Assembly (NCBI GenBank): GCA_038824665.1
Contig: JAWBBK010000005.1
Span: forward strand, 44,642-108,641
DNA length: 64,000 nucleotides
Reading direction: 5' to 3'
Source: Acidilobaceae archaeon
GTDB taxonomy: Archaea; Thermoproteota; Thermoprotei_A; Sulfolobales; Acidilobaceae
Shown piece after piece: positions 1 through 64,000 of the stretch; position 1 is the first letter of the stretch, and each line of letters begins with the position of its first letter. The translations under genes were made by a program, and so were the position numbers. The notes beneath the pieces were generated by a model. That model saw only the letters and a program-made list of their open reading frames with translations, did not search any database and had not been told where the DNA came from.

Positions 1-397
1 AGCTCTAGCGTCTTTAGCTTTGATAGTAGTTCTGAGTTCTCTCATAGGAGTAGTGTTAGGAGCGTTCTTCGCTGGCGACGTTAGAGGAGCTCTGACCACA
101 GGATCTTATGCAGGAATAGCTATGGTTGCTCCTCTTTTCCCAATAGTTTTAGGCTATGAACCTCAACCTTTAACTGAAGCGTTATTCGCTCTGTCTCCTG
201 TCTATCTTCCTGCTCGAGCTATGATTTTGTTCCTCAGCGGGTCTTTGTTTGAAGCTCTTCCTTATATGCTCTTCAGCTTTGCCCATATACCTATAGCTAT
301 AGCTTTAGTTTCTTTCGCTTTCAGACCTGCTGTAATAGTGAGCGGAGTTAAAGGACTCATATCTGAACTCAGGATTTACAAAAAGATGAAAAAGTAA
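1..397 (+). CDS. Membrane protein, probably ABC-2 type permease C-terminus (5' partial)
   Basis: Frame is open from the window edge; several hydrophobic helices and a basic C-terminal tail. Confidence 0.5.
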   Translation, partial: ALASLALIVVLSSLIGVVLGAFFAGDVRGALTTGSYAGIAMVAPLFPIVLGYEPQPLTEALFALSPVYLPARAMILFLSGSLFEALPYMLFSFAHIPIAIALVSFAFRPAVIVSGVKGLISELRIYKKMKK

Positions 398-414
398 AGA
401 GGTTCAAAAAAGAC

Positions 415-702
415 TTAATCGGTCTTTCTTCTTTTAACCGCTCTATCGAATATTATCCAGTTTCTATACCATTCTTCATTTTCTTTTCTTAAGAGGTCTA
501 AGATCATTCTAGCGAGCTCTTTCGCCTCTACAGTGTTGACTCCTGATTCGAGTATTCTAGCCTCTACGATCTTAGCTATCTTTCTAGCCACATCAGGTGG
601 AGCTCCAGCCTTAATACAACTAACTACGATCTTCTCAGGAATGAACTCTTCTTGTCTTCCATCTCGTTTGAGAACGGTGATCTTGGTCACGTTCTCAACC
701 AC
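415..702 (-). CDS. Stand-alone ATP-cone domain protein
   Basis: VLKRDGRQEEFIPEKIVVS is the ATP-cone signature (V.KRDG..E.F...KI). Confidence 0.85.
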   Translation of the reverse strand: MVENVTKITVLKRDGRQEEFIPEKIVVSCIKAGAPPDVARKIAKIVEARILESGVNTVEAKELARMILDLLRKENEEWYRNWIIFDRAVKRRKTD

Positions 703-767
703 TTAGATCTCGTTGCTTCTAGAGCTTAATAGCTTCTTCTAAATATGAATCAAGACTAGGGGCTTCT

Positions 768-1544
768 GTGGGCTGTTTCGGTTTAGCCACAGCGTCTAGC
801 AGAGGAGTTGGAAGAGCTCTAGCTGAAGCTCAAGCCTCTTTGTCATGTTCTCTCGTGATATCCTCAAGAGATCTAGAAGAACTCCAAAAGACTGCAGAAG
901 AGATCTCGAAAACCTACGGAGTTGAGGTCTTTCCAATAAGATGTGATTTAAGAAACAAAAAAGACGTAGATGAGCTGATGAGAAAAGCCTTAAAGCTTTT
1001 CGGAAGACTCGATTACGTAACGTTAAGCTATGGCAATCCTTCTCGAGAACCTCTTTATTTACATCAAGCTGAATGGGAGGACTGGATTGAAGCTTCTAAT
1101 CTCTACTTAGCGAGCACTGCTTTCATAATTAGAAGGCTTGTAGAGTTCAACCCTTCTAAAGCTTTAGTTCTAGCTGTAACCAGCTTTAGCGTAGCTGAGC
1201 CTATGAGTCCTCTCATAGTATCGGATACTGTAAGAGCTGGACTTTCGAGACTCTTAAAAATAGCGGCTAGAAGCTATCCAGACAAGCTGAGAACGGTGTT
1301 GTTAGTCTTAGGTAGTTTCGACACTCCTGGAGCTAGAAGAACTATTGAGGAGATCGCTCGTATAAAAGGAGAAGACCCGCTAGAGCTTTGGAGAAGAGAA
1401 GTAGAGCTGAGAAGCCCTTTGAGAAGAGCTGGCACGCTTGACGAACTTAGAGATTTCGTCAGCAAGCTTCTTACATCACCAGAATACTTAACGGGATCTA
1501 TCGTTTTGTTTGATGGAGCTTCTTCTAGAACGGTCTGGCCTTAG
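768..1544 (+). CDS. Short-chain dehydrogenase/reductase, atypical type
   Basis: TASSRGVG nucleotide-binding loop; SxxxR in place of YxxxK; C-terminal YLTGSIVLFDG. Confidence 0.8.
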   Translation: MGCFGLATASSRGVGRALAEAQASLSCSLVISSRDLEELQKTAEEISKTYGVEVFPIRCDLRNKKDVDELMRKALKLFGRLDYVTLSYGNPSREPLYLHQAEWEDWIEASNLYLASTAFIIRRLVEFNPSKALVLAVTSFSVAEPMSPLIVSDTVRAGLSRLLKIAARSYPDKLRTVLLVLGSFDTPGARRTIEEIARIKGEDPLELWRREVELRSPLRRAGTLDELRDFVSKLLTSPEYLTGSIVLFDGASSRTVWP

Positions 1545-1615
1545 AGAAGCCTTCTGTCTTCGTTTATATATGCTTAAGCATATATATGCTCTACGCTTTG
1601 CTGTTATCGTTTTAG

Positions 1616-1933
1616 GTGTTCAAAATGGTCTCGCCGCATCCAATAAACGCTGTGATGGTAGGAAGCAAGCCTACATCTAACTACGTGATAGCTGCTGTGA
1701 GAATGCTCAGTCAAGAAGGCTTTAACGAAGTAGTAGTGAAAGCTCGTGGAAGCAATATAGCCAAAGCTGTAGAAGTCGTTGTTAGAGTACAGAGAGTTCT
1801 TCCCTCTATCAGCATAAAGCACATAAACATCTTCAGCGAATACCATAAAGACAGTAGCGGTAGGACTAGAAGATTTTCAGCTATAGAAATAGTCATAGCT
1901 AGAGAAGCGATACAGAAGTCAGAGCGCTCCTAA
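1616..1933 (+). CDS. alba: Alba family DNA/RNA-binding protein
   Basis: VGSKP..NYV, VVKARGSNIAKAVEV and SAIEIVI are Alba motifs; TTTATATA upstream at about 1563. Confidence 0.85.
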   Translation: MFKMVSPHPINAVMVGSKPTSNYVIAAVRMLSQEGFNEVVVKARGSNIAKAVEVVVRVQRVLPSISIKHINIFSEYHKDSSGRTRRFSAIEIVIAREAIQKSERS

Positions 1934-1962
1934 TGCTGGTCACAAAGCTCAAAAGACTTTTT

Positions 1963-1997
1963 ATAGCGAGTTCGTTGGGATTTGAGTTCAGGACTTC
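1963..1997 (-). repeat. Degenerate copy of the tRNA-Arg 3' end (putative att site)
   Basis: atagcgagttcgttgggatttgagttcaggacttc aligns without gaps to atagcgggcccgccgggatttgaacccgggacctc (5277-5311), 25/35 identical, all mismatches are transitions. Confidence 0.65.
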
Positions 1998-2460
1998 TAC
2001 ATTAGGGGGATTGAAGGTTCTAGCACGCTACACAAGCTGAAACGTCAACGTATAGCTAAAGGCGAACGAAGATATTCCTCTTTGAAGTCTGAAACGTCAA
2101 CGCTAACTGACGAACACTAGGGCATAGAGCTTTAAGTCAGCTACTTAAAGTCGTTATACATATAGTGAAGCGCGACAATCCAGGCATATATGCCCGTAAA
2201 GTACGTTTTGAACAACGAAATACGTAAGATAATCTCTATGGTTAGAATCTATTCCATCAAGACGTGGAATAAGAAGAAAACTCTATGCAACATACTGAAA
2301 AGTGTTGTTAATGCTTAAGTTACCGAAGTCTTTTTGACTAAGTAAGCATTAAAGACTACGTAATCTTTTTTGGCTGACTAAGACCTTCGTTCGTCTCATT
2401 AGAGTGGAGATACAGCTTTGACTTCCCATGTGTGATTTAATGTAGACGAATCCTTGGCAT

Positions 2461-2685
2461 TTGGCGAACTCGCATAGAAAATTTTTAAAGGTGCATGCTA
2501 TAATAGAATATGGGATATTAGATATGGGATTAGATATGAAAAAGTGGGCATTAAATTGGCTAAGAGGATCTGTAAGAAGCTATTTAGATGGTGGAACGAG
2601 TAAGAAAATAGTACTGGGTAGAATGAGAAAATGTTATGAACATTATGGAGTGTCCCTTCATGAGATAAGTACTAGTAGCTCATAA
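2461..2685 (+). pseudogene. Small hypothetical ORF, probably a truncated remnant
   Basis: Protein-like segment MKKWALNWLRGSVRSYLDG.. inside the islet, ending abruptly. Confidence 0.35.
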
Positions 2686-2869
2686 CGTTACCTCTGCAAT
2701 TAGTTGCGCTAATAAGAACTCAAAACCGAAGACTCAATGAGCAGTTGCATTAAGACGGAACCTTCGAGGATTTAATAAGCTTATAGCGCTATACACGTTT
2801 TCATGTTTATATATATAGTTCTAACGACGTGCTAGTATAGGGGCTCTACTTTAACTAGGTGTTTAAAAA

Positions 2870-3796
2870 ATGATATTAGTCGTTAGAAACTAAGTGAAGT
2901 ACTTAGATTCACGAAAAGTTCTTGATGACGTTTCGTGGATGATAGAGACACCTGGCGTATACAGCTTGCTTGGTCCTAACGGAGCAGGTAAAACTACTCT
3001 ACTCAGCATAGTAAGCGGAGTGATGAACTTCGATAAAGGAGAGGTACGCGTTAAAGGTTTACCGCCTAGCGACCCAATTGCACGAAGAGCGATTGGCTAC
3101 TGTCCTCAAGAGTCTGGCTTAATAGATAATATATCGGGATACGATAACGCATTATTCTATGGCAGACTATATGGCTTAACTACAAACGAGATCGTCAAAA
3201 AGACGAAGAACATAGCTGAATCGTTAGGTCTGAAAGACTCGGATCTGAAAATGAAAGTTGGAAAGTACAGTGGCGGCATGAAGAAAAAGCTAGCGCTAGC
3301 TGTTTCACTACTTCACGATCCTGAAGTACTTGTACTAGATGAGCCTACAGCAGGACTAGACCCCGGTATTCGTCGAGACGTATGGGATTTAATACTCAAG
3401 CTTCGAGAAGAAGGTAAAACAATAGTTCTAGCTACTCACTACATGGACGAAGCGGACAGACTATCAGACCGGGTTGCGATAATTGACCGCGGAAAGATAC
3501 TTGTAGAAGGAAAGCCTGTAGAGCTTAAGGAAAAGTATGGACCTCCTTCCGTAGTAGAGCTAGTCTTTGAGAATGAAGCGTCTCCTGTAGTAACAGATAT
3601 CATTGAGAAATACACCGCTAAACACTATATTGAAGGGAAAACAGCTAGATTGCATCTAGATGAACCCGATAAGCATCTTCCAATGTTAATGGGAGAACTC
3701 TTCTCTAAAGGGTATTACATAGTAGAGTTTAGACTCGCTAAGCCCACTCTCGAAGACGTTTTCTTAAAGCTGACTGGTAGGAGGTTAAGAGAATGA
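2870..3796 (+). CDS. ABC exporter ATP-binding subunit (CcmA/DrrA-like) with an in-frame TAA at codon 8
   Basis: Walker A GPNGAGKT, signature YSGGM, Walker B LVLDEP; the ATG at 2870 reads MILVVRN*VKYL; a GTG restart is possible at 2894. Confidence 0.85.
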
Positions 3797-5100
3797 TGTG
3801 GATCAAGCAGATCTATGCGTTTATTGTACGCGACCTTAAAATCGTTATAGCCGATAAGGTAGCGTTGTTCTGGCTCTTGTTATGGCCTATACTTTTGATC
3901 ATGTTATTAACGTATGTACTTGTACCTCCAGGAACTACATCGCCTATAAAGCTAGCTGTAGGAGTGGTAAACTACGATACTGAGATTGAAGGGCTATACC
4001 TTACAGGCGTACAGTTCGTAGAAATAATGTCGAACGTAAGTTATAGAGGAGAGCGAATTTTCGATGTGAAGAACTATAGCGATAAAGCTTCATTAATAAG
4101 TGATCTGAAGAAAGGCAAGTTAGACGTAGGAATAGTGATCCCTGCGAACTTCTCATCTAATCTAACGTTCGGCACCGCTAGAATGGACGTATTTATTGGC
4201 GCTAGAGACCCCTACTCTGCGTCAATCAGCTACGGTGTAATTAACGGCTTTCTAAACGAGTTCTCGCGTAGAGTGGGCTTAATTAAAGCTAACGTTACGT
4301 TGCTCTATTTCGAGGAGTCATTGAAGTACATTAATCAAAGCCACGTTCTACCGGATACGACTCTCTCAGAACTCGTAGAGACCGTTAAGACATATATTTA
4401 CGGTATGGCGTTACCGCTAAACGTTACATACGAAGAGGTTAAACCTGAAGCTCTTGCTACCAGAGCTAACATAATCGGCTGGTATACAATTGGAGCAATG
4501 GGCATGATGTTTCTTTACGCAGGCTTTTCGCGAGGAGCTACGATCGTTTACGAAGAGAAAGCTTACGGTACGCTTAGAAGAATACTAGCGTCACCTATAA
4601 CGCCACGCGTGTTGGTCATAGCGCTAATTCTGTCAAACATGATCGTTTTGCTCTTATCGGCTCCACTGATTCTGCTAGCGGGAGTATACATTGCTGGCGC
4701 TAACATATCGTTTAATCCCGCTAACCCCGTCCACTGGCTCATACCTATACTTCTCATTATAGCTGCTTTCATGAGCATAGGAACAGGTCTTATTCTCTCG
4801 CTATTTGTCAAAACGTTGAGAGGTGGAGCGAGTCTCGGCACTGGACTTGGACTAGTGTTGTCTTTCACTACAGGAATATGGTTTCCCAGAACGTGGTTAC
4901 CTTCATGGTTGCAATTAATTGCTGACTACTTCCCATTCACGTGGGTTATTGACACCATTAGGAACATCGTGATATACGATGCCAGCCTCAACGACATATG
5001 GTTAGACCTCGTTAAGATATTGGTTGCGCTAATAATCGTTATCTCTGCAGATATAGTTGTTTATAAAGTAAAGATAAGAAACGTGATTACAAGTTATTGA
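3793..5100 (+). CDS. ABC-2 type exporter permease
   Basis: N-terminal TM helix, large extracellular loop, 5 C-terminal TM helices, EEKAYGTLRRILASP motif; overlaps the ATPase stop. Confidence 0.85.
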   Translation: MMWIKQIYAFIVRDLKIVIADKVALFWLLLWPILLIMLLTYVLVPPGTTSPIKLAVGVVNYDTEIEGLYLTGVQFVEIMSNVSYRGERIFDVKNYSDKASLISDLKKGKLDVGIVIPANFSSNLTFGTARMDVFIGARDPYSASISYGVINGFLNEFSRRVGLIKANVTLLYFEESLKYINQSHVLPDTTLSELVETVKTYIYGMALPLNVTYEEVKPEALATRANIIGWYTIGAMGMMFLYAGFSRGATIVYEEKAYGTLRRILASPITPRVLVIALILSNMIVLLLSAPLILLAGVYIAGANISFNPANPVHWLIPILLIIAAFMSIGTGLILSLFVKTLRGGASLGTGLGLVLSFTTGIWFPRTWLPSWLQLIADYFPFTWVIDTIRNIVIYDASLNDIWLDLVKILVALIIVISADIVVYKVKIRNVITSY

Positions 5101-5280
5101 GAGTGATGAGGAAATCGTTTAACTCATCAGCGATCGCGTAAACGATAAGCTCACAGCTCGATATTGTATATAGGTCGTTTCGTTTTGGTTTTCCCGATTG
5201 TCTGAGGTGTTCTTACGGATTCCGAAAAACATACCTGAAAGCTTGTAAGAACATCATGTTTTCAAAAGATATCAAAATAG

Positions 5281-5356
5281 CGGGCCCGCCGGGATTTGAA
5301 CCCGGGACCTCCGGCTTAGAAGGCCGGCGCTCTAGTCCTGGCTGAGCTACGGGCCC
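5281..5356 (-). tRNA. tRNA-Arg(TCT)
   Basis: Cloverleaf GGGCCCG..; anticodon arm CCGGC-CTTCTAA-GCCGG; T-loop TTCAAAT; CCA not encoded. Confidence 0.95.
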
Positions 5357-5418
5357 GATAGCCTTATGTTGTGGAGGCTTAAAAAGCTAGGAGCGACAGC
5401 GGTTTAGAAAAGGTATAG

Positions 5419-5476
5419 CTCAGATGAGGATAGCTCGATTAACTGAGATGTGATGATGGTTTCTGGTGCCGACTGC
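5419..5476 (+). ncRNA. Candidate C/D box sRNA
   Basis: C-like AGATGA (5422), D' CTGA (5443), C' TGATGA (5451) and D-like CCGA (5469), with 12-15 nt guides. Confidence 0.5.
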
Positions 5477-5497
5477 TTCGAATTCTTAAAGAGATCT

Positions 5498-6253
5498 TCA
5501 GATAGGAGGAGAGAGATAGCTTGTCTTGTCTAAAAGACCTGCCTCCTTGAAAGCTTTAGCTCTGTTTCTACAACTCTCGCACTCTCCACAATGAGCTTCA
5601 AGGCTTCTGTAGCAACTCCAGGTCTCGTAGACCAGGTCTCCTATTAGTTTGTGACATAATTTCAAGAGCTCTGACTTTCTCAGCTCTTCTCTGCTCGGAC
5701 TCCAGACCTCTAAACCTCTCTCTCTTCTGAAATGACATAGTCTGAACGCGAGCTCAAGAGACTCGATACACTCAGGACTACAGTCAGGATACTTGGGCTC
5801 CCAAGTGTCCTCTTTCGGCTCGATATCGTTATACTGTCCTCCAAACACTACGTAGACCTTTTCAGATTTCTTTATAGATAGCGCATATGCTGAAGCTACA
5901 GCTAACATAACGACGTTTCTAAGAGGAACCACTACGGAGACCTCGTACTCTTCTTTTACGCGGACCTCGTCATCAGTTAATTGAAAGCCTTTCCAGAGCT
6001 CTCTCAAAAGCTTCATATCGATAACTTTATGTTCTACGATCTCTCCCCATCCTTTCTTTATCGCTACTTCTTTAAGCTTAGAGACAAGACCTTTAGCGAT
6101 ATCTATTTCCTTGAATCCCTTTTGTCCATAATTGAAAGTGATAACGTGAGCGTTACATCCTCTGCTAAGCCACAAAGCTAAGTAACATAAACTATCGGGA
6201 CCGCCGCTTACAATAGCTACGACCTCACAGTCTTTTACTATCTGGGGCTTCAA
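5498..6253 (-). CDS. queC: 7-cyano-7-deazaguanine synthase
   Basis: SGGPDS PP-loop, FNYGQ, VPLRN, YPDC and C-terminal [11 protein letters not shown]. Confidence 0.92.
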
Positions 6254-6429
6254 CTAAGCCACCGCTTTCCGCTTTTTCTAATTGAGCTTATAATAAGACC
6301 TGTTGTCTGCTTAAAGACGAGGCTATAGACAAAAGGTGATCGCGTTGCTTAGAAAAACCGTTTCCGTAACTCTCTTAAGCTGTGGGCTACTGGTGGGCTT
6401 TCTTAGCGTCGCTAAAGCGGGTGCGCGAC

Positions 6430-7659
6430 TTGACTCTGACTTACAACATATTGAGTAAAAAAGCTGGAAGAAGCGTGTCACCGGGAGAAGTAGTAGACGT
6501 AGCTGTAGACGTGATCGCATTTCACGACCTAACAGGTCATCACGTCATAGAGGTCTTAGAGAAAGCAGGAGTCAAAAGGCTTTGTGGACTCGATAAGCTT
6601 GTAGTCGTTTTCGACCATCTAGTTCCGCCTCCTGACGTTAGAAGCGCTGAACTACAGAAAAGGATCAGAGAGTTTGTAAGAAAACACTCTGTTGAGAAGT
6701 TCCACGATTATGGCTATGGCATAATGCATCAAGTAATTCTTGAAGAAGTAGTTCTTCCAGGTCAAGTAGTAGTCGGCGCTGACAGTCATACTTGTACTGC
6801 TGGAGCTCTGGGAGCTTTCGCTCAAGGACTAGGAGCTAGCGACGTAGCTCTAGCCTTAGCGAGAGGTAGAGTCTGGTTAACCGTTCCAGAAGCTGTTGCG
6901 TTCAAGCTTTCAGGACAGCTTAAAGAGTTCGTTACAGGAAAAGAGGTTGCGCTCGAGATGATAAGAAGATTTGGTTTAAACTTCTTCAACAGAAGATCAG
7001 TAGAGGTCTTTGTTGAAGAGCCTAACGCTATGCCTATAGATTATAGAGCTACGCTAGCTAACATGGGTATCGAAATGAACGCTGATGCTCTAATAGTGGT
7101 TCCCGACGCTCTAACGCTCTCGTTTATAGAGAAAACACGAGGATGGACTCCACCTCTTCCAGAGTTCTCACTAGATGGGTATTCTGAAAAAGTCGAAATC
7201 GAGCTGTCTAAAGTGGAGTTTCTAATAGCGGCGCCACCGACTATAGACAACGTGAAAAACGTTGAAGAAGTTGAAGGACTAGAAGTAGATTACGTTTTCT
7301 TAGGCTCATGTACTAATGGAAGGCTGAGCGACTTAGAGATAGCCGCGAGACTGCTAAAAGGGAAGAAAGTTAAAACTAGGTGTATCGTCATACCGGCCTC
7401 TAAGAGGATATTCCTAGAGGCTCTGAGAAAAGGCTACATAGAGGTTCTTACAGAAGCTGGTTGTATAGTTACTCATAGCACTTGTGGTCCCTGTCTAGGC
7501 GGACATTTCGGTATAGCTGGACCGAAAGAAGTAGTGGTCTCAACATCAAATAGAAACTTCACAGGAAGAATGGGTAGTCCTGAAGCAAAAGTCTATGTAG
7601 CTGGACCTGCTGTAGCTGCAGTCTCGGCAGCAGAAGGCAGGATCTCAAGCCCTAGGTGA
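6430..7659 (+). CDS. leuC: 3-isopropylmalate dehydratase large subunit
   Basis: DSHTCTAGA, GSCTNGR, CGPCLG and STSNRNF motifs; TTG start at 6430 after GGGTG preferred over 6382. Confidence 0.92.
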   Translation: MTLTYNILSKKAGRSVSPGEVVDVAVDVIAFHDLTGHHVIEVLEKAGVKRLCGLDKLVVVFDHLVPPPDVRSAELQKRIREFVRKHSVEKFHDYGYGIMHQVILEEVVLPGQVVVGADSHTCTAGALGAFAQGLGASDVALALARGRVWLTVPEAVAFKLSGQLKEFVTGKEVALEMIRRFGLNFFNRRSVEVFVEEPNAMPIDYRATLANMGIEMNADALIVVPDALTLSFIEKTRGWTPPLPEFSLDGYSEKVEIELSKVEFLIAAPPTIDNVKNVEEVEGLEVDYVFLGSCTNGRLSDLEIAARLLKGKKVKTRCIVIPASKRIFLEALRKGYIEVLTEAGCIVTHSTCGPCLGGHFGIAGPKEVVVSTSNRNFTGRMGSPEAKVYVAGPAVAAVSAAEGRISSPR

Positions 7660-7665
7660 TCACAC

Positions 7666-8181
7666 ATGATCGTAACTGGAAAAGTCGTAAGAGTAGGCGA
7701 TAACATCGATACTGATTTAATCATACCGGCAAAGCATCTGAAGTACACAGACCCTAGCTATCTAGCTGAACACGTGTTTGAAGCTATGGGTGAAGACTTT
7801 AGGAAAAAGCTAAAAGGAGCAGTGATCGTAGCTGGAAGAGCTTTCGGAATAGGCTCTTCTAGAGAACAAGCAGCGATAGCTCTCAAGGCTGCAGGAGTAG
7901 TAGCTGTGCTTGCTGAGTCCTTCTCAAGGATATTTTATAGAAACGCCATAAATAACGGTCTTCCTGTTCTTGAGTGCGACCCACGAACGTTAAGTCTTCT
8001 CCAAGAGGGCAACGAAGTCTCTATAGATATCGAAAAAGGCATCGCTAGCTCAGCTGAGATAGTTGTGATGTGTAAACCTATAAGGGGACTGGTTTTAGAC
8101 ATATTGAGAAAAGGAGGACTGATAAGCTATCTGAAAGAGCTATCTACTGAAGAGGAGAACGCTCGGAGTTGTCTAGCTTAA
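7666..8181 (+). CDS. leuD: 3-isopropylmalate dehydratase small subunit
   Basis: [21 protein letters not shown] and [12 protein letters not shown] motifs. Confidence 0.93.
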
Positions 8182-9852
8182 AACCGCTCCTCTGCTTGCT
8201 GAAGCAGCTTGTTTAGAATATCTGTAAAGAATTCCTCTAAGCTTTCGCTGAGGCGGTTTCCAAGTCTCTCTTCTCTTTTTCATCTCCTCCTCGTCTACAT
8301 ATACCTCAAGCTTCTTCTTCTCAAGATCTATCTCTATCATATCCCCATCCTCTACGAAAGCTATAGGACCTCCTTCTGCTGCCTCAGGCGATACATGCCC
8401 AACAGCTATTCCTCTAGTAGCGCCCGAAAACCTGCCGTCAGTAACTAAGGCTACATCAGTATCAAGCCCCATGCCTACAAGCGTTGCTGTCACCATCAAC
8501 ATCTCCCTCATTCCAGGACCTCCTTTAGGTCCCTCATATCTTATTACTACTACGTCTCCTCTCTCGATCTTACCCTCAGCGATAGCTCTAGAGGCTTCTT
8601 CTTCTGAGTTGAAGACCTTAGCTGAACCTTTGAACCTCTTAAGACCAGGTCGTATAGCTGAGATCTTGACTAGAGCCCCTTCAGGAGCTAGATTGCCTTT
8701 GAGAACTACTATAGCGCCTCTTGGGCTTATAGGGTCTTCTACAGGTCTGATCACATCTCTTCGTGTAATCGTTGCCGCTTTCACTATATCTCTAACTGTG
8801 TTCAGAGATACCGTTATCCTTTCTAGATGAATCAAATTGAGCTTACTTAGCTCTTTCATAACAGCAGGCACTCCGCCTGCTTCATGAAGGTCTTCAAGAT
8901 AATGAACACCGTTAGGACTTATAGTAGCCAATATAGGCGTTCTTTCAGATACTTCATCGAAATCGTCTAGACTTAAGTCTACGCCAGCTTCTTTAGCTAT
9001 AGACATTAAGTGTAATACTGCGTTAGTCGAGCCTCCTAGAGCTGCATCAACAGCTATAGCGTCAAGAAACGCCTCTCTCGTTAGTATAGAGCTAGGTCTT
9101 AGGTCTCTTTCGACTAACTTTACAACTAACATTCCAGCCTTTTTAGCTAATCTTAGTCTAGCCGCGTCTACAGCTGGGATCGTACCGTTACCTGGTAATG
9201 CTATGCCTAACGCTTCGCTCAGAACTCCCATAGTGTTAGCCGTATAGAGTCCAGCACAAGAACCTACTCCTGGACAAGCGCTTTCTTCTAAAACTTTGAG
9301 GTCTTCTAAACTCGTTCTGCCAGCTCTCACAGCTCCTACAGCTTCGAATACGGTCTTAATGTCAGCTCTTCCTCCTTTAAACCTTCCGGTAAGCATAGGA
9401 CCTCCGTTCACTAATATCGCAGGTATGTCGAGACGTGCCATAGCCATCATCATGCCAGGCGTTATCTTATCGCAAGACCCTATCAGCACAAGACCGTCCA
9501 ATCTGTAAGCTTCTACCATGACTTCTATAGAGTCCGCTATCACTTCTCTTGAGGGCAACGAGTATTTCATTCCTTCGTGACCCATAGCTATCCCATCGCA
9601 GAGTCCTATCGTATTGAACTCTAAGGGAGTGCCTCCCGCTATTCTTATCCCGGCTTTCACGGCTTCCGCTAGCTCTCTGAGGTGTTTATGTCCTGGCACT
9701 AGCTCGTTCCATGAGTTAGCGATCCCTATTAAAGGTCTCGAGAGTTCTTCCTCAGTCATCCCTAAAGCCTTGAATAGAGTTCTATGCGGAGCTCTCTCTA
9801 GTCCTTCGACTACTTCTCTGCTTCTAAAACGACGATCAGCCATAGACCTCAC
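8173..9852 (-). CDS. ilvD: Dihydroxy-acid dehydratase
   Basis: [28 protein letters not shown] and TDGRFSG motifs. Confidence 0.95.
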
Positions 9853-11377
9853 CTACGACCTCTCCGTCAACACATAACTTCGTTTTATCTCGTTCAAACA
9901 TCTCATAAACAACAGCGTCTTCAACAGCTTTGAGCAAAGCTTCAAACAAGTCTCGAGAGACTCTCTGAAATGTGCCGTTGTTTGTAACGACCGTTACTCT
10001 ATAAGAGTCTTTTATTTTTCTCACTGAGACCTCTTTAATCTTTACAGAGGAATTGAAGTCTTCCAATCTTGAGCTGATGGCATCTACGATAGTTTCAAAG
10101 AAGTCTAGCTCTCCTTGCTTGCTTACGGCTTTGATCGCGTTTTGTACTATAGCTAAGCGTTCATTAAACGTAAGGAGCTGAGGTCTTCTACAGTACTCCT
10201 CTAAAACCAACAGAGAGACCATAGTCTGAGCTTCGCTGAAGCTGTAGCCTTCTGTTTCCATCTTCTTAATCTTTAGCAAAACGTTTTTGACTCTGCTATC
10301 AGCTTTGCTTAACTCTTTCCCTAAAAGCTGAGACGCCATAAAGGCTATCGCTGAAGAGCCTGAAAGGTGAGTTATCTCGAAAGACCTAGTAGAGCCTACG
10401 AGTTCAGGATCTACGTGTTCGTAAGCTCTCGGACTCTTCAACACAGCATCTATATGTGTGCCTGCTTTGTGTCTAAAAGCGTGCTCTCCTACATAGGGTT
10501 GTCTAGGGTCTGGCTTTAGTCCTGAAATTTCATACACAAATCTAGAGACTTCCTTAAGTCTTCTTAAACCGTTTTCGTTCTTCAAAACCTTGAACCCTAG
10601 CTTAAAAGCTATCCCAGGTATGACTTGAACCAAGTCAGCGTTTCCTGTCCTCTCGCCGAGACCGTTGATAGTGCCCTGAACGTGTCTCGCTCCTGCTCTT
10701 ACAGCTTCAAGTGTGTTTGCAACAGCACAACCGCAGTCGTCGTGCATATGAGCTCCTACTTTAACCTTAGACCCGAACTCTTTCACCACTCTTTTAGTTA
10801 TCTTGTACACACCTTCAGGCAACATGCCGCCGTTTGTATCGCAAAGCACCAAAGTGTCGGCTCCTGCTTCCATAGCCGCTTTTAAGACTTCCAAAGCATA
10901 ACCTCGATTCTCTAGATAGCCCTGGTAGAAGTGTTCAGCATCGAAGATAACTCTAAGCCCATGTGAACGTAGATAAGAAACCGAGTCGTAAATCATGTTG
11001 ATGTTTTCTTCAAGACTTGTCTTAAGAACGTTCACTACATGAAGGTCCCAAGCTTTTCCATAGACTACCGCAACCTCTACTCCAGAATCTAAGACCGCGT
11101 TGAGTCCCTCATCGGTTTCTGCTTTAGTTTTAGGTCTTCTAGTTGCAGTAAAAGCCGCTAGCTTAGACCTAGTTAAACTGTAACTCCTCATCACCTTAAA
11201 GAACTCCATGTCTTTTGGACTAGCTCCAGGATATCCTCCTTCAATTAAGTCTACCCCGAACTCTTCTAAGAGTAAAGCGATCTTGACCTTGTCCTCGACT
11301 GTAAAGGATATGCCAGGAGTTTGTTCTCCGTCTCTTAAAGTAGTGTCCAGGACTTCAACGGATTTCTAGACCACCAC
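9836..11377 (-). CDS. cimA: Citramalate synthase (CimA/LeuA family); in-frame TAG at 11366-11368 just after the apparent start, possibly a pseudogene
   Basis: The frame continues upstream of the tracked ORF as [25 protein letters not shown]; also DAEHF, CDTNGG, HxHDD and GERTGNA motifs. Confidence 0.8.
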
Positions 11378-11453
11378 GCACCTCTGGCCCCCTCTGAACT
11401 CACTTGTTCCGAGAGCTAGCCTTCTTAGAACTTCAGAGCTTAAATGCGTTACG

Positions 11454-12173
11454 CTAGGGCTTCGTTAGAGTCTCAGAAAGCCTCGTCCAACCACAACTTT
11501 CGAGAAGCGTTATCGTAATGTCTACAGCGTTAACCAACAGCTCTGTTGAAACTCCGGGAACTCCTGCTCCTATGATCAATACTCTCACAGTAGATTCATC
11601 AACAGCAGTCTTAACGCTGTCACGATGGGGATAAAGATGCATAACTGTGTTCGAGCTGTCTACAAGAATAGGAACACCTGGCGGCAAGAGTTCTGAAAAG
11701 CCTCCTATAGACTCAAACACTTCGCCACCACGACTCAATTTGAAAGTTAAAGGTAACGTTGCTTTATCTAAATCGTAAATTCCTATTGGAACCAAGGTCT
11801 TAGCTGATGCAACATTTCCCGCATCGACTACGGTGTTTACTCTAGGAAACCTTTTGTTTTTCAAAACCCTTCTCACAAGAGCTTCGCTAGAAGGTCTCAC
11901 TTTAGTCGGGTCTATTCCAAGTCTCCAATAAAAGCTTCTGTAAGCCTTAATAACTGTATTGTCTTTAAGGCTTTCAAGATCGTATGTGTTCATTATTTGT
12001 TCAACAAGCTTTTCTATCTCTTCATCGAGACACCTGCTGGAGCCGCTTTTTGAACTCTTCATGGCGATCGCGTAAGCTATCCGAACGCCTATCTCAACTA
12101 CTCCTTCATCTAGCTTAATTAAAGACCTAGCGTCGATCTTTTCGCCATATGGGAAAGAGCTACTGTCTGTCAA
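11454..12173 (-). CDS. Stand-alone B3/B4 (PheRS-beta editing-like) domain protein
   Basis: AYRSFYWRLGIDPTKVRPSSEALVRRV, PRVNTVVDAGN, PIGIYDLD and HRDS..T motifs. Confidence 0.88.
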   Translation of the reverse strand: MTDSSSFPYGEKIDARSLIKLDEGVVEIGVRIAYAIAMKSSKSGSSRCLDEEIEKLVEQIMNTYDLESLKDNTVIKAYRSFYWRLGIDPTKVRPSSEALVRRVLKNKRFPRVNTVVDAGNVASAKTLVPIGIYDLDKATLPLTFKLSRGGEVFESIGGFSELLPPGVPILVDSSNTVMHLYPHRDSVKTAVDESTVRVLIIGAGVPGVSTELLVNAVDITITLLESCGWTRLSETLTKP

Positions 12174-12279
12174 GGTTGATCAGCGCTTCTTCGCTGTTGC
12201 TCGAGTTCTTTATCTTCTCTTTATCTTCTATGATATGTGTTTATTGTAGACTTAGGCTTTTAAAAATGTTAAGAGGTCT

Positions 12280-13266
<987 letters not shown>

Positions 13267-13302
13267 TTACACCATAAACCCTCTAACCGATAGCTCGAAG
13301 CC

Positions 13303-13593
13303 TTATAACTTTGATAAAATGTTTTCCGTTTTACACTCTACTACGGTCTCGCCTAGCACTTCAAAGCTTTCTATTCCTACTAGCTTGCTGAGATTGAGAA
13401 GAGATATGTTCAGATTAGGATTGTCTCTAAGACCTAAATAGACCTCGTAGAGTCCGCTTACTTCATCAAGTCTTCTTCCGTAGATCCACTCTATGTCTAC
13501 TAAAAGCTTTCGGAAATTGGCTATGATTACTTCTAAAAAGCTCGCATCTCTATAATATCCGAGAACCTTCACTATCCTGATCACGTTGCTCAT
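13303..13593 (-). CDS. ACT-domain protein, probable acetolactate synthase small subunit
   Basis: Lies between ilvB and ilvC; ACT-like RD..FLE.I...FRKL.VDI pattern. Confidence 0.65.
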   Translation of the reverse strand: MSNVIRIVKVLGYYRDASFLEVIIANFRKLLVDIEWIYGRRLDEVSGLYEVYLGLRDNPNLNISLLNLSKLVGIESFEVLGETVVECKTENILSKL

Positions 13594-13598
13594 TTAGC

Positions 13599-15311
13599 TC
13601 ACCTAGGCGCAGAAACTATCATTCGCTTAAGACTTCCTCCTGGAGGTAACGTCGGTAAAGCCAGCTCTTCCGTCGGTATCGGAACTCTGATCACAGACGT
13701 GTTACCCGTTCTCAAAGACTTGGCTAGAGCTGTCTCTAGCTCCTCATAGCTTCTAGCGTCATAACCGTCAGCTCCGAAAGCTTCAGCAAGCTTCACGAAA
13801 TCTGTGAGATAGCCTAAGTCGACAGCGATAAACCTCTTCCCTAAGAAGAGATCTTGGACTTGACGGACTAGACCGAGGCTTCTGTTATCGAAAACCACCA
13901 CTATAACTGGTAGGTTCTCTTCTACAGCTACAGCTAGATTTGTAGCTGTCATTAAAAGAGAGCCGTCGCCGTCTAGGTCTACTACTACTCTTTCAGGCTT
14001 AGCCGCTTTGGCACCTATCGCAGCTGGTAGTCCGAATCCCATAGTTCCCATGCCTCCTGAAGTCACAAAAGTCCCAGGCTCAAGGACGTCCCAGAACACC
14101 TCAGCCCACATCTGATGTTGACCTACTCCAGTCGTAATTATAGAACTCGGAGGTATGCTTTTTCTTATCGTTTTCATGACCTTCCAAGGCTTAAGTCCGC
14201 GACCTTCTTCTCGATAGTATATCTTTGAGTACTCTTCCCTTAACTCGAACACTCTTTTAATCCATGTCTCATGTTTAGGTTTGTAGTCTGAAGATATTTG
14301 AGCTGAAATCGCTTCGAGAAGCGATGAGAGAGCTCTCTTAGCATCAGCCGTTATCGCAACTTCTGGAGGTAATGGAAGCTTCTTGTGTTCTGTTGGGTCT
14401 CTGTTTATAAAGATTATCTTCTTGTCCTTCAGGTCTGACGCGTTAGGTAGGGTTCTATCGCTTATTCTAGCTCCTACCGCTATGACGACATCAGACTCAA
14501 TAAAAGCCTCATTGGCCTCAGCTCTTCCGTAATACCCCATTACTCCTAGGTATAACGGATGGTTGTGAGGTATAGCTGACTTGCCTAGTAGCGTAGACAC
14601 CATAGGTATCCACAGCTTCTCAGAAAGCGTAAGGAGTTCGTCAGTAGCCCGAGACCAGACAACACCGGCTCCAGCTAAGATCAAAGGCTTCTCTGCTTCA
14701 AACAGTAATCTGGTTGCTTTCTTTATCTCAAGCGGATCTATGACATCGATAAAGTCTCTGTAGCCAGGAACTATAGGTTCTTCTGGATACTTTACTTCGT
14801 CTACATCTTCTGTGAGGACGTCTCGCGGGACATCGATTACTACTGGCCCTTGTCTTCCGGTTGTCGCAATATAGAAAGAGTTTTTAATCCATAGAGGGAT
14901 CTCCTCAGCTTTTCTTAATTGAACCACGAACTTGGCTGCGTCTTTGAATATGCCAATGACGTCGGCTTCTTGAAAAGCCATCTTGCCTATAGAAGACTTA
15001 GGAACTTGTCCAGTTATCGCTATTAGGGGAGAGCTATCCCAATAAGCCGTAACTACGCCAGTCACTAGGTTCACAGCTCCAGGACCTGAGGTAGCTGTAC
15101 AAACTCCAGGAAATCCAGAAACTCTTGAGTAAGCATCAGCAGCGTGAGCTGCTGCTTGTTCATGTCTTACTAGAATGCTTCTTATCTTTCCATTCTCTAC
15201 ATAGTCCAGCAAGGCATCATAAAACGCTAAATTCGATAAGCCGGGAACTCCAAAAATCACTTTGACTCCTTCTCTAACGAGAGCCTCCGCTAAGAGTTTA
15301 GCTCCTTTCAT
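13599..15311 (-). CDS. ilvB: Acetolactate synthase large subunit
   Basis: RHEQAA, TSGPG, FQEAD, GVGQHQMW and GDGS TPP-binding motif. Confidence 0.95.
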   Translation of the reverse strand: MKGAKLLAEALVREGVKVIFGVPGLSNLAFYDALLDYVENGKIRSILVRHEQAAAHAADAYSRVSGFPGVCTATSGPGAVNLVTGVVTAYWDSSPLIAITGQVPKSSIGKMAFQEADVIGIFKDAAKFVVQLRKAEEIPLWIKNSFYIATTGRQGPVVIDVPRDVLTEDVDEVKYPEEPIVPGYRDFIDVIDPLEIKKATRLLFEAEKPLILAGAGVVWSRATDELLTLSEKLWIPMVSTLLGKSAIPHNHPLYLGVMGYYGRAEANEAFIESDVVIAVGARISDRTLPNASDLKDKKIIFINRDPTEHKKLPLPPEVAITADAKRALSSLLEAISAQISSDYKPKHETWIKRVFELREEYSKIYYREEGRGLKPWKVMKTIRKSIPPSSIITTGVGQHQMWAEVFWDVLEPGTFVTSGGMGTMGFGLPAAIGAKAAKPERVVVDLDGDGSLLMTATNLAVAVEENLPVIVVVFDNRSLGLVRQVQDLFLGKRFIAVDLGYLTDFVKLAEAFGADGYDARSYEELETALAKSLRTGNTSVIRVPIPTEELALPTLPPGGSLKRMIVSAPR

Positions 15312-15533
15312 AAGCTTATCACCTTAGAGAACCTGAGACCTTCTTTTGACTTGGTCTTAACTTTTGCTCTGAACCTGAGTTGTCTAAATGATAAGAAACT
15401 CATATTGAGGTGCTTATATTCAAAACCAAATATTGACACCGTAGTTCCAGGAGTTTAGTGAGAGACGCTTATAAGCGTTACTGAATATAGACTCACAGAG
15501 AAATTTTTTTAACCAGCAAACTGTGGGTTCGTA

Positions 15534-16751
15534 GTGGTGCTCCTGATTGTTGAAGCTAGGAGATTAGAGTTTTCCCAAGATTACGTCAGGATTTTAGACA
15601 CAACTCTAAGAGACGGAGAGCAGATGCCAGGAATATCCTTAACTCCACAACAGAAGCTCGAGATAGCGTTAGCTTTAGAGGACGCAGGCGTAGACGCTAT
15701 AGAGGCTGGCTACCCGGCTGTTAGCGAAGGCGAATTCAAAGCTGTCAGAGAGATCGCTCGAAACGTCTATAAGTCTGAGGTGATCGCTCTAGCCAGAGCC
15801 ACAAAGAGTGACATAGATAAAGCTATAGAAGCAGAAGTTCCATCTGTACATCTCTTCATAGCCACCTCAGAAATCCACATGAAGTACAAGCTAAAGATGA
15901 GTCCCGAAGAGGTCTTGGAGAAAGCTGTTTGGGCTGTAGACTACGCTAAGTCTCACGGCCTAACTGTAGAGTTCAGTGCTGAAGACTCTACCCGCTCGGA
16001 CCCACGCTTTTTAGCGAAGGTGTTTCAAGCGGTAGTGGATACAGGAGCTTCGAGAATAGATATAGCTGACACTGTAGGAGTAGCTACCCCCAGTAGCATG
16101 AAAAAACTGGTCGAGTATGTTTCAACAGAAGTCAAAGGAAGCTATATCATTAGCGTACACTGTCACGACGATTTTGGAATGTCTGTAGCAAACAGTATAT
16201 CGGCTGTAGAGGCTGGTGCTCGACAGGTTCACGTAACCGTATTAGGAGTAGGAGAGAGAGCAGGTAACGCTGCTCTTGAAGAAGTGGTAACGTCTCTAGA
16301 GTTTCTCTTAGGGTTTAAAACCAAAGTAAGGCTTAACGCTATACCTAAACTAGCGGAGCTAGTTTCTAAACACTACAAGCTAGTCATACCCCCAAACAAA
16401 GCTATAGTAGGAGCTAACGCGTTCGCTCACGAATCAGGCATCCATGTGCATGGAGTCTTAGTCAACCCTCTGACCTACGAGCCTCTTGATCCGTCGTTGC
16501 TTGGACTACAAAGGAAGATCGTAGTCGGCAAACACTCCGGTAGACACGCTATAGAACATGTTCTCAAAAACTTAGGTATAGAGCCCAAGAAAGAAGTTGT
16601 TGATGCTGTTCTGCTAGAAGTAAAGAGATTCGGAGATATAGGTATAAGAGTCACCGATGATGTCCTAATAGAAATAGTCAGAAAAGTAGTCAACGGACAA
16701 GGTGAAGTCTTTGAGGATAGCGGTGATCGAAGGAGATGGAATAGGACCTGA
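15534..16751 (+). CDS. leuA: 2-isopropylmalate synthase (short form, no regulatory domain)
   Basis: [23 protein letters not shown] and HESGIH motifs. Confidence 0.88.
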   Translation: MVLLIVEARRLEFSQDYVRILDTTLRDGEQMPGISLTPQQKLEIALALEDAGVDAIEAGYPAVSEGEFKAVREIARNVYKSEVIALARATKSDIDKAIEAEVPSVHLFIATSEIHMKYKLKMSPEEVLEKAVWAVDYAKSHGLTVEFSAEDSTRSDPRFLAKVFQAVVDTGASRIDIADTVGVATPSSMKKLVEYVSTEVKGSYIISVHCHDDFGMSVANSISAVEAGARQVHVTVLGVGERAGNAALEEVVTSLEFLLGFKTKVRLNAIPKLAELVSKHYKLVIPPNKAIVGANAFAHESGIHVHGVLVNPLTYEPLDPSLLGLQRKIVVGKHSGRHAIEHVLKNLGIEPKKEVVDAVLLEVKRFGDIGIRVTDDVLIEIVRKVVNGQGEVFEDSGDRRRWNRT

Positions 16752-17769
16752 GGTCGTGAGAGCATCTATTCGTGTTTTAGCTGAAGCTGTAAGCCTTTGG
16801 GGTCTCCAAATCGAAGTAGTAACTGTAGAGGCTGGCGACTCTGCTCTAGCTAAATACGGAGACCCATTACCTCCTCAGTCAATGAAGGTTTTAGAAAAAG
16901 CCGACGTTATATTGAAAGGTCCTGTAGGCGAAAGCGCAGGTGACGTAGTAGTAAAGATAAGAAGAGGACTTGACCTCTACGCCAACATCAGACCGGCTAG
17001 ATGTATCGTGAAGAACCTTTGTCTTAAAGATATAGACGTCTTAATAGTGAGAGAGAATACCGAAGACGTATACGTTAGAGCCGAATACATGTTGCCAGAC
17101 AACGTCGCTGTCGCTCTCAAAGTGATTAGTCGACACGCTAGTGAGAGAATAGCTAGAACAGCTCTAGAGCTAGCTAGAACGAGGAGAAAACGCGTCACTA
17201 TAGTTCACAAAGCCAACGTCCTTCCCATTACTGATGGTCTGTTTAGAAACGTAGCGAAAGAAGTGGCTAGAGCGTATCCCGAGGTCTCAGTAGACGAAGC
17301 CTACATAGACGCTGCTGTAATGGATTTAGTTAGAAGACCTGAGAGATTTGATGTAATACTCACTACCAACCTTTACGGAGATATTCTCAGCGACCTAGCC
17401 GCTTACGTCAGCGGTAGCATCGGAATCACTCCTTCAGCTAACTTGGGAGACTCGAGAGCGATGTTTGAACCAGTACATGGAGCAGCTTTTGACATAGCCG
17501 GGAAAAACATAGCTAACCCTGCAGCTATGATCTTCTGTGTAGCTTGGAGTCTGAAATGGTTAGGAGAAAAGAGAAATGACGAAAAGCTAAGAGAAGCTGG
17601 ACTCGCAATAGAACGTGCTGTCGAATCAGTGTTAATCGAAGGTAAAACCTTAACCCAAGACCTTGGAGGCTCTTCGTCTACTCAAGACTTCGCTGAAGCT
17701 GTAGCTCGTAAAATAGTGGTGCGGGGGGTGGGATTTGAACCCACGCCGGCCTACGCCAACGGGTCTTGA
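16702..17769 (+). CDS. leuB: 3-isopropylmalate dehydrogenase
   Basis: GDGIGPEV, RENTED, NLYGDILSD and EPVHG motifs; 3' end runs antisense into tRNA-Leu. Confidence 0.9.
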   Translation: MKSLRIAVIEGDGIGPEVVRASIRVLAEAVSLWGLQIEVVTVEAGDSALAKYGDPLPPQSMKVLEKADVILKGPVGESAGDVVVKIRRGLDLYANIRPARCIVKNLCLKDIDVLIVRENTEDVYVRAEYMLPDNVAVALKVISRHASERIARTALELARTRRKRVTIVHKANVLPITDGLFRNVAKEVARAYPEVSVDEAYIDAAVMDLVRRPERFDVILTTNLYGDILSDLAAYVSGSIGITPSANLGDSRAMFEPVHGAAFDIAGKNIANPAAMIFCVAWSLKWLGEKRNDEKLREAGLAIERAVESVLIEGKTLTQDLGGSSSTQDFAEAVARKIVVRGVGFEPTPAYANGS

Positions 17770-17804
17770 GCCCGCCCCCTTCGACCTGGCTCGGGCACCC
17801 CCGC
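17717..17804 (-). tRNA. tRNA-Leu(CAA), CCA encoded
   Basis: GCGGGGG acceptor stem, anticodon loop CT-CAA-GA, long variable arm, T-loop TTCAAAT, ACCA end. Confidence 0.95.
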
Positions 17805-17861
17805 TTCAATTATAATCTCTAAGCTGAGCGTGCTTTAGTATTTTTAGATAAACGAAACCGT

Positions 17862-17922
17862 GCGGGTCGTTGTGGGCTTTTCGTCACTAAGCCCACGCAG
17901 TCAACGCCTAACTCATCCCCGC
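17862..17922 (-). ncRNA. Candidate structured sRNA (K-turn or C/D-like)
   Basis: GC-rich intergenic block with terminal stem GCGGG/CCCGC closing GAUGA..ACGA, and an internal hairpin GTGGGCTT/AAGCCCAC. Confidence 0.35.
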
Positions 17923-17999
17923 CAGCGCTATCATGTTTTAGCGAACGGCTAAAACTTTGTATAATTCTATATTGTCTATTATTCGAGGGTGCTACTGAA

Positions 18000-18287
18000 T
18001 TGACAATTAAAGACGAGAGTTCTGCAATAGAGGTCTCTAGACTTTTAGACAAAGTCAGAGAGCTGAATAAAGAAGAACGTGAAACGCTTAATTACTTTTT
18101 GGAGAACATATCTGTCGGTTCTATAAGAGCTGTCAAAGAGCTAAAGCTTTCAGGAAAAGTCAGAGACCCGATTAGCGCTATAAGAAAACTTGTAGCGATG
18201 GGATTCTTGGAAGACGCAGGCGAGTGCTATAACCTAGCTAAGCCTTTAAGAGAATACGTGCTTGTGAGAGGAAAGCTCAGAGTGTGA
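18000..18287 (+). CDS. Winged-helix-like hypothetical protein
   Basis: Helical pattern followed by LVAMGFLE..GECYNL wing-like segment. Confidence 0.6.
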   Translation: MTIKDESSAIEVSRLLDKVRELNKEERETLNYFLENISVGSIRAVKELKLSGKVRDPISAIRKLVAMGFLEDAGECYNLAKPLREYVLVRGKLRV

Positions 18288-18310
18288 AGATTCGAGGTTA
18301 TACCTCTTCA

Positions 18311-18766
18311 TCAAACGTGGTCTAATGTTCTGTAGAGTCGAGAAGACAACTTGTACCTCTTTAAGACTTTGTTAAGTTTAAGATATTCTATCACTCTCTC
18401 AACTACCCAGTGGTATCGGTAATCGCCTAAAGAAGGTCTGACTTTGAGCTTCCTGATCACGGCTTTATACAATAAGGTTCCTCTTTCATCATAAACGTTT
18501 ATATAGCCTTTAACTCTGCCATATAAGTTCCTGACTAATCTAAGCTGAACTGCATAACTTTCTGGAGAAACCTCTACGCTGATCACACAAGCTCTACCTT
18601 TTGAATAAACAGGTTTTACGAGTTCTGTCTCGATACAGAAAGATTCATCAAATGCCTTTACAGAGTCTTTAGATACCACGAATGCCATTTTCTTTTCTAT
18701 GTGCTTTCCTGTTCGGCTCCTAGAACTCTCGACGATAAGCTTAACTGACATCTCTCGCTCTCTCAA
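18311..18766 (-). CDS. Hypothetical basic protein
   Basis: 151-aa ORF co-oriented with and 5 bp from the neighbouring gene. Confidence 0.65.
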   Translation of the reverse strand: MREREMSVKLIVESSRSRTGKHIEKKMAFVVSKDSVKAFDESFCIETELVKPVYSKGRACVISVEVSPESYAVQLRLVRNLYGRVKGYINVYDERGTLLYKAVIRKLKVRPSLGDYRYHWVVERVIEYLKLNKVLKRYKLSSRLYRTLDHV

Positions 18767-18771
18767 AAACT

Positions 18772-19377
18772 TTATATGCTCTCATACTTCTTGAGAACGG
18801 CTAACAGGCCCTCTATACTATTAGTCTTACCGGACCTCCATATCTCGTACTTGATCACTCCCTCAGAGAGTTCTACTCTAACTTTAACAAGAGGTCTCTC
18901 AATTAAGACATATCTGGTTCCGTGTTCGTCCGTTAATATCTCTGCTTGTATACCTTCTAGCTTAAGCTTTCTCACCAACATGTCTAAAGTTATCTGATGT
19001 TCTTGTGTTTGAAAAGATTGTTTCTCGAGTTTTGTGATGTTCTTTAAAGCCTCTTCAGCTTTAATAGCTACTTCTGGACATGATTTCTCATAATCTTCTT
19101 TTAGCCTCTTTAAAGCCTCCTTCAGAACCCAAAGAGCATCTGTACTATTAGCGTAGCTCACTATATTTCTCCACTCCTCGCTCTCAAAGAATTTGATAAG
19201 CCCTCTAGGGTCTCCTCCATAGATAGAAAATTTGAATCTATCCTCAGCTCTAGCCATTCTTTTCTTCAACTCTTCAATAACAACAAGAGGAAGAGACCTA
19301 CCTGACGACTCTTCTAGAAGTACCGTATTAAATATGTTTCTGAGGAAGTCTAACCGAGGTCTGCACTCACTCAACAC
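18772..19377 (-). CDS. Hypothetical protein
   Basis: 201-aa ORF with typical codon usage. Confidence 0.65.
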   Translation of the reverse strand: MLSECRPRLDFLRNIFNTVLLEESSGRSLPLVVIEELKKRMARAEDRFKFSIYGGDPRGLIKFFESEEWRNIVSYANSTDALWVLKEALKRLKEDYEKSCPEVAIKAEEALKNITKLEKQSFQTQEHQITLDMLVRKLKLEGIQAEILTDEHGTRYVLIERPLVKVRVELSEGVIKYEIWRSGKTNSIEGLLAVLKKYESI

Positions 19378-19488
19378 AATGACCCTATCACCACAGCCTC
19401 TTTCTAGACTTTAATATTATTCTTGGCTTGTTGCTCTTCAGCTCTGAACACCTGACTGTTTAAATTTGGCTCTTTCTGAGAGTTCAGC

Positions 19489-20217
19489 TCAAGCCGTACA
19501 ACATCCGTGGTCTGACATCCATCTGGTATAGAGAGCCTCAGGATGAACTTTAGATAAAACCTCGAGTAGGTCACCACATGCGACTACAACTCTATTAAGT
19601 AAAACTACGAGCTTCGTGTGTCTCGCTAAGGGGTTTGGGTCATGACTTGTCACCAGCAGGAGTCTGTTCTTCGATTCTTCTCCTAAGAGTTCAGCGATCT
19701 GTATCTTTCCCTGAGGATCTATAGAAGCCAAAGGCTCATCTAAGAGGACTATAGGAGCTTCTGAAGCTAGAACAGCCGCTAGCAGAACTCTTTGAAACCT
19801 GCCTCCGCTAAGGTCTGAGAGGCGCATATTCCAAACGGTTCTCGGTAGTCCCACCTTCTCTAAGTACTCTCTCACATTCTCGCTTTTAGAACCTCTAGTT
19901 AGAGCTTCAACGAACTCAGTTACAGTAAGAGGTGTTAAGTTAGGAGGTCTGTTGGTTTGTGGCATATAGGTAATTAGAAAAGAACTTTTCATCTCTCCTT
20001 TCGTTACATCAAGTCCACATACAAGCACTCTGCCGCTAACGGGTTTTATAATACCCGCTAGTGTTTTAAGCAATGTAGTCTTACCCGCTCCATTAGGTCC
20101 GAGAATCTGTATGAGCCCAGGTCCTTTCATTTGAAGAGTGACTTCTCTCAAAGCCTCTAAGCTGTCGTATCTTACCGTTAGCCTCTCTACCTTTATCTCT
20201 AGCTCTTTACATATCAT
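19489..20217 (-). CDS. Mn/Zn/Fe-type metal ABC transporter ATPase (ZnuC-like)
   Basis: GPNGAGKT, LSGGRFQRV, LLDEP and SHD motifs; C-terminal HGCC. Confidence 0.85.
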   Translation of the reverse strand: MICKELEIKVERLTVRYDSLEALREVTLQMKGPGLIQILGPNGAGKTTLLKTLAGIIKPVSGRVLVCGLDVTKGEMKSSFLITYMPQTNRPPNLTPLTVTEFVEALTRGSKSENVREYLEKVGLPRTVWNMRLSDLSGGRFQRVLLAAVLASEAPIVLLDEPLASIDPQGKIQIAELLGEESKNRLLLVTSHDPNPLARHTKLVVLLNRVVVACGDLLEVLSKVHPEALYTRWMSDHGCCTA

Positions 20218-20299
20218 ATGTACATCATCTCTTTCTAAGCGTCCACTGTATCGCTTTATCTCGTCTTAGCTATTTCTTCTTTTTATATCCATAGTTAGC

Positions 20300-21193
20300 T
20301 TAACTTTCTTCTATCAATCTTTCAGCAGCTTTAGCGGTCTCTCTAATTGTTTCTAAAGCGCTTGTAGAGAGCGCGCAGAGTCTTACTTTAAGCACAGGCC
20401 TTCCTAGTCTTTCTGCTTCTCTGAGAAGCCATTCATCAAGGTCTGTAAGCGGCTCTCCGCTAGCTCCTATCCCCACTACGGCGATCACAGAGTCCTCTTG
20501 AGAAAGCAAGACTGAGGCCTGACGAAGAGCTCTGGGAAGAGGAGCACTTCCCGGTTCTTCGGCCAAGTAATGGATTACGCGCAAACCTAGCCATTCTATT
20601 TGAGCTTGAATTCCTGCATAGACTATCACAGCCTTTCGTCCTTCTAACGTTACCTTTCTCTCAACGATCGAGTCTATGTCTCTCATTAAAGCTCTCAGTC
20701 TCTCCTGAACTTCTTCACCTCCTGCTCCTATTCTAATGAGTTCTTTAGCCACTACCTCAAGTATCACTTTGAGGTTGTAAGGATCGCAGTAGAGTTCGTG
20801 ATAATTGATCCTACCGTCTGGAAGCACAGGTCTAGATACATTTTCAAGATTGACTATGTTTATCACTACGCCTTTGATCTCACCTGTCTTCTTTAACTTC
20901 TCAACTTCATGATCGACGTGTGTGTGACCCATCGTCACAATCAGTAAGGCTCTTGAAAGAGTTCTCACTCCTTCTGGAGTCAGCGAGACATCATGAGGAT
21001 CAGCTCCTATAGTTACGACAACTGAGACCCTTCCCTTTCCTACTAGTCTCTCTAGCTCATCCAGCATTCCCGCAAATGTAACCGCTATTACGTACTCTTC
21101 ATCGCTTGGCGCAACGAAAAGTCTAGAAATGCCAAAAGCCAATATTGCAAGGAGAGCGAACAAGATCAGCAAAGCGAGCTTAGCTTTATGCAC
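20300..21193 (-). CDS. Metal ABC transporter substrate-binding protein (ZnuA/TroA-like)
   Basis: N-terminal anchor; GADPH..LTP and NYH...DP metal-ligand motifs. Confidence 0.82.
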   Translation of the reverse strand: MHKAKLALLILFALLAILAFGISRLFVAPSDEEYVIAVTFAGMLDELERLVGKGRVSVVVTIGADPHDVSLTPEGVRTLSRALLIVTMGHTHVDHEVEKLKKTGEIKGVVINIVNLENVSRPVLPDGRINYHELYCDPYNLKVILEVVAKELIRIGAGGEEVQERLRALMRDIDSIVERKVTLEGRKAVIVYAGIQAQIEWLGLRVIHYLAEEPGSAPLPRALRQASVLLSQEDSVIAVVGIGASGEPLTDLDEWLLREAERLGRPVLKVRLCALSTSALETIRETAKAAERLIEES

Positions 21194-21392
21194 AGTTCAC
21201 GTCACCTTAATCTATAGACTGTGCACAGAGTACTAAAGTCTGCCGGTAGAGTCTCTTAGGGCTTAAAGCGCCCTCGAAAACGGTTTCCTAACTCTTTGCA
21301 CAAACTAATACCTAACTTCGCACAATAAAGTCCCCATTCTTTTTAAACCTTAGTCCGTTAGTGCTACTTAGCGAGGTTTTCAGGTGGTATAA

Positions 21393-22169
21393 GTGGTCAT
21401 TGAGGAAGACGTCATAACGAAAACCATTGTCAAATACTCTTCTTTAGAGCTAGAAGAGCTGAGTAATGTAGACGTAGCCGTTGTGGGAGCTGGACCTTCA
21501 GGTCTAACCGTCGCCTACTATTTATCGAAAGCTGGCTTTAAAGTAGCTGTTTTCGAAAAGAGGTTCAGCTTCGGTGGTGGAACCGGTCCTGGAGGAAACA
21601 TGTTACCCATTGTGGTGTTTCAAGAAGAAGCTATTCCGATACTTGAAGAGTTCGGTATAAGATATGAGAGAGTAGAGACAGGACTGTATATAGCTAGACC
21701 TTCTGAAGTAGTAGCGAAACTCGCCTTTAAAGCTGTAGAAGCTGGAGCTAGAGTTCTTCTTGGAGCTACTGTAAACGACCTGATCTACAGAGATAATCCT
21801 TTGAGAATAGCTGGAGTGGTTTGGGTCTGGACTCCCATAGAAGAAGGAGGGTATCATGTAGACCCTCTGTTCACTAAAGCAAAGGCAGTGGTTGACGCTA
21901 CAGGACATGGAGCTGAGATAGTCTCGATCGCAACCAGAAAGATACCGGAGCTAGGCCTATCCGTTAAGGGAGAGAAAGCAGCATATGCTGAAAGGTCAGA
22001 AAAGTTAGTGGTAGAGCGTGCAGGTCGTGTAGCTCCTGGACTGTATGTGACCGGTATGGCTGTAGCCGCAGTTTACGGGCTTCCTAGGATGGGACCTATA
22101 TTTGGAGGGATGCTGTTAAGCGGGAGAAAAGTAGCGCACTTACTAATCAATGAGCTAAAAAGCTCATGA
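21393..22169 (+). CDS. thi4: Sulfide-dependent ADP-thiazole synthase (non-Cys Thi4)
   Basis: GAGPSGL, HVDP (His in place of the suicide Cys), DATGH and RMGPIFGGMLLSG motifs. Confidence 0.92.
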   Translation: MVIEEDVITKTIVKYSSLELEELSNVDVAVVGAGPSGLTVAYYLSKAGFKVAVFEKRFSFGGGTGPGGNMLPIVVFQEEAIPILEEFGIRYERVETGLYIARPSEVVAKLAFKAVEAGARVLLGATVNDLIYRDNPLRIAGVVWVWTPIEEGGYHVDPLFTKAKAVVDATGHGAEIVSIATRKIPELGLSVKGEKAAYAERSEKLVVERAGRVAPGLYVTGMAVAAVYGLPRMGPIFGGMLLSGRKVAHLLINELKSS

Positions 22170-22203
22170 TATATCGCAAATCTAGAAAACCGCGATTTAT
22201 ATC

Positions 22204-23142
22204 TTGAAGCGCTGTTTTAGCCTAGTAGAGCTGAGAAGCGATGAGGAAAAAGAGATGACGTTGAAAGAATTCCTTTTCAAATATTTGCTCTTGGTCATAT
22301 TGGTTGCAATTAGCGTCGTGTTAGCTCTAGCTTCTCATCTCGAACATCCTTATATCCCAAGAGCCTCTGTGTTTGCTTTAATTGGAGCCGCTCTAGGCTT
22401 CGGAGCTGTAAGCGGACTTGTAGCTCTTCAGAAGAGCTACTTCATAGCTCACTCTATGCCTCACGTAGTGCTCTTTATCGCGCCTCTCGCCCTCCTGATC
22501 GAGAGCTATCTCGGAGGGAGCAGTTGGCTTTATGCTACAGTGCTCACGTTATTTGTGAGTTTGTTAGCTGGACGGCTGAGAGAAAGATTTGAAAGCGAGA
22601 TTGTAGCTTCTATAATTATTGCCGCTACCGCCTCTTTGTCAACTATCACTATATACTACGCTACTGCTGTAATTAGTGGAGTGAACGTTTATGCGTTTGT
22701 AGTAGGAGATCCGTTCTTGGTCACCTCTGAAGAGGCTCTCATCGCTTTATTCGCTGGGCTCCTGACTTCAGCTATATCTTTAAGCATAGCTAGAGAAATA
22801 GGGATAATCGGTATCGACAGGTCATTAGCGTCTAGCGTAGGTATCAACGTAAAGCTCTTTGAAACTGTGGCTCTAGCGTTGATTGCTCTGGTTTCAGCCA
22901 CCATGGTGAAGATAACGGGCTTCCTCATAGTAACGGTCTCTCTCTTAATTCCAGGAGCTCTTTCAGCCCAAATAGCTCGTGGAGCCAAACACCACATTCT
23001 AGTCTCGATCGTAATTGCCTTAGCCTCGTTTACTGCAGGATTGTATTTATCGCTTTACCTTAACATTCCTGTATCTGGAGGTGTGGGGATGACTATGCTC
23101 TTCGCTTTCGTTCTGACTATGGTGGTTCTTCGTGCCAGATAA
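22204..23142 (+). CDS. Metal ABC transporter permease (ZnuB/ABC-3 family)
   Basis: Multi-TM protein with AHSMPH, FVVGD and D...A...G motifs; real start probably at 22255. Confidence 0.82.
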   Translation: MKRCFSLVELRSDEEKEMTLKEFLFKYLLLVILVAISVVLALASHLEHPYIPRASVFALIGAALGFGAVSGLVALQKSYFIAHSMPHVVLFIAPLALLIESYLGGSSWLYATVLTLFVSLLAGRLRERFESEIVASIIIAATASLSTITIYYATAVISGVNVYAFVVGDPFLVTSEEALIALFAGLLTSAISLSIAREIGIIGIDRSLASSVGINVKLFETVALALIALVSATMVKITGFLIVTVSLLIPGALSAQIARGAKHHILVSIVIALASFTAGLYLSLYLNIPVSGGVGMTMLFAFVLTMVVLRAR

Positions 23143-23521
23143 GAAAAGATTCGGAATAAGCATAGAAGCAAAACTGGCTGAAAGACTTGACAAACTTTGT
23201 TCAAGGCTCGGTTTAAATAGAAGCAAAGTTGTAGAGCAAGCCGTTGCTAGGTTTTTAAACAACGTAGAGCACTATCTAGAAAGCCATTATTGTATTTCAC
23301 TATTCGTCGTATCTTGTTCGGAAGAAGCTACAGGACTTAGAGAACTCGTGGAAAAACATTCGGAAAAAGTGATCCTCGATGTACATAATCACAGTGAGGG
23401 CTATTGTAGAGTCGTTTTCGTGATAGAGAGCGATTCGGAAAAGATTTTGGAGATCTACAAACACGTGACTAATCTAAAGAGATGTAGAGCTTCACTCATC
23501 TCGCTACACGATGAAATCTAA
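23132..23521 (+). CDS. NikR-like ribbon-helix-helix metalloregulator
   Basis: RFGISI..L..LD...NRS RHH N-terminus; C-terminal H..HNH....C ligand set. Confidence 0.8.
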   Translation: MPDKKRFGISIEAKLAERLDKLCSRLGLNRSKVVEQAVARFLNNVEHYLESHYCISLFVVSCSEEATGLRELVEKHSEKVILDVHNHSEGYCRVVFVIESDSEKILEIYKHVTNLKRCRASLISLHDEI

Positions 23522-24093
23522 GCTCTGCTCAACACAAAAAAGCATGCTGTGAGAACGGCTATGAGATAGAGTTCTAAGAGAGCTATTGATGGCCAGGGAG
23601 CTAAAAGTCCGATCACAGCTACTACAGTTAATAATATAGGAACGACTGCTGAAGTCTTTTCTTTTTTCTCTAGCAACAGCCTGAAACTAGAAACGAGAAC
23701 AGTAACGTAAGCCATTGCGAAAAACGAAACTGCAAAAAACAGATGAAGACTTCTTCCTTCAGGGAAGAGACCAACGCCTGCCAATAGCGCAGACGTTAAT
23801 AACATAGAAGCAGCTGGAACGCTTCCGAACCTCTCATAAAGATAGAAGCTGAAGAACGACAAAAGAACAGCTGAGGTTATGAGACCCAAATTGAAGATCT
23901 CTGGACTTTTGGCGCGCTCGCTACCTAGGTCACTCAAAGCATGTTCGGTAAGCGAATACCAATCCCTATTGACGTAGATAGCTAGAACTAAGTGTACTAC
24001 AAATACCACTAGAGCTAGAACCCAAGCCCATCTCATTGTCTTTCTGAGCGCTAAGAAAGCGTTTTTGAAAGCAACTCTTTCATATGATAGCAC
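23518..24093 (-). CDS. DUF998-like membrane protein
   Basis: ALSDLG, IFNLGL and GVGLFP...LH motifs. Confidence 0.75.
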   Translation of the reverse strand: MLSYERVAFKNAFLALRKTMRWAWVLALVVFVVHLVLAIYVNRDWYSLTEHALSDLGSERAKSPEIFNLGLITSAVLLSFFSFYLYERFGSVPAASMLLTSALLAGVGLFPEGRSLHLFFAVSFFAMAYVTVLVSSFRLLLEKKEKTSAVVPILLTVVAVIGLLAPWPSIALLELYLIAVLTACFFVLSRA

Positions 24094-24129
24094 GTGCTCA
24101 CCCTTTCAATCAATTTCTGGAGTTCTATA

Positions 24130-24545
24130 TTATTTAAATCTTCAAAAGAATATACAGGATTGCCCATAGGACACGTGCGGAGACAGCCTGCATGTACCCA
24201 CAACCTAAATGTACTCTCGTCATCTAGGCCAAAGTTCCAACGCTTTAGCCATAACCACTCTTAACGGAGTTGGGAACCCTAGAACTCCAAGACTAGAATC
24301 GATCATCATCCTTTTAATACAACGTCTGAGCACGAACTTTAATCCTTTATCGTTAGCTTCACGTCTCTCTTTTTATCAAATTCGACAAGATCCGAGTCTT
24401 GTAGCTTTTTCACTCCAATGCTAACAGCTGAGACAGAAACTCCAAGAGCAAACGCTATAGAGGTAAGCTTTGTGTACGTACTGCCAGTAGTAACTAAAAA
24501 TATAGCTTTAAGATATCTTAGCATAGATTCCGTAAGCTTGCCTCT
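24130..24545 (-). pseudogene. DtxR/MntR-family metal-dependent repressor, doubly frameshifted
   Basis: LTESMLRYLKAI..IA..LGVS.SAVS..KKL HTH; continues in shifted frames as KLTDKG.. and ends in TCPMGNP, matching the DtxR CPHGNP motif. Confidence 0.75.
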
Positions 24546-24682
24546 TCTACTTCTGAATGTACAAATCCCTAAGTTTCTCCTTGATCAGAAAGTTTTAAAT
24601 TTAATTAAGCTTAGTTTTATTGTTTTGATAGAACGTTTTAACATTCAATAAATGTTTAAGCTCTCTTAGACTCTAATAGATC

Positions 24683-25351
24683 GTGAACGGTGTTAACTCT
24701 ATGGTCAACGTTATATGGCATGGTCATGCATGCGTAGAGGTCAGATTATCGAGCGGGCTGTCGATAGTGTTCGACCCTCATGATGGAGCTAGTCTTGGAA
24801 TTCCTAAGCCCAAAGCCTTAGCCGATATCGTGCTGATAAGCCACGATCACTTTGACCATAACGCTACAAGCGCTGTGGCCAAGCCTCAAGCCAAAGTCTT
24901 TAAGATGAGCCTAGGGGAGATCGTTCTGGACTCTATTAAGATCGAAGGCTTACCGAGCTATCACGATAAGTCTAAAGGAGCACAAAGAGGAACAAACGTT
25001 ATATACGTACTTGAAGCCGAACAACTAAAGCTGGTACATCTAGGAGACCTAGGCGATGAGCCTGAACCTCCCGTCTTAACTAAGATCTCAGAAGCGAACT
25101 TACTGATCGTCCCAGTAGGCGGGACCTTTACCATAGGTCCCTCAGAAGCCTGGCAACTAGTTGAAAAGACTAGACCTATTAATGTGATGCCTATCCATTA
25201 CGCTACGAAAGGACTACGACTGCCCTTGAGACCTGTGGACGACTTTCTTAAGCAGGTGAAGAAAGGTTATGAAGTAAAGAGATTAGAAGTTAATAGCTTC
25301 AATTTAAAAGACTATAAAAACACAGTCATAGTTCCTAAACCGCCAGTCTGA
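24683..25351 (+). CDS. Metallo-beta-lactamase fold hydrolase
   Basis: WHGHAC, SHDHFDH, HLGD, PVGG and PIHY motifs. Confidence 0.88.
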   Translation: MNGVNSMVNVIWHGHACVEVRLSSGLSIVFDPHDGASLGIPKPKALADIVLISHDHFDHNATSAVAKPQAKVFKMSLGEIVLDSIKIEGLPSYHDKSKGAQRGTNVIYVLEAEQLKLVHLGDLGDEPEPPVLTKISEANLLIVPVGGTFTIGPSEAWQLVEKTRPINVMPIHYATKGLRLPLRPVDDFLKQVKKGYEVKRLEVNSFNLKDYKNTVIVPKPPV

Positions 25352-25432
25352 GAAGATAAACATCCAAAAGATAAAGGACGAAAACAGAAGAAGTCCTAGA
25401 TAGAGCGCTTTGTCCTCTCAAGAACCTATATT

Positions 25433-26239
25433 TTAAAGAACCTCTATAATGTGTGGTAGCTCCTTCAGAGATTTCACCACAATAACTCCTTTCTCCTTTA
25501 GTTCTTTGAGAGATGTCTCCTCAGAACGAGAAACTAAAATAGCTTTCGCTCCTATCCTCAAAGCTAGTTCTACGTCTGACTCGATTCTGTCGCCGATCAC
25601 TATAATGTCTTCGAATCGAACCTTGTTGTTCCTCAGAGCGACCTCCGCTATCCAAGGATTAGGCTTACCAGCTACGAAATCCGACTTTCTGCCAGCCGCA
25701 TACTCCAGCGCTGCCACTATCGCTCCAGCCCCTAGCTTCTCTCCCTCTTCTGTAGGCAAGCGAGGGTCACGACTCGTAGCTACGAAAAGAACTCCTTTCA
25801 TTATAGCTTTCAAAGCTTTCGAGAGCTTCTCATAAGTTAATTCTCTATCGAGACCTACCACTACAGCTTCTGCCTCTTCAGGATCATCAGTTACCTGAAG
25901 CCCTGCTAAAGAGAGTTCTTCTATAAGTCCCTTTTCACCTACAACATACACCTTAGCGGACTTGAGTCTCTCAGTAAGCCAAAGAGCTGCTGCCCAACCG
26001 CTTGTCACTACATCGTTTTCTGTAACCCATAGCCCTAGAGAGCTGAGCCTCTGAGCATAATCTCTTCTGCTCAAAGTGGAATTATTGGTTATGAAAACTA
26101 TGTTCGCTCCCTTTACTGATTTTAAGTATTGTACGTTGTCCCAAAGCACGTTACGCCCGATCCAAACAACACCGTCGAGATCAACCATTAGTAACCGCAC
26201 TAGAGGACACCAGCTTCTTAAGAATTTCAAGAACTTCAT
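25433..26239 (-). CDS. HAD-IIA (NagD-like) phosphatase
   Basis: DLDGV, TNNS, GKP and IGDRIESD motifs; real start probably near 26203. Confidence 0.88.
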   Translation of the reverse strand: MKFLKFLRSWCPLVRLLMVDLDGVVWIGRNVLWDNVQYLKSVKGANIVFITNNSTLSRRDYAQRLSSLGLWVTENDVVTSGWAAALWLTERLKSAKVYVVGEKGLIEELSLAGLQVTDDPEEAEAVVVGLDRELTYEKLSKALKAIMKGVLFVATSRDPRLPTEEGEKLGAGAIVAALEYAAGRKSDFVAGKPNPWIAEVALRNNKVRFEDIIVIGDRIESDVELALRIGAKAILVSRSEETSLKELKEKGVIVVKSLKELPHIIEVL

Positions 26240-28946
26240 GGGGCGATAGAAGACGATGTAGTCTAACGCTAGCGTAGGTTCTCGAACCTCCTCCCTTACC
26301 TCCGATGAGTGAAGCCATTGATGTAGCTATAGTCCCAAGGTCTAACTGAGAGCCGGCTTTCTTGCCAGCAGCTAGCTCAAGTTGTGACTCTTTTTCGAAT
26401 TTAAGTAGAGCGGCTACCACCAAGTCCTCGAACTCCTCAGTCAGCTTTTTGAGAACTTCTTGAATTACCTCACGCTCTTTCTCAACAGGTTCAATAACGA
26501 AAACCCTGATCTCGCCCACTGTCTCTGCTCTAGCAACCTCTTTTTTGAGATTCTCTATCCAGACCTCTCTGTAAGCTCTAAGCTTAGCTTTAGCTTCTCT
26601 GAACTCGTCTACGATCTTCTTGACTTTCTCTATCTCTTGGTCTCTCTTCGCTTCAGTTATTTTAGCGATCTCATTAATCTTGTTTTCGAGTCTAGATGCT
26701 TCTTCAGCTACGCGGGTTCCAGCAACGAACTCAAGCCTTACTACTCCGTCTTGGATCCTCTCTACATTTATTATCTTAATCGCACCTACGTCTCCTGTGT
26801 CAAGTACATGAGTTCCTCCACAAGCCTGAACGTCCCAACCCTCTATTTCGACTATTCTTATCTTTTTCGCCATTGGAACTCCTCCCTGGTATATCGAAAA
26901 ACCGAACTTCTCTTCAGCGTAGTTCTTATCGACAACCTCTATTCTGACCCTCCTGCGCTCGTCCACGACCTTGTTCGCTAAAGCCTCTATCGCTCTAATC
27001 TGGTCTGAAGTAAGGCTTCTATGATGAGTTATATCTAATCTAGCTTTCTCTTCAGTTTTTTCAGCTCCAGCCTGCCAGACATGAGAGCCAAGTAGTCTTC
27101 TTGCTGCTCCTAAAACTATATGTGTTGCTGTATGATGTCTCATTATTCTAAATCTCCTTTCCCAATCTATTTTACCTCTAACTTTAAAGCTTGGCTTTAA
27201 AACAGACTGTGATTCTTCTAGGATATGGACTACAACGTCGTTCACCTTTTCAACTCCAACAACCCTATATTTAACCCCTCCGACCTCTATGTAGCCTGTA
27301 TCGCTATACTGTCCACCACCTTTTGAGTAGAAGAGAGTAGAATCCAAAACGACATAGCGGTCTTTAGATCCTAATACTACAGCTTCGAACTCTCTAGCGT
27401 AAGGATCTTCGTAGTAAAGCAGTCTCGTGTTGGGGAACTGTTTAGCCCACTCAACGACTTCAGGAGGTAGCGTTACTTTCTCTATCTCTTTAGCTAATCT
27501 TGAAGGCGATCTATGCCTTCTGGCTACAATAGAGTAAAAATCGTGAGGCACGCTTACTACAGCTCCTTTTGTAGCCGCTATTTCAGCCACTACGTCAGGA
27601 GGTACTCCATGACTATCGTAAATCTTTATCAAATCCTCTAAAGTCAGCACTGCTCCCTTCTTTAATTCTTTCTCTACCAGCTTCACTCCTCTGTGTAGAA
27701 CTTCTCTAAACCTCTCTTCCTCTAGCATTGCTACGTCCAGAATGTAATCCCTGTTCTCTTTCAATTGAGGAAAGTCTTGAGCCCAGAAATCTATCTGAAA
27801 CTCTAGCAAGTCGAGTAAAGACTTAGAGGTCCCTAGCTTCAAGAGCTGACGAATGGTCCTTCTGGCTACAAGTCTAGCTAGATAGCCTTCTCCAGAGTTG
27901 CTCGGAACTATCCCGTCAGCTAACATCATAGCCAAAGTCTTTGAATGGTCGAGAACAGCATAAAAGCTAACCTCTCTTTGGAGAACCTTAATAACTTTCT
28001 CAAGAGGTTCTCCAGAGAGTCTAGACATGTTTTCATAGAAAGACTTTAAGCTATTGGGGTCTCCTGGGTCTAAACGACCTACAGACTTAAACGCGGCCCA
28101 CATGATCTTTTCGTCAGGCTTTTCTACTTCTAGAAAGCTTCTGAGCTTATCGAGAGAGTCGCCATAGATCGCATGAAAAGCTGTAGGCTTTTTTGAGGTA
28201 TACCAAGCGATCCTTTCCACTCCATAGCCTGTATCGACGATCTTCAGCGGGATTTCAGAGTATTTTCCATCTTCAGTTCTGTACATCATAAAAACGAGCG
28301 TAGCGAGTTCTATACCGCCTACAGTCACTTCAAAACATGGACCAGCGTTTCCGCCACCTTCCCACCAGGACTCTTTAAAGGTGATCATGTCTTCAGGTAT
28401 CCCGATCTCTTTCGTGAAGAATTCATAAGCGTATCTAACGGTCTCGTCCTTCCAGTATACATATTTCTCTGGATAGTTGAAGGCATGATGTGCTGCCATC
28501 TCGAAGCTAGTCAGATGTCTGCCCAAAGTCAGACCAACGTTATCTATGTCCTCTAGCCTAATGCTTGGCTGACTGATTACTAACGGATTAGCTGGTGGAG
28601 GGACGATCCCGCTTGTAACATGAGGTTGGAACACAGCAATGCTGGCTATAGTCAAATAGAGGTCTTCTCTCCATCGAGCCACAACCGGACGTGGAGAAAT
28701 GTATTCGTGACCTCTTTTAGTAAAGAACTCTACGAACTTCCTCCTAGCTTCTCTTACGTTTAGAGCCTCTTTAGCTGGGATCTCATTAAACCAGTAGTCC
28801 ACGCATGGAGCGTCTTGAGGTTCCTCGAATTCTGAATTAAGAGTCCAGAAGTACTCATTACATCTCTTCCCTCGAACTCTTCTAAACCCTTTCTCTTTAA
28901 AGAACGGTAGCTCAAACTCTTTAGGGTCTGCGAAGCTCAAGGGCAT
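26181..28946 (-). CDS. alaS: Alanyl-tRNA synthetase (archaeal type)
   Basis: ARWREDLYLTIASI, VDTGYG.ERI, editing HHTATH..CGGTH and C-terminal GKGGG motifs. Confidence 0.96.
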   Translation of the reverse strand: MPLSFADPKEFELPFFKEKGFRRVRGKRCNEYFWTLNSEFEEPQDAPCVDYWFNEIPAKEALNVREARRKFVEFFTKRGHEYISPRPVVARWREDLYLTIASIAVFQPHVTSGIVPPPANPLVISQPSIRLEDIDNVGLTLGRHLTSFEMAAHHAFNYPEKYVYWKDETVRYAYEFFTKEIGIPEDMITFKESWWEGGGNAGPCFEVTVGGIELATLVFMMYRTEDGKYSEIPLKIVDTGYGVERIAWYTSKKPTAFHAIYGDSLDKLRSFLEVEKPDEKIMWAAFKSVGRLDPGDPNSLKSFYENMSRLSGEPLEKVIKVLQREVSFYAVLDHSKTLAMMLADGIVPSNSGEGYLARLVARRTIRQLLKLGTSKSLLDLLEFQIDFWAQDFPQLKENRDYILDVAMLEEERFREVLHRGVKLVEKELKKGAVLTLEDLIKIYDSHGVPPDVVAEIAATKGAVVSVPHDFYSIVARRHRSPSRLAKEIEKVTLPPEVVEWAKQFPNTRLLYYEDPYAREFEAVVLGSKDRYVVLDSTLFYSKGGGQYSDTGYIEVGGVKYRVVGVEKVNDVVVHILEESQSVLKPSFKVRGKIDWERRFRIMRHHTATHIVLGAARRLLGSHVWQAGAEKTEEKARLDITHHRSLTSDQIRAIEALANKVVDERRRVRIEVVDKNYAEEKFGFSIYQGGVPMAKKIRIVEIEGWDVQACGGTHVLDTGDVGAIKIINVERIQDGVVRLEFVAGTRVAEEASRLENKINEIAKITEAKRDQEIEKVKKIVDEFREAKAKLRAYREVWIENLKKEVARAETVGEIRVFVIEPVEKEREVIQEVLKKLTEEFEDLVVAALLKFEKESQLELAAGKKAGSQLDLGTIATSMASLIGGKGGGSRTYASVRLHRLLSPHEVLEILKKLVSSSAVTNG

Positions 28947-28996
28947 AGCCCTGCTTCTGACATGTACGAAGACTTATAAAGAGAAACAACTAAGCG

Positions 28997-30036
<1,040 letters not shown>

Positions 30037-30040
<4 letters not shown>

Positions 30041-30696
30041 CTTAGCAAAGCCACTGAAGGTGACATCGTCTTCTTAACGTAAACGGTTTTTATCTTGTCA
30101 GCTCCTAACTTAGACTCTACCAAAGAAAGCACTGTTTTAGCGTTCTCTACAAGTTGTGAAATGCTAGTTCTTTCCGAACCGATCCTACAGCCTATCTGTG
30201 GCTGTCCTCTAGCTCTAAGCAAGACTGCTCTCTTATATCTCTCGACCACTTCCGCTATGTTTGCATTAGGCTGTACAGGCATTAACGCTTTACCTCTAGG
30301 TCCTAAAGCTGGGCCCAGGATTTTGCCAACCACACCCATTAGGTCAGCTCTCACTAAAACCCAATCACAAGACTCTGCTAACTTTTTAGCTCCTTTCTTG
30401 TCTAGTGCTTGGATATCCTGTCTGGAAAAAACCCGGATGCCCTGGATGTTCTTCGCCGCTATCAGCATATCTCCTTCAGCTACTAGACAGATGCTTACAT
30501 CTCTACCGATACCGTGAGGAAGGAAAACTACTTCTCTGAACCTGCCTTCTTGAGATTTAGGATCCACACCTTTCAACACTATCTGTAACTCTACTCCTTG
30601 GTCGAACCGTCTTTTCCCGAGTTCGAGAGCTTTAGATATGGCGTCTCGCAAAGCAACCTCATCTATAGGCATCTCGCTTGCCCCCCAGGACTTCAC
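30037..30696 (-). CDS. rpl1: 50S ribosomal protein L1
   Basis: RRFDQGVEL, LPHG, LGPALGPRGK and VYVKKTM motifs. Confidence 0.95.
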
Positions 30697-30726
30697 ATTA
30701 TAAAGTCTTTAAAAGCGTTCTTGAAG

Positions 30727-31047
30727 CTAAGCTTTAAGCCACTTCTCTTCATATCGCTTCAGTAGCTCATCGTATAATCCTTTTTCTATTTCTGCAGTCA
30801 CAAGCTTCGGGTCTTTTCCATTGACCGTTATCCCAATGCTCCTAGCCGAGCCCAATATCGTTTTGACCGCAGCTTTAAGACTCTTAGCTAAAAGATCTGG
30901 CTTCTTTTCGATAGCTATCTCTATGATTTTTTCTAAAGGCAGGTCTCCGATCTTCTTGTGAGCAGGGTCTCCGCTAGGCTCTGAAACGTTAACGGCTTTA
31001 AGTAACAGCTCAGTGGCGCTAGGTTTGACCTGACCTCCTTTTCCCAT
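30727..31047 (-). CDS. rpl11: 50S ribosomal protein L11, C-terminal rRNA-binding domain only
   Basis: [40 protein letters not shown]; 106 aa; TATA and SD directly upstream. Confidence 0.88.
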
Positions 31048-31205
31048 ACGCTGCCCCTTCCGAAGCCTTATGACTGAAGCTTAAATAAGGTATAGCGCTG
31101 TTGATTTCTTGTCTACATCGTGAAGCCTAAACTTGATTTGGTGTTCACGATACTGAAATGTTTTTAACTTTGCAACCAGCTAGCCCTTGCGGGGGCGTGT
31201 CAGGA

Positions 31206-31544
<339 letters not shown>

Positions 31545-31620
31545 AACAGACAAAGAGTCTCTTCAACACTCTTCTCACCCTAGCTTTATGTCCTCAGACT
31601 GGACTACCTGATTTTATAAG

Positions 31621-32799
31621 GTGAGGATCGTGCAACTGAAGTCTTTCACTTTAAGATATGGTAAGACTCTAGTCTTTTTTCGGACCTGGAAGCCTTATGA
31701 GGCTCGAAAGCTTTTTGAAAGGTTCAAGCAGAGCGCTAGTAGTAACGGGGAGAAGAAGCGCTTTGATGAGTGGCGCTCTGAACGACTTCATGACTTTAGC
31801 TTCTAGACTAGGACTTGAAGTCTCCGTGTTTCAGGGAGTAGAACCAAACCCTACAGTTGATATAGTCGATAAAATAGCTGAAACGGCTTGGCGTCAAAAA
31901 GCCGATCGCATAATTGCTCTCGGCGGCGGTAGCGTTATCGATGCAGCAAAGCTAGCGTCTGTAATCTCCGTCTGTGGATGTGAGGCAAGAGACTATCTTA
32001 AGGGGAGATGTTCTCCTTGTGGCTCATTACCTCTACTAGCGGTTAATCTAACTCATGGAACCGGTAGCGAGATAAACAGATATAGCGTTATCTCAGAATC
32101 TCAGATCTAGAAAATAAAGTGAAGTTGGGGATAGCCAGCGACTACTTCTACCCTCTGGCCTCTGTCGACGATCCTTTATACACGTTCACAATGCCTCACG
32201 AGCAAATAATATATACAAGTCTTGACGCCTTTTACCACTTCATAGAGGCCGCTACGTCTAGAGCGTCTTCTCCTATGGTTGAAACTCTAGCCGAAGAAGG
32301 CGTTTCGCTAATAGCGAAGTTCTTACCAAAAGCGGTTAAAGAGCCAAACCTTTTGGAAGCCAGGTACTGGTTGATGTATTCAGCTCTCTTGGCCGGCATT
32401 GCTATCGATAACGCTAGAATTCATATAATACATGTACTTGAACACGTCCTAACGGGTCTGAATCCCAACTTAGCTCACGGAGCTGGTCTTGGAATCCTAG
32501 GACCTACAGCGCTTAAACGCGTGTGTTCCGAGGTTCTCGATATCTGTACGAGAATTCTTAGACCTATTCTTAACGCTGAAAACGGAAAGCCTGAGGAGAT
32601 AGCTAGAGCTGTAGCCCGTTTTCAAGAATCTCTCGGATTTAGAGAAAAACTAAGTGATTATGGCTTTAGTCCCGACCTAGCTGACGAAGTAGCTGAAAGA
32701 GCTCTCAGTCTATTTCCAATCCAGCTCGAATTAGCTCCTATAAGCGTCTCAAAGGAAGTCTTAAAAGAAGTCTACTTAGAAGTGGTGAGAAATAGTTAG
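31621..32799 (+). pseudogene. Iron-containing alcohol dehydrogenase, two frameshifts
   Basis: EPNP, GGGSVIDAAK, HGTGSE, DAFYH, HVLEH and AHG motifs spread over three frame segments; T6 run at 31675-31680 and ATCTCAGA duplication at 32090-32105. Confidence 0.88.
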
Positions 32800-33116
32800 A
32801 AAAAAGATAAACAAGAATGTCAAGATACTAACGTGTATGTCAGGAGTGAAAGAGATATTTTAAAAAAAGATATAGTATAGAACAAATCATATGTTCGCCT
32901 TTAGGCTATTATGATGGTTAAGACCCTATTAGCTACGTTAAAAGTCCTAACGTAGTCAGTATCGTTAAAACTTCTCTAGAACGATCCTTTCAACATTGAG
33001 AGAACATCAAACCTAGATCCTAACAGACAGTATATTAATCCCACGGACTAACGACGCTTTGTACGTGATGTTTTTAAAGATTTTGTACGTCAATAGTTTT
33101 TGGTCTTTCAGTAGGT

Positions 33117-34405
33117 GTGATTAGAATGACGTTAAGCAATTGGAAAGCTTGGCTTGGTCTAGCTCTTATTGTCTATCTATTTGTTGCACTTTTACTTAGA
33201 AGTAGAAGACCGACGATACCAGCATGGGGGGTTATGGCCTTTGCTTCGTTTCTTGTCGTTGTAACTGGACTGATCGGTCCTGATGATTTTCTCATGCAGT
33301 AGATATGGAAGTGATCCTGTTCTTAATCGGTATGTTTAGTATAGCTGGCCTTGCAGAGTCTTCGGGACTTCTAGACGCTATATCAATATGGGTGGTAACG
33401 AAATGTGGAAGAACAACAACCCTTATATATGTACTTTCTCTACTCTTCGGCGTTTTTGTAGCTATTGCTGTCAACGATACGGCTGCTCTAATGGGACCAC
33501 CTATAGTCTACACCGTTTCAAAAGCGTTAAATATAGACCCTAAACCGCTGTTTCTCCTGCTAGCTTTCTCTCTCACTATAGGTTCTGTTGTAACACCTAT
33601 TGGAAACCCACAGAATGTGCTTATAGCTATCGATTCCGGTATAGAGGCTCCGTTCATTACATTCATGACAAAACTCCTTATACCGACAATAATAAACCTT
33701 ATACTTACCGCGTTCTTACTGATAAAGATCTTCAGAATAGAAGATAAGCGTATAGAAATAATGCTTATTCCACAAGAAGCCATTAGAAATAAAAGAGACG
33801 CTATTCTCGCCGGTATAGGGTTATTAATTTCTATAGTAGCCCTTGTCGTAAACGACATCTTTGAGTTATATGGATTGCCACACATAACCCATAGAGGGTT
33901 TATACCGTTTATTATTGCAACTGGACTGTATATATTTGCAAGTAACCCAAGAAAAATGCTTGCAGGAGTCGATTGGGGAACCATAATATTCTTTATAACA
34001 ATGTTTATAACGATGGAAGGTATATGGAGAAGTGGCATACTAAACCCTATTTTAGATACTTTAATGCCACAGAAAATCGATGGATTCGAAGGAGTATTGA
34101 TGATCTCCTTTACATCGCTTCTACTAAGTCAGTTGCTGAGCAACGTTCCCTTCGTCAAATTATTTATAAATCATATGAGAGACTTAGGTTACACAAGCAA
34201 CGACGTAGATGCATGGATAGCTCTTGCAATGAGTTCAACAATAGCAGGTAATCTCACAATACTTGGAGCAGCCTCTAACATAATCATACTCGAAATTCTT
34301 GAAAGTAGAATGGGTACAACGATAACGTTCATAGAGTTTCTCAAAGTAGGTAGCATAGTGACGATAGTTAACGTAAGTATATATCTGCTCTTCTTCATGA
34401 TCTAG
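33117..34405 (+). pseudogene. ArsB/NhaD (SLC13/CitMHS-like) anion permease, frameshifted near the 5' end
   Basis: AVND, TPIGNPQN, VDWGTI, LSNVP and AGNLTILGAASN motifs; -1 shift near 33290 separates the first two TM helices; AT-rich. Confidence 0.78.
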
Positions 34406-34564
34406 TCTAGAGTCGCTACTTCAGGAGGTTTTCAAACAAATGTGAGAGACCTTAGCAATGAGAAGCACGGCAGGGTATATCCGTAGAAAAGCTCAGCTTA
34501 AATAAGGCTCCTTCCACGAAGTCTCTGAAGAGGTAGAGCGCTTTAGGTGTTGAGGTGAAGCTTT

Positions 34565-35860
34565 GTGAAGTACATGATTAAAGCTAGAGTAGAAGTGGAT
34601 GGAAAAGTCGGCAAGCATGACATAATAGGAGCTGTTTTCGGTCAGACAGAAGGTCTGTTAGGCTCAGAGTTTAATTTAGAAGACTTACAAGAAAAAGATA
34701 GAATAGGTAGAGTGCTAGTCGATGTGAAGTATGTGGGCAACAAGACTACGGGGATCCTACAAGTGTCTAGCAATCTCGATAGAGTTGAGACTGCCATTTT
34801 AGCAGCGATGCTCGAAACCGTAGACAGAGTAGGACCTTATAACGCACGCGTGATAGTAGAAGAAGTACGAGATCTTAGAGCTGAGAAGATCAAATACGTT
34901 ATCGATAGAGCTAAAGAGATACTGAAGAAGATCAGAGAAGAAGAGCCTGATGTAAAGGAGATCATCAGACAGATCGAAGAAGAGATGCTCAAAGCTCCTA
35001 AGATCATAGAGTTCGGTCCTGAGAAGCTACCTGCAGGACCTCAAGTCGAGTCTGCCGATACCCTGATCGTTGTTGAAGGAAGAGCTGACGTCGTGAACTT
35101 GTTGAGATATGGATATGAGAACGTCATTGCCCTAGAAGGAGCTAGAGAAAAAGTGCCTGAAAGCTTGAAGAAGCTAGCTGAAAACAAGAAGGTCGTTCTC
35201 TTCGTAGATGGCGATAGAGGAGGAGAGCTGATAATTATGAACGTCTTAGGTCAAATGAAAGTAGATTACATAGCGAGAGCTCCTAAAGACAAAGAAGTAG
35301 AAAAGCTCACAGCTAAAGAAGTAGCGAAAGCCTTAAGCGAGATGACTCCTGTTGATGAGTTCGTTAAAAGCCTAAAGCAACAGGCCGAAGCAGTATCAAC
35401 AGCTAAACCCACAGTTCTACCAGAAGTAGAGGTAGTAGCTCCTGAAGCTAAGACAGAGACAGCCACTGCTCCAGTAGCTGAAGCTATAGCCGAAGTAGCT
35501 CAGATGGCCGAGACTACAGCTCCAACTGTACAACCAGAACTTGAGGTCATCACGTTAGCTATACCTAAAAACATATTAGAAAGCGCGAGCAAACTCAAAG
35601 GCACTTTAGAGGCTATAGTTTACGACTCCTCATGGAACGAAGTAATGAGGGTCAAGGTAAAAGACCTCTTCAACGTTCTTCAAGGCGTAGAAGCTGGCAA
35701 AGTTTATGCTGTGATATTAGATGGAATAATCACCCAAAGGCTTGTAGACGTGGCTACAGAAAAGAATATATCGTTGCTCATAGGAGCTCGTGCTGGAAGC
35801 AAGGTGATTCCTAAGAGCCCTGCTTTACGGATGCTAACTTTCGCTGACTTGGGCATATGA
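34565..35860 (+). CDS. dnaG: Archaeal DnaG-like protein (TOPRIM, exosome-associated)
   Basis: DIIGAVFGQTEGLLG, VVEGRADV, DGDRGG and DGIITQRLVD motifs. Confidence 0.94.
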   Translation: MKYMIKARVEVDGKVGKHDIIGAVFGQTEGLLGSEFNLEDLQEKDRIGRVLVDVKYVGNKTTGILQVSSNLDRVETAILAAMLETVDRVGPYNARVIVEEVRDLRAEKIKYVIDRAKEILKKIREEEPDVKEIIRQIEEEMLKAPKIIEFGPEKLPAGPQVESADTLIVVEGRADVVNLLRYGYENVIALEGAREKVPESLKKLAENKKVVLFVDGDRGGELIIMNVLGQMKVDYIARAPKDKEVEKLTAKEVAKALSEMTPVDEFVKSLKQQAEAVSTAKPTVLPEVEVVAPEAKTETATAPVAEAIAEVAQMAETTAPTVQPELEVITLAIPKNILESASKLKGTLEAIVYDSSWNEVMRVKVKDLFNVLQGVEAGKVYAVILDGIITQRLVDVATEKNISLLIGARAGSKVIPKSPALRMLTFADLGI

Positions 35861-35868
35861 AAAGATGG

Positions 35869-38268
35869 TTAAGCAGAAGGACTCAAAAAGTCTAGAAGGC
35901 TTTTTTGTGAAGCTCCCTTGAGCTTCTTTTCTGATATCCCGAAAAACCCTAGTATTCTCATAGCAGCTGGTATTGCTTGCTTCTCTATGTAGTAGTCAAT
36001 ATCGATCTCGTCAAGAGATGCCATGAAGTAGGGCTTTGCTCTAGCCGATAGAGGACCTGACCCTTTTACTATCACGTAGCCTATCTTATCTCCAGGCTCG
36101 ACACGAATTCCTGCTTTCATCATTATCCTAGCGGCCGTTACATGTGGTTGCTCCGCTTTGTACTCGTCAGGTCTTCGAGTCAGAGTTTTCCATATAACAA
36201 GCTTGTCTATGTTAACTTTTCTGTTCTTCAGAGAATCTATTAGCGAGTTCATGTACTCAACAGCCTTCTCTGTAGACCCTGTCTTCAATATGATCTCCGC
36301 TACTCTAGCTTGAGCTTCTTTAGCCAGATCGCTCCAGTCTCCTCTCACAGCTTCAAATCCAACTACATCGATTTTCCCATCTATAGTTAGCCCCACATAC
36401 CTCTTCTTAGCTTCGGTGAAAAAGACCTTTCTATAAACTTTGTCTATCTTTATGTCGAAACCTAGCTCTCTTTCGACAAACTCTATCAGCTTGTTTATCT
36501 TATCTTCTTCATAACGCACAAAGAGGCTGTCCGTGTCTCCATATATAACAGGTAGGCCGATCTCTCTAGCTTTAGCTACAGCTGACTTTATCAGAGCTCT
36601 GCCCCAAGCCGTTACTGCTTCAGCACACTCTCTACAATACCATCTAGCTGAAACCCAGCCCATATAACCGTAGCTAGCGTTAGCTAAGACCTTAATCGCC
36701 TTTTGCCTTTCATCTAGTAGCCTATATTCAGGCGAGTCTTTAGGCAACTTGTCCATGACTTTCTTGATCTCTTTTCTCCACTTCAAGAACCTCTCTAAAA
36801 CGTTCTTGAAGAAGCCAGGAGGCTCAGCTCTAAATCTGTGACCGATCTCAGGAGCTACGTAGACTTCTCCGAACTCTTCTCCCGATCTCACGAGAGTATC
36901 AGGGCCTATGTTGTACTTGACCATTATGTTAGGATACATGCTAGCAAAGTCTAGAACAGCTACGTTTTCATGTATGCCAGGCTTTGGCTCTAAGACTATA
37001 GCTCCCTCGTAGCTCTCCTCTCCTCTCCAGACTCTGTTGGGAACGAGTTCTTTTCGCTTGTACGCTTCTCTCATCAGCCTCCACTCAAGCCTATAGCCCA
37101 CGCTAGCTGCGACAACCTGATCTAGAGGAAGTCCGCTGACCTGGCTTAGCTGAGCTCCAAATGGAAGTAGCTTTAAAGCGAGCCTCATAGTAGCCACAAC
37201 GTCATCAGCTAAGTACTTATGTAATATAGGCCTCTTGGACTGGTCCATCCAGTACTCGCCTATTTGCCACCACTCTAAGTTGACTCTCTCTTCTTTGCTC
37301 ATAACTCCAAGATAGTCGGCAACTTCATCTAGACTCTTCACTTTAACTTCATGGATCTCTGTAGCGAAGTCTAAGAGATCGACGTTAAGTCTTCCAGGAA
37401 CTGAAACATGTCCGAAAGAGCTAGACTGAGGAACGCTACCTCTTCTCCTCCCTACGTCTAGAGGTATTCCGTGGATCTTGGCTCTTTCCATCAAATAAGG
37501 CCAGTCAAACCTGTTCTGATTGTAGCCTACTACTATATCTGGGTCTCTAGCTTTGATCTCTGAAACAAAGCTAGCGATAAGTTCTGAGTCGTTATTACCC
37601 TTGGCTTCTAATATTGTTGGCTCGCTATCGCCTGGATAGGACATCAAGCCAATCAATATAACCGGGTCTTTTTTAGGGTTTGGAGTTCTCATTATATTAA
37701 AGACTTCTATGTCGAAAGCTAGGATTCTCAAACCTTCAAGAGGGTCTACGTTGACCTTAGACTCGTCTTCAAATATGTCGCCTACTACTTTGTAAGTCAC
37801 ATCTACTCCGTAATATCCAGGGTTCGAGTGTTCCTGAACTTCAGCAACATACCACCTCATAGGATAGAGGTTTTTGTCTATCAGGAACCTCATAGCGAAT
37901 CTTATATCTGCTTCGAGAACGTCCTTAACCCCTCTTATCTTAGAAACTTCTTCTCTATAATCTCTTACTGCTGTCGGAACCACAGTGGTTATCTTTAAGG
38001 CTCTACATGGTCTTCCGTAGAGCTTCTTCTCAACTAGCTCCACTGAGACTATAGGACTTGACGACCTAGAGAGTTTCCTAACTTCTTCAGCAATCCTAGA
38101 AGGGTCTGCCCCCTCTTCTAAAAGAGCGTAGAAATAAGGCTTAAAGCCCTCGTATATGAGAACTGCTCTTCTATTGTCGTTGAGTCTAGCCCAGATTATG
38201 ATCTTAGCTTCACCGCCTTGAACCTCATAACTCACGTCGAGAAGCTGAAAAGACACTCGCTGTGACAA
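35869..38268 (-). CDS. polB: Family B DNA polymerase (PolB3-like)
   Basis: Exo AFDIE and GYN..FD; polymerase DFASMYP, K..AN..YGY and YGDTDS motifs intact. Confidence 0.95.
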   Translation of the reverse strand: MSQRVSFQLLDVSYEVQGGEAKIIIWARLNDNRRAVLIYEGFKPYFYALLEEGADPSRIAEEVRKLSRSSSPIVSVELVEKKLYGRPCRALKITTVVPTAVRDYREEVSKIRGVKDVLEADIRFAMRFLIDKNLYPMRWYVAEVQEHSNPGYYGVDVTYKVVGDIFEDESKVNVDPLEGLRILAFDIEVFNIMRTPNPKKDPVILIGLMSYPGDSEPTILEAKGNNDSELIASFVSEIKARDPDIVVGYNQNRFDWPYLMERAKIHGIPLDVGRRRGSVPQSSSFGHVSVPGRLNVDLLDFATEIHEVKVKSLDEVADYLGVMSKEERVNLEWWQIGEYWMDQSKRPILHKYLADDVVATMRLALKLLPFGAQLSQVSGLPLDQVVAASVGYRLEWRLMREAYKRKELVPNRVWRGEESYEGAIVLEPKPGIHENVAVLDFASMYPNIMVKYNIGPDTLVRSGEEFGEVYVAPEIGHRFRAEPPGFFKNVLERFLKWRKEIKKVMDKLPKDSPEYRLLDERQKAIKVLANASYGYMGWVSARWYCRECAEAVTAWGRALIKSAVAKAREIGLPVIYGDTDSLFVRYEEDKINKLIEFVERELGFDIKIDKVYRKVFFTEAKKRYVGLTIDGKIDVVGFEAVRGDWSDLAKEAQARVAEIILKTGSTEKAVEYMNSLIDSLKNRKVNIDKLVIWKTLTRRPDEYKAEQPHVTAARIMMKAGIRVEPGDKIGYVIVKGSGPLSARAKPYFMASLDEIDIDYYIEKQAIPAAMRILGFFGISEKKLKGASQKSLLDFLSPSA

Positions 38269-38371
38269 CTAAAGCCCCACTTCTGTGTATTACGATTCGA
38301 ACCTAAAGAGAGCTGAACGCTAATCTGATCGAAAAAGTGAAAAAGATGTAAAAAGCCTCGATATGTCAAGG

Positions 38372-38716
38372 CTAAAGCGATACGACCTCTATACCTAACT
38401 CCTTTAGCTTCTTCTTGACCTCTTGTATAGCGAGACTCTCGTCTGGTTTTAAAGTAGTCTTATCGAAGGGGTATTGGCTGAGCAGGAGAAACACATTGTT
38501 TTCTTCCAACACCAAGAAGAGCTGAGGAAGCCATGCCATTCCGAAATCGTCTTTCTCTCCATATTGATTTACAAAGACATAGTCTTCGAGTTTGACCTCT
38601 AAATCTATCCCTAGAGAACTAGCTAGTCTCTGAGCTAGTCTAAGCCAGTCTTTATGAAGAGGATGAAACTCTGCACTGACCAAGATTATCTTAGATGGTT
38701 TGACCACAGCGATCAC
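38372..38716 (-). CDS. Hypothetical protein, possible thioredoxin/glutaredoxin fold without CxxC
   Basis: Beta-strand then HPLH then helix; LPQLF resembles the glutaredoxin cis-Pro loop. Confidence 0.6.
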   Translation of the reverse strand: MIAVVKPSKIILVSAEFHPLHKDWLRLAQRLASSLGIDLEVKLEDYVFVNQYGEKDDFGMAWLPQLFLVLEENNVFLLLSQYPFDKTTLKPDESLAIQEVKKKLKELGIEVVSL

Positions 38717-38741
38717 CGACTTCCGAGTTCAATAGTTAAAC

Positions 38742-39599
38742 CTATTTAGCTCTAGACCTTTCGATCTCTTCGCAGACGCTTTTCATGACCAGCGCGTCTT
38801 TATCTAAAAGAGGACTTTCGCTTATCACTACTGCTTCTACATTAGCGCTCAGATAGGCCTCACAGACTATGCTCCAATCAGGTCCATAGCCTTTCTCCGC
38901 TAAGACTTTATGTTCTCTCTCGCCACCCTTCCCGTACTCTATTTTAGAGAAATGAGTATGTAAAGGTTTGATAGAAGCTGAGCCTAGCTCTTTTTCAATA
39001 AACTCTATAACTTTCAAAACGTCGTCTACTTTAGTCACGAATTTGCCCTCATATCTAGCGTAGATGTGAGCCCAGTCAACACATGGCTTACATCTTTCTA
39101 TTTGTCTACATATCTCTACTACTTCTTCTACTGTACCTATTTGTGAGTCCTTTCCTAAAGTCTCGGGAGCTATTGTTGGAGTTTTAACCCAACTAGGCAA
39201 AAGGTCAAGAGCCTCTTTGTAAGTAGCTATTGCTCTTTCTAAGGCAATTTTCTTGCTAGGATTTCCTTTATAGTAACCTGTATGTATCACTACAGCTTCT
39301 GCTCCCATCCATTCAGCAGCTTTCAGGGACTCTACGATTCTCTCTATGCTTCTCAAAACCACGTCTCTTTCCGGACTGGCTAAATTTATGTAATAAGGTC
39401 CATGGATAGAAACCTTTACGTCAAAAGCCCTAGCTTGAGAGCCTAAAGACCTAGCCTTCTCTTCTTTGACCTTTACTCCATGAACTGCTTCGTATTCGAA
39501 AGCGTCTAATCCTAGGCTTCTTAAATAGCTTGGCACTCCTTCGAGTTGTCCTTTGTAATCTATTGGAAGACCTGCTGGACCGTAGCGTATTCTAGCCAA
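38742..39599 (-). CDS. nfo: Endonuclease IV (AP endonuclease family 2)
   Basis: HGPYYINLAS, IHTG, PETLGK, DWAH, HTHFS and EH motifs. Confidence 0.9.
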   Translation of the reverse strand: MARIRYGPAGLPIDYKGQLEGVPSYLRSLGLDAFEYEAVHGVKVKEEKARSLGSQARAFDVKVSIHGPYYINLASPERDVVLRSIERIVESLKAAEWMGAEAVVIHTGYYKGNPSKKIALERAIATYKEALDLLPSWVKTPTIAPETLGKDSQIGTVEEVVEICRQIERCKPCVDWAHIYARYEGKFVTKVDDVLKVIEFIEKELGSASIKPLHTHFSKIEYGKGGEREHKVLAEKGYGPDWSIVCEAYLSANVEAVVISESPLLDKDALVMKSVCEEIERSRAK

Positions 39600-39649
39600 A
39601 AAGCACCACCGAAGTTCTACAAGCTTCTGAGAGCTTTAGGATGTAAACT

Positions 39650-40162
39650 CTAACTCTCGAAGAGAAGACTTTCAGCTACTCTAAAAGGATTAGCGTTAGG
39701 CCTTAAAACCTTGGTTCTCGCCATTATTGCCTGATGATGCTTGATCCAGCCTGGAAGACTTGTTCTCAAAGCAAGCACAGAGACCTTAGGTCCTGCTTTC
39801 TCTAGAGCTTCGAGAAGACTGTCAGCAAGCCTACTCGGCTTCACAGAAGCTGACCAAATTATAGAAGTTCGGATAGCTCTCGCCTTCCAGCTATATTCTA
39901 TTACGAGTTCTAGAGCCTCTCCTAAAGCCTCTTCTATTTTAGGGCTCTTGCCCAAGTCAGGAGCGCTTTCATAGAGTTCAATGAGTTCTTTAGAGAAGTT
40001 ATCGCTTGGATCCAGCACAGGTACAGCTCTGTCTCCATAAAAGATCACTGATACCCATGCTCCGCTCGATTTGATCAAGGAAAGCAGAGACTCCAAGATC
40101 CTCAAGGCTATCTCTTTGTTTATAGAGGAAGTCTTTTCTACAAGGACTATGACTAAGTTCAA
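39650..40162 (-). CDS. Degenerate vWA-like protein
   Basis: vWA-like strand/helix order (VIVLV, VSVIFYGDRAVP, IEEALGEAL) but no DxSxS; overlaps the upstream vWA gene. Confidence 0.55.
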   Translation of the reverse strand: MNLVIVLVEKTSSINKEIALRILESLLSLIKSSGAWVSVIFYGDRAVPVLDPSDNFSKELIELYESAPDLGKSPKIEEALGEALELVIEYSWKARAIRTSIIWSASVKPSRLADSLLEALEKAGPKVSVLALRTSLPGWIKHHQAIMARTKVLRPNANPFRVAESLLFES

Positions 40163-40677
40163 GATAAGAGTTCCTCCAAAGCCTTAGTGAGATCCGCTCT
40201 GCTTTGAACTCTTCTCACTAGCTCTTGAGAAACTTCTTGTAGAGTTCCACTGCCTATAAGCAGTATCCTTGTATCTACTTTAGAGTTCTTAGCGAACGCT
40301 AAAGCTAGACTTAAGGGTACTCCTCTTGTGATCTCTCCATCAGTTATCGCTATTAAGACCTTAGGTCCTCTATGTTGTCTCAAGATCTTTACTCCCCACA
40401 CTAACCCGTCTCCTAAAGAAGACCCCTCGTAGGTTTTCGTAACTACTGAGAGAGCTCTAACGAAGTCTCCGTAAGATCTGGTCAGAGGAAGGATGGGCAC
40501 TGCGTTTTCGTGAAAAACTACAAGTCCTACGCTAGCTCCTCTTTCGAGAGCCCTTCTACCGGCAAAGGCTACGACCTCTAAGACTGCTGTTAGCTTGTTC
40601 GGCACTAGGTCTCCGTAAGGCTTTCCCATGCTCAAAGATATATCTATAACGAACGATACTCCTTTATTTTCTAGCAA
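40159..40677 (-). CDS. von Willebrand factor A domain protein
   Basis: MIDAS DISLS..DLVPNKL, GLVVF, SSLGDGL and ITDG motifs. Confidence 0.85.
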   Translation of the reverse strand: MLENKGVSFVIDISLSMGKPYGDLVPNKLTAVLEVVAFAGRRALERGASVGLVVFHENAVPILPLTRSYGDFVRALSVVTKTYEGSSLGDGLVWGVKILRQHRGPKVLIAITDGEITRGVPLSLALAFAKNSKVDTRILLIGSGTLQEVSQELVRRVQSRADLTKALEELLS

Positions 40678-41440
40678 GCCATCTCTCCTCCAGCTCTATA
40701 GGTATCAAGACTGGAACAGCTCTGAGAGAGTAGAGAACTTCAGCTATTTCGATCTCGCTTTCAAAAACGTTTCGTCTAATCAGTGTCTCAAGAATCGACA
40801 AAGAGGAGCCGGTACGCGTTCCGTTACGAGTTGCCTCTGACCTAACTCTTATGTCATCACTTATGAGCGTTATCCCCTCCTTTCTTGCGTAATCCACACA
40901 GGCTTTTTCAAGAGAGGTGATAGATTTCGGCTCTTCTTGATCGTCAACATCTAACTCTACGTAGCTAGATATGGGGATAGCCGGAAGCCCTAGTCTAACT
41001 CTAAGAGCGTTTAGAGCTTGAACTCTAGCTTCAAGCTGTTTAGGGACTAGCAGGTCTATCTCTAAATCTTTAGTCTTGGGAAGGACTTCCGCTAGTCGAG
41101 ATTTGTAGATGGTGTGAACGCTAGAAGGGTCTAGCAAGAGCTCTCCTTCTACAACGTCAACTTCACTTGAGCTAAGAACTCCGAGAAGTGGCTGAACGCC
41201 TCTGTAGAGAAGATAGTCAAGAAACTCATCGTAAGAGAGTCCTGCTATTTCAGCTGCGTAGCTCAGACTCACGTCTTTTAAAAGATATAGGTCTAAAGCC
41301 ACTCTCTTTAAATCTAGAGTCTCAAAATATCTTCGAAGAGCGTCTCTGACCACCTCTGATACGCTTCCATAAAGTCCAAGCTCAACGAGTTTTCTCGCTC
41401 TCCTCTCGAGAAGCCCGCTTATCTCTACGCTCACAACCAA
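40664..41440 (-). CDS. RHH + UPF0175 HTH + PIN-like fusion protein
   Basis: LVELGLYGSVSEVVRDALR (RHH), VSLSYAAEIAGLSYDEFL (UPF0175) and LLLD..E..LISDD...R (PIN). Confidence 0.72.
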   Translation of the reverse strand: MVVSVEISGLLERRARKLVELGLYGSVSEVVRDALRRYFETLDLKRVALDLYLLKDVSLSYAAEIAGLSYDEFLDYLLYRGVQPLLGVLSSSEVDVVEGELLLDPSSVHTIYKSRLAEVLPKTKDLEIDLLVPKQLEARVQALNALRVRLGLPAIPISSYVELDVDDQEEPKSITSLEKACVDYARKEGITLISDDIRVRSEATRNGTRTGSSLSILETLIRRNVFESEIEIAEVLYSLRAVPVLIPIELEERWLARK

Positions 41441-41524
41441 GTCCTGGAGCCCACTATAAGCGAAATAGAACTGGGTTATAAAGAGAAAAAGAAAGAGGAA
41501 GATATAGAGGGTCTAAGAGAAGAG

Positions 41525-44500
41525 TTAGCCTTTTTTCGCAAAGACTACGTAGGCAGCAAGAGCTAAGACCGCTAGTGTCAGTATTATGTTAATTAATGCT
41601 AGAGTTCTGACTCCAGCAGCGGCCTCGGCTAATGATGCTACTTCATCGAGTTTGCTCAGTATATCACCTTTAGCTCTGTCGACAGCAGATGTAGCGGCGT
41701 CTCTAGCTTCTCTCACGTCACTCTTTGTAGCTAGACCTCCCACAGCTGTATTAATGGCATCCACTCTAGTGGCTATAGTGTCTACCTTGGTGCTCATAGC
41801 ACCTACTAGTGTTCTTATTTCGCCAGTACGAGTATCTATAGTTGAAAGCGTCGCTCCGATAGCTTCTGTAGTGCTCTTCACGATGCCAACATCGGTCTGG
41901 ATCAATGAAGTTATTGCAAGCAAACTGTCTAGCTTGGAAGAGACAGTCGCTAAGTCAGTTCTAATGAGTGCGGTAGCGGTTCTGAGTTCTGTTGAAATAG
42001 CGTCTAGCTTTGTAGCTAAAGTCGTGAATTGAGCTGAGGTTCTTTCATCGAATGTAGCTAAAGCTTTGGCTAAAGTGTCGAGCCTCATATTGATGTCGTT
42101 TGCAACTTGAGCTAGCTCTGCTAAGGTGTAGGGAGGTACTACGAAGCTGACAATTTCTGATGTTCTCTGAACCGGCGTTAATGTATGTACCTTTACTCCT
42201 ACCGTTACGATAATTGCTGCATTAGTACCTTTGAGTTCCGCTCCTGGAACGAAAACTGCATGGAAGAGTCCAGGCATCCCTGTATAGACGAACTTCAGCT
42301 GAGTTAGCTCTCGATACTCGGTTCCAGTGAAGTATACCACTACGCCCGATAGGTTGTAGTAGTATACGTTATCAGGGACTAAGCCTTCATTGTCTAGTAG
42401 CACTAAAGCCCAAACGTTGACAGGTAGTTCAGCAAACTGGCCTACAGCTGTGGCTATCTTTACCGTAAGCGTCGGCAACTTGGCGATACTGACTTCAAGC
42501 TTGTACCCTACACCAGCGTTTACATCGTATATCTCAACAACGTATAGACCTGGTGTCAGACCTGAAAGCGCTAATGTGTAAGTGAAAGACCCATGTTCGT
42601 TAGTCTCTAAATACTCTGCTAAAACAGGCACCATGTCCCCTGCCCGGGTGACAGTTATATCGATTACGCCCTGAGGACTGAAGCCTAGACCTCTTAAAGT
42701 TAGGTCTAGAGGTATGGGCAAGGAGATCGTTAGCTCTGTTTTGTCTGGATCGTAACCATAAGCTAGCAGGTCAGAGTTAACGAACGTTGCAAAAGTTGAC
42801 CTTATTTGAACTACAGTAACAGACTCATAACCGTTTGCGTATACGTTGTAGGTTCCATAAGGTATCTCGACAGGAGTCTTCACTATCTGCTTCAGATAAC
42901 CTGTGGATAAGAGTGTAGTCGGTATCAGAACATAGTCGTCTAGAGTCACGCTAACGTTCGTTCCCGGTTGGAATCCAAACACCTCAACAGTTCCGATCGT
43001 AACCATATCCTCAGCTAGCCACTCAGTTCCGCTGGGATACTTAGTGACTAGCTCGGATAAGATCAGCTTGGGCGGCTCATTCAACGCTTTTAGAACTACT
43101 ACAGGATTAACGTAGACTCTGATTACGCCATAGGTAGCTACTCCCTCTAGACTGTACGAGTTACCCTCTGTAGCTCCTCTGACCGTGAGTGTGACCGTAG
43201 CTCCTTCATCTATTTCTGCGTCGCCCGGTATTTGAACCACGAGAGCAATGTCTCCAGTCTTGGAACATGTTAGAGGTCCAGCGACCACTATTAGCGGTAT
43301 CTCAGTAGCGTTAACTCTCAGAACGAACTCAAAGCTCTCTATTATGAAGCCATAGCCTCTGATGTAGATGTACTCGCCGGGCACGAACGTCGGGTCTATG
43401 AGGTTTCCGGCGTTGTCAAACGCTTTAGCTATGAAGTAGGGCGTAACTGAGAAGGCCTGAGTAGGATCGAAGAGCGCATAGCCAAGCCACTCGCTATCCA
43501 TCGCTAAAATCAGTACTGTCCTGCCTCCATAAGGTAGTGGCTGTAGCGTTAACGCTATCTGGGCAGAGCCATTGACAACCGTTACATTCATTGGAACCTC
43601 TCCTAGAAGCTGTAGGCTATCCTCTTGAACTACGAAGGTCCTGAAAACAATTATTCTGTTTCCATTAACAAAGTTCCTAAGGTCTAGAGTTACGACATCT
43701 CCTACATTCATTTTATCGACAGGACCAGCAATAGTGGAATCAGTCATTACTATTGAAATTGAAGAGGGATAAATCCTAGTCTCTTCCGCCAACCTCACGC
43801 TGACCTCTGAGACCTCTATAGTGCAGTCTGTTTTCTCTCCTACAGGCTCTCCTCTCACTATGTGGAGCCCAGAGAACGTCCTCTCGCGTGTTATGTCAAC
43901 CTTTACTCCATACTCGGCACAGACTACAGGCACACCCAGAACTGTAGTACAGACCTTGATGTCTTCTAAAGGTAGTCCGAAGTCTGCGAGAGTTCCTTCA
44001 ACGCTGATGTCAGTAGCGGTTCTAGCTATAATCGCGTTGTACAAGAAGTTGCTGTTAGCAGATGTTGTAGTGTTTACATCACCGATCACGCCACTAACAA
44101 AGAACCTCGTGGTCTCGCCTTTCAAAAGTCCGACTTTAAGCGTAGCGCCAGCAGGTTCGTATTCTGATTCTGACGTTACAGCTTTTATCTCTGCAACATC
44201 AACTGTAACCATGAAAGCATTGCTTGTCGTGACCACAGGAAGGTTCACTTCAAGCTGAGATAGGTCTCTGTAGATCAGGCTTACGAGTTTAGAGGGGTCT
44301 TTAGTTATGTAAACTCTGGTAGTAGAGACTATGGCGTCTGCTCCTATAACTGGAGCTCCAGCGACCTTTAGCCAATAACTTCCCTCAGGAACATAGCTAG
44401 GTACTAGAAGGCTACCGAATATCAGAGAAGAACCGCCTACGACTATTTCAGCTATTTTGATGTCTCCTTCTGTTATCACGGAGTATCCATTAGTACTTAA

Positions 44501-44707
44501 GAAGAACACTAGCTGAGAAGCGACGACAACAGGATGTCCAGCTATAGGAATAGCGGTTCTGTTCAGATAGAAGTATATCTCGTTGCCTGGCATAGTGAGC
44601 ACTGTATATACCTCTAGCGCTCCTGTTTGTGCCGAAACGATTGTAGGCGCTAGCGAGATCGCCAATAGAGCCAATAGGATAATAAATGAGGCTACTCTGA
44701 TGTTCAA
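41525..44707 (-). CDS. S-layer-like surface protein with coiled-coil stalk and C-terminal membrane anchor
   Basis: Signal peptide, about 850 aa beta-rich region with NxS/T sequons, about 170 aa heptad stalk, TM helix and KKG end. Confidence 0.75.
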   Translation of the reverse strand: MNIRVASFIILLALLAISLAPTIVSAQTGALEVYTVLTMPGNEIYFYLNRTAIPIAGHPVVVASQLVFFLSTNGYSVITEGDIKIAEIVVGGSSLIFGSLLVPSYVPEGSYWLKVAGAPVIGADAIVSTTRVYITKDPSKLVSLIYRDLSQLEVNLPVVTTSNAFMVTVDVAEIKAVTSESEYEPAGATLKVGLLKGETTRFFVSGVIGDVNTTTSANSNFLYNAIIARTATDISVEGTLADFGLPLEDIKVCTTVLGVPVVCAEYGVKVDITRERTFSGLHIVRGEPVGEKTDCTIEVSEVSVRLAEETRIYPSSISIVMTDSTIAGPVDKMNVGDVVTLDLRNFVNGNRIIVFRTFVVQEDSLQLLGEVPMNVTVVNGSAQIALTLQPLPYGGRTVLILAMDSEWLGYALFDPTQAFSVTPYFIAKAFDNAGNLIDPTFVPGEYIYIRGYGFIIESFEFVLRVNATEIPLIVVAGPLTCSKTGDIALVVQIPGDAEIDEGATVTLTVRGATEGNSYSLEGVATYGVIRVYVNPVVVLKALNEPPKLILSELVTKYPSGTEWLAEDMVTIGTVEVFGFQPGTNVSVTLDDYVLIPTTLLSTGYLKQIVKTPVEIPYGTYNVYANGYESVTVVQIRSTFATFVNSDLLAYGYDPDKTELTISLPIPLDLTLRGLGFSPQGVIDITVTRAGDMVPVLAEYLETNEHGSFTYTLALSGLTPGLYVVEIYDVNAGVGYKLEVSIAKLPTLTVKIATAVGQFAELPVNVWALVLLDNEGLVPDNVYYYNLSGVVVYFTGTEYRELTQLKFVYTGMPGLFHAVFVPGAELKGTNAAIIVTVGVKVHTLTPVQRTSEIVSFVVPPYTLAELAQVANDINMRLDTLAKALATFDERTSAQFTTLATKLDAISTELRTATALIRTDLATVSSKLDSLLAITSLIQTDVGIVKSTTEAIGATLSTIDTRTGEIRTLVGAMSTKVDTIATRVDAINTAVGGLATKSDVREARDAATSAVDRAKGDILSKLDEVASLAEAAAGVRTLALINIILTLAVLALAAYVVFAKKG

Positions 44708-44803
44708 CTCCGAAACACCTTAGTCGCTTCCTAAGACGATAGGCTAGAGTTTTTAGGAGTTCTGACTCCTGAGCTATTCTTTAACTCCCCGGTTAAATCG
44801 TGC

Positions 44804-46672
44804 CTAGGAAACCCAGACCAAAAGGCTTTCGTGAAGGAGGGCTCTTGTGGTCGCTGTAGCTATATAGTACGACTGAGGTTTAGAGGGCTCTTTTAGCGTT
44901 TTCCCATAAATGCCTCCTAGCACGTACACAGTCAGCGAGTCCCAGACAATCTGCGCTGAAACCCAATGAGAGGGAAGGTTAGTCAAAGCTGGAACTCCAT
45001 ATACAGTTGTCACATAGCCTCTTTGTGGTTCCCAGAAGTCTGCAGAGATGAATAAAGACCCTGAAGACGCAGGGAAGACCACTAGAGCTCTCTCGCCGTT
45101 TGAAAACCTCAGCTCCGCTATGTGAGGAAGAGACCAAGGTGATGGTAGAAGGTCTTCTGAGCTATGACCGCTAGTGCTCCAGTGAAGACAGCCAGAACCA
45201 GAATAGTATTGTTTATAGCATTTTACGCTCATGTTTATAGCTCTGAGAGCTTGACCAACCTTAGGCCAAGCCTTTATCTCAAAGACCCCAATAGGACTCC
45301 ACGCATATGTCCATTTGTTGGAGAGCTCTCTATAAGAACAAGAGTCTATAGAGTAACAGACTCCAAGCCATAGGTGTTGTTTTATTGATGATCTCATCAC
45401 TTCGTCTATTGATATAGTCAGATAATCGTATCCGCTAGACCCAGAGTAGACCGAAGTAGCGGTCCTGACGCTAAGAGTCTCAACTCCTTCAACTCTGACT
45501 TTAGCGGGCTTTAGGGAATATAGCACAACCTCTTCTATTGTTATGTTAACTCTGAGCTTAGGAGGTCTGAAAGACTTAGCGAAACCGTTGTAAAAGATGT
45601 AGATAGGACCGCTGGTCTCGTAAGCGCCTCGAGCCCATCCCTCTACAGTAAACAGATATCCTCCTGAACTGAGTTCTGTGTTTATACATGTCGTATTGAA
45701 ACTTTGACTCCCTCCAGGAGAGTAAGCTAGGACTAGGATATTTGCGCCATCTGAACCTCCCCACAATAAGTATGGGCTACTAACGTAAGATGTAAAGCGG
45801 TCTAAAACTATCTCTGCTGAGCCTCTATAGAGCGCTGGTTCAGATGTTAAGAGTTCTATCCAAACGTGTTGTGTCACATAGTGTTCTGACCTAACGACGA
45901 TCTGCATTCTGGCTACTATACGAAGAATGCGACCACCACCTAGGTCTATAGCCGCTATCTCTAGAGAGCCAGAACTAGATTTCCGCATCCCGCCGGACGT
46001 TGTATACACCGCTATGTAACTTCCTGAAAAGTAAAGAGTAAAGGATAGAGAGATCCGTGGACGCAAGACTTCAGATATAGAGGCATTAGGTGCAAGCGCT
46101 TCAAACACAGGTAGAGAGCTCATAGGGTCTGTTCTAACGGATGTATGCCCAAAGATCTTAGCACCGTTTAGGAGGTGTGTGCGTAAAGCATTAGTGGAAT
46201 TAGAGCGTAAATTGCATGAATACCACCCATCCCACATCGGTGGAACTCTCCCCAACCTAGGGTCTCTTTCTGGATGCCACGAAACAACTCTGCCTCCCTC
46301 TAAAACTAGGAACACCCTCACTTTCTCACAGCTATAATTTTCAAGAAGAAGGAATCTCTCATAGCTCTCTACATCTTCCTTCATCTGTTTCACTAAGACT
46401 TGAGAGTTCTCGTAGATTACTAGAGCGTACTCTACCCTTACAGGAGAGTTTGTGTAAACTTCAAGAACAAGTGAGCCTTCGTCAGAAAACAGACTTAAGA
46501 CTGGAGGGCTGAGCGACTCGTATATGTTCTGCGAGACCTCTGAAGCAGTTCTCCTCGCCTCCTCAACTAAGCTGGAGTAGAGACTGAGCGAGAGGACTAT
46601 CATAGAAGACAGGATCACAGATAGGAGAAGCACTACTAGGAGCTCGCTGAGACCTCTCTTCAAGTTCGTCAC
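44804..46672 (-). CDS. Large pilin-like/adhesin protein with class III signal peptide
   Basis: MTNLKRG|LSELLVVLLL N-terminus followed by a Ser/Tyr-rich beta region. Confidence 0.6.
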   Translation of the reverse strand: MTNLKRGLSELLVVLLLSVILSSMIVLSLSLYSSLVEEARRTASEVSQNIYESLSPPVLSLFSDEGSLVLEVYTNSPVRVEYALVIYENSQVLVKQMKEDVESYERFLLLENYSCEKVRVFLVLEGGRVVSWHPERDPRLGRVPPMWDGWYSCNLRSNSTNALRTHLLNGAKIFGHTSVRTDPMSSLPVFEALAPNASISEVLRPRISLSFTLYFSGSYIAVYTTSGGMRKSSSGSLEIAAIDLGGGRILRIVARMQIVVRSEHYVTQHVWIELLTSEPALYRGSAEIVLDRFTSYVSSPYLLWGGSDGANILVLAYSPGGSQSFNTTCINTELSSGGYLFTVEGWARGAYETSGPIYIFYNGFAKSFRPPKLRVNITIEEVVLYSLKPAKVRVEGVETLSVRTATSVYSGSSGYDYLTISIDEVMRSSIKQHLWLGVCYSIDSCSYRELSNKWTYAWSPIGVFEIKAWPKVGQALRAINMSVKCYKQYYSGSGCLHWSTSGHSSEDLLPSPWSLPHIAELRFSNGERALVVFPASSGSLFISADFWEPQRGYVTTVYGVPALTNLPSHWVSAQIVWDSLTVYVLGGIYGKTLKEPSKPQSYYIATATTRALLHESLLVWVS

Positions 46673-46813
46673 CCATTTCGTATAAGCTCAAAGACTGAGA
46701 GAGGGTAACGAAAGACAGGCTGAAAGTCCGGAGATTCTCCGACTTCTTGAGACCCCTTAAAAGACCATTAATAGCTCTCAAAACGCAAGACCAAGAGTAA
46801 GGTAGAAGCGAAG

Positions 46814-47869
46814 TTGAACATCATACCGGAGAGGCTGTTACAAGAGTTTGAGAAAATAATAAGGAGTTCGCGTCTCGTTGGAGTCGCCACACATTCTAAC
46901 GCAGACCCTGATGCTCTGGCTTCGCTCTTCTTAGCCTTAAGAGTTGTCTCACATTTAGGAACTAGAGCTTGCTTTATAATTCCAGAAGGGCTATCTAAAA
47001 CCTCAAAAAAAGTGCTCTCTGAGCTCTCTCTAAAGCTCGAAGACGAGTGTAAAGAGACCGGTAGTCTAGACGTATGTATAACTGTTGATGTCTCTAATCC
47101 GGCTCAGCTAGGAGATAAAGCTCCTCTCTGTCTATCCGCTGAGAAGCTCGTAGTGATCGACCATCATAGCGAGGGAGAGCTAGTCAAAAACGCCCACATA
47201 GCTATGGTATATGGAGACATTCCTTCAACCACGGAGATCTTGGTGGAGGCTTGTTTGAGGCTTGGAGTCCCCCTAGATAAGGAGCTAGCTGAACTCGCTC
47301 TTGCTGGGATCTTGTACGATAGTAGGAGATTCGCTATAGCTACTAAGCATTCTTTTTTGACTGTAGCGACGCTTTTAGATATAGGATGTGATTACAAGAG
47401 AGTAGTCGAGCTTCTAACTCCCGAAAAAAGCTGGACTGAGGAACTCTCTGAAAGAATAGCTGTGTTGAAAGCTCTCTCTAGACTCGAGATTAGGAAAGCT
47501 TGTGTAGACCTCATAATAGCGTCTACGTATATAGGCTCTCACGAATCCCTCGTAGCTAAAAAGCTTCTAGAGCTAGGGACAGACGTCGCTCTAATCGTAG
47601 TTGAAAGAGATGAGGTCAAGAGAGTCTCCGTTAGAGTCTCTAAGAGAGCTCTATCTAAAGGGATCTCAGCACCGAGTCTCGCTTCTTTCATAGCTAGCAA
47701 ATTTGGAGGAGAGGGAGGAGGTCACGAGAGTGTCGCTATGGCTCATATCAAGAGTTCCAAAAACGCTGAAGAGATAGTCAGAGAGTTAATCGAAAGCCTC
47801 TCCGGTAAGATAGGTAGAGTATGTGAGGGAACGAGATTTGTCAGAGAGAAAGCCGAGAGTTTACGCTGA
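46814..47869 (+). CDS. DHH/DHHA1 family phosphoesterase
   Basis: HSNADPDA, TVD, IDHH and GGGH motifs. Confidence 0.9.
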   Translation: MNIIPERLLQEFEKIIRSSRLVGVATHSNADPDALASLFLALRVVSHLGTRACFIIPEGLSKTSKKVLSELSLKLEDECKETGSLDVCITVDVSNPAQLGDKAPLCLSAEKLVVIDHHSEGELVKNAHIAMVYGDIPSTTEILVEACLRLGVPLDKELAELALAGILYDSRRFAIATKHSFLTVATLLDIGCDYKRVVELLTPEKSWTEELSERIAVLKALSRLEIRKACVDLIIASTYIGSHESLVAKKLLELGTDVALIVVERDEVKRVSVRVSKRALSKGISAPSLASFIASKFGGEGGGHESVAMAHIKSSKNAEEIVRELIESLSGKIGRVCEGTRFVREKAESLR

Positions 47870-48539
47870 CTATCGCGAAGAACCTAGTGGAATACCGGCG
47901 CTTTTAGAATCTCTAGGAACAATAGTCTTCAGAACGAGCCTAAAGATAGGAGATTATGTGCTACCGGGTGGGCTAGTGATTGAGAGAAAGACTGTGATGG
48001 ATTTCATGAACTCCCTCTTTGACGGAAGGCTTTTTGAGCAAGCCTCTAGACTTTCAGAGTCCTACGAGACGATAATCTACATAATAGAAGGAGACGTGAG
48101 AGACTTCAGGCTTTTCCAAAACAGATTGAAGCAAGTCTTCGGCGCTATGGCTACTTTAATTTTAGATTTTGACGCTCGTTTGCTTTTCAGCTCTAGCGCA
48201 AGAGAAACTGCATATCTGATAGAAGCCTTAGCTAGAAGAGCTTCTGAGGAGAGAGAGACTAAAGCAACGGTCGTTCACAAGAAGCCTAAGCTTTCCTCTA
48301 TTAGAGACTGGCAACTCTACATAGTTGGATCGCTTCCAGGAATAGGTCCGAGGTTGGCTGAACGACTGCTCGAGCAGTTCAAAACCGTTGAAGGAGTTTT
48401 CACAGCGAGCTTAGCAGAACTTCAAAGAGTTGTCGGAGAGAGCAGAGCAGAGAAGATCAAAACCGTCTTAAAGGCTCCTTACGATAAGTTTGAGAAAAAG
48501 TCTCTAGATCTTACAGACTTCCTGGAAGGCGAGGATTGA
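47823..48539 (+). CDS. xpf: Crenarchaeal XPF/ERCC4 structure-specific nuclease
   Basis: D.RE, GDY, ERKT..DF..S..DGRLFEQ motifs and HhH LPGIG. Confidence 0.92.
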   Translation: MRERDLSERKPRVYADYREEPSGIPALLESLGTIVFRTSLKIGDYVLPGGLVIERKTVMDFMNSLFDGRLFEQASRLSESYETIIYIIEGDVRDFRLFQNRLKQVFGAMATLILDFDARLLFSSSARETAYLIEALARRASEERETKATVVHKKPKLSSIRDWQLYIVGSLPGIGPRLAERLLEQFKTVEGVFTASLAELQRVVGESRAEKIKTVLKAPYDKFEKKSLDLTDFLEGED

Positions 48540-48768
48540 GTTCTCGTAGAGCTGAGTACATAGCGTAAACTAGATAGGTGTATGAATTGAAAACTGCTCT
48601 CACCTTGCTGAAGTCTTTAGCCTCAAATCTTAAGCATACACAATCATTCTCGACCGAGACCTCGATCTTTGCCTTAGAGGGAGCGGGCTGATTCACTTCA
48701 GCCAGGAGGCTTTCATAAAGAGGCTTAGCGTAATCTCTTACGCACAGCCTCATCTCTACTCTTATCAA
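48511..48768 (-). CDS. pcc1: KEOPS subunit Pcc1
   Basis: Size and EAKDFSKVRAVFNSY motif; lies next to prefoldin beta. Confidence 0.75.
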   Translation of the reverse strand: MIRVEMRLCVRDYAKPLYESLLAEVNQPAPSKAKIEVSVENDCVCLRFEAKDFSKVRAVFNSYTYLVYAMYSALRELNPRLPGSL

Positions 48769-49054
48769 TAGGGCTCAACCTCGCTCTTTCTTCAAAGACT
48801 TTAAACGCTATCTCCAAAGATTCTTCTAAGACGCTTTCTAGAGCTTCTCTAGAGGTAGTCAGACCTTCAGCTTGTATCGCAGCCTCTAAGACTTTAGTTC
48901 CCTCTTTCCTTTCAAGCTTCAATATCAAGTATACTCTGCTTGACCTTGACCCCAAGACCTTTTCTAAATGTCTTCTTGCTTGTTTTTCTGCCTCTAGGAG
49001 AGCCTCTATAAACAGTTCTTCTTCTTTATCCTCCTGTAGCCGCTGTTCTGCCAC
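48725..49054 (-). CDS. Hypothetical protein (DUF3194-like)
   Basis: Acidic small protein between prefoldin beta and pcc1. Confidence 0.55.
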   Translation of the reverse strand: MAEQRLQEDKEEELFIEALLEAEKQARRHLEKVLGSRSSRVYLILKLERKEGTKVLEAAIQAEGLTTSREALESVLEESLEIAFKVFEERARLSPIDKSRDEAVRKRLR

Positions 49055-49391
49055 CTAACAACGACCTCAACTCTCCAGCCAACCTGTCGACCTCTTTTTT
49101 CAAATACTCCTCTTGGGTCTTTACAGCCTTTAACCTTATCTCAAGCTCTTCTTTTTTGTTTTTCAGCTCGTCTACAAGAACGTTTTTACTAGTCCGTACC
49201 ATAATGTGACCTACGATTTTGTATAGCTCCACATCGTCCGGTAGCTCGGAAACTCTGCTGAGGACTTCGTCGAGCTCAGAGATCGTTGCTTCTAAAAGAG
49301 ATCTCTCTTGAGCTACAGTAGCTAGAGTGTCTTGGAGCTTGACATACTTAGTGTATTTAGCTTCGACCTCCGGAGGTAGCCTCTCAACCAT
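49026..49391 (-). CDS. pfdB: Prefoldin beta subunit
   Basis: LPPEV, coiled coils flanking the LYKIVGHIMV hairpin. Confidence 0.9.
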   Translation of the reverse strand: MVERLPPEVEAKYTKYVKLQDTLATVAQERSLLEATISELDEVLSRVSELPDDVELYKIVGHIMVRTSKNVLVDELKNKKEELEIRLKAVKTQEEYLKKEVDRLAGELRSLLGGRTAATGG

Positions 49392-49461
49392 AACTCAGCG
49401 ACCCCCTAAGACCCTCTCGCTACACCTTTAATAAAGTTATTCTCTGCTATTGATTCTACAA

Positions 49462-49787
49462 GAGAGGCCGCAGCCATAACCCGCCTTCAGTACTTTCGGC
49501 GGCATTTGACTCGGCGGCTTCTCGGAGAGGCTCGCGCGCCTCTCATAGCCTCTCCGCCTTGCTCACCCGGGGTCGGCCGTTTCACCGCATCTCTCAGCTT
49601 CCATCCGCTGGTTTCTGTCCTCTCGTTGCCGAGAGGACCTCGCAGCATCATCGACATCGCTGAGAGCCGTTTCGTTTCTGTGCCGTTGCCGCGGGTATCA
49701 CCCGCACCCCTTACGGGGTCCGGGGGCGCGGTGAGGGCGGTGTGTCCTCAGGCTCTTCAGCCCGTGAGCCGCCGGCTGCGGCCTCCT
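49462..49787 (-). ncRNA. rnpB: RNase P RNA (type A-like) with a deviant P4
   Basis: P1 GAGGCCGCAGCC/GGCTGCGGCCTC, CR-II CACAGAAAC, CR-III GGTGAAACGGC, GAGCAAG, and CR-V ACTGAAGGCGGGTTA pairing with CCGCC of CR-I. Confidence 0.88.
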
Positions 49788-50092
49788 TTGTCATAAGAGC
49801 TCTAGAAACTTATTATAGCTATGTTCGTTCTCTGAGCGTTCATCTACGTCTTGAACTCTTCGCCTAGTCAGCACAAGCTCTAACGCTTATGCGAATTCAA
49901 GGTGATAGGGAAAACCCAACAGCACGAAGTTCCTGTCAACTTCAGTTCAACTTCAGTCTCGAACGACTTTCTTCCATAGTTCTAAAGGCTCAGCTCGAAA
50001 CAAAGTTAGATATAAAGTTTATAAGTATCCTCTCAAAGCGACAAAAAAGAAAACAGACCGCTAACGGAACTCTATAGTTGTAGGGGTCGGAA

Positions 50093-51280
50093 ATGAAAAG
50101 AATCCAACTCGCGTTGGCTACGTTTCTATTAGTCGTTCTAATCTTAAACTCCGCCCTTTTAGTTCGCCCTCAAGAAAGAACCCTGAGGATCTTCAACTAC
50201 AGTCAGTACATAGATCCTGAGGTACTGAGCATATTTGAGAAAGAAACTGGAATAAAGGTAATTTATGATGAGTATGAAGCAGCAGAAGAAGCCTGGGCTA
50301 AACTCCTTGCTGGAGGAGGAGGTTATGACCTAATAATATTAGCTCATACCCATCTGAAGCTGGCTATAGACAAAGGGCTTGTAAGACCACTCGATAAGAC
50401 TCTGATACCCAATCTCGCCTACATAGACCCAAGGCTAAAAGGTTACCCTGCCGACCCGAACATGGACTACTCCGTTCCCTATGGTTGGGGCGCAACCATA
50501 ATAGCTTACGCTAAAGACTGTGTCAGTGACCCGCCTAGAAGCTGGAGAGAGTTCCTCAGTTCTAATTATTTGAGCAAATACTCAGGAAAAGCTACGTTAC
50601 TTTCAGAAGGGACTGACGTGGTAGAAGCAACGCTAATAGCTTTGGGCTACAACATAAACGACGAAAAGTCTTGGTCTAAGGAGGTAATAGATAAAGTCAT
50701 AGAGCACTTAAAGAGCATAAGAAAATATCTCAGAGGGTTCTGGGGCTTTTCGGAGTTCTCTCAAGCTCTGCTCCAAAGAGAGATATGTCTAGCTCAAGCG
50801 TGGTCTGGTGACGTTCTGTTTTTGATGAATGAAGATGAAAATATAGATTATGTGATCCCAGAAGACGGTCTATATGTATGGATAGACTTCATGTTGATAC
50901 CTAAAGACGCCAAAAACGTAAAGGAGGCCCATATGTTCATTAACTTCATCTTAAGACCAGACATAGCTGCTAGAAACGCAAAGTTTACGTACTACCCACC
51001 TCCTTTAGCTAAAGATGTTCTCAGAGAGTACGCTATTAAGACAAAAGACAACGAACTTCTCGCTCTTATTGACTCGGGACTCCTCTACCTAGAAGGCTAC
51101 AATTTCATCTTGAGTCCCTATCTAGATGAAAACAAACTAGAAGCTGTAAGTAGAGTAATGATAGAAGTCCAAGCAGCAAGACCTATAGCTCTTTATCTGG
51201 TCTTGACTTTAATCGTCTTGGCGGTTCTAACCACAGGAGCTTTAATCCTAAAGAGGCGCACACGAGTTAGTCAACGATAG
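50093..51280 (+). CDS. potD: Spermidine/putrescine ABC substrate-binding protein
   Basis: IFNYSQYIDP..FEKETGIKV.YD, YSVPYGWG, AWSGD and WIDF motifs; C-terminal TM anchor. Confidence 0.88.
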   Translation: MKRIQLALATFLLVVLILNSALLVRPQERTLRIFNYSQYIDPEVLSIFEKETGIKVIYDEYEAAEEAWAKLLAGGGGYDLIILAHTHLKLAIDKGLVRPLDKTLIPNLAYIDPRLKGYPADPNMDYSVPYGWGATIIAYAKDCVSDPPRSWREFLSSNYLSKYSGKATLLSEGTDVVEATLIALGYNINDEKSWSKEVIDKVIEHLKSIRKYLRGFWGFSEFSQALLQREICLAQAWSGDVLFLMNEDENIDYVIPEDGLYVWIDFMLIPKDAKNVKEAHMFINFILRPDIAARNAKFTYYPPPLAKDVLREYAIKTKDNELLALIDSGLLYLEGYNFILSPYLDENKLEAVSRVMIEVQAARPIALYLVLTLIVLAVLTTGALILKRRTRVSQR

Positions 51281-51300
51281 GGGACAGAGGAGACCCTGAG

Positions 51301-52311
51301 GTGAGCGGAGCTCGCGTAAGACTAGAAAACGTTTGGATTACCTATGGAGAGTTCCCGGCTCTACGAGGAGTTTCTATAGACATACAAAAGGGCTCCATAG
51401 TCTCTGTGATCGGACCTAGTGGTTGTGGAAAGACGACGCTTCTAAGAGCCATAGCCGGTCTCGTTGAGGTTAAGAAGGGAAAGGTGTACTTCGATGAAAA
51501 GGATTATACGAAAGTACCGCCAGAAGAGAGAGGTATAGGTATGGTATTTCAAGATCTAGCTCTTTTCCCTCATCTGAACGTATTTGAAAACATAGCGTTC
51601 GGTCTTAGATTGAGAGGAAGGGACGAACAAGAAATTAAGAACAGAGTGTTCGAAGTTATGAAGCTCGTAGGGCTAGAGCCTTCACTTTTCGCCTGGAAAA
51701 GCGTAAATCAACTTAGCGGTGGACAGCAACAGAGAGTTGCTCTAGCTAGAGCTCTTGTAATAGAGCCTCGAGTTCTCCTCCTAGACGAGCCTTTATCTCA
51801 TCTAGACTACAAGATCAAGCAGAGACTTCTCGAAGAAATAAGAAAGCTACAAAGAAGATTAGGAGTAACGACGATTTACGTAACTCATGACCAGACTGAA
51901 GCTATGCTGATCAGCGACTTCTTAGCTGTCATGATGGATGGAAAGATAGTTCAATACGGAAGTCCTCTCGAGGTCTACGAACATCCTTCTGACCTAAGAG
52001 TAGCGTCATTCTTCGGAGACCTCAACGTGATACCGAGTAGTCTTTTAGGATTAGGAGACTCTAACGTTATAGGCGTAAGACCTGAAGACGTTCTCATCAA
52101 CCCTTCTGAAGAAGTTGACACAAAGTTGTTAGGTGTAGTAGACGATCTGCTATTTCAAGGTCCTTTAGTAAGGATCGACATCAAAGTTGATGGGGTTTTG
52201 CTCAAGGCTTTGACTACTAGGTCTGAGTTCTTAAAGAACAAGGTCTCCTTAGGGGAGACTGTTGTTGTGGGATTGAAGAAAGAGCGTTTGAAGATCTTTG
52301 GTGCCACTTAG
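51301..52311 (+). CDS. potA: Polyamine ABC transporter ATPase
   Basis: GPSGCGKT, LSGGQQQRVALARAL and YVTHDQ motifs; TOBE tail. Confidence 0.88.
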   Translation: MSGARVRLENVWITYGEFPALRGVSIDIQKGSIVSVIGPSGCGKTTLLRAIAGLVEVKKGKVYFDEKDYTKVPPEERGIGMVFQDLALFPHLNVFENIAFGLRLRGRDEQEIKNRVFEVMKLVGLEPSLFAWKSVNQLSGGQQQRVALARALVIEPRVLLLDEPLSHLDYKIKQRLLEEIRKLQRRLGVTTIYVTHDQTEAMLISDFLAVMMDGKIVQYGSPLEVYEHPSDLRVASFFGDLNVIPSSLLGLGDSNVIGVRPEDVLINPSEEVDTKLLGVVDDLLFQGPLVRIDIKVDGVLLKALTTRSEFLKNKVSLGETVVVGLKKERLKIFGAT

Positions 52312-52313
52312 CG

Positions 52314-53093
52314 ATGACGAGTAGACTTCTCTTATCTCTCATTCTTATAGCTCCTTTAGCTCTGTTTTTGATCGCTCTCTTCTACACGCCTCTAGCTCTT
52401 CTAGCCTACAGAGCTTTCTGGTCTCACGAAGGACTTGACCTAACGGCTCCTATCGAAGTACTTACAAACCCTACCTACATATCGATACTACTCTTCAGTT
52501 GTGAGGTGGCTTTGATCACCACTTTCTGCACCTTTCTGATCGCCTATCCAGTAGCGCTCTACGTAAGCCTCTATAGCAGAGGCTTTGAAAGAGTAGCTTT
52601 GATAATGCTTTTAGTGACGCCTTTTTGGATAGACGTCCTTTTGAGAACCTGGTCCCTCAAATCCCTCCTTTACCTCATAGGCATTCGAGAAGGGTATTTA
52701 GCCATGATCATAGGCATGATATATGATTATTTGCCGTTTATGTTCATACCTTTAGCCATATCGCTGATGAGAATTTCTGAAAGCGTTATTGAAGCTGCTA
52801 AAACTCTGGGAGCGAAACCGCATCAGGTTTTAATGAAAGTGATAGTTCCAAACAGCACTTCAGGTATTGTAGTTGGTTGTCTTTTAGTGTTTCTAATGAG
52901 CTATACTGAAGTTGTAATACCACCGCTTCTCGGAGGGGTTGTAGGCACAACTGTAGGAGTAGCCATATACAGACTTATTCTGGAAGCTGATCGCTGGGCT
53001 GAAGGGGCTGTTTTAGCGTTGCTGGTGACAGCTTTAGGGATATTCGTAGCTGCCGCTACCTGGAAGCTATCAGAGAGGACAAGAGCGCTATGA
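52314..53093 (+). CDS. potB: Polyamine ABC permease
   Basis: IAYPVA, PFW, YLPFM and EAA loop. Confidence 0.85.
   Translation: MTSRLLLSLILIAPLALFLIALFYTPLALLAYRAFWSHEGLDLTAPIEVLTNPTYISILLFSCEVALITTFCTFLIAYPVALYVSLYSRGFERVALIMLLVTPFWIDVLLRTWSLKSLLYLIGIREGYLAMIIGMIYDYLPFMFIPLAISLMRISESVIEAAKTLGAKPHQVLMKVIVPNSTSGIVVGCLLVFLMSYTEVVIPPLLGGVVGTTVGVAIYRLILEADRWAEGAVLALLVTALGIFVAAATWKLSERTRAL
52791..52844 (+). repeat. 54-bp exact direct repeat, copy 1 (potB EAA loop)
   Basis: Identical to 53585-53638. Confidence 0.9.
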
Positions 53094-53917
53094 GAAGATA
53101 TGTTGAACTTCATGGACTTCTGCTCAACAAGAACTTTTTAAAACTAGTTACATTGTTCGTAATAGTAGCTCTCTACCTCCCGCCCTTAGTAATGTTAATC
53201 AATAGCTTTAACGAAAACCCGTTCATGAATAAGTGGCTAGGGTTTACCTTCAAGTGGTATAAACTAGTTTTATATGACTCAAGAGTTCGAGAAGCGCTCT
53301 TTAATAGCATCACTGTAGCCATAGCTAGCGCGTTCCTCAGCGTGCTCTTAGGATTTCTAGCGGGTCTGGTCTCAAGACCAGGTGGTGTTAAAACTCTGAA
53401 CTACCTTGTATACCCAGTGATAATCATGCCTGAGGTAGCAGAAGCCGTTTCGCTCTTTCTGTTTTACGTATATATCGGAATGGGACTAGGCTGGCTCACC
53501 GTGGTTTTAGGACATACGGCTTTCAACATAGCTTTCGCTTACACGATTATAAGTGTGACTGGACTAGGACATCCTAGCTTAGAAGAAGCTGCTAAAACTC
53601 TGGGAGCGAAACCGCATCAGGTTTTAATGAAAGTGATAATCCCACTCTCTCTTCCGACGCTAGTTGCTGCTCTAGTCCTAACGTTCTTACTCAGCTTCAC
53701 GAACTTCGTTAAGACCATATTCACAAGAGGTCCCGGCTTTGAGACCTTGCCCCTCTTAATCTGGGCTAGAGCGAGGAGACCAGGCATAGATGAACTAGCT
53801 TATCCGAACGCTCTTAACGCTTTAGCTTCTCTGATATTTTTCACAACTCTAACTCTAGCAGTCTTAGTATCTATAGCTTATGTAGCGAATGCAACGAGAC
53901 GTGAAAAGACTCACTAA
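53090..53917 (+). CDS. potC: Polyamine ABC permease
   Basis: GFTFKWY, MPEV, LGH, EAA loop and TLPL motifs. Confidence 0.85.
   Translation: MRRYVELHGLLLNKNFLKLVTLFVIVALYLPPLVMLINSFNENPFMNKWLGFTFKWYKLVLYDSRVREALFNSITVAIASAFLSVLLGFLAGLVSRPGGVKTLNYLVYPVIIMPEVAEAVSLFLFYVYIGMGLGWLTVVLGHTAFNIAFAYTIISVTGLGHPSLEEAAKTLGAKPHQVLMKVIIPLSLPTLVAALVLTFLLSFTNFVKTIFTRGPGFETLPLLIWARARRPGIDELAYPNALNALASLIFFTTLTLAVLVSIAYVANATRREKTH
53585..53638 (+). repeat. 54-bp exact direct repeat, copy 2 (potC EAA loop)
   Basis: gaagctgctaaaactctgggagcgaaaccgcatcaggttttaatgaaagtgata. Confidence 0.9.
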
Positions 53918-53922
53918 GAAAT

Positions 53923-54030
53923 TGGTCCCGCCGGGGGGATTCGAACCCCCGACCCCCCGGTGTCTGAGAGACACCGGGTTTTTCGCCCGTCTCACTACAG
54001 CCGGGCGCTCTACCGCTGAGCTACGGCGGG
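53923..54030 (-). tRNA. tRNA-Tyr(GTA) with a 33-nt intron at 37/38 (53962-53994), CCA encoded
   Basis: CCCGCCG acceptor stem; CCCGG-CT-GTA-G^A-CCGGG; relaxed bulge-helix-bulge with GAGAC/GTCTC helix. Confidence 0.93.
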
Positions 54031-54083
54031 TCCTCTCTTAATATCTCCTACCTCTCAGACTTATAACGGTTATTCTGAAATGT

Positions 54084-55316
54084 TTAAACGAGTTCAGCAA
54101 GAGCTCTAGGAAGTGCTGCATAAACTTTTATTAGCTTCTTTAACTCTTCGACCGAGATAAACTCATCAGGAGCGTGAGCTAAAGCGGTTTCAGGACCGTA
54201 CGCTATAGCTTTAGAACCTCTCGTCGTATAGTACCACATATCGAGACCTCCGGGACACACTACTGGATCCAGATTCTTGATTTCAGAGCTTTCTGCAGCC
54301 CTACGAAGAGCTTCTAACAATATAGAGGGGTCGCTTATTGCTGGCTCCATAGCTTGATCTACTGTGATCTCGTAGGTTATATTCAACTTCTGAGCTAGCC
54401 ATGCTATAACGCTCCTAAGCTCATCTAGAGCCTCAGAGGTCCTTTCTTCAGGTATCAATCTTCTGTCTATTGTGAACACGAACTCTCCGGGGACTTGATT
54501 AGTCTTCCCGCCTCCCACAACATTAGCTACTCCACCTATCATAGCCGTAGGTCTAGAGGCCTCAGGAGGTACTATCTTGTATTTTGACTTCTTAGAGGAG
54601 TAGAGAGAGGTCAAAGCCTCGTGGAGTCCTAAAGCGAGCTGTGAGGCTAACAGAAACGCATTTACTCCAAGCCATGGAGTACTTCCATGAGCTGGTTTTC
54701 CTATTGTCTTGATGGTTAGCCAAAGCACTCCTCGATGACCAATCCAGGGAGTCGTGAGGCCGCTAGGCTCAGGTATAAAGACGAACTCAGGGACTTTGTT
54801 CAACATCTTCGTAACGAGATAGCCAGTTCCACAAGCGCCTCCTATCTCTTCGTCTGGAACAAAGGCAACCTCTAGCCTTAGCCTGTCTTCCACTTCTTCC
54901 AACTTTGCGAGCCTAAAGGCTCCTAAGAGAGCGGCTATACCTCCCTTCATATCTACAGCCCCTCTGCCGTAGACCTTTCCGTCTTTAACGACAGGACTAA
55001 ACGGCTCTGTAACGGTCCAGCCTGTGCCTCCCGGAACAACGTCATAATGACCGTTGAAGTGAAGTCTTGGAAGGTTTTCCTCACCTCTCCAACCGAATAC
55101 TATAAATCTGGGATTGTTTCCTGCTCCTCTACACATAGTCGCTTGATAGTCTTGAGGAACTCTTTCGACTAAGACCTCGAAGCCGTTCTCCTCTAGGTTT
55201 TTAGCCAAGACCTCAACGATTTCTTCATAATGCTCTCCTGAAGGAGCTACAGTAGGTATTGAGATCAACCTCTTTAAGACATCCACTGCATACTCTAAAG
55301 AGCTTTCAAAACTCAA
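54084..55316 (-). CDS. M20 family metallopeptidase/deacylase (ArgE/DapE-like)
   Basis: NGHYDVVP, GRGAVDMKGG, DEE, EPS and AHAPDE motifs. Confidence 0.9.
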   Translation of the reverse strand: MSFESSLEYAVDVLKRLISIPTVAPSGEHYEEIVEVLAKNLEENGFEVLVERVPQDYQATMCRGAGNNPRFIVFGWRGEENLPRLHFNGHYDVVPGGTGWTVTEPFSPVVKDGKVYGRGAVDMKGGIAALLGAFRLAKLEEVEDRLRLEVAFVPDEEIGGACGTGYLVTKMLNKVPEFVFIPEPSGLTTPWIGHRGVLWLTIKTIGKPAHGSTPWLGVNAFLLASQLALGLHEALTSLYSSKKSKYKIVPPEASRPTAMIGGVANVVGGGKTNQVPGEFVFTIDRRLIPEERTSEALDELRSVIAWLAQKLNITYEITVDQAMEPAISDPSILLEALRRAAESSEIKNLDPVVCPGGLDMWYYTTRGSKAIAYGPETALAHAPDEFISVEELKKLIKVYAALPRALAELV

Positions 55317-55396
55317 GATCTCACCTCCAAGATCGAGTTAGCGCTCGATCGCAACCTTAAGAGTCTCCTACACTAAGTCTCTAAAAAAGGGAGTCT

Positions 55397-55855
55397 ATGT
55401 CGTCGCCTAAGAGGAGGTCTTATGAAGCCGAGACAGAGCTAGCCAATCTTCTGTGGAAGCTCGGTTTTGCCGTAATCAGAGGACCTGCTAGCGGAGGAGG
55501 AGCTAGGAAAAGATTTCAACCAGACCTCGTAGCGGTTAAAGAAGGAAGAGTTTTGGTTCTCGAAATTAAAAGGTTCTTCAGAGAAGAAGGCCCTCTCTAC
55601 CTGGAGTCAAGCCAAGTGATGAGGCTTCAAGAGTGGGCTAGAAGAGCTGGAGGAACAGCTCTAATAGCGGTCAGACTTTCAGGAGGCGAATGGAGAATTC
55701 ATAACATTAACGATCTCAAGGTCACTAAAGGAGGTAACTTCAAGCTGGACGATCCCAAAAAGGGACTAAGGTTAAGAGACTTTTTAGAGATTTTCGAATC
55801 AAGAAGTAGACCTCTCACGGAATATATGGACTTCGGAAAACAAAGAGACATATAA
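55397..55855 (+). CDS. hjc: Holliday junction resolvase
   Basis: E.ELA..L...GFAVIRGPASG, PDLVA and EIK motifs. Confidence 0.88.
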   Translation: MSSPKRRSYEAETELANLLWKLGFAVIRGPASGGGARKRFQPDLVAVKEGRVLVLEIKRFFREEGPLYLESSQVMRLQEWARRAGGTALIAVRLSGGEWRIHNINDLKVTKGGNFKLDDPKKGLRLRDFLEIFESRSRPLTEYMDFGKQRDI

Positions 55856-55950
55856 TGTCTCCTAGACAGTCGGAAAATCTGTCATAAACGCTTTAGGATA
55901 TGGTGATAAATAAAAAAACCTTAGTGTGACTAAAGATTTAGGTGTAAAGA

Positions 55951-56760
55951 GTGGTTCTTGCAGAGACTTTAGGATTGCTGATACTGATGCTGGCCCTTAT
56001 CGCTTTGTTAATAATTTTGTATAGCGTTAGAGTGGTAAGAGAATATGAGCGACTAGTTGTTTTCAGACTCGGAAGACTTCTCGGAGTCAAAGGACCTGGT
56101 CTGACGATTCTGATCCCCCTAATAGATACGGCTATAAACGTAGACCTTAGAATAATAACCGTCGACATCCCCGAACAAAGAGCTATAACTAAAGACAATG
56201 TGACGGTAGGTGTAGACGCAGTCGTCTACTACAGAGTAGTAGAACCAGACAAGGCGGTTACGAAGATCGAAAACTATCATTATGCGATATTGTTGTTAGC
56301 TCAGACCTCGCTAAGAGACATAATTGGACAAGTTGAACTTGACGATCTCCTAACGAAAAGAGAAGAGGTAAACAAAAAGCTACAAGAAACCCTAGATGTT
56401 TTAACTGACCCTTGGGGTATCAAAATAGTAGGCGTTACACTAAAGGAAGTGAAGTTACCTGAAGGTATGCTCAGAGCCATGGCTAAACAAGCTGAAGCTG
56501 AAAGATGGCGGAGAGCTAGAGTGATAGAAGCCGAAGGCGAAAAGCAGGCTGCTACTATCATAGCTGAAGCCGCTAAAATGTATGAACACCATCCCATAGC
56601 TGTGAGGCTTAGAGAGCTACAAACTCTGGTAGAGATAGCTAGAGAAAAGAATATGATAGTAATAGCTCCTTCAGGAGTTTTAGGAACTGTAGCCGGTCTA
56701 GAGGTGGCTCTTTCTAAGATTCAAACACAACCTGAAGGGAAAGCAAGAAAGGAAGCGTAA
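55951..56760 (+). CDS. Stomatin/SPFH family protein
   Basis: EYERLVVFRLGR, TKDNV, DPWGI and AMAKQAEAER motifs. Confidence 0.93.
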   Translation: MVLAETLGLLILMLALIALLIILYSVRVVREYERLVVFRLGRLLGVKGPGLTILIPLIDTAINVDLRIITVDIPEQRAITKDNVTVGVDAVVYYRVVEPDKAVTKIENYHYAILLLAQTSLRDIIGQVELDDLLTKREEVNKKLQETLDVLTDPWGIKIVGVTLKEVKLPEGMLRAMAKQAEAERWRRARVIEAEGEKQAATIIAEAAKMYEHHPIAVRLRELQTLVEIAREKNMIVIAPSGVLGTVAGLEVALSKIQTQPEGKARKEA

Positions 56761-56766
56761 AGAGCC

Positions 56767-58188
56767 ATGATGAGAACTTCAGCAGCCCTACTTGTCTCTC
56801 TAGTTTTCCTCTCTCTCTTAGCGCCACATTTAGCTCAAGAAACTGAACTCGAAGACCGTAAAGCGATAGTTGACAATGATGATCTAGGCCTCATGTATTG
56901 TGGTCACATAACCAAGAAGATGGGCATAGTTGAAGAAGATGTAGAAGCTGATGACAGTGTCGGCCCTCACGTGATAGTGGCCAAAATTGAGGGAGTCATA
57001 GGAGAGTGGGCTCAAAGATATGTAGAAAGAGTTCTAGCGTTAGCTGAAAGCAAGCGGTCCGTTTTAGTGCTTGAACTCGAGACTCCCGGAGGACTCTTAG
57101 AACCTTCGCTCTCTATAGCGAACTCGATAAGTAGAGCCAAGGTTCCAGTAGTCACATATGGAAGAGGTAAATGGGTTGAGAGCGCTGGAGCCTTGATACT
57201 CGTCTCAGGTCATATAGCTGTTCTGGCTCCAGGAACTATAACGGGCTCTTTGCAACCAGTTAGAATAGACCCTCAGCGAGGCTACGTGCCTATTAACGAT
57301 ACCAAAACCATAAATCCTATAATAAAGGCTCTTTGTGAACATGGAGCGTCTAAAGGACGCAACGCTACAGCGCTGATCAGAATGGTTTTAAACAACGCCA
57401 ATTATGGAGCTGAAGAAGCTGTGACCATAGGACTGACCGAGTTCTCCGCTAAGAGCAGAGAGGAACTGTTGTTACTCATTAACGGACTTAAGGTAAGACT
57501 TTACGATGGTCGTGTAGTCAAAATAATCACTACAGAGGATTACGAAGAGGTCTCTCCAAGTCTCTCTGAAAACCTATTGAGAGGACTGTCGGACCCTCTT
57601 CTCTCAGGAGTTCTCCTTAGCATTGGAGTCTTAGCTTTGATATTTAGCGTAGCTAACAGCAACCCGCTGGGAATAGTTTTAGGGTTAGCTCTTGTCCTCT
57701 TAGGGCTCTTAGGATACGGCTTCAGTGCGAGTTTTGTCTCCCTCTCCTTAATCGGACTAGGAGCAATTCTCTTAGTGGCTGAACTTTTGACTCCAGGCTT
57801 CGGATTGATGGGAGCTACGGGGATAGTATTAATGTCTATAGGGATCGCACTGGTTCCTGTCACCTCGGGTTTCGCTGTCTCACAGGCCTACCTCTCGCAG
57901 TTGTTCGTCACTCTTCTCATTATTAGCATCGTTTTAGGACTAGGTGCGGTCTTCGTTATTTACAAAATCGTTCAGGCCCAGAAGCACGAACCAGTGATAG
58001 GCAGAATTATGGGAGCTGTAGGTATAGCTCTTGACGATATACCTCCAGGTGAGGAAGGCTTCGCTTTAATCGAGGGAGAATATTGGAAGGTGAGATCTGA
58101 TCAGAGGATTTCCCGAGGGGATAAGGTCCTAGTAGTAGGCAAAGAAGGCCCGCGATTAATAGTAAAGCCTGTCCGTGAAGAAAAGTAG
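56767..58188 (+). CDS. nfeD: NfeD membrane-bound serine protease (long form)
   Basis: TPGG and SAG ClpP-like domain, TM region, C-terminal OB fold GEYW; adjacent to stomatin. Confidence 0.88.
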   Translation: MMRTSAALLVSLVFLSLLAPHLAQETELEDRKAIVDNDDLGLMYCGHITKKMGIVEEDVEADDSVGPHVIVAKIEGVIGEWAQRYVERVLALAESKRSVLVLELETPGGLLEPSLSIANSISRAKVPVVTYGRGKWVESAGALILVSGHIAVLAPGTITGSLQPVRIDPQRGYVPINDTKTINPIIKALCEHGASKGRNATALIRMVLNNANYGAEEAVTIGLTEFSAKSREELLLLINGLKVRLYDGRVVKIITTEDYEEVSPSLSENLLRGLSDPLLSGVLLSIGVLALIFSVANSNPLGIVLGLALVLLGLLGYGFSASFVSLSLIGLGAILLVAELLTPGFGLMGATGIVLMSIGIALVPVTSGFAVSQAYLSQLFVTLLIISIVLGLGAVFVIYKIVQAQKHEPVIGRIMGAVGIALDDIPPGEEGFALIEGEYWKVRSDQRISRGDKVLVVGKEGPRLIVKPVREEK

Positions 58189-58210
58189 AGAACCTAGAAA
58201 CGCTACAAGT

Positions 58211-58405
58211 TTACTCAATATCGCAGAGTTTGTCTATCTCTCTCTTTAAGAGTGCCAGTTCATCGTATATCTTGTTTAATGTCTCTAAGATCACAGGCAA
58301 CCCCTTCTCTTCCGATATTCTAGTCCTTAATTGAGACTCAAGAATTTCCAGTCTTCCGTAAACTGAGTCTAAGAGATCTCTAGCTCTACACTCCACTCTC
58401 TCCAC
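58211..58405 (-). CDS. Small coiled-coil hypothetical protein
   Basis: Overlaps the upstream gene with an SD-like GGAGAG; amphipathic helices. Confidence 0.55.
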   Translation of the reverse strand: MERVECRARDLLDSVYGRLEILESQLRTRISEEKGLPVILETLNKIYDELALLKREIDKLCDIE

Positions 58406-59168
58406 CTCTGAGCACTCCTTCGAAGATCATCGGAAATAGTTTGAGACTCAGCTCTCTGATCTCTTCTGAGAGCCTTTCAGCTTCCGCTACCGAGATCAGA
58501 GTCTTGAGCTTCGCTACATCTAAAACAGTTAATATCAAAGACAACGCGTCTATAGCGTAGACATAGCGTAGAGCATAAAGAGCTGAAGTACAACAATCTA
58601 TCGCTACCGAACCTCTAAGCTTCTTGGACTCAGCAACAGCTTTCTTCAAAACCTCTTCACTGCTCAAACTATCGGCGCTAATCGCTGTTCCGATCGCTAA
58701 GCTCATCTTGTTCTCTAGCTCGAGCCTTTCTTCTCTAAAGCTTCGAGAACCCAAGAGAGTCTGAGCGAGATCTAGAGACGCTACAAGCGGAAAGCCGACA
58801 GGAGCAAGCAGACGCGAAGCTGAGTCTCTGGGAAGTGCATAAAGAGCTACCAACACGTCGTAATCGCCTTTTAGTCGAAAGCCTTCACCTACGTAGATGA
58901 CCTTTCTGGCTCCGAATATATAGAGTTCTCTGAGAGCATCCACCAAGGCGTGAGGATAAGGAGGAACACAAGCTAAAAGTAAATCCTTGTCTGAGTACCT
59001 ACCTAGAATTAGAGTAAAGCCGGGCTTGCCCTTATACTCTCCTAGCTCCTCGTCTAAGCTTCTCCTGATGGACTCAAAGACCTCTCTAGCCGTTACCAAG
59101 AACAGCAAGTTTGTCGATATGCTTCCTCTTAATCCGGTATGAATTCCTACCATCTCTAACGACAACAC
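58386..59168 (-). CDS. Divergent nucleoside phosphorylase (PNP/UP-like) fold protein
   Basis: EL...GARKVIYVG, ALPRD.AS, SAD and AIDCCTSAL in place of VEME.AAL. Confidence 0.55.
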   Translation of the reverse strand: MLSLEMVGIHTGLRGSISTNLLFLVTAREVFESIRRSLDEELGEYKGKPGFTLILGRYSDKDLLLACVPPYPHALVDALRELYIFGARKVIYVGEGFRLKGDYDVLVALYALPRDSASRLLAPVGFPLVASLDLAQTLLGSRSFREERLELENKMSLAIGTAISADSLSSEEVLKKAVAESKKLRGSVAIDCCTSALYALRYVYAIDALSLILTVLDVAKLKTLISVAEAERLSEEIRELSLKLFPMIFEGVLRGGESGV

Positions 59169-59249
59169 TAATCACTCATTGATTACAGTAAGACGTGAAG
59201 TTAAATATAAAAATATCCTCTGATATACCCCCTAGGGGGTGGGGAGGGG

Positions 59250-59636
59250 ATGGAAGCGATATCTGGAAGATTAGAAGCAACGAGAAAACCCAAAGTTTAT
59301 GGTTATCACGTATTGGGCAACTTATTTGATTGTGGAAACAAAGAGCTACTTACAGACCCCGAGAGACTTAAAGACCTAATCATCAAAGCGACAGAGGTCG
59401 GAAACATGACGCTCTTAGATATCAAGACCTGGAAGATAGGACTAGGGGTCTCAATGGTAGCGATAGTGCTGGAAAGTCATATAGCTATACACACCTGGCC
59501 TGAGTTCAGCTTCGCGACTGTTGATGTCTACAGCTGTGGAAAGCATACAGACCCAAAGGCAGCCTTTGACTATATAGTCTCAGCTCTAAGACCTAGATAT
59601 GTTGAATTCAAAGAGTTCGAGAGAGTCTTGGAATAG
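59250..59636 (+). CDS. speH: S-adenosylmethionine decarboxylase proenzyme (pyruvoyl-dependent)
   Basis: LESHIAIHTWPE..ATVDVYSCG; DIKTWKIG.GVS resembles the crenarchaeal AdoMetDC more than the ArgDC paralog. Confidence 0.85.
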   Translation: MEAISGRLEATRKPKVYGYHVLGNLFDCGNKELLTDPERLKDLIIKATEVGNMTLLDIKTWKIGLGVSMVAIVLESHIAIHTWPEFSFATVDVYSCGKHTDPKAAFDYIVSALRPRYVEFKEFERVLE

Positions 59637-59640
59637 GGAT

Positions 59641-59671
59641 TGGCCCCAGGGGTTCAAATCCCCTGGGGCTA
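59641..59671 (+). other. tRNA-like minihelix hairpin (12-bp stem plus T-loop)
   Basis: TGGCCCCAGGGG-TTCAAAT-CCCCTGGGGCTA, 4 nt after the speH stop. Confidence 0.7.
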
Positions 59672-59868
59672 TCTTTATGTGAATCTCCCTCCTCTTTTAA
59701 CTGAATTCGTATAGACGGTTCTATTGACGTTTAAAAGAACTTACTGAATCTCAATAGAAAAGTTAGATCTCAGATTGCCCCACATGGGTAGTGAAAAAGT
59801 CTTTCTTACAGATGAGGAAAAATGATGATAGAACAGCTACAAGAGACCGTTAAAAGGATTAGGAGAGG

Positions 59869-61425
59869 TCAGAAAGAATCAGACACGATCCTGAGGTCAA
59901 AGCCTGCACTGTCCGCTATTTTCTTCAACTTCTTTAGTTTTCTAGCCGTTAAGGAGCTTCTAGACCTCGGTAGTCTCACTTCTACGACGTCGTTTCTGAA
60001 AACGACTTCAGCTTCTGGAACAAGCTTTTTGATCATAGCTTCTACTTTAGCTTCTCTGGCTTTTCCTAAGCTCTGAACCGGAACCACCATTGTCTGCTCT
60101 CCGAAAGTGTAAATTTCGTACTCTAGCTCTCCTGTAATGAAATCCCTCACCTCGACCACAGGTCTCGTCAACTCGGCTTCTCTGAGACCTGAAGGTAATT
60201 TAACGGTCATAGATAGCTCGTATACCTTAGCTACCTTCCCTTCATTAATAAATATCACCGTATCTATAATGCTAGGCAACATACCTAGCTCAACTCTGTT
60301 AAGAAACCTCTGTATAGCGTCGATAGGACTGGTAGCATGAACTACTCCTATCATTCCGATCCCGGCGAGTCTTAAGTCCACGTAGAGTCTGAAGTCCTCA
60401 TCATTTCTCAGCTCGTCGAAAACCGTATAGTCAGGTCTCGAAAGCAATAGTATATCGTGAAGCTCTCCGACTTCTGCATAGGTCTTCGAGTATTGAGTAA
60501 TCAGAGGAGGTAGCCTCATGTCTCTAGGTGACTCAATAGTCTTTACAATCTTCCCCATCCTAGCGTAGAACTCTGCAAGAGCTTGAGCAAACGTGGTCTT
60601 GCCCATACCCGGAGCTCCGGCAACGAGAATTCCTTCAGCTTTTTCAAGTAATCTCTTAACGAGCTTCTCTGGAAGACTATAGTCTTCGAGAGAGAGTTTC
60701 GCTATAGGCCTGACTACAGTTATCTCCCATCCGTTGCTCAATGGAGGCCTCGTTATCACTATCCTGTAGTCTCCGAGCTGAGCTATGACTGAACCAGCCC
60801 TATCAATCTCTATGAAGCCTCTGCCTTTATTTGCTTCTTCTAGTATCTCTCTAGCCATCTCCTCTAGTTCTGCTCTACTCACAGGAGTCTCTCTAAGTCT
60901 AACGAAAACCCATCTACCTGGAGACCCAACTTTAGCTAAAGGAGGAGCTCCTTCTTTCAGATGCACACTCATGGTCTTCGAGTCAAAGAACTTCTCAAAC
61001 ATCAGTCTATCGGTAGTTCTCTTAGCCAGATAGAGAGCCGAGCCGCCCATAGCTATCGCTGTGGCTGCCTGAAGATGATCTGAAGTTAAAAGCACAGCTC
61101 CGAGTTTCCAAGCGTAGTCTCTAACTATTCTCTTAACCTCGTCTTCAGAAAAGTCCTTGAGATATCTAAAGTCTTCTTCGGCGACTCTTATCTCTACGTC
61201 GTTTTGTTTTTTAGTCAGTTCTGTAAGCCTTCTTAGCTCTTCTATACCTGTAAAGCCTCTGGCCCTTCCTTTACTCGCTTCGCTCTGAAGGAAGTCTATT
61301 ATGGTCTTGTGTATGAAAATAGTTCCTTTAAGTTCCCCGCGCTCTACGGCTGCTCTAAGCGTTCCGTTTATTATTACATCTATGTCGCTTACGTAAGTAG
61401 TCACTTTGCTCCCCAGTTCCTTCAT
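59869..61425 (-). CDS. PIN + VirB11-like ATPase + KH protein (PINA)
   Basis: N-terminal PIN, MSVHLKEG, GAPGMGKTT, RPDYTVFDE and GVVHA motifs, C-terminal KH-like domain. Confidence 0.9.
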   Translation of the reverse strand: MKELGSKVTTYVSDIDVIINGTLRAAVERGELKGTIFIHKTIIDFLQSEASKGRARGFTGIEELRRLTELTKKQNDVEIRVAEEDFRYLKDFSEDEVKRIVRDYAWKLGAVLLTSDHLQAATAIAMGGSALYLAKRTTDRLMFEKFFDSKTMSVHLKEGAPPLAKVGSPGRWVFVRLRETPVSRAELEEMAREILEEANKGRGFIEIDRAGSVIAQLGDYRIVITRPPLSNGWEITVVRPIAKLSLEDYSLPEKLVKRLLEKAEGILVAGAPGMGKTTFAQALAEFYARMGKIVKTIESPRDMRLPPLITQYSKTYAEVGELHDILLLSRPDYTVFDELRNDEDFRLYVDLRLAGIGMIGVVHATSPIDAIQRFLNRVELGMLPSIIDTVIFINEGKVAKVYELSMTVKLPSGLREAELTRPVVEVRDFITGELEYEIYTFGEQTMVVPVQSLGKAREAKVEAMIKKLVPEAEVVFRNDVVEVRLPRSRSSLTARKLKKLKKIADSAGFDLRIVSDSF

Positions 61426-61447
61426 ATAAGTTTAAGCTTAATCTAAG

Positions 61448-62410
61448 CTAGCGCAACATAGAAGATCGTTGTTTAGCTTTTATCTTCTCTCCAAGGTCTC
61501 TAGCTTCTTTGAAGTGTTTTTCAGTTATGTAGAGATGATCTCCGGTGTCTATTAGCACGTCGTCTCCTACTATAAGAGATTCAACTCTGAGACCAAGCTT
61601 GTATATGTTTACTATCGTATCTTCGTCTAAGTCGTTTTCAGCGAGAAGAAGAGGGGGTCTAGACCCATCAAATACCGCTATTTCGGCTATTCTGCCTGGC
61701 TTTATCTCGAGACTAGGCAACATCAACGCCTTTCTTAACTCTAAAGACTCCAACCAAGGATTCTCGGTGTTTCCTGAAGAGGTGATATAGTGATAGCCAG
61801 AGAAAAATCCAAGAACTCTAGAGCCTCTGTAATAACCTAACCCTCCGATCTCTACGATGTCTGACTCTCCTTCGCACCCTTCTCCTGACACTCGGGTTAT
61901 AGCCACTAAGCCTTCTACGTATTTGGTCTTCTCATCTGAACAAGCGGGAAGCGCAAGACCATAGAGCCCTCCTATTTCTTTGCTAAGCCTCAATGGAAAC
62001 TCGACATCAAGAGTCTCTACCACTATCGTAGAGATCCCGCTTGTATGTAAATCGTAAAGAGCAGGTAACGAAAGCGTGAAAAGCGAAGTCGAATCTAAGC
62101 TCTTATAAAACTCTACTCTCTCCCTCATGCTCGACTTTCTCAACCTGAAAGGATAATAGGGGAGACTAGCTATTGCTGTGAGAGCGGGAGCTATGATTCT
62201 CCCAGGACCTCCCAAAATGAGATTAGCATAAGAGTAGTCGTCAGGATAGGGCTCTTCGCCGACTCCAACGATTCTACCATCACGTATGTAAACGTAGCCT
62301 CTTTTGATCAACTCTTTACCTGTGAAGACTAGAGAGCCCGTCAAGAGTATATCCATTAAGAAGTCGCCCCCACTCCCGGGAACTAACGAAAGATTATAGC
62401 TGACACACAT
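61448..62410 (-). CDS. Amidohydrolase-like protein lacking the HxH metal motif
   Basis: GYVYIRDGRIVGVG N-terminus and IKPGRIAEIAVFD C-terminus; start probably at MDILL (62356). Confidence 0.65.
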   Translation of the reverse strand: MCVSYNLSLVPGSGGDFLMDILLTGSLVFTGKELIKRGYVYIRDGRIVGVGEEPYPDDYSYANLILGGPGRIIAPALTAIASLPYYPFRLRKSSMRERVEFYKSLDSTSLFTLSLPALYDLHTSGISTIVVETLDVEFPLRLSKEIGGLYGLALPACSDEKTKYVEGLVAITRVSGEGCEGESDIVEIGGLGYYRGSRVLGFFSGYHYITSSGNTENPWLESLELRKALMLPSLEIKPGRIAEIAVFDGSRPPLLLAENDLDEDTIVNIYKLGLRVESLIVGDDVLIDTGDHLYITEKHFKEARDLGEKIKAKQRSSMLR

Positions 62411-62496
62411 AAGCTTAAATGCTACATTGAAAACTTATAAGCAGGTTAGATCGACATCTTTAGATCTCCGCTTGAGTTCCTATTGAGAAAATCTTT

Positions 62497-62934
62497 CTAT
62501 ACGAAGAAGACTTTAAAAGAGCTATTTAGCGGCATGAAGTAAACCTTTCTTTTGGAAGACATCTCAACAAAAATAGTGTGTGGAGTTATAACTGCGAAAT
62601 CGTAAAGAGAGTTGAGAGAAGTTTGTATAGTGATGTAAAGACCTATTTCTTCGATCTTCGTGTGAGAGACTATGTAGGAACCTAAGACGACATCGAGATA
62701 GGACTTGCAAGCACTAGAGACTCCTTTCACACCCAATAACTGCTCGCTGAGATCAAGATACAAGAAGTTAGAGTCTTTTCTTTCGTAAAGTCTCGTTTTG
62801 ACATCTAATTTTGTCACTTCGATCTCTCTTTCGCTAAACGAGACCTGAGCGTTTCTGAAGCTGGCAAGTAAAGTTCCTCCTCTAACTGAAACAAGAGTGC
62901 AACCGTCAAGCCACTCCAAAGATATTACATTCAC
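62497..62934 (-). CDS. Hypothetical protein
   Basis: 145-aa beta-rich ORF downstream of thiI. Confidence 0.6.
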   Translation of the reverse strand: MNVISLEWLDGCTLVSVRGGTLLASFRNAQVSFSEREIEVTKLDVKTRLYERKDSNFLYLDLSEQLLGVKGVSSACKSYLDVVLGSYIVSHTKIEEIGLYITIQTSLNSLYDFAVITPHTIFVEMSSKRKVYFMPLNSSFKVFFV

Positions 62935-62948
62935 GTCTTCTTCTACCT

Positions 62949-64000
62949 CTATGGTCCTAGACCTAGAGCCCTATAGATTTCGTTTAAACTCGTTTTCTTA
63001 AGGTCTATAGACTTAGGCTCTGGAACTCTGAGACCCTTGACTTTCTCGTACTCGTTTTTAAAGAGTTTGGGATCCCCTTGAGGAGTGCCTCGCGCAGCTA
63101 CCGCACAGACTTCAATCTGTCTCTTAACTATATCGTAAACCCCTATCCTGATGGCTTCTTTAACGATCTCGTCTTTATCTGAGCCTGAGAGAGGTCGCAA
63201 TATCGGTAAACTTGTTCCTGAGTCCGTTAAGAAGATATTCCTTATAGTCTGGCTTGAGACCTGTCCTATAGAATCTCCTAGAGCTAGAGCCTCGATCCCT
63301 AGCTTCTTAGCTAAGCTCTCTGCATACTCTAGCATAAGCTTTCTGAGCACCAGAGATCTGTAAGGAGCACTTACAAGTCCTTCTATAGCCATTAATTGAG
63401 ACCTGAAGTTAACGATATACAACCTAATTTCATGGCCAAAGCTCCAATTATCAGCTAAGTACTTAGCTGCCTCTACGGCTACCTTAAGAGGCTCATCGTA
63501 CCCTAAGTAAAAGTGAAGCAAGTCTACTCTACAGCCTCTTTTCATGAGCCTCCAAGAAGCAACCGTTGAGTCGAAGCCTCCGCTAAAGAGAACCAGAACC
63601 CTTCCCTCGCTTCCTAAAGGCAAACCTCCAGGGCCTTCTACAACTCTATCGTAAAGAAATGCTTTATTGCCTCGTATCTCTACATAAGCAACATATTCGG
63701 GATTCTCTAGATCGACTTTTGAAGCTCCCATCTCTAAGAGCTTCGCTCCTAAAGCTTTTTCAACATCAAGACTCGTAAAGGGATGAGTTCCTACCCTTCT
63801 AGCTTCAACCTTGAATCTCTTGTTTTTAACTTTCTCAGCAAATATAGATTTTGCTTTCTCTATCAAGTCTTCCAGATTTTCAAACGTAAAGTGAAGTGCA
63901 GGTGATAACGATTTGACCCCGAAAACTCGAGAAGCGGCATGAAGAGCTTTTTCAATATCGTCTGGCTCCCATAGATAGACTCTGGCTTCAGATATATCGA
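62949..64000 (-). CDS. thiI: tRNA 4-thiouridine synthase (5' partial)
   Basis: Frame is open to the window edge (SRVFGVKS); THUMP domain, GPGGLPLG, SGGFDS, GQVSSQT and RPL motifs. Confidence 0.92.
   Translation of the reverse strand, partial: DISEARVYLWEPDDIEKALHAASRVFGVKSLSPALHFTFENLEDLIEKAKSIFAEKVKNKRFKVEARRVGTHPFTSLDVEKALGAKLLEMGASKVDLENPEYVAYVEIRGNKAFLYDRVVEGPGGLPLGSEGRVLVLFSGGFDSTVASWRLMKRGCRVDLLHFYLGYDEPLKVAVEAAKYLADNWSFGHEIRLYIVNFRSQLMAIEGLVSAPYRSLVLRKLMLEYAESLAKKLGIEALALGDSIGQVSSQTIRNIFLTDSGTSLPILRPLSGSDKDEIVKEAIRIGVYDIVKRQIEVCAVAARGTPQGDPKLFKNEYEKVKGLRVPEPKSIDLKKTSLNEIYRALGLGP

Follow-up and report, generated by a model that had tools for sequence, protein, structure and literature searches.

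The RNase P RNA gene (rnpB) found in the 64,000-nucleotide stretch of Acidilobaceae archaeon DNA analyzed here (the window) very probably specifies a functional catalytic RNA for a ribonucleoprotein form of RNase P, in which the register of P4 and its single bulge are kept, A and U are interchangeable at the bulge throughout the order to which the host belongs, and one small clade carries C66.U360 together with U349. Comparison of the gene with its relatives supports, at the level of sequence, the reading of a naturally variant active site which is still under selection.

A search with Infernal matched the Rfam model RF00373 to the minus strand of the window at 49465-49784, with a score of 164.9 bits (gathering score 84) and an E value of 4.4e-47. 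The match spans the whole model (1-288 of 288), and the gene was identified as that of a full-length archaeal-type RNase P RNA. It was the single match across the host genome (1.10 Mb, 10 contigs, 82.9% complete), and the bounds proposed earlier, 49462-49787, agree with it to within 3 nt at each end. The features of the gene are as follows.

49465..49784, minus strand: rnpB, full length, archaeal type (RF00373, 164.9 bits).
49736..49749, minus strand: CR-I, GAGGACACACCGCC, with C66 (49744) and the bulged A69 (49741), from the sequence and the Infernal alignment.
49736-49744, minus strand: 5' strand of P4, inside CR-I, from the sequence and the alignment.
49477..49491, minus strand: CR-V, ACUGAAGGCGGGUUA, with U349 (49489), from the sequence and the Infernal alignment.
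49478-49485, minus strand: 3' strand of P4, inside CR-V, from the sequence and the alignment.
49810..49817, minus strand: TATAATAA, a TATA-like element 26-33 nt ahead of the 5' end of the Rfam match, from direct reading of the sequence.

The TATA-like element is a candidate archaeal promoter for rnpB. The same strand carries, immediately downstream of rnpB (48511-49391, minus), a prefoldin subunit gene (PF01920, 73.8 bits), an open reading frame of 109 aa which has no family, and a Pcc1/KEOPS homolog (PF09341, 29.2 bits). A 96-aa open reading frame lies antisense within the G+C-rich rnpB (49506-49796, plus strand) and could be annotated by a gene caller; it is almost certainly not a gene. Elsewhere in the window a tRNA gene (53926-54030, minus strand; Rfam tRNA, 60.7 bits) contains 36 additional nt in the region of the anticodon loop, presumably an intron.

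In the window RNA, CR-I reads GAGGACACACC and CR-V reads ACUGAA. When the RNA was aligned to RF00373 with Infernal, CR-I was GAGGACACACCGCC against the consensus GAGGAAAgUCCcCC and CR-V was ACUGAAGGCGGGUUA against the consensus ACAGAAGGgGGcUUA, and the departures first noted for these two regions proved to be exact. They are A66C, U69A and A349U, which correspond to plus-strand positions 49744, 49741 and 49489, respectively, in the E. coli numbering as we take it to apply, U69 being the bulged U. The bulge at 49741 is thus A rather than U, the letter which the literature describes as conserved and which forms no part of the Rfam threshold. Chen and Pace are said to have included A66 in the universal core in 1997; position 66 of the window RNA, at 49744, is C, unlike that A. 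A fourth departure, G68C, is offset by G358, and C68 is the normal letter both in the order (141/142 RNAs) and elsewhere in the phylum (79/100). The remaining core letters G63, G64, A65, C70, A347, C348, A351, A352, U360 and A361, together with CR-II and CR-III, are as expected. P1, CR-II and CR-III had been described as intact, and this was borne out: P1 pairs, and ACAGAAACGA (CR-II) and UGAAACGG (CR-III) fit the consensus. The mapping of A67, A351 and A352 in PMC12710915 agrees with the E. coli numbering used here.

For comparison, RF00373 was matched in 29 of 31 relatives and then in 137 of 151 genomes of the order. The order set comprised 142 full-length RNAs, one per genome, after removal of partial matches (G056, G075 and G117) and weak second matches (G057 and G099). 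In the phylum sample 124 of 151 genomes gave a match, 20 of them from the same order, and the set from outside the order comprised 100 RNAs of 99 genomes; the partial match of G163 and four matches below 30 bits (G184, G191, G226 and G288) were removed, and the RNAs of G261 (64.5 bits, below the cut-off) and G235 (truncated by the end of its contig) were kept.

All 146 aligned order RNAs were free of gaps in CR-I and CR-V, and G63, G64, A65, A347, C348, A351, A352, U360 and A361 were identical in 146/146. Within P4 the pairs 67-359, 70-357, 72-355, 73-354 and 74-353 covary across the 146 RNAs, 67-359 being A-U in 122 rows and G-C in 24. Because this covariation lies on either side of the bulge, the register of the helix is fixed, and one nucleotide is left unpaired between 68-358 and 70-357. 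Three RNAs from outside the order, belonging to two other families (L215 of G230; L245 and L246 of G240 and G233), have a fully complementary P4 with no bulge, the Infernal deletions falling at the column of the bulged U; the CR-II block, too, is absent from those of G240 and G233 (family f34; 98 and 86 bits). In another family (f23) no RF00373 match was obtained in 9 of 13 genomes, and the matches in the complete genomes G184, G191, G226 and G288 were very weak (22-28 bits, 139-191 nt), a pattern consistent with a strongly reduced type of RNase P RNA which is barely seen by RF00373.

The letters found at the three variant positions were distributed as follows.

Bulge 69: A in 66 and U in 76 of the order RNAs (n = 142); U in 97, A in 0 and no bulge in 3 of those from the rest of the phylum (n = 100).
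Position 349: A in 126, U in 14 and C in 2 of the order RNAs (n = 142); A in 99 and G in 1 of those from the rest of the phylum (n = 100).
Position 66: A in 139 and C in 3 of the order RNAs (n = 142); A in 100 of those from the rest of the phylum (n = 100).

The original prediction had treated all three changes as substitutions at normally invariant sites. This survey of relatives bears it out for A66C (3/142), which is truly rare and belongs to one small clade; U69A (66/142) and A349U (14/142) are typical of the order and already common in crenarchaeal rnpB. The A bulge was found in 9 of the 13 families of the order, and at the level of genera 21 were all-A, 37 all-U and 3 mixed.

A maximum-likelihood tree of the 146 RNAs was constructed with columns 66, 69 and 349 removed; it is an RNA gene tree and not a species tree. 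On this tree the bulge letter changed 18 times, at least 8 of these changes being forced by well-supported branches, and position 349 changed 9 times. Eight of the nine changes at 349 fell on branches reconstructed as having an A bulge, which represent 44% of the tree length (binomial P 0.008, calculated post hoc and on a gene tree). An independent-pairs test of 349 against 69 gave 6 pairs and a median p of 0.5, and is not a powered one because the changes at 349 sit inside A-bulge clades. These data suggest that an A at the bulge may conditionally relax position 349. A strictly reciprocal covariation of U69A and A349U was ruled out, as 51 of the 66 A-bulge RNAs retain A349. Of the two readings first offered for this RNA, a naturally rewired active site was thus the better one, without the strict covariation that had been attached to it.

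The occurrence of a natural A at this position has to be set against the published work. Four papers (PMC3488217, PMC10966300, PMC11143913, PMC1874661) describe the P4 bulged U as universal or strictly conserved and give its O4 as a ligand in the inner sphere of the catalytic metal M1. A "universally conserved uridine" at the P4 bulge is named in PMC6565675 and PMC10966300, the former also giving the bulged U as an inner-sphere ligand of catalytic Mg2+. Three engineered mutants have been described. The E. coli U69A enzyme has a kc approximately 5-fold lower for the RNA alone and approximately 10-fold lower for the holoenzyme, with binding unchanged (PMC11221534); T. maritima U52C shows an approximately 10-fold loss, the authors stating that the U "is not irreplaceable" (PMC3488217); and the activity of the M. 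jannaschii U42A holoenzyme is "greatly diminished" (PMC6565675), so that A at the bulge does carry a cost in some contexts. Full-text searches gave no account of a naturally occurring A at this position, or of C66, although older archaeal comparative papers or supplementary alignments may contain one, and a literature search for contacts of A66 or A349 gave nothing.

One way of reconciling the natural A with the M. jannaschii defect would be conversion of the bulged A in the RNA, for example by deamination to inosine, whose O6 would stand in for the O4 of U and preserve the carbonyl ligand. This is chemically plausible, but no editing enzyme or data point that way, and the E. coli U69A enzyme is only 5-10-fold down without any editing (PMC11221534); we consider such a conversion very unlikely.

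C66 was present in three of the 142 order RNAs, namely those of the window, of a genome of the same genus (G001) and of a sister genus (G007). A sequence pattern which left position 349 free was run against 185,579 species representatives and identified C66 in 6 genome records, with record titles of Acidilobaceae, Desulfurococcaceae, Sulfolobales and Thermoprotei metagenome-assembled genomes; the pattern also gave 8 metagenome contigs. In total, 7 genomes and 8 metagenome contigs have C66, all on one branch, and A69 and U349 accompany it in 15/15 sequences (the window included), with one origin. The RNAs of the seven genomes are full-length rnpB products of 154-179 bits and are 87% identical. 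In the 146-RNA gene tree C66 occupies one side of a branch (SH-aLRT 92) and represents one change. The rows nearest to this clade (genus g11) have A66/A69/A349, which places the changes at both 66 and 349 on the stem branch of the clade; no intermediate between A66/A349 and C66/U349 was found in the 146-RNA tree.

The helices of the seven C66 RNAs have double compensatory changes at 32 of 100 pairs predicted by RNAalifold. Within P4 all seven RNAs keep 7 of 8 standard pairs, and compensatory swaps were seen at 72-355 (G-C to A-U) and 74-353 (C-G to U-A). Only 66-360 is C.U (7/7), a pair which is A-U in 139/146 order RNAs and consists of A and U in all 100 RNAs elsewhere in the phylum. The one further clade-specific change at conserved columns was at nt 53/220, an ordinary swap of C-G to A-U in P5, and besides this swap and U349 no change was found which could compensate for the C66.U360 mismatch. 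G350 was considered as a Watson-Crick partner for C66 and was ruled out, position 350 being A in L251, L255, L257 and L258.

As had been proposed, the genome of the window was searched for the protein subunits Rpp21, Rpp29, Rpp30 and Pop5; all four genes are intact, and L7Ae was found as well. All matches are above the Pfam cut-offs, in open frames without stops:

Rpp29: PF01868, 60.9 bits, open frame of 112 aa.
Rpp21: PF04032, 60.1 bits, open frame of 113 aa.
Pop5: PF01900, 61.8 bits, open frame of 168 aa.
Rpp30: PF01876, 50.5 bits, open frame of 231 aa.
L7Ae: PF01248, 115.8 bits, two matches of 132 and 113 aa.

The protein-only enzyme HARP (PF08745, PIN_5) was not found in the genome of the window (G000), which is 82.9% complete, so that the miss is no proof of absence, nor was PF08745 found in G001 of the same genus (single contig, 89%), in G007 of the sister genus (96%) or in G010. 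The same search was positive in G023 (245.8 bits), the RNA of which has A69 and U349, and over the cut-off in 3 control genomes. A search for PRORP (PF16953) gave 0 matches in the genome of the window, and none in the control genomes either. Across the order HARP was over the cut-off in 43/151 genomes. Among the 137 genomes with both kinds of data it occurred in 7 of the 66 with an A bulge and in 28 of the 71 with a U bulge, and in the family of the window (f1) in 0/14 A-bulge and 6/7 U-bulge genomes. The Fisher P of 1.5e-4 for this association is overstated since relatives are not independent, and the inverse association of HARP with the A bulge may simply follow phylogeny.

These results bear on the second reading first offered, in which rnpB is decaying or sidelined under relaxed selection while HARP or another protein-only RNase P processes the tRNAs. 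The presence of HARP in the order, including a genome with A69 and U349, and the incompleteness of the genome of the window would allow it. HARP was, however, not found in G000, G001 or G007, and it is rarer in genomes with an A bulge, both in the family and order-wide, which is the opposite of what relaxation driven by HARP predicts. Furthermore, the helices of the C66 clade have been kept through compensatory changes, the remaining core letters are invariant (146/146), and the genes for the protein subunits are all intact. Relaxed selection is therefore highly improbable, and the proposal that HARP had released this RNA from selection was abandoned. Judged from its sequence, the rnpB of the window is not decaying, and its helices are under continued selection.

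The source of the window being a metagenome-assembled genome, sequencing, assembly or binning artefacts might have produced the variant letters, but identical letters were present in contigs of two further samples, in six other genome records and in eight metagenome contigs which share C66/A69/U349, and for practical purposes this explanation is refuted. The Logan contigs of run X1 (the possible source) and of X2, from another sample, span both CR-I and CR-V, no difference being listed in either region, and the Logan contig of X3 (a different study) covers CR-V, unchanged. It had been recommended that the bases be confirmed in reads; the check was carried out on these assembled contigs (X1, X2 and X3) rather than on raw reads, and consensus bases were not seen.

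The naturally variant but selected active site can be put in mechanistic terms. The window RNA, assembled with Pop5, Rpp30, Rpp21, Rpp29 and L7Ae, would cleave the 5' leaders from pre-tRNAs; in the approximately 3% of metatranscriptome X10 (same study) that was read, 0 reads fell on rnpB. The bulged base is A in place of U, and the two probably serve equally across this hyperthermophile-rich order of Thermoproteota. In the small clade formed by the genus of the window and its nearest relatives, the closing P4 pair A66-U360 has further become C.U, and A349 has become U in the strand joining P2 to P4. Catalysis may then rest mainly on the geometry of the bulge and on the backbone phosphates of A67, G68, A351 and A352, the carbonyl of the bulged base being either unnecessary or substituted by a contact to M1 which is water-mediated, made through N7 or aided by protein. 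C66 and U349 probably remodel a tertiary contact at the end of P4 nearest to P1, where the P2-P4 joining strand runs along the helix. Positions 66, 360 and 349 are predicted to be neighbors in the fold: A351 and A352 are level with A67 (PMC12710915), and 349 is thus expected near 66 and 360.

More tentatively, and with some doubt on our part, the bulged base may be no required metal ligand in this order, with A freeing position 349 and one clade having replaced the closing pair (C66.U360 with U349), which would amount to a re-wired tertiary and metal-binding active site. If this is true, the RNAs are natural "mutants" which can be set against the universal-uridine model and compared head to head.

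The interest of these RNAs for the mechanism of RNase P lies mainly in the order-wide U/A polymorphism, which contradicts the "universal uridine" of the structural and mechanistic papers and supplies natural mutants. One and the same U-to-A change cripples the M. jannaschii enzyme and is inherited in 66 of the 142 sampled species of one order; in 59 of these 66 A-bulge genomes no protein-only back-up was found. The natural series U, A, and A with C66/U349 can be used to ask what the bulged base contributes and through which changes at second sites, or which proteins, it becomes dispensable.

Of the known systems, HARP (the Aquifex-type protein-only RNase P, PIN_5, PF08745) is present in many members of the order (43/151) and could in principle take the place of the RNA enzyme, but it was not found in the genome of the window and in the two nearest genomes and is negatively associated with the A bulge. 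The Pyrobaculum "type T" RNA is a reduced crenarchaeal RNase P RNA which lacks the specificity domain and in which the catalytic core is described as kept. Like the RNA described here, it is a lineage-specific crenarchaeal departure from the canonical RNase P RNA; in the present case, however, it is the core letters that are altered, within a complete architecture. In architecture the window RNA resembles that of the solved M. jannaschii holoenzyme (RF00373): it matches the model over its full length and has the P1-P4 pseudoknot, CR-I through CR-V and one bulged nucleotide in P4, and the five protein partners of that holoenzyme are the same five encoded in the genome of the window. Unlike the M. 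jannaschii RNA, the window RNA has an A bulge, C66, U349 and an outermost P4 pair which is C.U. The engineered E. coli U69A, T. maritima U52C and M. jannaschii U42A RNAs are altered at the same nucleotide position, two of them by the same U-to-A change. Those mutants are laboratory forms with reduced activity, whereas here the A is inherited and conserved in 66/142 genomes of the order.
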